Below are positions 1-32,000 of a stretch of 32,000 nt of DNA, one piece after another. A program made the translations under genes and the position numbers. The notes beneath the pieces are model-generated. The model was given only the letters and a program-made list of their open reading frames with translations. It did no database searches and was not told the origin of the DNA. The stretch lies in contig NC_003450.3 of the NCBI RefSeq assembly GCF_000011325.1, positions 3,210,001 to 3,242,000 of the forward strand, written 5' to 3'. This DNA comes from Corynebacterium glutamicum ATCC 13032. GTDB taxonomy: Bacteria; Actinomycetota; Actinomycetes; Mycobacteriales; Mycobacteriaceae. How positions within the stretch are numbered: position 1 is the first letter of the stretch; the number at the start of each line of letters is the position of its first letter.

Positions 1-1187
1 ACGCGCTGGTAGGAGAGTGCGAGGGCTTCGAAAACGCCGCGCCACAAGTGTTCAGGGCCGGTTTGTTCCTGAATGTTGGTGATCGTGGCCTGCGCTGAGG
101 CTGCCCAGCCGATGGAGCGTTCCCCGGAGAAGAACGGCAGGACAGCTGGGGTGCCTTCGAGGGGTTCGCGGATCAGCACTTCGTCGAGGTTTTCAGGCTT
201 GATAATGGTGCGTTCCAGCCAGGTGACGGCGCGTCCGACGTCGTTGAGTGCGCCACCAACGATGCACTGGTCGCGGGAAACGCGGTAACACCACAGGCCA
301 GAGGGGATCTGTTCGGGAACGCTCGGAAGGATCACGCGCATGGCGCCGGATGTAGCGGCGGCGACTGCGACGGTTTTAGAATCCACGGCGCCTGGGCCAA
401 TGTTGGAAGGCCAGCCGTCTGGAATGGCATGGAACCAAGGGATTTCTTCCAGGTGCTTCCACTTTTTGTCGACAACTTTGGCATCGGTGGCTGGTTCATC
501 AGGGTTTCTGATCTCACCGAACAGAGCCGGATCAACACCGATGTGCTCCAAGATAGTCAGATCAAGTTCGCCGGTATGGGCGTCCAAAATGCCACTCCAC
601 GCGGCAATCGAAGTAGCCATTCCGGTGATGCCTGCAAGTTTGAAGTAGACGTACTCACCGATGGTCATCACATACTTGGCTTTGTTGAACTCTTCCTCGA
701 ACTCAGTTTTCAGCCACAGCAGGCGCGATGGGTGGTAGGAGGTGTGCAGGCAGACGCCGGTGCGGCCGTGGTAGGCCTCCTCATCGATTTCCGCGCGCAG
801 CTGCTCCACATACTGTGCAGAACGAGAATCCGCGTAGGTAATGCACGGGGTGAGCGCATTGCCTTCACCATCGACCAAGATTAATGAGGATGCAAAAGAA
901 TCTAGCGCGACAGCGGCGATCTGATCTTTGATGTTGTGATGATCAGCCGCGTTCAAAATGCCATTAATAACTGAGGTGATCTCCGAAACCACCTGGTCAG
1001 CATCAATGGTGGAAACGCCCTCACCGGTGGTGAATTCATGGGATTCGCGCTGCTTGGTGCCTTTGATTGGGCAGCCGGAAGCATCATAAAGTCCACCTCG
1101 TGATGCAGTGGAACCAATATCCATAGCAAGGACATAAGGTCCACGTGAGTCATCAAAAGGGATGGACATTGTTGGAATTGATCCCAT
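1..1187 (-). CDS. FGGY-family carbohydrate kinase (gluconokinase-like), 3' end cut by window edge
   Basis: Absent from the ORF track because the frame runs off the window. My translation from ATG 1187 (AAGGAAAC SD 4 nt upstream) gives MGSIPTMSIPFDDSRGPYVLAMDIGSTASRGGLYDASGCPIKGTKQRESHEFTTGE... The frame is still open at position 3 (...GPEHLWRGVFEALALSYQRV). The LAMDIGSTxxR N-terminal ATPase motif is typical of FGGY sugar kinases. A stop beyond position 1021 (down to which I translated the frame directly without a stop) would have produced a listed ORF of at least 60 aa, and none is listed. Confidence 0.8.
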   Translation of the reverse strand, partial: MGSIPTMSIPFDDSRGPYVLAMDIGSTASRGGLYDASGCPIKGTKQRESHEFTTGEGVSTIDADQVVSEITSVINGILNAADHHNIKDQIAAVALDSFASSLILVDGEGNALTPCITYADSRSAQYVEQLRAEIDEEAYHGRTGVCLHTSYHPSRLLWLKTEFEEEFNKAKYVMTIGEYVYFKLAGITGMATSIAAWSGILDAHTGELDLTILEHIGVDPALFGEIRNPDEPATDAKVVDKKWKHLEEIPWFHAIPDGWPSNIGPGAVDSKTVAVAAATSGAMRVILPSVPEQIPSGLWCYRVSRDQCIVGGALNDVGRAVTWLERTIIKPENLDEVLIREPLEGTPAVLPFFSGERSIGWAASAQATITNIQEQTGPEHLWRGVFEALALSYQR

Positions 1188-1243
1188 AAGGTTTCCTTTA
1201 AAGGTCTGACTAATAAAGAATATTCTTTAAGGATATAGCGTGA

Positions 1244-1837
1244 TCACGCGAAAACATGCATGGGAGTATTGCTCAATTGCTGTGCTTCTCCCAGATCAAC
1301 CACCTTGTCGGGATCGCCAAGCCTTGGCCCCAGTGCCACCAAGACTGCAAAAACTACTGCCAGAATCAGTGCGAGCCAAACCCACACCTTAAAAAATCTC
1401 TCCCCAAAGATCTTGGCAATTAATGCTCCCGCACCGGCACCAAGAGTATTGAAAATAAGGTCATCGATGTCGCTGTAGCCCAGCATGAAAACATACTGAG
1501 ATATCTCAATAGCCAGGCTAAATAGCGCGCCCACCCGCATCGTGTGAATGACTGAATTCTTATGCCACGACCCAGATGTTTTTAACAGGACGTAGAACAG
1601 CACTCCGAAGGGGACAAAGAAAGCGAAGTTTCCTCCGTAACCAAATAGCGGAGAAAACCATGAACTGGATTCGATGAAGTCATTGAATGGCACTAAAGAA
1701 ATCGAACGATTCCTATGGGCTTCCGGTACCCACAACAATCCAATGACGAAGAATGATTTCAACATGGTCAACGAAACCATGACAGCGCTGTAAGCAATCA
1801 GCGCGAGGGCAATCATCGAAGTGGAAGGGGCTCTCAT
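1244..1837 (-). CDS. VanZ-like family integral membrane protein
   Basis: 197-aa ORF with multiple hydrophobic segments. The C-terminal GYSDIDDLIFNTLGAGAGALIA motif is characteristic of VanZ-like proteins. It is a paralogue of the next gene. Confidence 0.8.
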   Translation of the reverse strand: MRAPSTSMIALALIAYSAVMVSLTMLKSFFVIGLLWVPEAHRNRSISLVPFNDFIESSSWFSPLFGYGGNFAFFVPFGVLFYVLLKTSGSWHKNSVIHTMRVGALFSLAIEISQYVFMLGYSDIDDLIFNTLGAGAGALIAKIFGERFFKVWVWLALILAVVFAVLVALGPRLGDPDKVVDLGEAQQLSNTPMHVFA

Positions 1838-1901
1838 GAGTCCTGATCATATAAGGACAACATGGATTTTTCGCCCGCGCAAGCGGAACTGCTGAAACCT
1901 T

Positions 1902-2513
1902 CTAGGCGATAAAACTTGAATACATCATCATCGCCATCACAGATAGTGAACCGCCCATGATGATTCCGCTGACTACCTTGGAGGATTTAAGCGAGACAAG
2001 CGCTGCTACGGATGCTCCAATGAGTCCGCCGATCGTATTAAACAACAGGTCATCGACATCTGAATATCCAATAGCAAACACCCATTGCAGAACTTCGATA
2101 CTGAGGCTGGTGACGCTGGCAAACAGGATGGTTTCTACGAAGGGGAATCGATGGTTGAATCTACGGAGCATTTTGTACAGGAAAAACCCAAATGGCATGA
2201 ACAGTGCGATGTTGCCAAAAGTGTTGGTCCAAGGCCCCCACCAAATTGGTGGATCAGCAAAGCCGTTGAAAAGCTCTAAGTCGATGGATCTGTATTGGTG
2301 TGCTTCTGTGTTCCACAGTCCGCCTAAAGAAAGGCGACTTTTAAGAAGTGTCATCATCACAAGCAGCACCAGGTACACGCCGAAGGAAAACGCGAACAGT
2401 AAAGAAGAGGCATTGAAGCTCTTCTTCACTGATTCGTCCTTTTGTGGCGGGGCATGGTGGGAACCGTGTGGCACTTGTGGAGCCTGGATTCCGGAGGCGT
2501 GAATGGTTGACAT
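1902..2513 (-). CDS. VanZ-like family integral membrane protein (paralogue)
   Basis: The track ORF is 1902..2564 and starts at TTG; I prefer the in-frame ATG at 2513 (MSTIHASG...). Same architecture and same motif (GYSDVDDLLFNTIGGLIGASVA) as 1244..1837. The start is uncertain. Confidence 0.75.
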   Translation of the reverse strand: MSTIHASGIQAPQVPHGSHHAPPQKDESVKKSFNASSLLFAFSFGVYLVLLVMMTLLKSRLSLGGLWNTEAHQYRSIDLELFNGFADPPIWWGPWTNTFGNIALFMPFGFFLYKMLRRFNHRFPFVETILFASVTSLSIEVLQWVFAIGYSDVDDLLFNTIGGLIGASVAALVSLKSSKVVSGIIMGGSLSVMAMMMYSSFIA

Positions 2514-2612
2514 ATGGCCAACCCTAGGGGGATGGCCTGTGTGTTCACTGTTAGGTTTCCTCAAAATCTTTAACGAACAACGAAGAGCTTGCCCGAGAGT
2601 ATCTTGGGTCGC

Positions 2613-3935
2613 ATGGACACAAAATTAGGCGCTGAATTGGGTACTGAATTTGATCTCATTGTTGTTGGTTTCGGCAAAGCAGGCAAGACTATCGCGATGA
2701 AACGCTCGGCAGCGGGGGATAAGGTCGCACTGATCGAGCAGAGTCCACAGATGTATGGCGGTACCTGCATCAATGTAGGTTGCATCCCCACGAAGAAGTT
2801 GTTGTTTGAGACTGCAACGGGCAAGGATTTCCCGGATGCGGTTGTGGCGCGTGATCAGTTGATTGGCAAGCTGAATGCCAAGAATCTTGCGATGGCCACA
2901 GACAAGGGTGTCACCGTCATTGATGGAAAAGCTACGTTTACAGCTAGCCACGAAATCACAGTAACTTCAGGTAGTGACACTCTTGTGCTGTATGCGCCAA
3001 CGATTGTGATCAACACGGGCTCCACGCCGGTCATCCCCAATGTCCCAGGCACCGACAATCCGCATGTTTTTGATTCCACTGGCATTCAGCACATTTCGCC
3101 CCTGCCGAAGCACCTCGCGATCATCGGCGGTGGCCCCATCGGTTTGGAATTTGCCACGCTTTTCAGTGGACAAGGCTCCAAAGTCACCATCATCGACCGT
3201 GGTGAATTGCCGCTGAAAAATTTCGACAGGGAAGTAGCGGAGCTGGCCAAAACCGACCTGGAGGCCCGCGGAATCACCTTCCTCAACAACGCTGAACTCA
3301 CCGGATTCAGCGGTGACCTCACCATCGCGCTCAAAGACCACGACCTCCTCGCCGACGCCGCACTTCTTGCCATCGGCCGACGCCCGGCCACCGACGGGCT
3401 CGGCCTTGAACAGGCGGGCATCAAAACAGGCACGCGTGGGGAGGTGCTTGTCGACGCCCACCTCCGGACCAACATCGACGGCATCTTCGCTGTAGGTGAT
3501 GTCAATGGCGGCCCGCAGTTTACCTACGTGTCCTACGATGACCACCGCATTGTGCTGGATCAACTAGCCGGAACAGGTAAGAAATCCACTGCACACCGAC
3601 TGATCCCCACCACCACGTTCATCGAACCGCCGTTATCCACCATCGGTGACAACACTGAAGGGGAAAATGTGGTGGTGAAAAAGGCCTTGATTGCAGATAT
3701 GCCGATCGTTCCCCGACCAGAGATTATTAACCAACCTCACGGTATGGTGAAGTTTTTCGTCGACAAGCAATCTGATGCGCTGCTCGGCGCGACCTTGTAC
3801 TGCGCCGACTCCCAGGAGCTCATCAACACCGTGGCGCTTGCCATGCGGCATGGCGTCACCGCCTCCGAGCTTGGCGACGGCATCTACACCCACCCCGCCA
3901 CCTCGGAGATCTTCAACCAATTATTGGGCAGTTAA
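2613..3935 (+). CDS. Class-I pyridine nucleotide-disulfide oxidoreductase, RclA/YkgC-like (annotated merA-like in some genomes)
   Basis: The track ORF is 2589..3935 (TTG); in-frame ATG 2613 is preferred. Motifs: FAD fold DLIVVGFGKAGKT, redox-active CxxxxC in GGTCINVGCIPTK, second dinucleotide fold IIGGGPIGLEFA, and dimerisation motif THPATSE. It closely resembles E. coli RclA as I remember it. There is no NmerA metal-binding domain. Confidence 0.85.
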   Translation: MDTKLGAELGTEFDLIVVGFGKAGKTIAMKRSAAGDKVALIEQSPQMYGGTCINVGCIPTKKLLFETATGKDFPDAVVARDQLIGKLNAKNLAMATDKGVTVIDGKATFTASHEITVTSGSDTLVLYAPTIVINTGSTPVIPNVPGTDNPHVFDSTGIQHISPLPKHLAIIGGGPIGLEFATLFSGQGSKVTIIDRGELPLKNFDREVAELAKTDLEARGITFLNNAELTGFSGDLTIALKDHDLLADAALLAIGRRPATDGLGLEQAGIKTGTRGEVLVDAHLRTNIDGIFAVGDVNGGPQFTYVSYDDHRIVLDQLAGTGKKSTAHRLIPTTTFIEPPLSTIGDNTEGENVVVKKALIADMPIVPRPEIINQPHGMVKFFVDKQSDALLGATLYCADSQELINTVALAMRHGVTASELGDGIYTHPATSEIFNQLLGS

Positions 3936-5164
3936 CGCAGCGGATCGAACGGCTTGATGATCGGGTTGGTGTTGCCCGTAGCCATCAGCTCCGCCAAATA
4001 CTTACCGGTGGCAGGGCCCAGCACCACACCCCACATGCCGTGACCACCGGCAACGTAAATGTTCTCCGCCTTGGTCTGCCCAATCAACGGACGCCCATCC
4101 GGAGTGACCGGGCGGGAACCCACCCACTCATCCTGACGATCGTTGAAATCAATACCTCTCATAACCTTCTTCGCCTGCGAAACAATCGCATCCACCCGGC
4201 CCTGCTGGAACGGCTCATCCGGACCGCGGAACTCCATGGTGCCCGCAATGCGGAAACGGCCCTCATACGGCGTGCAGGCCATGCGGTGGTGGGGAAGGTA
4301 CACAGAATGCTTGGCAGGAATATCCGTTGCCACAGAGAAGGAATAGCCACGACCAGCCTGAACAAGAGTTTTCACACCGTATTCACGCGTTAGACCCGGC
4401 AGCCAGGCACCCGTTGCCACAACCACCTTGTCCGCTTCTTCACGGCTACCATCCGCCAAAATGACCGCGGGACGATCACCCTTCGCCACATGCACAACTT
4501 CTGCCCCGGCGCGGATCACGCCACCACGCTTCACCACAGCATCCGCCAATGACTGCACGTATGGACCCGGCTCGATGAAACGCTGGCCTTCCAAACGGTA
4601 AGCCACCTGAATTTGCTCATTCAGCATCGGCGCCAACTCTTGTGGATTCTCCAGTCGAGACATCTCCACTTTCTGGCCGTGCCTGCTCACGCCATCAATT
4701 TCCTTACGGAAACCCGCCGATTGGCGCTCTTCCTCAAAACCAATAACAAATGGACCTTCATGGGTGAGGCCTTCCACGCCACCGATCGACAGTTCATCAA
4801 AAGCTTCGAGCGCGACCTTATCGATCTCCGTGAGGTCCGCCATCGTGGAATCCCACTTGCGTTGAAAAGCCTGCGCCATAAATTGCGCCAAGAAAAGCCA
4901 CAGTTTGGGATCCACACGAAGTGGCATATGCATCGGCGACACCGGATTGAACAGCTCTTTCGGACCATACGTCCACAGCCCCGGCTCCGACAACGGAATA
5001 GTTTTCGCCGGCGCTAACCAACCAGCATTACCCCACGAAGAACCTGCAGCGACACCATCCCGATCAAGGACGCTCACCTCGAACCCGTGCTCCTGTAAAT
5101 GCCAGGCGGTGGCAAGACCCACTATGCCGGCTCCAACAACAATGACTTTTCCAGACGAACTCAT
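3932..5164 (-). CDS. dadA: FAD-dependent oxidoreductase, D-amino-acid dehydrogenase (DadA/DAO) family
   Basis: The track ORF is 3932..5212. I moved the start to ATG 5164, which is preceded by AGGAGG (CTCAGGAGGGTTTCATG). It has the N-terminal fold KVIVVGAGIVGLATAWHL. Its stop shares a TTAA (3932-3935) with the convergent upstream gene. Confidence 0.8.
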   Translation of the reverse strand: MSSSGKVIVVGAGIVGLATAWHLQEHGFEVSVLDRDGVAAGSSWGNAGWLAPAKTIPLSEPGLWTYGPKELFNPVSPMHMPLRVDPKLWLFLAQFMAQAFQRKWDSTMADLTEIDKVALEAFDELSIGGVEGLTHEGPFVIGFEEERQSAGFRKEIDGVSRHGQKVEMSRLENPQELAPMLNEQIQVAYRLEGQRFIEPGPYVQSLADAVVKRGGVIRAGAEVVHVAKGDRPAVILADGSREEADKVVVATGAWLPGLTREYGVKTLVQAGRGYSFSVATDIPAKHSVYLPHHRMACTPYEGRFRIAGTMEFRGPDEPFQQGRVDAIVSQAKKVMRGIDFNDRQDEWVGSRPVTPDGRPLIGQTKAENIYVAGGHGMWGVVLGPATGKYLAELMATGNTNPIIKPFDPLR

Positions 5165-5254
5165 GAAACCCTCCTGAGGGTGGGGTGGACTCCTAGTGCC
5201 CCCAGTATTCATGAGTTCGTACTTAAATGTATTGGTTTGGAAATTCCTATGGGG

Positions 5255-6883
5255 TTATTTCTTGCGGCCTTTCAAAACTAGCCAGCTGGCAAACGCAGCG
5301 AACGCCAAAATGAGTGCGACGATAGCGCCAACAATGAGCGGGGAGATTCCAGTGCTGCTTTCCTCAGTTGCGGTATTTTGAGCTGGCTCATCTGGTTGAG
5401 TGCTTGGGCTAGAGGATTCTGAGGTGGTTGCAGAAACCTTTTCAAACACTGGGCCTGGCTCTGCATCACCAAAAGCATCCGCTGCTAAGCGATAACGAAG
5501 GGGAAAAGACTGCTGGTTGCTGGCATCTCTGATTGTACTGCCACTGAGATCGTCATAGTGCACAACGAGGTAGTAATCGCCTTCAAACGTAAACGTGCTG
5601 GTGGCCTTAGAAGTAGTGCCAAATCCGCCTTCAGCAGGGAACATATTCAGATAAGTCAGTGCAACTGGCGCTGCAAAATACTCACTGGTGCCCTCACGTG
5701 GAGCGATATCCGTCCACATATCAACTCCGGCGTCCTGTCGTGTTGGCGAATACACTGCAACACCCAATTTGTCCGTCACGCCAGGATCATCTGGTGCCGT
5801 GTTTTCTACAACTTCCACAAAGCCATGCAGCTGCTGACCAGTTGCCATAGGCAGGCGATAAACGTGATTTTCACCAGGTACGATCTCTGCTTCAACACCT
5901 TCACCTGGAGTTAGCTCCGTAGCGTTGGTAAACCAAGATCCGCCAGTGGTGGGTGCCCATGTTTGTACTGCGGCCACGTCGAGATCTGGGATTTCACGCT
6001 GTTGATCACCGAGTGGAAGCCCTGACGTATCCGCGTGATTAAGGCGCTTTACCACGATCTCAACAGGTAATTCTTCTTCCCAATTGAAAGGCTGGCTTCT
6101 GGTGATTGCGAGAACCAGTTCATCGGTATCGCACTTATCTCCAATCACATCTGACTCCACACTGGCAACCAAAGGCCGCGCACCGTAATTATCAAGAATT
6201 TGATCATTGCTGATCGAACGATGACAGGTTTGATCTTGTTCATCTCCGAAAAGCAGTTCATTCCTAATGCTCAGGTAGTCGTTCCCGAGTCCAAAAGTCA
6301 CTGGCGCAACATACGAGGTGGTTACCTGCACACGTTCATAATCTTCAACGGGAATGGACCAGTACTGAGTTACTTCGCCGTCTTTATTATCTAGTGCTGG
6401 AAGATCGGCTTTGAACAATTCCACATCATCTGGAATTGGGGTCAGGCTTGTTTGGCTGCTGTTGCCATCGATTTGTTCCAGGTCTGATTCATAGCCCACT
6501 GCCGTGCGGGTGGCAGCTCGCTTCAGTTCTGCCACAAGCGAATCCGCATCGCTCGCATCTGCATAAGTACCGTTTCCAGCCTGCGCAATGCACTCCAGTT
6601 CCGCGCGAGCAGACTCATCGACGTTGAATCCAACAGTGTTAATCACCAGATCAACACCCTGGTCGGCTAGTTCTGCAGCAACCTCACACACTGGAGGGGG
6701 CGTACACGTTGCAATGCCATCAGAGACCAATACGATGGTGCCAGATTGGCCTTCAGGCAATTCTGCTGCAGCCTTGCGCAGGGATTCACCAATCGGCGTA
6801 TAGCCCCGCGGTTGGAGGCTATCGATGTGTTGTTTAAGCTGCTCAGCCTGCCCATTAGTTGGCCCGCGGACGACGGTGATGTC
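5255..6883 (-). pseudogene. VWA-domain secreted/anchored protein, portion downstream of an in-frame TAG
   Basis: The reading frame is continuous with 6884..7216. Codons 6883..6761 (DITVVRGPTNGQAEQLKQHIDSLQPRGYTPIGESLRKAAAEL) carry on the VWA fold into IVLVSDGIATCTPPPVCEVAAELADQGVDLVINTVGFNV. A Ser/Thr/Pro-rich linker and a single C-terminal TM helix (ISPLIVGAIVALILAFAAFASWLVLKGRKK) follow. The M at 6760 in the track is only a TTG codon. Confidence 0.75.
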
Positions 6884-7216
6884 CTAGCAACCGGCTTCAT
6901 AATCTTCTGGTGTTTCACCAGTGTTTCCGCCGTAGGTCACCAAACCTAAGTCGAGGGTTCCAGCGAGCTCATCAATAAACTGATTCGTAGCCTCTTTGGC
7001 GGCATCTGACCTGCTTTGCCCACCAGCATCTGGAGTCACCATCGATCCCGAGCTATCTAACACCAGCATCGTGGGAACTCCGCGGGATGTAGATTCTGTT
7101 TGCGCATTCGCGGTGGAGGGCACGCTTAAAACTATGAGAAGAATACTTGTTATTACGGCAAGGAATATCGTTTGCCGTTGTCTGGTGGATTGTCCAGCTA
7201 GGTGCACAATGAACAC
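6884..7216 (-). pseudogene. VWA-domain protein, N-terminal fragment (signal peptide plus MIDAS start) ending at an in-frame TAG
   Basis: GTG start at 7216. Signal peptide IFLAVITSILLIVLSVPSTANA-Q. MIDAS DxSxS motif in MLVLDSSGSM. The fragment ends ...EDYEAGC-TAG at 6886-6884, in the same frame as the 501-aa ORF. Confidence 0.75.
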
Positions 7217-7394
7217 TCTCTCAGTCGTCGAGCAGAAAAATGGACTACCGTCAGCATTTTCAGCGGGAGGTCAGTTTCTTTGAGAATTACATAGCGATCG
7301 CAGCAAATACCGATCTTGGTAATTCAAACTAGCAACTTTGTGAGAAGTTCGACCTCTGAATAAAGAACTTTTTGACAACAATGTTCTTATTTAA

Positions 7395-7434
7395 ATAAAA
7401 AATTCCGCGTGCATCATTCAATGCATACGGAATT
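7395..7434 (-). terminator. Rho-independent terminator of the small secreted-protein gene
   Basis: Hairpin 7401-7434: AATTCCG..TGCAT / ATGCA..CGGAATT, 12 bp with a 2-nt internal mismatch and a 6-nt loop. On the minus strand it is followed by TTTTATTTAA. Confidence 0.7.
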
Positions 7435-7454
7435 ATTTAAGATTGCAGTGGCAA

Positions 7455-7778
7455 TTAGTAGCGTGGGATCTCCAGCTTGATGCCGGCCTGTGCAGCAGCC
7501 TGCTCGATTGCAGGAAGGTTTGCGTACACAAGACCGGAGATAGCAACTGCGGTTGCGGCCAGGGTGTAGCCGTACCAAGCGGAACCGAATGGGGTTACAT
7601 CGTCGAAGTCCTTAGAGGAACCCCAGATGTCGCGCTCGTAGTCGCTAGCACCGAGTGCGTCGCCAACCTGAGAAGATGCAGAAGAACCGGTGGTGGACTG
7701 AGCCATTGCAGGAGTAGCGGTCAGTGCAAGTGCACCTGCGGTCAGCAGTGCAACGGAAGCAGTACGAAGTTTACGCAT
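7455..7778 (-). CDS. Small secreted protein of unknown function
   Basis: 107 aa with an AAGGA SD. Sec signal peptide MRKLRTASVALLTAGALALTATPAMA-Q and a C-terminal hydrophobic stretch (YTLAATAVAISGLVYANL). It has its own strong terminator. Confidence 0.7.
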   Translation of the reverse strand: MRKLRTASVALLTAGALALTATPAMAQSTTGSSASSQVGDALGASDYERDIWGSSKDFDDVTPFGSAWYGYTLAATAVAISGLVYANLPAIEQAAAQAGIKLEIPRY

Positions 7779-7993
7779 GAGAATATCCTTAAAATCGATT
7801 GTTAATTACCCAGATAAAGATTAGCAATGTTTCTTACTTTAAGCGCAGTTAATTGCAAAATTACCCCTATTACGGGAGGTCTAGAGCTTATTTAATTATT
7901 AGCTTTCCAATACAAAATTTAAATCCCAGAGCGATCTGCCCCACACTTACTTGATGCGGGAACAAATTTGAAGGTTTTTCAGTTGCTATAGGT

Positions 7994-8605
7994 ATGACTA
8001 CAGTTACTCAAGACCTTCTAGCACTTGACGAAGACGCACAGAACCTCCTTTTCCGTGAGGCTCGCACCGCAAATGCTTTCACTGATGAACCAATCTCTGA
8101 CGAGCAGATCGAAGCAATCTTCGACCTAGTTAAGTGGGCACCAACCGCAATGAACTCCCAGCCTCTGCGCGTGGTAATTGTTCGTTCCGAAGAAGCCAAA
8201 GCTCGCCTCGTGCCATTGATGGCAGAAGGCAACCAGGCCAAGGTTGCTGCAGCTCCTGCGGTCGCACTTCTTGCAGCCGACATCGACTTCCACGAAGAAA
8301 TGCCCAAGCTCTTCCCACCTTTCCCAGGCGCACGCGACATGTTCGAAGCCGATGAAGCTTCACGTGCTTCCTCCGCAGAACTCAATGCTGGCCTTCAGAT
8401 CGGATACGCCATCATCGGTATCCGCGCAGCAGGTCTCGCCGCTGGCCCAATGACCGGCATGGATGCAGACGCTATCTCCAAGGAGTTCTTCCCAGACGGC
8501 CGCCACCGCGTTCTGGTTGCCATCAACATGGGTAAGCCAGCTGACAATGCTTGGTACGACCGCCTGCCACGCCTTGAGCAGGACGAAGTTGTCGAAACCC
8601 TCTAG
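7994..8605 (+). CDS. Nitroreductase-family protein, RutE-like (malonic semialdehyde reductase type)
   Basis: 203 aa. LFREARTANAFTDEPISDEQ...KWAPTAMNSQPLRVV...RLPRLEQDEV parallels E. coli RutE (LFTDARTHNGW..PVSDE...KWGPTSANCSP...RLPRLSFEE) as I remember it. Confidence 0.85.
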   Translation: MTTVTQDLLALDEDAQNLLFREARTANAFTDEPISDEQIEAIFDLVKWAPTAMNSQPLRVVIVRSEEAKARLVPLMAEGNQAKVAAAPAVALLAADIDFHEEMPKLFPPFPGARDMFEADEASRASSAELNAGLQIGYAIIGIRAAGLAAGPMTGMDADAISKEFFPDGRHRVLVAINMGKPADNAWYDRLPRLEQDEVVETL

Positions 8606-8645
8606 AAACCACTCTAGAAATAGCTTTAGAAAGACTTAAATAGAT

Positions 8646-8679
8646 GCCCCGGCTAGTTACATACTGGCCGGGGCGTTTT
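8646..8679 (+). terminator. Rho-independent terminator after the nitroreductase gene
   Basis: GCCCCGGC (8646-8653) pairs with GCCGGGGC (8667-8674), an 8-bp GC stem with a 13-nt loop, followed by GTTTT. Confidence 0.6.
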
Positions 8680-8777
8680 CCATTTACACATCTGTTCGAC
8701 TCGCGCCCGAATGATGTCGCATCAACATGAGAAGCTACTTCCATACTTTTACTGATTGATAAGAATGGACAAAGACA

Positions 8778-9704
8778 ATGAACCGCACACTCCGAACACT
8801 TGGCTGGCTTGCTGCCGTAATTCAAGAAGATCCGGAGCCCTGGTTCACCACTGATCCCGACACCGATTATGTCCCTTATGTAAATAGTTTCTCATTTGAA
8901 TCCCTTTCCCTCGTTCCAGATGCTCTGATGCTGCTCAAACGTTCTCTTCACCTTGCGATGGAGCAACAGGACCTCCCAGTGAAGGATCTACAAGAAGCAC
9001 TGAGGCACGTACTAGTTTTCAAATTCCACTTCAGGGAAGAATGGGAGCTGGAATTAGCATGGGACTCCGAGCGGACCAAGTCTGCGGTGAGAATTATTGA
9101 GAGCACAAAAGAATCTCTTGCCGATCAATACAGAGATTACAAATACGCATTCTTGCCTGAGCTAATTTTCCAGGAATCACGCGGGATCTTTGACTTTGAG
9201 CTGGAGGGATACACCCTCAAAGTAGGACAAAGCACGCTTTCCATTCCTTGGGACATGATCGCCAATGGTTATGTCCCTGCAAGTCTTCGGAATTTTGGAG
9301 AATTAATGGACCGTGACACCGGAGATCTTGATGCAGATCCCATTCTGAGACCTCGAGAACTCAAATTTGAGATCCATAATTGTCCAGATCTTAATCCTTG
9401 GATAATGCGGGAAACTTTTGATTTCATGATGGAAATCGCAACTGAAACAGGATGGTTCCATGCTCTCAACCCCGCATATAATTCCGTCTACACCTACGAT
9501 CTTATTTCTCGCATGCCAGATTTCCTTGTTGAAGGGAGCTTTCGTCCGCATTCAGTGAAACGATCTTGGGAAAAAATTCAAAAGATAGCTAAAGCTGTTG
9601 AGTCTTATGCATCTCACGATTACTGCATGTCAACGCTGACACATGACTACAGGGCAATCGAGTTATCCCTGACGCCTACAAAAACTGAGGAACCAAGCAC
9701 ATAA
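8778..9704 (+). CDS. Hypothetical cytoplasmic protein (orphan, acidic, no recognisable domain)
   Basis: 308-aa ORF with no TM or signal sequence and no motif I recognise. Three 60-nt lines sampled by eye give about 35-50 percent GC, visibly lower than the flanking genes. SD is weak. Confidence 0.55.
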   Translation: MNRTLRTLGWLAAVIQEDPEPWFTTDPDTDYVPYVNSFSFESLSLVPDALMLLKRSLHLAMEQQDLPVKDLQEALRHVLVFKFHFREEWELELAWDSERTKSAVRIIESTKESLADQYRDYKYAFLPELIFQESRGIFDFELEGYTLKVGQSTLSIPWDMIANGYVPASLRNFGELMDRDTGDLDADPILRPRELKFEIHNCPDLNPWIMRETFDFMMEIATETGWFHALNPAYNSVYTYDLISRMPDFLVEGSFRPHSVKRSWEKIQKIAKAVESYASHDYCMSTLTHDYRAIELSLTPTKTEEPST

Positions 9705-9775
9705 GAAAACCTCGCCTGCCCACTAATCACAAAGCGGGCCGGCGCGGCTTCTAGGGGAATCTAAACCGAGGGGGA

Positions 9776-12634
9776 TTACTTCACCACAAGGTTAACCATG
9801 CGTCCTGGAACAACGATCTGCTTGATCAGGTTCTTGCCGGAGATTTGCTCCTGCACCTTCTCGTCGGCAAGCGCTGCCTCGATGACCTGCTCCTGGCTGG
9901 CGTCGGCTGCAACGGTGATGCGACCGCGGACCTTGCCGTTGACCTGGACTGGCAGTTCGATTTCATCGTCGGTGAGCCATTTTTCCTCAAAGGTGGGGAA
10001 TGGTTCGTAGGTGACGGTGTCGTCGTGGCCGAGCTTCTTCCAGAGTTCCTCCGCGATGTGTGGTGCGATAGGGGAGACCATGACGATCAGTGGCAGGACT
10101 GCGCCAGCTGGGATGGTGTCTGGGTATGTTTTGGTCAGGTAGTTGACGTATTCGATGAGCTTGGCAACCACGGTGTTAACGCGCAAGTTGGTGTAGTCGT
10201 CGCGGACGCCTGCGATGGTGCGGTGCAGTTGCTTGTTGTCATCGTCGGTGAGGACTTCATCGCGAGTGAGCACTTCGCCGGTGTTTTCATCGACGACGAG
10301 ACGCCACAGACGCTGGAGGAAGCGCTGCGCACCGACGACGTCCTTGGTTGCCCATGGACGGGAGGTGTCCAAAGGTCCCATGGCCATCTCGTAAACGCGC
10401 AGGGTGTCAGCACCGAAGTTGTTGCAGATATCGTCTGGGGCAACGGCGTTCTTCAGGGACTTGCCCATCTTTCCGTATTCCTGGTTGACTTCTTCGCCCT
10501 GGTAGAAGAACTTTCCGTCCTTCTCTTCGACATCATCGGCAGGCACGTAGACGCCACGGGAATCGGTGTAGGCGAAGGCCTGGATGTAGCCCTGGTTGTA
10601 CAGGCGACGGTATGGCTCCTTGGAGGAGACGTGGCCCAGGTCGAAGAGGACCTTGTGCCAGAAACGTGCGTAGAGCAGGTGGAGAACTGCGTGCTCGACG
10701 CCACCGACGTAGAGGTCTACGCCGCCTGGATCGTTTGGTCCGTGGGTTTCTGGGCGTGGGCCGGTCCAGTAGCGTTCATTTTCGATGTTGCAGAACTGCT
10801 CATCGTTGCTTGGATCGACGTAGCGCAGCTGGTACCAGGAGGAACCTGCCCACTGTGGCATGACGTTGGTGTCGCGGGTGTACTTCTTCTTGCCATCGCC
10901 GAGATCGAGTTCCACCTCAACCCATTCGCGGGCCTTAGCCAGTGGTGGGGAAGGCTCGGAGTCTGCGTCTTCAGGGTCGAAGGAGACAGGCTTGTAGTCC
11001 TCTACCTCTGGCAGCTCGACTGGAAGCATGGAGTCTGGCAGAGCATGTGCTTGGCCGTTTTCGTCGTAGACGATTGGGAAAGGCTCGCCCCAGTAACGCT
11101 GGCGAGCGAACAGCCAGTCGCGCAGCTTGTACTGGATGGTGCCGCGGCCAAGTTCCTTTTCTTCCAACCATTCGATGGTCTTGGCAATAGCCTCATCCTT
11201 GGCAAGGCCGTTGATATCCAGGCCGTTGTCGTTCGCAGAGTTGACTGCTTCGCCAGATTCGGTGAAAGCAGCCTCTTCGATGTTGCCACCTGCGACAACT
11301 TCCTTGATAGGCAGACCCAAAACGGTGGCGAATTCGTAGTCGCGCTCGTCGTGAGCAGGAACCGCCATGATGGCGCCGGTGCCGTAGCCGGTCAGAACGT
11401 AGTCAGCGATGAACACTGTGATCTGATCGCCGTTGACTGGGTTGGTCGCGTAAACGCCCAGGAAGACGCCGGTCTTTTCCTTGTTTTCCTGACGCTCCAG
11501 GTCGGACTTCGCGGCGATGGAGGCGCGGTATGCAGCGACAGCTTCCGCAGGGCTCGCCTGGCCATTGGTCCAACGGGCATCAACGCCCTCGTAGGAACCA
11601 GCCTTCTCCAGCAGCACGTCGACCAGCTCATGCTCAGGTGCAAGAACCATGTAGGTCGCGCCGAACAGAGTATCTGGGCGGGTGGTAAACACGGTGACGG
11701 TTTCGCCCTCTGCACTGAAATCAACTTCAGCGCCGCGGGAACGGCCAATCCAGTTACGCTGCATGGACTTGACCTTCTCAGTCCAATCGAGCAGCTCCAG
11801 ATCATCGATCAGACGATCCGAGTACGCGGTAATGCGCATCATCCACTGGGACAAATTCTTACGGAAAACAGGGAAATTGCCACGCTCGGAACGGCCGTCC
11901 GCGGTCACTTCCTCGTTTGCCAACACGGTGCCCAAGCCTGGGCACCAGTTCACGGTGGAGTTCGAGCGATAAACAAGGCGGTAGTCATCCACCGCTTTTT
12001 GCTTTTCGACGTCTCCCAGCGCGTTGTAATCCGCCCCGTCCTTAGTCTTCAGCTCGCCGGACTCCAGCAACGGAATCAGCTCACTGATGGGACGTGCCTT
12101 CTGCTGCTCTGCATCGAACCACGAATTGAAAATCTGCAGGAAGATCCACTGAGTCCACTTGTAGAACTCAGGATCCGTGGTGGCCACCGCACGACGGGAA
12201 TCATGGCCAAGACCCAGCGCACCGAGCTGGCGCTTCATGTTCTCAATGTTGGCCATGGTGGTGGTGCGTGGGTGTGTACCGGTTTGGATCGCGTACTGCT
12301 CTGCTGGCAGTCCGAAGGCGTCATAGCCCAAGGTGTGCAGAACGTTCTTGCCCAGCATGCGGTTGTAGCGGGCGAAAACATCCGTTGCGATGTAACCGAG
12401 TGGGTGGCCTACGTGCAGGCCAGCTCCGGATGGGTACGGGAACATATCCTGGACAAAGAGCTTGTCCTCAGGAAGTGCTTTACCGTCCGCAGGCGCTAAA
12501 TCACCCACTGGGTTGGGTGCGTTGAATGTGCCGTTGTCAGTCCAGTAATTCTGCCACTCACCTTCGATCTTGTTGGCGAGTTCCGGGGTATAACGGAACG
12601 CCAGGGGAGTGGTGCCTTCGCTCGGGTTAGTCAT
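9776..12634 (-). CDS. leuS: Leucine--tRNA ligase
   Basis: The track ORF runs to 12841, but homology begins at [31 protein letters not shown] (ATG 12634). Class-I signatures are present: HVGHPLGY (HIGH) and KMGKSLKN (KMSKS). There is a CP1 editing domain. 952 aa. Confidence 0.97.
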
Positions 12635-12722
12635 GGTTAAACAGTGTAGTAGGTACACGGGACATCTCATGTGTGGAGGGCAATTCTTCCTCCCCTCAAT
12701 AAGTAGATAGACTTGAAGAATT

Positions 12723-13154
12723 ATGTGGAAACCACTGCTTATCGCCGTCGGACTGCTCAGTCTTGTCTGCGGAGCAATCGGCGTTGTATTGCCAGTTATC
12801 CCCACGACTCCGTTTTTATTGCTGAGTGCTTTCTGTTTCACGCGCAGCTCAGAGCGGTTGCATAATTACCTGGTCTCGCACCGAATCTTTGGCGAGTACA
12901 TCTCCAATTACTACAACCACGCGATGACCCCGCAGCATAAATTCCGCACACTTTTGACACTGTGGTGCGGAATTATCCTTTCCTGCTTCCTCATCGGGGC
13001 AACCATTCCGTGGATCATCTTGCCGCTGATTGCCACCGGCGTGAGCATCCACATCATTCGTTTGAAGCCCCGACCAGAGGCGACTCCTACTGCGAGCTCT
13101 CCTGAAGCGGATTCAGGGTCCGAGCCACATTTTGCTGACGATCATAAGGCTTGA
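12723..13154 (+). CDS. DUF454 (YbaN-like) inner-membrane protein
   Basis: 143 aa. The N-terminal [34 protein letters not shown] is the DUF454/YbaN signature. The last 68 nt overlap the convergent HigA gene. Confidence 0.8.
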
Positions 13155-13467
13155 TCGCTTCCAACAGTGTGCGCGCATCTAAATACGTCACCGACAGGTC
13201 GTAGTGGGTCTGCAAGTTGAGCCAAAACTGTGGATCGGGACCTAAATAAGCAGCTAAACGCAGCGCAGTGTCTGCCGTGATTGCGCGTTTGCCGTGCACG
13301 ATCTCATTAATCCTGCGTGGTGGCACTCCTATTGCCCGCGCCAAGCCGTTTTGGGACAGCCCCAAAGGCTCCATGAATTCCTCACGGAGGATCTCTCCCG
13401 GCATCACTGGCCGGTCATTGTTGTTGCGTTCGCCTGCGTCCTGCACCGGCATATCGCCCCCAGTCAT
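13087..13467 (-). CDS. higA: HigA/VapI-type antitoxin, XRE-family HTH (solitary)
   Basis: PGEILREEFMEPLGLSQNGLARAIGVPPRRINEIVHGKRAITADTALRLAAYLGPDPQFWLNLQTHYDL is the canonical HigA HTH core. The start is ambiguous: ATG 13467, 13452 (GGGGG SD-like) or 13404. Confidence 0.8.
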   Translation of the reverse strand: MTGGDMPVQDAGERNNNDRPVMPGEILREEFMEPLGLSQNGLARAIGVPPRRINEIVHGKRAITADTALRLAAYLGPDPQFWLNLQTHYDLSVTYLDARTLLEAIKPYDRQQNVARTLNPLQESSQ

Positions 13468-13547
13468 TTTCTAGTTGAGATTCATTATCATAACGCTTGA
13501 CAGTACAACTATGTCGCATGGGGTACCTTCAGCGTGTTAACTGCAAA

Positions 13548-13605
13548 ATGACGCATTGCGTCATACCCCAAAATCATCTTCCTTACCTATGACGCAATAC
13601 GTTAT
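13548..13605. promoter_or_regulatory. Pair of related palindromes upstream of higA (candidate HigA operators)
   Basis: ATGACGCA-t-TGCGTCAT (13548-13564) has 8-bp perfect arms. ATGACGCAATACGTTAT (13589-13605) is a degenerate copy. Their centres are 41 bp apart, 80-140 bp upstream of the higA start. Confidence 0.35.
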
Positions 13606-13931
13606 GGGTAAGGGAATCACACCTTGGAACACCTAGTAGCGAAAGTGATTTTTTACAGGTTTACATCCCGAAAACCGACCCAAAAAAATTCCGAGAAAAT
13701 CCCATCCTTGATCCAGTCATGGATACGGCACCCCCCTTTTTTTTAAGGCGCCTTTGAACAAGTTCCCGCCCGCGGTTTAAAATTCCCCAACCCAAAATTT
13801 TTTAGAAAATAAGCCAAAAAGTAACCCCTCAGTTTCGCCCCTGCCACCCAAACAGAGACCAACCCATGCCAATAGTCATTTGATGGATCCCAAAGCCTTA
13901 AAACGCCAATGAAGGCCGATTTCAGTGAAAG

Positions 13932-13974
13932 AGATAAAAAATGACCACATTCCCGCAAAGGAACATGGTCATTT
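13932..13974 (-). terminator. Probable terminator of the nagIKL operon
   Basis: Located 15 nt after the nagL stop. AAATGACCA (13939-13947) pairs with TGGTCATTT (13966-13974), and inner TTCC pairs with GGAA, with a 6-nt loop. A T-run follows on the minus strand (A36-A41 on plus) but is partly consumed by the stem. Confidence 0.5.
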
Positions 13975-13989
13975 AAGAATGTGTGGAAA

Positions 13990-14715
13990 CTACAGCCAGC
14001 GCGGTGGCTCTGGAACCTCTCCAGTGGAAGAAGTGACTCCATCGGAACCGCGGCCAGCGGCGTAGCGAACAATGCCTGCAAGGCTACCGGACACTACTAC
14101 CTCGTCCTGCCCTGGGGCGGCGGGGTAGCGAGTGCTGGAGGGCTCGTCGAGAAGCACAAGTCCCTCGCCGGCTCCTTGGCTTGTCCACTTTTGTGTGATT
14201 TCTGCAGCTAAGGTGCGCAGGATGACCTCTGGGATGTCGCCAAAGGTTGCCACTGCACCGAGGTCAACTGCGTGGATCCAGACTTCGCGGGAACGCATCC
14301 ACAATGTTTCACTAGCTGGGACAGTGCGTCCCTGAGCTGTCAGAACCTCGTGTGACCAAGCATCTTCAGACGTTTCACGCCAAGCCACGTCCAGGCGTGC
14401 GACGGAGTGTTCATGCAGGTTACGCAACGCATCGGGATTGAGCGTGGAACCGTAGGCAATTTCCTCGTTGCGCGCTTCTGGCGACACGTACATTGGGGTT
14501 TCCTCACCAGTATTTGCCCAGTGCATGAGGTTGCACAGTGCGATGGCGTTGTATGCCACGTGGGCAATGAGGTGGGAACGAGTCCACCCTTCTAGCAGGG
14601 AATGCTCGCCGAACTCAGCGTTGTCCACGAGGGAGAGCTGACGGGAGTAGTGGGATGTGCCCAACCTGGCCAGTGTCAGCCGCTCCTCCAGCGGAAGATC
14701 GTGGAAAGTTGTCAT
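13990..14715 (-). CDS. nagL: Mycothiol-dependent maleylpyruvate isomerase
   Basis: 241 aa. It has the DinB/MDMPI N-terminal domain (SHLIAHVAYNAIALCNLMHWA) and is the last gene of the gentisate operon. Its ATG directly abuts the nagK stop (TAAATG). Also called genM. Confidence 0.9.
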   Translation of the reverse strand: MTTFHDLPLEERLTLARLGTSHYSRQLSLVDNAEFGEHSLLEGWTRSHLIAHVAYNAIALCNLMHWANTGEETPMYVSPEARNEEIAYGSTLNPDALRNLHEHSVARLDVAWRETSEDAWSHEVLTAQGRTVPASETLWMRSREVWIHAVDLGAVATFGDIPEVILRTLAAEITQKWTSQGAGEGLVLLDEPSSTRYPAAPGQDEVVVSGSLAGIVRYAAGRGSDGVTSSTGEVPEPPRWL

Positions 14716-16688
<1,973 letters not shown>

Positions 16689-16836
16689 TGTTGGAGTCCT
16701 CCTTTACGGATGTTGTAGATGCGTATGAAGGGTGTGATTGCCCTTGAGATAAGCAATCCCCAACACCTGCATACGTCTAGCCCTTGAAGTGTTTGTGACT
16801 TCGAACATATTGGGCTTTGAAAGGTGACTCAAGATA

Positions 16837-16874
16837 ATTCCGCTATGTGGAATCTAAGTATTCCCCTCAGGAAA
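16837..16874. promoter_or_regulatory. Two GenR-type operator palindromes in the nagI promoter region
   Basis: ATTCC-gctatgt-GGAAT (16837-16853) and ATTCC-cctca-GGAAa (16860-16874). They fit the ATTCC-N7(5)-GGAAT GenR consensus that I recall from the literature. Confidence 0.5.
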
Positions 16875-16907
16875 CGGGGGTGTGACAGCTCTGAAAATTC
16901 CCCCCAT

Positions 16908-17690
16908 TCACCCTTTTTCGGGCACTCGGTAATCAGCTAAAGCCTTGTTCAGATCCCGCATATGTCGTTCCAAAACCTGCACCGCCTTCGGATAGACCTC
17001 CCGGAACCGATTCGACGGCACAGCCACTGTAATTGCACCTAAAACATCACCCACATCGTTGAGTAAAGGCTCCGCAACTGCACTAACGTCCTGCTCAAAG
17101 AAGCCAAAGTTTGCGCCATGGCCTCGATCCCGGGTCCTGCGAAGACGCTTTCTTAAATTCTCAAATTCCTCATCGCCCAGGCTGGAATACAGTGCCCGAA
17201 GCTCCCGGGCTGACATCTCTGCAAGCATCACTAATCCACCTGAATTTTGGATGGCGGGCATGACTTGACCTCGGCGATTGCCCACGCGCACCGGCAGGGA
17301 ACCTTCAACACTGTGAATAAAGTGAACGCTATCTCCCTGCAGAATCACCAAGTGGGTTGTTTCGCCAGTTTCCTTGCCGATTGATTCCATGTAGTGGCTG
17401 CATTTTTTCGTCAAGTCAGCGCCAAGGCCTGGCTGCAGCGCGGAGGTCGCCAATGCAGAGCCTGGAAGGTAGGTGCGGGACTCGCTTCTGACTGCAAAAC
17501 CCCGGTAGACCAGCATTGACATGGATCGATGGATCGTAGACGCGCCCACCCCAAGGGTTTCGGCGGCACCGGAAATGGTCAAACTTCCAGAGTCACGGAG
17601 CAGCAAAATGAGCTGCAATGCAATGTCGACAGAGCTTAGAAATTCTTTCGGGGGTAACCCCTGGGTGGGGGCGACGTTATCCATAATCAC
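16908..17690 (-). CDS. genR: IclR-family transcriptional regulator of gentisate/3-hydroxybenzoate genes
   Basis: 260 aa. N-terminal winged HTH (ISGAAETLGVGASTIHRSMSMLV) and a C-terminal IclR effector domain. It lies divergent from genK-genH and upstream of nagIKL. Confidence 0.9.
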   Translation of the reverse strand: MIMDNVAPTQGLPPKEFLSSVDIALQLILLLRDSGSLTISGAAETLGVGASTIHRSMSMLVYRGFAVRSESRTYLPGSALATSALQPGLGADLTKKCSHYMESIGKETGETTHLVILQGDSVHFIHSVEGSLPVRVGNRRGQVMPAIQNSGGLVMLAEMSARELRALYSSLGDEEFENLRKRLRRTRDRGHGANFGFFEQDVSAVAEPLLNDVGDVLGAITVAVPSNRFREVYPKAVQVLERHMRDLNKALADYRVPEKG

Positions 17691-17692
17691 TC

Positions 17693-17709
17693 TTTCCAGA
17701 TAGCGGAAT
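17693..17709. promoter_or_regulatory. Third GenR-type operator in the genR/genK divergent region
   Basis: tTTCC-agatagc-GGAAT lies 3 nt upstream of the genR ATG and faces genK. Confidence 0.45.
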
Positions 17710-17724
17710 CCCTTTGATTGTAAC

Positions 17725-19083
17725 TTGGCTCACCTCGATTATGTGTTTATGACATCACACGCACCAGAATCGGGAGGACTTGTGACAGAGTCAACTCTCG
17801 GAGCATCGAATAGCTCCCAAACAATTGAAAATAAAGGCCTCACCATCTTGGGCATCAGCGGCCGACGCTTGGCTGCGGTGCTCATTGGCTGGTTTTTTGT
17901 CATTTTCGACGGCTACGACCTCATTGTGTACGGCACCGTCCAATCGGCCCTGGCTAAGGAGTGGAACTTAAGCTCTGCAACGCTGGGCACCATCGGCTCC
18001 ACCGCGTTCTTTGGCATGGCGATCGGCGCTGTGTTCATTGGTCGACTGTCAGACCGCGTGGGCCGAAAAGCAGCGGTGATTGGATCCGTGCTGATTCTCT
18101 CTGTCTTCACCATGCTGTGTGCATTTGCTCCAAACCCATGGGTGTTCGGCGCTTTCCGTTTCATCGCAGGCCTTGGTCTGGGCGGCTTGGTGCCTTCAGT
18201 TAATGCGATGACCTCTGATTTGGTTCCACGTAAGACCATGTCAGCGTGGGCAACGGTGATGATGTCGGGCGTTCCCATCGGTGGTTCTATCGCGGCTGTG
18301 CTGGCACTTGTGGTTGTTCCTTCCTCGGAGGAGTGGGGCTGGCGCTTCATGTTCCTCATCGCGTTGATCCCACTGGTTGTCGGCTTGCCGATCGCCATGA
18401 AGGTCATTCCTTCCGATAAGGCCATCAAGGCGGATCACGACATTAGAGAAGGCCACGATGAGCCAGCAGGTTTCAAGGATCTGCTTGTCGATCGCTACCG
18501 CTGGATCTCCATTTGGTTCGCGCTCGCCACATTTGTCACCCTGCTCGCGTGGTACGGACTGGGCACATGGTTGCCTCGCCTCATGGAAACTGCAGGTTAT
18601 GAGTTCGGCCATGCATTGATGTTCACCCTGGCTCTGAACCTCGGTGCAGTGATCGGATCCGTGGTTACTGCGTGGGCCGGCGATCGCTTCGGGCCAATCC
18701 GTTCCGGTGTCATCGCTGCAGGTATCGCCGGTATTGCACTGCTCCTGCTGCTCACTTACCCGCCTGTCACCGCGGTTTATGTCATTCTCATTTTGGCTGG
18801 CGTGGGCACCCACGGCACTCAGATCCTCATCATTGCAGCTGTCGCCAACTTCTACCCAAGCAACCTGCGTGGCACAGCACTGGGCTGGGCGCTAGGTGTA
18901 GGTCGTATTGGTGCTGTTGTGGCCCCGCAGCTCGCTGGCCTGCTGCTGGCATGGAACTTGGGCGTGAACTCCAACTTCATCATGTTCGGCACCGCTGCGC
19001 TGCTCTCTGCGCTGGCTCTCAGCGTGTTGCTGCGCCTGCAGAAAACCTACAGCGTCACCCACAAAGTCGAAATCCAAGGCTAA
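17725..19083 (+). CDS. genK: MFS aromatic-acid:H+ symporter (gentisate transporter)
   Basis: 12-TM MFS with GRLSDRVGRK loop motif. The track start TTG 17725 sits only 15 nt from the operator. Alternative in-frame starts are ATG 17749 and GTG 17782; the latter has a GGGAGGA SD 4 nt upstream and may be the true start. Confidence 0.88.
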   Translation: MAHLDYVFMTSHAPESGGLVTESTLGASNSSQTIENKGLTILGISGRRLAAVLIGWFFVIFDGYDLIVYGTVQSALAKEWNLSSATLGTIGSTAFFGMAIGAVFIGRLSDRVGRKAAVIGSVLILSVFTMLCAFAPNPWVFGAFRFIAGLGLGGLVPSVNAMTSDLVPRKTMSAWATVMMSGVPIGGSIAAVLALVVVPSSEEWGWRFMFLIALIPLVVGLPIAMKVIPSDKAIKADHDIREGHDEPAGFKDLLVDRYRWISIWFALATFVTLLAWYGLGTWLPRLMETAGYEFGHALMFTLALNLGAVIGSVVTAWAGDRFGPIRSGVIAAGIAGIALLLLLTYPPVTAVYVILILAGVGTHGTQILIIAAVANFYPSNLRGTALGWALGVGRIGAVVAPQLAGLLLAWNLGVNSNFIMFGTAALLSALALSVLLRLQKTYSVTHKVEIQG

Positions 19084-19119
19084 CCCCCTTTTTCAACTCA
19101 CAGTTAGGAAACTTCACCC

Positions 19120-20448
19120 ATGTCTCTTCCACATTCTGATGAACTCCGCGGCCAAAAGATCATTATTTCCGGTGGCGGAATTGGTGGCGCAGCAGGTGCA
19201 CTTGCGCTTGCTTTGCGCGGTGCCGATGTCACTTTGTACGAACGCGCAGCTGAGTTCAAGGAGGTCGGCGCTGGCCTCCAGATCGGTCCGCACGGCTGGC
19301 GAATGCTGGAATCCTGGGGTCTGCTCGACCAAATTGTCGTGGCCGGCTACCTCCCAGAAGACATGCAGTTCCGCGACGCTGTCAACCGCGAAACCATCCT
19401 GACCATGCGTTTCGATGAAGAATTCCAGCAGCACTACGGCGGTCGCTACCTGGTGATTCACCGCTCTGACCTGCTCAACATCCTGGTCACCAACGCCGAA
19501 GCAGCGGGCGCGAAGCTCCACAATGGCGTCCTGGTCACCGATTCCCGCACCGTCGACGGCGGTATCGAGGTGGACATCGAATCCTCCATCAACAAGGGCG
19601 AAGATAACAAGACTTTGCTTGTCGACGCCTTCCTCGCCTTCGACGGCATCCACTCGGTCATGCGCAAAAAGCTTGTCGACGACGCCCCCGTCGCCTCCTC
19701 CTACGTCGCCTACCGCGGCACCTCCAAGCTGGCAGAAGACGCCGAAATGAAGGACCTGAAATCCGTCATCGGCTACATCGGACCACACGTGCACTTCATC
19801 CAATACCCACTGCGCGGCGGAGAACTCCTCAATCAGGTCGCCGTCTTTGAATCCCAGCGTTACCTCGATGGACGCACCGCCGGCGACATCCCAGAAGACT
19901 GGGGCAACCCCGAAGAATTAGACCGCGCCTACAACCACTGCGACCCCTTCATCCAGGACCGTCTGGACACCCTGTGGCGCAACAACTGGTGGCAAATGTC
20001 CGACCGCGAGCCTCTAGAGAACTGGCGTATCGGCCGCATGTTGCTGCTTGGCGACGCCGCCCACGCACCCCTCCAGTACCTCGCCTCAGGCGCGGTCATG
20101 GCCATGGAAGACGCCGAGGCTGTCGCCCTCTTCGCTGCCGACGCTGCGCGTGCTGGCAACCTCGATTGGGAAGAGGTACTCGCAGAGGTGGAAGCTGAAC
20201 GCCGACCACGCTGCAGCCGCATCCAAACCGTAGGCCGTTTCTGGGGAGAGCTCTGGCATGTGGAAGGCACCGCACGTCTCATCCGCAACGAAGTTTTCCG
20301 CCAAGCAGACCGCAATGGCTGGTTCATCTATGCAGACTGGCTGTGGGGTTACGATGCATCCAAGCGTGCCCACATCGCCAACCCTGAGCTCGGAGAAATG
20401 CCACAAGCACTGAAGGAATGGCGCTACGCCCTCCTCGAACAGAAATAG
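19120..20448 (+). CDS. genH: 3-hydroxybenzoate 6-hydroxylase (FAD-dependent aromatic monooxygenase)
   Basis: 442 aa. Motifs [24 protein letters not shown] motif FDGIHS, and [24 protein letters not shown]. It follows genK. Confidence 0.9.
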
Positions 20449-20456
20449 CAGCCTCA

Positions 20457-20489
20457 CCTGTTAAGGGAAAATTGTGTGCTTTTCCCAGG
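20457..20489 (+). terminator. Weak hairpin after genH (possible terminator, no U-tail)
   Basis: GGGAAAA (20465-20471) pairs with TTTTCCC (20480-20486), extended by CCT/AGG. No T-run follows. Confidence 0.3.
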
Positions 20490-20501
20490 CAGGCTCTTTA
20501 A

Positions 20502-20639
20502 TGTCGAGTTCTTAAGTTCGATTTCTTAACAGCGATTTCAGTCGGAAAACCGGGGAAAACCGAGCGAAATCGCTGTTGAGAAATTGAGCTTGAGGTATTG
20601 GAACCATGAACTCGACACCGTGAAATCGCAGTTAAGAAA
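20502..20639. repeat. Cluster of short inverted/direct repeats with one left arm and two alternative right arms
   Basis: TTTCTTAACAGCGATTTC (20522-20539) is complementary to GAAATCGCTGTTGAG (20566-20580; 14/15 over the 15-nt overlap) and to GAAATCGCAGTTAAGAAA (20622-20639, 17/18). TGTCGAGTTC (20502-20511) is complementary to GAACTCGACA (20608-20617). The loop carries GGAAAACC twice. Confidence 0.7.
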
Positions 20640-20782
20640 CAACCGCGAAATATGGGCGTTTAAGGCGTCGAGGTTTCCGTATGGGTGTGAGTCTAGGGAG
20701 AGCCAGTTAAGGCCCTTAGAAGCGATTCTGTGAGGTCAAACTTTTAGGGATCTCGGTCGTGAATTCACCCTTTTCGAGGCAG

Positions 20783-20912
20783 ACCAGACAGGCGTGACAA
20801 GATTGGCGAAAAAGCCGAGGTTTTGGCACGTGTGTCCGGTTTCCAATCCCCTAAACCAGACAGACGTGCCAAAACCTGGCGAAAATCCAGATTCTTGTCA
20901 CGCCTGTCTGGT
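20783..20912. repeat. Nested inverted-repeat array: four 20-24-nt modules in alternating orientation
   Basis: Copy 1 ACCAGACAGGCGTGACAAGA (20783-20802) and copy 4 TCTTGTCACGCCTGTCTGGT (20893-20912) are perfect 20-bp reverse complements. Copy 2 GGTTTTGGCACGTGTGTCCGGTTT (20819-20842) and copy 3 AAACCAGACAGACGTGCCAAAACC (20853-20876) are 22/24 complementary. Both forward copies are followed by TGGCGAAAA. Confidence 0.8.
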
Positions 20913-20975
20913 TTCTCCTTTTGAGCGACCCAAACCACGCCCGAACCACCGTTCCACAGCCCCCACGAACCCTCA

Positions 20976-21017
20976 AGACAGAAAAGATCGCACCAGCCGC
21001 ATCGAGCTGGTGCGATC
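20976..21017 (-). terminator. Rho-independent terminator of the symporter gene
   Basis: GATCGCACCAGC (20986-20997) pairs with GCTGGTGCGATC (21006-21017), a perfect 12-bp stem with an 8-nt loop. On the minus strand it is followed by TTTTCTGTCT. Confidence 0.75.
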
Positions 21018-21051
21018 AAACCGCAGTAAAAACTACAGAAAATGCGGGTTT

Positions 21052-22305
21052 CTACTTGTGATGTTCCACATCCGATGGAGTGATGTCGAAGGCAACGCGG
21101 TCGTCTTCTTCGATTTCATCTGGGGAAGTGGTGTGCAGCTGGCCCTTGGCGAATTTGTTCACGATGACTGCGATTGCGCCGTCGCCGGTGACGTTTGCTG
21201 CGGTGCCGAAGGAGTCAATCGCGATGTAAGCGGCGATCATGAGGGCGACTTGTTCGGTGTTGAATCCGAGCATGGAGGCCAGCATGCCGGTTGCTGCCAT
21301 GATGGCTCCGCCGGGAACGCCTGGTGCGGCGATCATGGTGATGCCCAGCATGAGGAGGAATCCGATGGAGAGGCCGACGCCTACTTCCATGTCGTACATG
21401 AAGACAACAGCGAAGGTGAAGAGGCCGATCTTCATCATCGATCCAGCTAGGTGGATGGTGGCGCACAGTGGGACAACAAAGCCTGCGACGTTGACATCAA
21501 CATCGTTTTTCAGGGTCTGCTGGTAGGTCACTGGGATGGTTGCCGCTGAAGAGGAGGTGCCCAGTGCAGTGAAGTATGCAGGGAGCATGTTTTTGAACAG
21601 TTTCCATGGGTTCTTCTTGGATACTGCACCAGCGATAATGAACTGGATGGCTAGGAAGAGCAGGGTTCCCACGACGGCGAGAATCAGTACCTTGCCAAAG
21701 GCGGACATGATCTCCAGGAGGCCACCGTTCATGCCCATGCCGAGGAAGATGCCGAAGATGAAGAGTGGCAGCAGTGGGATGACAAAGGCGGTGATGGTCT
21801 TCATGACTACGCGCTCGAGTTCGCGGGTTACCTTGAACAGGGTGTCTGATTTAATTACAGCCATGCCCAGGCCGAGGCAGAATGCCAGCAGCAGTGCGGT
21901 CATCACTTCAAATGGTGGTGGCATCTCGATGTTGAAGTAGGGCTGGAGGGCACCTGCATCAAGGTCGATTTCGGTGACGCTTTGGTGGTCTTTCAGCAGC
22001 CATGGGTAGAGCGCTTGGGATGCTCCGTAGGCGATCAGACCGGAGAAGACGGTGGACGCGTAGGCGATTGCTGCAACAATGCCGAGCCATTTGCCAGCGC
22101 CTCGGCCGAGCCCTGCAATGGCGGGGGCGATGAGGGAGAAGATCAGCACTGGGATGAAGAAGCCCAGAAAGTTGCTGAATAGGCCGTTGAAGGTGGTGAA
22201 GATCTCAGCGAGCCACACCGGGAAGAAGAGGCTGCAGATGATTCCGAGGATGATGGCAACGATCACTCGGAACAGCAGCGACGAGCTCATGCTCTTTATG
22301 TCCAT
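21052..22305 (-). CDS. Dicarboxylate/amino acid:cation symporter (DAACS) family transporter
   Basis: 417 aa, polytopic. Conserved GTSSSAATIPVT reentrant-loop motif and a C-terminal DSFGTAANVTGDG segment. AAGGAAC SD before ATG 22305. Confidence 0.88.
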   Translation of the reverse strand: MDIKSMSSSLLFRVIVAIILGIICSLFFPVWLAEIFTTFNGLFSNFLGFFIPVLIFSLIAPAIAGLGRGAGKWLGIVAAIAYASTVFSGLIAYGASQALYPWLLKDHQSVTEIDLDAGALQPYFNIEMPPPFEVMTALLLAFCLGLGMAVIKSDTLFKVTRELERVVMKTITAFVIPLLPLFIFGIFLGMGMNGGLLEIMSAFGKVLILAVVGTLLFLAIQFIIAGAVSKKNPWKLFKNMLPAYFTALGTSSSAATIPVTYQQTLKNDVDVNVAGFVVPLCATIHLAGSMMKIGLFTFAVVFMYDMEVGVGLSIGFLLMLGITMIAAPGVPGGAIMAATGMLASMLGFNTEQVALMIAAYIAIDSFGTAANVTGDGAIAVIVNKFAKGQLHTTSPDEIEEDDRVAFDITPSDVEHHK

Positions 22306-22596
22306 GGTTGTTCCTTATTTCTAATCAGGTGCTGTCTGAGCAATGCTCGGCAGCGCGTGATGGAATTTTGTGTGCGGCTTGGAAGTGACGGGTCACAAGG
22401 ACAGCTCGTGTAGACCCTGCCTGGAGCCTTGACAAACTCCACCAAACAACTGCGACGTGTGTCAGATTACTGCAGGCTTGTGGTCAAACCTAGTTCTTTG
22501 GAGGCGGAGCATCATACCTTTTAATGTCAGGATCGTGCAGTGAAGAATTCAGGATGAATTACTCGCTGGAATATTGGTGGGGATAGAGTTGTTGTT

Positions 22597-23109
22597 ATGA
22601 CGGTGATCGGAATTATTCTTGGCAGCCTTTTTGGCGTTCTTGCAGTCCTTCTCATCGTGGTTGGTGCTTTGGGGTGGGCGGCTAAGCTCCCTGGCAACCC
22701 GGTTGTGGGCATTCGTGTCCCTGAGGTGCGTAAATCCCAAGAATTGTGGGATATGGCGCACCGTGTCGCTGGCCCGTTGTGGGTGCTGTCGGGAGTTTCC
22801 TTTGTTATTGCATCGCTAGTTGCGTTTGTTGCTTCTGGTTGGATGTGGCTTGTTGTGGCGTTGGGTGTTGTGGCTGCCATCGTGTTCATTGGTATGGGTG
22901 CGGGTATGGCTGCGCATACTGTTGCGATGGTTGACGCGAAGCGCAGTCGCGAAACCCCGCAGGCGCCTGTTTCCGCTGAAATTGAAGAGGCCGGTGGTGT
23001 GACTATTACCTCGCCGATTATCAACAAGACTCCGCTGAATGCCCCCAAGATTGACTTGGATGCAGTGCGTAGAGCTGCGGAAACTACGCAAGAACCCAAA
23101 AATGATTAA
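22597..23109 (+). CDS. trpP: Small membrane protein upstream of the trp operon (TrpP, 5-methyltryptophan resistance locus); SdpI/YhfL-like
   Basis: 170 aa with about 4 TM segments. LPGNPVVGIRVPEVRKSQELWDMAHRVAG resembles the SdpI-family N..GiR...W..ahr motif. Position and size match what I recall as trpP of C. glutamicum. Confidence 0.7.
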   Translation: MTVIGIILGSLFGVLAVLLIVVGALGWAAKLPGNPVVGIRVPEVRKSQELWDMAHRVAGPLWVLSGVSFVIASLVAFVASGWMWLVVALGVVAAIVFIGMGAGMAAHTVAMVDAKRSRETPQAPVSAEIEEAGGVTITSPIINKTPLNAPKIDLDAVRRAAETTQEPKND

Positions 23110-23112
23110 TAA

Positions 23113-23143
23113 TTGAGACAAGCTTCCCACTATGTGATAAAGT
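23113..23143 (+). promoter_or_regulatory. Candidate trp promoter
   Basis: TTGAGA (23113-23118) is followed 17-19 nt later by GATAAA/TAAAGT (23136-23143). This would put the transcription start within a few nt of the trpL GTG (leaderless or near-leaderless). Confidence 0.35.
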
Positions 23144-23151
23144 CCCATTTT

Positions 23152-23205
23152 GTGAATAACTCTTGTCTCAGTCAAAGCACCCAGTGGTGGTGGCGCGCTA
23201 ACTAA
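23152..23205 (+). CDS. trpL: trp operon leader peptide (3 tandem Trp codons)
   Basis: GTG AAT AAC TCT TGT CTC AGT CAA AGC ACC CAG TGG TGG TGG CGC GCT AAC TAA translates to [17 protein letters not shown]. It is too short for the ORF track and was found by eye. It sits directly upstream of the attenuator hairpins. Confidence 0.85.
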
Positions 23206-23249
23206 GCGAGCCTGACACCTCAAGTTGTTTTCACTTTGATGAATTTTTT

Positions 23250-23296
23250 AAGGCTCGTACTTCGTTCGACGAAGAAGCGGGCCTTTTGTGGTTTTT
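23250..23296 (+). terminator. trp attenuator terminator (3:4 hairpin) with upstream alternative pairings
   Basis: AAGGCTCG (23250-57) pairs with CGGGCCTT (23278-85), and inner CTTCG (23260-64) pairs with CGAAG (23270-74), followed by TTGTGGTTTTT. For the antiterminator, CGAGCCT (23207-13) pairs with AGGCTCG (23251-57). For the 1:2 pairing, GGCGCGCT (23192-99) pairs with AGCGAGCC (23205-12), overlapping the Trp codons and stop. Confidence 0.8.
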
Positions 23297-23352
23297 AGCC
23301 CACAACCGGCAAGCCCTGGATCGAATGAAGCTCGCAGCGAGTAATTATTTGA

Positions 23353-25583
<2,231 letters not shown>

Positions 25584-25602
25584 TAAAAAAAGGATTTGAT
25601 TC

Positions 25603-26649
25603 ATGACTTCTCCAGCAACACTGAAAGTTCTCAACGCCTACTTGGATAACCCCACTCCAACCCTGGAGGAGGCAATTGAGGTGTTCACCCCGCTGACCGT
25701 GGGTGAATACGATGACGTGCACATCGCAGCGCTGCTTGCCACCATCCGTACTCGCGGTGAGCAGTTCGCTGATATTGCCGGCGCTGCCAAGGCGTTCCTC
25801 GCGGCGGCTCGTCCGTTCCCGATTACTGGCGCAGGTTTGCTAGATTCCGCTGGTACTGGTGGCGACGGTGCCAACACCATCAACATCACCACCGGCGCAT
25901 CCCTGATCGCAGCATCCGGTGGAGTGAAGCTGGTTAAGCACGGCAACCGTTCGGTGAGCTCCAAGTCCGGCTCCGCCGATGTGCTGGAAGCGCTGAATAT
26001 TCCTTTGGGCCTTGATGTGGATCGTGCTGTGAAGTGGTTCGAAGCGTCCAACTTCACCTTCCTGTTCGCACCTGCGTACAACCCTGCGATTGCGCATGTG
26101 CAGCCGGTTCGCCAGGCGCTGAAATTCCCCACCATCTTCAACACGCTTGGACCATTGCTGTCCCCGGCGCGCCCGGAGCGTCAGATCATGGGCGTGGCCA
26201 ATGCCAATCATGGACAGCTCATCGCCGAGGTCTTCCGCGAGTTGGGCCGTACACGCGCGCTTGTTGTGCATGGCGCAGGCACCGATGAGATCGCAGTCCA
26301 CGGCACCACCTTGGTGTGGGAGCTTAAAGAAGACGGCACCATCGAGCATTACACCATCGAGCCTGAGGACCTTGGCCTTGGCCGCTACACCCTTGAGGAT
26401 CTCGTAGGTGGCCTCGGCACTGAGAACGCCGAAGCTATGCGCGCTACTTTCGCGGGCACCGGCCCTGATGCACACCGTGATGCGTTGGCTGCGTCCGCAG
26501 GTGCGATGTTCTACCTCAACGGCGATGTCGACTCCTTGAAAGATGGTGCACAAAAGGCGCTTTCCTTGCTTGCCGACGGCACCACCCAGGCATGGTTGGC
26601 CAAGCACGAAGAGATCGATTACTCAGAAAAGGAGTCTTCCAATGACTAG
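25603..26649 (+). CDS. trpD: Anthranilate phosphoribosyltransferase
   Basis: 348 aa. Motifs DSAGTGGDGANTINITT and KHGNRSVSSKSGSADVLEALN. Confidence 0.97.
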   Translation: MTSPATLKVLNAYLDNPTPTLEEAIEVFTPLTVGEYDDVHIAALLATIRTRGEQFADIAGAAKAFLAAARPFPITGAGLLDSAGTGGDGANTINITTGASLIAASGGVKLVKHGNRSVSSKSGSADVLEALNIPLGLDVDRAVKWFEASNFTFLFAPAYNPAIAHVQPVRQALKFPTIFNTLGPLLSPARPERQIMGVANANHGQLIAEVFRELGRTRALVVHGAGTDEIAVHGTTLVWELKEDGTIEHYTIEPEDLGLGRYTLEDLVGGLGTENAEAMRATFAGTGPDAHRDALAASAGAMFYLNGDVDSLKDGAQKALSLLADGTTQAWLAKHEEIDYSEKESSND

Positions 26650-28066
26650 TAATAATCTGCCCACAGTGTTGGAAAGCATCGTCGAGGGTCGTCGCGGACA
26701 CCTGGAGGAAATTCGCGCTCGCATCGCTCACGTGGATGTGGATGCGCTTCCAAAATCCACCCGTTCTCTGTTTGATTCCCTCAACCAGGGTAGGGGAGGG
26801 GCGCGTTTCATCATGGAGTGCAAGTCCGCATCGCCTTCTTTGGGAATGATTCGTGAGCACTACCAGCCGGGTGAAATCGCTCGCGTGTACTCTCGCTACG
26901 CCAGCGGCATTTCCGTGCTGTGCGAGCCGGATCGTTTTGGTGGCGATTACGATCACCTCGCTACCGTTGCCGCTACCTCTCATCTTCCGGTGCTGTGCAA
27001 AGACTTCATCATTGATCCTGTCCAGGTACACGCGGCGCGTTACTTTGGTGCTGATGCCATCCTGCTCATGCTCTCTGTGCTTGATGATGAAGAGTACGCA
27101 GCACTCGCTGCCGAGGCTGCGCGTTTTGATCTGGATATCCTCACCGAGGTTATTGATGAGGAGGAAGTCGCCCGCGCCATCAAGCTGGGTGCGAAGATCT
27201 TTGGCGTCAACCACCGCAACCTGCATGATCTGTCCATTGATTTGGATCGTTCACGTCGCCTGTCCAAGCTCATTCCAGCAGATGCCGTGCTCGTGTCTGA
27301 GTCTGGCGTGCGCGATACCGAAACCGTCCGCCAGCTAGGTGGGCACTCCAATGCATTCCTCGTTGGCTCCCAGCTGACCAGCCAGGAAAACGTCGATCTG
27401 GCAGCCCGCGAATTAGTCTACGGCCCCAACAAAGTCTGCGGACTCACCTCACCAAGTGCAGCACAAACCGCTCGCGCAGCGGGTGCGGTCTACGGCGGGC
27501 TCATCTTCGAAGAGGCATCGCCACGCAATGTTTCACGTGAAACATTGCAAAAAATCATCGCCGCAGAGCCCAACCTGCGCTACGTCGCGGTCAGCCGTCG
27601 CACCTCCGGGTACAAGGATTTGCTTGTCGACGGCATCTTCGCCGTACAAATCCACGCCCCACTGCAGGACAGCGTCGAAGCAGAAAAGGCATTGATCGCC
27701 GCCGTTCGTGAAGAGGTTGGACCGCAGGTCCAGGTCTGGCGCGCGATCTCGATGTCCAGCCCCTTGGGGGCTGAAGTGGCAGCTGCGGTGGAGGGTGACG
27801 TCGATAAGCTAATTCTTGATGCCCATGAAGGTGGCAGCGGGGAAGTATTCGACTGGGCTACGGTGCCGGCCGCTGTGAAGGCAAAGTCTTTGCTCGCGGG
27901 AGGCATCTCTCCGGACAACGCTGCGCAGGCACTCGCTGTGGGCTGCGCAGGTTTGGACATCAACTCTGGCGTGGAATACCCCGCCGGTGCAGGCACGTGG
28001 GCTGGGGCGAAAGACGCCGGCGCGCTGCTGAAAATTTTCGCGACCATCTCCACATTCCATTACTAA
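26642..28066 (+). CDS. trpC: Bifunctional indole-3-glycerol-phosphate synthase / phosphoribosylanthranilate isomerase
   Basis: The track ORF starts at 26543, but the true start is ATG 26642 (AAGGAG SD; [14 protein letters not shown]...), overlapping the trpD stop by 8 nt. IGPS half ([16 protein letters not shown]) followed by PRAI half (KVCGLTSP...). 474 aa. Confidence 0.95.
27529..27544. other. parS: parS (ParB-binding centromere-like site), perfect palindromic consensus, inside trpC(F)
   Basis: TGTTTCACGTGAAACA is embedded in the 24-bp perfect palindrome GCAATGTTTCACGTGAAACATTGC (27525-27548). An identical 24-mer recurs at 30189-30212. Confidence 0.8.
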
Positions 28067-28082
28067 AGGTTTAAATAGGATC

Positions 28083-29336
28083 ATGACTGAAAAAGAAAAC
28101 TTGGGCGGCTCCACGCTGCTGCCTGCATACTTCGGTGAATTCGGCGGCCAGTTCGTCGCGGAATCCCTCCTGCCTGCTCTCGACCAGCTGGAGAAGGCCT
28201 TCGTTGACGCGACCAACAGCCCAGAGTTCCGCGAAGAACTCGGCGGCTACCTCCGCGATTACCTCGGCCGCCCAACCCCGCTGACCGAATGCTCCAACCT
28301 GCCACTCGCAGGCGAAGGCAAAGGCTTTGCGCGGATCTTCCTCAAGCGCGAAGACCTCGTCCACGGCGGTGCACACAAAACTAACCAGGTGATCGGCCAG
28401 GTGCTGCTTGCCAAGCGCATGGGCAAAACCCGCATCATCGCAGAGACCGGCGCAGGCCAGCACGGCACCGCCACCGCTCTCGCATGTGCGCTCATGGGCC
28501 TCGAGTGCGTTGTCTACATGGGCGCCAAGGACGTTGCCCGCCAGCAGCCCAACGTCTACCGCATGCAGCTGCACGGCGCGAAGGTCATCCCCGTGGAATC
28601 TGGTTCCGGCACCCTGAAGGACGCCGTGAATGAAGCGCTGCGCGATTGGACCGCAACCTTCCACGAGTCCCACTACCTTCTCGGCACCGCCGCCGGCCCG
28701 CACCCATTCCCAACCATCGTGCGTGAATTCCACAAGGTGATCTCTGAGGAAGCCAAGGCACAGATGCTAGAGCGCACCGGCAAGCTTCCCGACGTTGTGG
28801 TCGCCTGTGTCGGTGGTGGCTCCAACGCCATCGGCATGTTCGCAGACTTCATTGACGATGAAGGTGTAGAGCTCGTCGGCGCTGAGCCAGCCGGTGAAGG
28901 CCTCGACTCCGGCAAGCACGGCGCAACCATCACCAACGGTCAGATCGGCATCCTGCACGGCACCCGTTCCTACCTGATGCGCAACTCCGACGGCCAAGTG
29001 GAAGAGTCCTACTCCATCTCCGCCGGACTTGATTACCCAGGCGTCGGCCCACAGCACGCACACCTGCACGCCACCGGCCGCGCCACCTACGTTGGTATCA
29101 CCGACGCCGAAGCCCTCCAAGCATTCCAGTACCTCGCCCGCTACGAAGGCATCATCCCCGCACTGGAATCCTCACACGCGTTCGCCTACGCACTCAAGCG
29201 CGCCAAGACCGCCGAAGAGGAAGGCCAGAACTTAACCATCCTCGTCTCCCTATCCGGCCGTGGCGACAAGGACGTTGACCACGTGCGCCGCACCCTCGAA
29301 GAAAATCCAGAACTGATCCTGAAGGACAACCGATGA
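28083..29336 (+). CDS. trpB: Tryptophan synthase beta chain
   Basis: 417 aa. PLP-lysine motif HGGAHKTN; GGGSNAIG. Confidence 0.97.
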
Positions 29337-30175
29337 GCCGTTACGACGATCTTTTTGCACGCCTCGACACGGCAGGGGAGGGCGCCTTTGTTCCCTTCAT
29401 CATGCTGAGCGACCCTTCACCAGAGGAGGCTTTCCAGATCATCTCCACAGCAATCGAAGCTGGCGCAGATGCACTGGAACTTGGCGTACCTTTCTCCGAC
29501 CCAGTTGCCGATGGCCCCACCGTCGCGGAATCCCACCTCCGCGCACTCGACGGCGGCGCCACCGTAGACAGCGCACTCGAGCAGATCAAGCGCGTGCGCG
29601 CAGCCTACCCAGAGGTTCCCATCGGAATGCTCATCTACGGCAACGTTCCTTTCACCCGTGGCTTGGATCGCTTCTACCAAGAGTTCGCTGAAGCTGGCGC
29701 AGACTCCATCCTCCTGCCAGACGTCCCAGTCCGCGAAGGCGCACCGTTTTCTGCAGCAGCTGCAGCAGCCGGAATTGATCCCATTTACATCGCTCCGGCC
29801 AACGCCAGCGAGAAAACCCTCGAGGGTGTCTCCGCCGCATCAAAGGGCTACATCTACGCCATCTCCCGCGACGGCGTCACCGGCACCGAACGTGAATCAT
29901 CCACCGACGGCCTGTCCGCAGTGGTGGACAACATCAAGAAATTTGATGGCGCACCCATCCTCTTGGGCTTCGGCATCTCATCCCCTCAGCACGTGGCAGA
30001 CGCGATTGCAGCGGGTGCTTCCGGTGCGATCACGGGTTCCGCGATCACCAAGATCATTGCTTCCCACTGCGAAGGTGAGCACCCGAACCCGTCCACCATT
30101 CGAGATATGGACGGTTTGAAGAAGGATCTCACTGAGTTCATCTCTGCGATGAAGGCAGCGACCAAGAAGGTTTAG
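29333..30175 (+). CDS. trpA: Tryptophan synthase alpha chain
   Basis: 280 aa. Its start overlaps the trpB stop (ATGA). Motifs [14 protein letters not shown] and GFGIS. Confidence 0.97.
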
Positions 30176-30192
30176 GCCTTTAAATGTGGCAA

Positions 30193-30208
30193 TGTTTCAC
30201 GTGAAACA
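30193..30208. other. parS: parS (ParB-binding site), perfect consensus, 13 nt downstream of trpA
   Basis: TGTTTCACGTGAAACA at the centre of the 26-bp perfect palindrome GGCAATGTTTCACGTGAAACATTGCC (30188-30213). Confidence 0.8.
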
Positions 30209-30230
30209 TTGCCCTAAAGTACAGATGTAC

Positions 30231-30279
30231 AAAGAAGCCGCCTCCTAGCTCTCGGGCTGGGAGGCGGCTTCTTTGTTTG
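30231..30279. terminator. Bidirectional terminator between trpA and the convergent PTS EIIC gene
   Basis: AAAGAAGCCGCCTCC (30231-30245) pairs with GGAGGCGGCTTCTTT (30260-30274), a 15-bp stem. TTTGTTTG follows on the plus strand; the tail on the minus strand is weaker (CTTTGT). Confidence 0.75.
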
Positions 30280-30310
30280 CGGTTTAGGAAATCTCAGGGT
30301 TTTGGAGATC

Positions 30311-31852
30311 TTAGCTTCGAGCCGGTGGGGTAGGAGCGCCCGCCGGAGGAGCAATCTTAGGGTAGGTCCGAGCCCCAGCCGTTGGAGTGGCATCAGCTTC
30401 CGCCTTCTCCACGCGCTCACGGTTGGGAGCTGGATCCCAGTGCCCATTCACGACGCGCTTCTGGAAGACCATCGCGCCACCCAGAAGAACCGCTGCGATG
30501 ATGAGCAACAAGATGAGCCCGCCAGCACCTTCCACCTTGGCTGCAGAACCAACAACGATTCCGAACCAACCAAAGTCCGCATCACCGAAAGTGGTGTTCT
30601 CTGACCCGAAGGAACCAAGCACACCAAGCAGGAAAGCAGGGAGGAAGGTAATCAGAAGACCGTTGGCAAAGGCGCCAAATACTGCTCCTCGACGACCACC
30701 CGTGGCATTACCGTAAACGCCCGCCGCGCCACCAGTGAAGAAGTGGGGGACCAAACCAGGCAGAATCAACGCGACACCAAAAGCTGGGTTCAGCCACGAT
30801 GCAAGAACAGTCAGGCCAACCAAGCCACCGACGAAGGAAGACAAGAAACCAATGAGAACGGCGTTCTGCGCGTAGGGGAACACGATCGGTGCATCCAATG
30901 CGGGGATAGCTCCGGGAACAACCTTCGCAGCAATACCTTGGAATGCGGGGACCAGTTCACCAAGAATGGTGCGGACACCAAAGAGAATCACGGCAACTGC
31001 AACGCCGAACTGCAGACCTTGAGTGAAGGACTGCATGATGTAGTTGCCTACGTTGGTGGCGCCATTGGGGAATGCAGTGAAGGCTTCTTCTTCTCCTGCG
31101 CGCACCAGGAACAAAATAGCCAAAATGATGTACATGATCGCCATGGACAGAGCTGTAGAAACCATGGAGTCGCGGAGGAAGCGCAAGCCTTCCGGAACCT
31201 TCATATCCTCAGTGGAAGGGCTGGCCTTCTTGCCCTTGCCACCGACCAGTCGGCCGACTGCACCGGCAGCTACATAACCTGCGGTGCCGAAGTGTCCAAT
31301 GGCAATGGAATCATCGCCAGTGATTCGGCGAGTCCACGGATGCGCGAACGCAGGCAACGACACCATGAGAATACCGAGCAAGAGAGCACCCACACCCACC
31401 ACAATCCACGCATCAAATCCGGCGGTGGCCAAGATGATGGTGAGCATGGTGGACATGAACAGCACGTGGTGTCCGGTGAGGAAGACATAACGCAGGTTGG
31501 TGAAACGAGCCAACACCAAAGAGATGGCGAAGCCCAGAATCATCAGCCACGCCACCTGCGCGCCGTATTCAGCCTGTGCGATTCCGGCGATGGCTTCATT
31601 CGTTGGGACAACACCACGCATGCCTGTGGCACCCATGATCATCGCACCCAGTGGCTCCAGGGAGGCAGTGACCAACGTGGCACCCGCACCAATGAGCAAA
31701 AAGCCCAACGTTGCTTTGATTGCTCCACCGATAACCTGACCGACGGAACGCCCCATGGCACCCAATCCCACGGCGGTGATGATACCGATGAGGAAAGCCG
31801 GAACCGCAAGGATTTCATTAACGAGGAAAAGAGGAATGGTTAACCAGTCCAT
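30311..31852 (-). CDS. PTS EIIC component, ascorbate (UlaA/SgaT) family
   Basis: 513 aa, polytopic. The N-terminus MDWLTIPLFLVNEILAVPAFLIGIITAVGL is typical of UlaA/SgaT. It has a roughly 45-aa Pro/Ala-rich cytoplasmic tail. I recall the C. glutamicum homologue being annotated as a ribitol-type PTS permease but cannot verify that. Confidence 0.88.
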   Translation of the reverse strand: MDWLTIPLFLVNEILAVPAFLIGIITAVGLGAMGRSVGQVIGGAIKATLGFLLIGAGATLVTASLEPLGAMIMGATGMRGVVPTNEAIAGIAQAEYGAQVAWLMILGFAISLVLARFTNLRYVFLTGHHVLFMSTMLTIILATAGFDAWIVVGVGALLLGILMVSLPAFAHPWTRRITGDDSIAIGHFGTAGYVAAGAVGRLVGGKGKKASPSTEDMKVPEGLRFLRDSMVSTALSMAIMYIILAILFLVRAGEEEAFTAFPNGATNVGNYIMQSFTQGLQFGVAVAVILFGVRTILGELVPAFQGIAAKVVPGAIPALDAPIVFPYAQNAVLIGFLSSFVGGLVGLTVLASWLNPAFGVALILPGLVPHFFTGGAAGVYGNATGGRRGAVFGAFANGLLITFLPAFLLGVLGSFGSENTTFGDADFGWFGIVVGSAAKVEGAGGLILLLIIAAVLLGGAMVFQKRVVNGHWDPAPNRERVEKAEADATPTAGARTYPKIAPPAGAPTPPARS

Positions 31853-31876
31853 AATATTTTCGTCCTTTTAAAGTAG

Positions 31877-32000
31877 TTAGATGTCGTAGCGTTCACGAAG
31901 CGCAGCATCGATTTCATCGGTGCTCGTGAAGTCATTGATCACGTGAACCGGGATTCCAACATCACCCAACGTGCGGGCGATTTCACCAGAGGTCATGATG
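31877..32000 (-). CDS. PTS EIIB-like protein, C-terminal 40 codons only (5' part outside window)
   Basis: My translation is ...IMTSGEIARTLGDVGIPVHVINDFTSTDEIDAALRERYDI-stop (TAA 31879-31877). It lies immediately upstream of the EIIC gene in the same orientation. The assignment rests mostly on context. Confidence 0.5.
   Translation of the reverse strand, partial: IMTSGEIARTLGDVGIPVHVINDFTSTDEIDAALRERYDI

Follow-up and report, generated by a model that had tools for sequence, protein, structure and literature searches.

The trpC(F) gene of Corynebacterium glutamicum contains within its reading frame a perfect palindrome of 24 bp, and it may be asked why a sequence of such symmetry should be kept inside the gene of a biosynthetic enzyme. 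It could serve as a binding site on the DNA, it could follow from the needs of the protein, or it could act as a structure in the mRNA. The palindrome was noticed in a stretch of 32,000 nucleotides of the chromosome, referred to here as the window, with positions counted from its first nucleotide. It is almost certainly parS1 of C. glutamicum, a chromosomal centromere-like site, so that a real centromere proved recognisable from sequence alone. The site itself is already known, having been published, verified by ChIP and dissected genetically. Its conservation throughout Corynebacterium, which extends to the synonymous positions of codons, is a new, small addition to that knowledge.

A parS site within trpCF

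The palindrome (GCAATGTTTCACGTGAAACATTGC, that is gcaatgtttcacgtgaaacattgc) is perfect over its 24 bp, as the initial annotation had described it, and a scan of the window confirmed that its 16-bp core is an exact match to the symmetric parS consensus. This consensus, tGTTNCACGTGAAACa, is the general one of chromosomal parS sites, and Böhm et al. 2020 call it 'B. subtilis-like 16 bp consensus'. The features of the host gene are as follows.

27529 to 27544, no strand assigned: parS1, the 16-bp ParB nucleation site TGTTTCACGTGAAACA in trpCF (exact match; Böhm et al. 2020, PMC7083940; conservation in the genus)
27525 to 27548, no strand assigned: 24-bp perfect palindrome, a lineage-specific extension of parS1 through the change of TCG (Ser302) to TTG (Leu302) (comparison of strains and species)
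26642 to 28066, forward strand: trpC(F), bifunctional IGP synthase / PRA isomerase of 474 aa, host of parS1 (Pfam IGPS and PRAI; gene calls of six strains)

Inverted repeats matching the consensus exactly lie at 27529-27544 and at 30193-30208, and these two are the only matches to the 16-mer in the 32-kb window when up to three mismatches are allowed, compared with a mean of 0.17 in dinucleotide-shuffled sequence. The initial annotation listed a single site and overlooked the second exact copy, parS2. A chance origin of the 16-mer was rejected, two copies being observed against 4.6e-6 expected in 32 kb from base composition; the corresponding expectation for the 24-mer is 6.8e-11.

The trpCF open reading frame extends over 26543..28066 on the forward strand, with its real start at 26642, and the resulting call of 474 aa is common to six strains. 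The TrpCF sequence of the window is identical to PDB 7ETX, 'Tryptophan biosynthesis protein TrpCF'. Across the palindrome the codons are CGC AAT GTT TCA CGT GAA ACA TTG CAA, encoding R295-Q303 in the PRAI part of the enzyme, and the 16-mer runs from the final base of codon N296 to codon T301. Pfam domains and codons thus agree with the initial annotation, which had placed the site in the PRAI half of the gene and read it as R-N-V-S-R-E-T-L-Q.

Relationship to the published parS cluster

Ten identical B. subtilis-like parS sites of 16 bp have been described in C. glutamicum, in a cluster of 35 kb at 73 kb from oriC (Böhm et al. 2020, Nat Commun 11:1485, PMC7083940). Of these, parS1 is the most oriC-distal and the sole one in a coding sequence, that of trpCF, parS2-10 being intergenic. 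The initial annotation had considered that the palindrome might be one of about ten ori-proximal sites, and it is the published parS1. The enrichment of ParB at this locus, which had been put forward as a check, is present in the published ChIP-seq: ParB-mCherry gave reproducible peaks at 10/10 parS, strongest over parS1-4. In a mutant of parS2-10 the ParB ChIP-qPCR signal at parS1 was unchanged, and a strain with parS1 only showed wild-type-like growth, division and segregation, retained its ParB foci and its secondary diagonal in Hi-C, and folded its chromosome like the wild type. When all ten parS were mutated, 29% of cells were anucleate and ParB foci were lost. Spreading of ParB from parS1 was at its maximum within ~2 kb and reached up to ~16 kb on each side, and the enrichment of SMC at the parS cluster depended on both ParB and parS. 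The native parB of C. glutamicum was used in that work and, according to the main text, mutation of parS1 introduced an XmaI site. ParB binding at parS1 has its support in this one paper (PMC7083940).

The same authors found that the SMC ChIP signal gathers over a stretch of 13 kb upstream of parS1, and ascribed it to roadblocks that trap SMC and not to a specific binding site (PMC7083940). This region would equal about 14500-27500 of the window.

The chromosomal position was compared among complete genomes. The TrpCF protein of the window is an exact match to proteins named as C. glutamicum MB001 and ATCC 13032, and its TrpA is encoded on many complete chromosomes of ~3.3 Mb. Positions 19333-32000 of the window are 100% identical to CP115148.1 (3,282,349 bp) and 98-99% identical to five other C. 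glutamicum strains. In CP115148.1 parS1 lies at ~3,210,477, 71.9 kb before the record end, and further exact 16-mers follow toward the record end at +2.66, +5.27 and +8.26 kb from it, all of them intergenic. There are therefore four exact copies within 8.3 kb, and with the published ten-site cluster of 35 kb this answers the question of whether the 16-mer is scattered or clustered in favour of clustering. The distance from the locus to the record end is 62-72 kb in 5/6 complete C. glutamicum chromosomes and 534 kb in the sixth, the outlier probably reflecting a different start point of that record. The initial annotation assigned the window to the ori-proximal partition zone, and this holds: 72 kb to the record end is in agreement with the published 73 kb from oriC, presupposing that the record starts at dnaA. 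No cognate parA or parB was found inside the 32-kb window.

Conservation of the site across Corynebacterium

For 80 further species of Corynebacterium, trpCF was fetched together with 10 kb on either side and compared in a codon alignment, the sample covering a TrpCF identity of 62-89% and a locus G+C of 51-71%. The best match from another species was C. callunae, at 89%. At the homologous position 73/80 other species have the site with at most one mismatch. Counted over 81 genomes including the window, the 16-mer at the trpCF position has no mismatch in 38, one in 35 and two in 2, and 6 have no site. The single mismatch in these 35 genomes always falls on position 16, where the Thr codon has its third base.

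The codons used within the site are almost fixed among genomes with the majority residue: TCA in 75/75, CGT in 75/75, GAA in 74/75, GTT in 76/79 and AAT in 69/70, although relatedness among the species keeps these counts from being independent. Outside the site the same trpCF genes give these codons a smaller share of their own amino acid, 7% for TCA, 15% for CGT, 28% for GAA, 12% for GTT and 28% for AAT. As controls, the neighbouring S293, likewise conserved, is encoded by any of the six Ser codons, the commonest at 25%, and over 209 conserved columns the commonest codon has a mean share of 0.64. An alignment of corynebacterial trpC(F) had been proposed to see whether the palindrome is preserved at synonymous positions, and the site is indeed kept down to these positions.

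The six genomes with no site (L053, L054, L058, L064, L080 and L069) form one clade, which includes C. pygosceleis, C. meridianum, C. antarcticum and C. marambiense. In the TrpCF tree this clade is nested among lineages that bear the site, and because of this its lack of the trpCF parS points to a loss. Its peptide reads SPR-A-V/L-D-A/I-x-T, and the homologous position in E. coli TrpCF reads SPRCVNVEQ. Other parS sites, no more than 10 kb away from the trp operon, have been kept in this clade.

Retention of the site, fixation of rare codons and divergence of the peptide where the site is lost all go beyond what coding alone would need. The pattern shows purifying selection at the DNA level on the trpCF parS across the genus. 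Such selection fixes the otherwise rare codons AAT GTT TCA CGT GAA and dictates S-R-E-T in the enzyme. Because the site-less clade and E. coli carry other residues, the motif of the enzyme itself is SPRxV only, and S-R-E-T is no requirement of the enzyme. The site-less clade has a different peptide, and therefore the constraint runs from the DNA to the protein. The comparative result is a clean natural example of a DNA-binding site that overrides codon preference and dictates a segment of an enzyme genus-wide.

When the searchable literature was examined for an earlier report that the trpCF parS is conserved genus-wide, only Böhm et al. 2020 came up, and this is a weak negative, subscription journals being mostly outside that literature. 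In the main text of Böhm et al. 2020 we found no mention of cross-species conservation, of a synonymous-codon constraint or of a strain-specific 24-bp extension.

Two metagenome-assembled genomes in the sample, L036 and L063, are titled 'uncultured Campylobacter sp.'. Both have a trpCF of Corynebacterium type (65-71% identity) that includes the parS site, their G+C is 64%, and they are probably mislabelled bins.

The 24-bp extension

At 27546 in the window, codon 302 is TTG (Leu), whereas most species and five other C. glutamicum strains have TCG (Ser). Through this nonsynonymous C-to-T change the palindrome of parS1 has grown from 18 bp to 24 bp, and its 24-mer has become identical to that of parS2. 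The five other strains read ...ACATCGC at the site, and ...ACATCG is the reading in C. callunae as in most Corynebacterium species. Because of the latter, the C-to-T change is derived, and the 24-bp palindrome is lineage-specific. It could have arisen by chance, by gene conversion from parS2 or by quasi-palindrome template switching, between which a single transition cannot discriminate. A palindrome of at least 24 bp at the trpCF site occurs in 1/73 other species. The 24-bp palindrome as a functional unit was rejected, being absent in the five other C. glutamicum strains and in 72/73 other species.

parS2 and the trp operon

The second site lies behind the last gene of the operon to which trpCF belongs, and the features concerned are these.

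23404 to 30175, forward strand: trpE-trpG-trpD-trpC(F)-trpB-trpA operon, transcribed through parS1 to parS2 (Pfam, ORF layout, called genes)
30193 to 30208, no strand assigned: parS2, second exact 16-mer, intergenic, 2664 bp downstream of parS1 (exact match; kept in 6/6 C. glutamicum strains)
30190 to 30215, no strand assigned: 26-bp perfect palindrome GGCAATGTTTCACGTGAAACATTGCC around parS2, in the 3' UTR of the trp operon (hairpin of -16.0 kcal/mol)
30226 to 30279, no strand assigned: strong terminator hairpin with T-tract between the convergent trpA and PTS EIIC genes, 3' of parS2 (fold energy -42.9 kcal/mol, z = -7.9)

The palindrome around parS2 starts 15 nt past the trpA stop codon (30173-30175) and contains the same 24-mer as parS1. 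The PTS EIIC gene follows trpA in convergent orientation, and a terminator-like match at 30254-30270 falls within the hairpin region at 30226-30279. RNA polymerase on the trp operon must cross parS1 and arrive at parS2 before it meets this terminator.

Two further observations were made along the operon. Upstream of trpE, at 23152-23205 on the forward strand, there is an open reading frame for a trp leader peptide of 17 aa with three successive Trp codons; it is a classical attenuation leader, and is called as a 17-aa gene in strain genomes. To the right of parS2, ~20 nt are substituted by unrelated sequence in the five other C. glutamicum strains, and C. callunae is like the window in this flank (TTGCC).

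Alternative explanations for the palindrome

It might be argued that the palindrome is a by-product of protein conservation, the enzyme needing N-V-S-R-E-T and the symmetry being incidental. R-N-V-S-R-E-T is unchanged or almost unchanged throughout 28 TrpCF homologues (70-89% identity), with variable sequence on both flanks, and the SPRxV motif is common to E. coli PRAI. However, this does not account for the synonymous positions, which are frozen on rare codons (for TCA 6.7% would be expected, for CGT 15%) when the neighbouring S293 makes use of six. Other residues are tolerated as well, with A-V-D-A-G/A-T in site-less species and C-V-N-V-E-Q in E. coli, and the same 16-mer is also found in nearby intergenic DNA. 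An origin in protein constraint is hardly credible on this evidence. An operator for another palindrome-binding transcription factor, acting on trp or its neighbours, has just as little to recommend it. Perfect palindromes are typical of operators and one copy is near the end of the operon, but the sequence is the exact ParB consensus, copies occur at unrelated gene junctions in the 35-kb ori-proximal cluster, and 880 nt inside a gene would be an odd position for an operator. Moreover, ParB ChIP signal and foci depend on the sites (Böhm et al. 2020, PMC7083940).

A third possibility is a function at the RNA level, the element forming a hairpin in the trp transcript with a role, for instance, in stability, processing or translational pausing between IGPS and PRAI. 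Both parS1 and parS2 are transcribed with the trp operon, and the 24-mer has a predicted fold of -13.4 kcal/mol (z = -3.4), that of the parS2 palindrome being -16.0 kcal/mol. What is kept across the genus, however, is the sequence and not the pairing, and the invariant part is confined to the core that ParB recognises. Position 16 is A, C, G or T in 40, 21, 17 and 3 genomes respectively, although its partner, position 1, is T in 74/81; the 1/16 pair is broken without compensation in many species, and covariation is absent. Other C. glutamicum strains lack the outer stem, and their fold is -9.2 kcal/mol; no match to an Rfam family was found anywhere in the window. An RNA hairpin is therefore very improbable as the reason for the palindrome. 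The initial annotation had proposed that codon, ParB-binding and mRNA-hairpin constraints must be satisfied by the same nucleotides; the joint constraint of DNA site and codons stands, and the hairpin has to be dropped from it. The reading of the palindrome as the parS1 site is the one we retain.

parS sites elsewhere in the genus

Outside trpCF, 250 parS-like sites were collected from the sampled loci (L007-L086). Their single mismatches are nearly all at positions 1 (48) and 16 (54), and therefore the effective parS core in the genus is the 14-mer GTTTCACGTGAAAC. In these 250 sites the 16-mer is flanked symmetrically, with C-G/A-A favoured to its left and T-C/T-G to its right, a pattern suggestive of weak contacts outside the 16-mer.

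The surroundings of these sites were also of interest. Palindromes of at least 24 bp, and up to 50 bp, contain 39/262 of the parS (15%), compared with 1.5% in a flank-shuffled control. Many intergenic Corynebacterium parS are the tip of long perfect palindromes (for example L007 13603, L008 16702 and L009 17265), and this is also the position of C. glutamicum parS4 (L002 16449-16488), ~7.8 kb beyond the window end. In about one third of the parS palindromes of at least 22 bp an A-run or T-run adjoins, in the manner of intrinsic terminators that act in both directions; AAAAAATGGCGATGTTTCACGTGAAACATCGCCATTTTTT, which lies between convergent genes, and the C. callunae parS2 right after trpA are cases in point. 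To our knowledge there is no report of a parS that doubles as a terminator hairpin.

Function of parS1 and comparison with known systems

Binding of ParB, sufficiency of parS1 and recruitment of SMC were shown by Böhm et al. 2020 (PMC7083940). ParB dimers bind the inverted repeat of 14-16 bp at parS1, load there and spread onto the flanking DNA. The complex formed on parS1 together with parS2-10 is moved by ParA and recruits SMC/ScpAB, which zips the chromosome arms. From general knowledge of ParB, loading at parS1 would include a CTP-dependent sliding-clamp step.

It is tempting to go further and to propose that the trpCF parS is an ancestral, positionally fixed anchor of the genus, and that transcription under trp starvation modulates ParB/SMC loading via parS1 and parS2, two ParB loading sites inside the attenuation-controlled trp unit that RNA polymerase would then traverse. 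Taken as a whole this proposal is very unlikely to be correct. The part that concerns an ancestral, positionally fixed anchor centromere of Corynebacterium appears to be largely established by the comparison of genomes, whereas the coupling of trp transcription to ParB/SMC loading is pure speculation. If it were true, amino-acid status would be coupled to chromosome organisation. With the comparative result, parS1 lends itself as a model in which to study dual-coding constraints and the coexistence of transcription and ParB loading on one piece of DNA.

A parS site in a reading frame has a counterpart in Bacillus subtilis, for which Lin and Grossman reportedly described, in 1998, a parS within the coding sequence of spo0J (parB). 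The B. subtilis spo0J parS is TGTTCCACGTGAAACA, one base short of perfect symmetry. Like parS1 it belongs to the same consensus family and is part of an open reading frame, being both transcribed and translated. The two differ in their host gene, which is parB in B. subtilis and a biosynthetic gene in C. glutamicum. In Pseudomonas aeruginosa there are several ori-proximal sites, parS1-4, and one of them alone is both needed and enough for proper segregation (PMC4368675); the redundancy is as in C. glutamicum, although the phylum is different. The C. glutamicum parS1 of Böhm et al. 2020 (PMC7083940) has the same organism, the same trpCF host, the same 16-mer and the same oriC-distal place as the palindrome studied here, with no difference between the sites.

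Follow-up and report, generated by a model that had tools for sequence, protein, structure and literature searches.

The perfect palindrome that follows trpA in the 32,000-nt stretch of Corynebacterium glutamicum ATCC 13032 DNA analyzed here (the window) is parS2, a chromosomal ParB site that has already been published and experimentally characterized. From the sequences compared here, its 5-bp arms are a short local version of a hairpin that occurs clade-wide with parS at its apex, and the 24 bp that parS2 shares with the intragenic site parS1 are a by-product of a CAA|core|TTG flank consensus, common to most of the C. glutamicum sites, and one lineage-specific substitution in parS1. Just downstream in C. 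glutamicum there is a separate, strong bidirectional terminator, and the arms are therefore probably redundant or vestigial. We assign this explanation as a whole a probability of roughly 0.9. The features of the window on which it is based are the following:

26642..28066, + strand: trpC(F), bifunctional IGPS/PRAI gene and host of parS1 (NF006945, 3e-171)
27529..27544: parS1 core within trpC(F), codons N-V-S-R-E-T (exact match; parS1 primers)
29333..30175, + strand: trpA, last gene of the trp operon (NCBIfam TIGR00262, 6e-79)
30188..30213, no strand assigned: 26-bp perfect palindrome GGCAATGTTTCACGTGAAACATTGCC, consisting of the parS2 core and the 5-bp arms GGCAA/TTGCC (sequence, fold)
30193..30208, no strand assigned: parS2 core, 16-bp consensus ParB nucleation site TGTTTCACGTGAAACA (exact match; primers of Böhm et al. 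2020)
30229..30283, no strand assigned: strong stem-loop with a 22-bp stem (30229-30276), preceded by an A-tract and followed by TTTGTTT (fold -42.9 kcal/mol)
30311..31852, - strand: convergent PTS ascorbate-type EIIC gene cg3365 (NF006919, 3e-159)

Within the 32-kb window, the 16-mer TGTTTCACGTGAAACA is present in exactly two copies (27529-27544 and 30193-30208), and both have no mismatch to the 16-bp palindromic consensus TGTTNCACGTGAAACA. A chance origin of the repeated motif was rejected, as shuffled sequences gave an expectation of 0.17 matches even when up to three mismatches were allowed. The stretch common to parS1 and parS2 is 24 bp long (GCAA-core-TTGC, positions 27525-27548 and 30189-30212), and the centers of the two sites are 2,664 bp apart. 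The palindrome begins 13 nt, and the 16-bp core 17 nt, after the trpA stop codon. Folded as RNA, the palindrome forms an 11-bp stem with an ACGU loop (-15.2 kcal/mol), so a stable GC-containing stem-loop is located directly 3′ of trpA. All of the coordinates and counts given in a preliminary description of this DNA (the second 16-bp copy, the 26-bp palindrome, the 24-bp identity, the spacing of the copies, and the 13-nt gap) were reproduced. The last 11,690 nt of the window are identical, with 0 mismatches, to BX927147.1 (locus L002), and the parS2 core maps to 3,213,500-3,213,515 of that 3,282,708-bp sequence. Six exact parS sites are found in the 21.5-kb locus L002, in line with origin-proximal clustering. 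An Rfam search of the whole window at the gathering threshold returned 0 matches.

The NCBIfam assignments give the order trpE, trpG, trpD, trpC(F), trpB, and trpA on the + strand, followed by the convergent EIIC gene, and the operon is listed as cg3357-cg3364 in Table S5 of PMC3890552. The start of trpC(F) used here is that of the called 474-aa gene (L002 13787-15211); the longest ORF begins at 26543. Because cg3365 is convergent to trpA, parS2 lies between convergent 3′ ends. Upstream of trpE, a trp leader peptide ORF is present at 23152-23205 (+), which ends with ...QWWWRAN and contains three consecutive Trp codons; it is the attenuation leader that is already known and that PMC3890552 lists among its operons as cg4012.

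The identity of the site was established from the published mutagenesis primers for parS2, which map exactly onto 30178-30227 and flank the 16-mer. Primers parS2mut-XmaI-up-R and parS2mut-XmaI-D-F carry CTTTAAATGTGGCAA and TTGCCCTAAAGTACA, the flanks at 30178-30192 and 30209-30223. Likewise, CATCGCCACGCAA and TTGCAAAAAATCATCGCC in the parS1 primers are the sequences that flank the intragenic copy. This match between the primer flanks and the window identifies the site as the already known parS2. Böhm et al. 2020 (Nat Commun 11:1485, PMC7083940) described ten parS sites of 16 bp each, which are clustered within 35 kb at a distance of 73 kb from oriC, with parS1 in trpCF and parS2-10 intergenic, and mutated all ten. 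The description of the palindrome as a second parS is thus borne out by both the primers and the ChIP-seq enrichment of ParB at 10 of 10 sites. The strongest enrichment was reported for the zone of parS1-4, and the occupancy of parS2 is known from this four-site zone (PMC7083940). ParB spreads from parS, maximally within 2 kb and reaching up to 16 kb, which agrees with the earlier suggestion that ParB could coat the distal part of the trp operon (PMC7083940). At parS, ParB promotes SMC loading; one parS is enough for normal growth and segregation, and the loss of all ten leads to a phenotype like that of a parB deletion (PMC7083940). The parAB genes of ATCC 13032 are known and are located outside the window (PMC7083940). 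Words that start with "palindrom" or "terminator" are absent from the main text of Böhm et al., and the extended arms are not discussed there (PMC7083940).

Extension of the palindrome past the core is a property of the whole set of parS sites. The flanks of the ten sites were rebuilt from genomic DNA for parS1-6 and from primer sequences only for parS7-10, and from parS1 to parS10 the perfect palindrome was found to extend on each side by 4, 5, 1, 11, 12, 6, 2, 10, 3, and 9 bp, respectively. The total of 63 bp compares with a chance expectation of 0.34 bp per site (negative-binomial tail ∼1e-28), and the tail is still ∼1e-15 when only positions past +3 are counted. Beyond +3, the arms differ from site to site (e.g. 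GGCAA, AAAAATGGCGA, AAAGAGGGAGAA, and AGAATGCCAA), so the ten parS are not copies of one repeat element. A dispersed palindromic repeat of the REP or MITE type was accordingly rejected, as the copies share no sequence outside the core and the near flank. Palindrome extension past the parS core seems to be unreported, and a literature search for links between parS and terminators, hairpins, or extended palindromes found nothing relevant.

The relatives were analyzed in 22 related loci, 14 of which were retrieved from reference genomes and 8 through TrpA homologues. Every related locus that extends to that part of trpC(F) has the intragenic parS in the same position, ∼1.8 kb before the trpA start and in codons for Arg-Asn-Val-Ser-Arg-Glu-Thr (L005-L024 and L026; L025 begins at trpA, which makes it unscorable in this respect). 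It is altered at most in the last base of the core, and it is kept down to 61% TrpA identity. The long-armed post-trpA parS is a feature of the clade around C. glutamicum, in which TrpA is at least 79% identical. The intragenic site in trpC(F) is much older than the post-trpA site. In L025 (TrpA 76% identical), the region between trpA and the gene that follows contains two unextended parS sites, at 1091-1106 and 1180-1195, which are 89 bp apart.

Between C. glutamicum, which has the shortest version of the hairpin, and six related species, the arms around the post-trpA core differ in sequence and keep their complementarity:

C. glutamicum: GGCAA / TTGCC
C. callunae: AAAAGGGCAA / TTGCCCTTTT
C. 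crudilactis: TAGGGGCAA / TTGCCCCTA
L020 and L023 (uncultured relatives): AACCGGCGA / TCGCCGGTT
L021: TAAACCGGGGA / TCCCCGGTTTA
C. pacaense: AACGACAG / CTGTCGTT

In an ungapped alignment of the seven post-trpA orthologs, 83.6% of the cells are paired (43-47% in slid controls), 11 pairs change on both sides, and the covariation score was reached by 0 of 500 shuffles. Six parS4 orthologs, located after the gene for a Rieske protein, behave in the same way, although both covariation sets are small (6-7 species) and phylogenetically non-independent. More distant Corynebacterium with the same core have mostly 0-1 bp of extension. Among the three explanations that had been proposed for the extra flanks, selection for a longer hairpin is the best supported, as the changes in the arms are compensatory; extended recognition by ParB is plausible only for positions +1 to +3, and gene conversion found no support.

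Within the clade, extended arms are found at sites that lie 11-47 nt past a stop codon. An extension of 0-1 bp is seen at sites in divergent-promoter regions and at those with a stop codon more than 100 nt away. There are two exceptions. One is the C. callunae ortholog of parS3 (L005 13475-13490), which lies between divergent genes and has the arms GAAGTCAa / cTGACTTC (7 bp after one mismatch); given this location, its arms are unexplained by a terminator reading. The other is L022:20420, 2 nt after a stop codon, with an extension of only 2 bp. At least five T within 7 nt are present on one or both sides of 12 of the 18 extended hairpins. The orientation of the T-tracts shows no clean agreement with gene direction, and the T-tract test is therefore not decisive for a function at the RNA level. 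At the parS site L020 14077-14092, after an ABC-permease gene, the stem is bulged and imperfect (CCCCG..tca / t..CGGGG) and T6 comes next; this is an RNA-type hairpin and not a perfect DNA palindrome.

Two sites of C. glutamicum itself coincide with listed terminators. Term-seq data for this species were not found in the literature search, and the usable resource was Table S9 of Pfeifer-Sancar et al. 2013 (PMC3890552), in which TransTermHP predictions and transcript ends from RNA-seq are given together, in the coordinates of BX927147. The parS4 core (3219100-3219115) lies within the terminator 3219094-3219121 (cg3369/cg3370; confidence 100), and the parS5 core (3224735-3224750) lies within the terminator 3224726-3224759 (cg3375/cg3376; confidence 100), at which cg3375 has a clear transcript end. 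Both are predicted bidirectional terminators, and the two cores (parS4, L002 6045-6060; parS5, L002 410-425) are located inside perfect palindromes of 38 and 40 bp, respectively, with A and T tracts.

Downstream of trpA, the folds fall into three arrangements. In C. callunae, L020, and L023, T5-T6 directly follows the parS hairpin, which is the sole terminator-like structure there. A simple terminator scan of C. callunae left this hairpin (L005:10881-10917) unflagged, and it is called terminator-like from its fold and T6 tail; we suspect that the stem and loop limits of the scan are ill-suited to a near-loopless palindrome. The parS hairpin of C. glutamicum and C. crudilactis lacks such a T tail and is followed by a separate strong hairpin. 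In L025 and L026 (75-76% TrpA identity), a separate GC-rich hairpin precedes an unextended parS. The strong hairpin of C. glutamicum lies about 16-18 nt downstream of the parS2 palindrome, and its stem in the window (30229-30276) is the TransTermHP terminator 3213541-3213578 of Table S9, which has a confidence of 100 and for which a transcript end in "stem 1" is given for cg3365 (PMC3890552). The stem-loop is likely a bidirectional intrinsic terminator that serves the trp operon on the + strand and cg3365 on the - strand.

The question of why parS1 and parS2 share as many as 24 bp can be approached from the flanks. When the 20 half-sites are read outward from the core, all 20 have T at +1, 17 have T at +2, and 15 have G at +3, with no consensus beyond. 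It could be proposed that the ParB of this lineage reads at least four extra bases per side, so that the 24-bp identity would reflect a longer true site. The information content of the flanks is compatible with this near the core, with 1.56 bits at +1 and ∼0.7 bits each for Y at +2 and G at +3 in the clade, and with 0.88 bits at +1 in more distant Corynebacterium, equal to the outermost core position there, all of these being counts that include orthologous, hence non-independent, sites. However, it drops to at most 0.25 bits from +4 outward, and +2 and +3 hold less than 0.3 bits in the outgroup. Moreover, the arms past +3 are wholly different between sites and species and yet complementary, which sequence-specific contacts do not predict. 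The sites parS4 (TCG) and parS5 (TTC) deviate from TTG and are nevertheless ChIP-positive, and the primers for the parS insertions that Böhm et al. placed elsewhere on the chromosome carry the bare 16-mer only (PMC7083940). Recognition over four or more extra bases is therefore unlikely in our estimation, and an extension of ParB recognition limited to +1 to +3 is plausible from the flank statistics. Gene conversion or duplication between two sites that are 2.7 kb apart and identical across 24 bp would be another source of the match, and it is highly improbable. The identity stops exactly at the ends of the palindrome, with no further similarity in the flanks, and TTGC is a common flank in any case (5 of 20 half-sites in C. 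glutamicum). The left flank of parS1 is formed by the codons CGC-AAT (Arg-Asn), which are kept across the genus. Its right flank is TCGC in C. callunae, C. crudilactis, and C. pacaense and TTGC only in C. glutamicum, in which the change of TCG to TTG replaced Ser by Leu and perfected the palindrome from 18 to 24 bp. In C. callunae and C. crudilactis, parS1 (TCGC) and parS2 (TTGC) are already alike at 23 of 24 positions, so one point substitution completes the match and gene conversion is unneeded.

Two further alternatives concern the arms of parS2. The 26-bp palindrome could itself be the working trp terminator of C. glutamicum, given that it folds stably 13 nt past the trpA stop, that the orthologous hairpins of C. 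callunae, L020, and L023 have T5-T6 tails and are the only terminator-like structures in those loci, and that Table S9 of PMC3890552 has no + strand row for cg3364. However, the tail of the palindrome (CTAAAGTACAG) has just 2-3 T, no U/T-tract directly follows the stem (at most three T per 7-nt window on either strand), the consensus terminator scan left the palindrome unflagged, and parS2 is absent from Table S9 of PMC3890552. The hairpin 16 nt later, with its TTTGTTT tail, is far more stable and coincides with the mapped transcript end of the convergent gene. We consider a terminator role of the palindrome itself very unlikely, and the earlier statement that it is not needed for termination fits these observations. 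A different origin of the arms would be as a functionless mutational by-product. The perfect 16-bp core would seed single-stranded DNA hairpins during replication, and quasi-palindrome template switching would then copy one arm onto the other and lengthen the palindrome. Template-switch mutations that perfect imperfect inverted repeats are documented (PMC7202029), and the Ser-to-Leu change in parS1 is exactly such a palindrome-perfecting change. The stem pairs are nearly all Watson-Crick with few G-U, as a DNA-level mechanism also predicts, and the palindromic arms of C. callunae parS3 lie in a divergent-promoter region, in which a terminator is unexpected. On the other hand, 16 loci from more distant Corynebacterium have the same perfect core and almost no extension, and within the clade the extension tracks the position just 3′ of genes. 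A/T tracts beside the hairpins are far commoner than chance would give (a few percent, roughly estimated), and bulged RNA-type hairpins with T6 tails, such as that at L020:14077, also exist. We regard a purely mutational origin as doubtful, and template switching may instead be the route by which selected stems arise.

The reading that we prefer is that the parS-centered hairpin would be an RNA-level structure of the terminator type. After trpA, the ancestor of the clade would have carried one hairpin that was both parS and terminator; a second, adjacent terminator would now do the job in C. glutamicum, and the arms of parS2 would probably be a redundant, vestigial, or decaying stem, not a working terminator. 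For the clade in general, we hold the chances to be evenly balanced that intergenic parS sites located just 3′ of genes form the apex of intrinsic-terminator hairpins, with one palindrome used for both ParB loading and an RNA stem. Such a dual use, if true, would couple transcription termination to the centromere, and it would suggest that terminator stems give rise to new parS sites or are recruited by them. On this view, parS2 of C. glutamicum would be a decayed case, its terminator role having passed to the adjacent hairpin.

An exact search with the parS10 arms (CCCTCAA-core-TTGAGGG) gave matches on unrelated JGI metagenome contigs (L027-L031, GC 0.54-0.68), four of which are high-GC, with L029 at 0.54; the L028 site is located between gidB and jag, in an origin region. 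CAA/TTG flanks are also present at other parS sites of these contigs, so the flank preference may reach past Corynebacterium. As a scan for the rest of the C. glutamicum parS cluster in metagenomes, this search instead returned unrelated origin regions (gidB-jag), mostly high-GC.

As a site, parS2 offers nothing new: it had already been identified, lies in a ParB-enriched zone, and had been mutated. The modest addition made here is the description of parS-centered hairpins with covarying stems, some of which are predicted terminators and one of which is at a mapped transcript end. If these hairpins terminate transcription, the genome would reuse a protein-binding palindrome as an RNA structure, and the question would arise of whether, at the centromere, termination of transcription and occupancy by ParB affect one another.

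Parallels can be drawn with three known systems. The parS of B. subtilis and the Actinobacteria type has the consensus tGTTNCACGTGAAACa and is bound by Spo0J/ParB. The C. glutamicum sites are similar in their perfect 16-bp match, their origin-proximal location, and their multiple redundant copies. They differ in that 9 of 10 are intergenic and many are located inside longer palindromes (up to 40 bp), the arms of which are specific to each site. For the parS consensus, Livny et al. 2007 is cited in PMC7083940. In comparison with bidirectional Rho-independent terminators (TransTermHP class; PMC3890552), the parS4 and parS5 palindromes are alike in that they are listed in this class with a confidence of 100. 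The parS2 orthologs also resemble these terminators, with GC-rich stem bases and T-tracts, whereas parS2 of C. glutamicum has no T-tract and is adjoined by a separate terminator. A protein-binding DNA site at the apex of the hairpin is, to our knowledge, not a known feature of Rho-independent terminators. Finally, with respect to parS1-10 of C. glutamicum (PMC7083940), the palindrome after trpA is the same object, and the site itself does not differ from its published form in any way.
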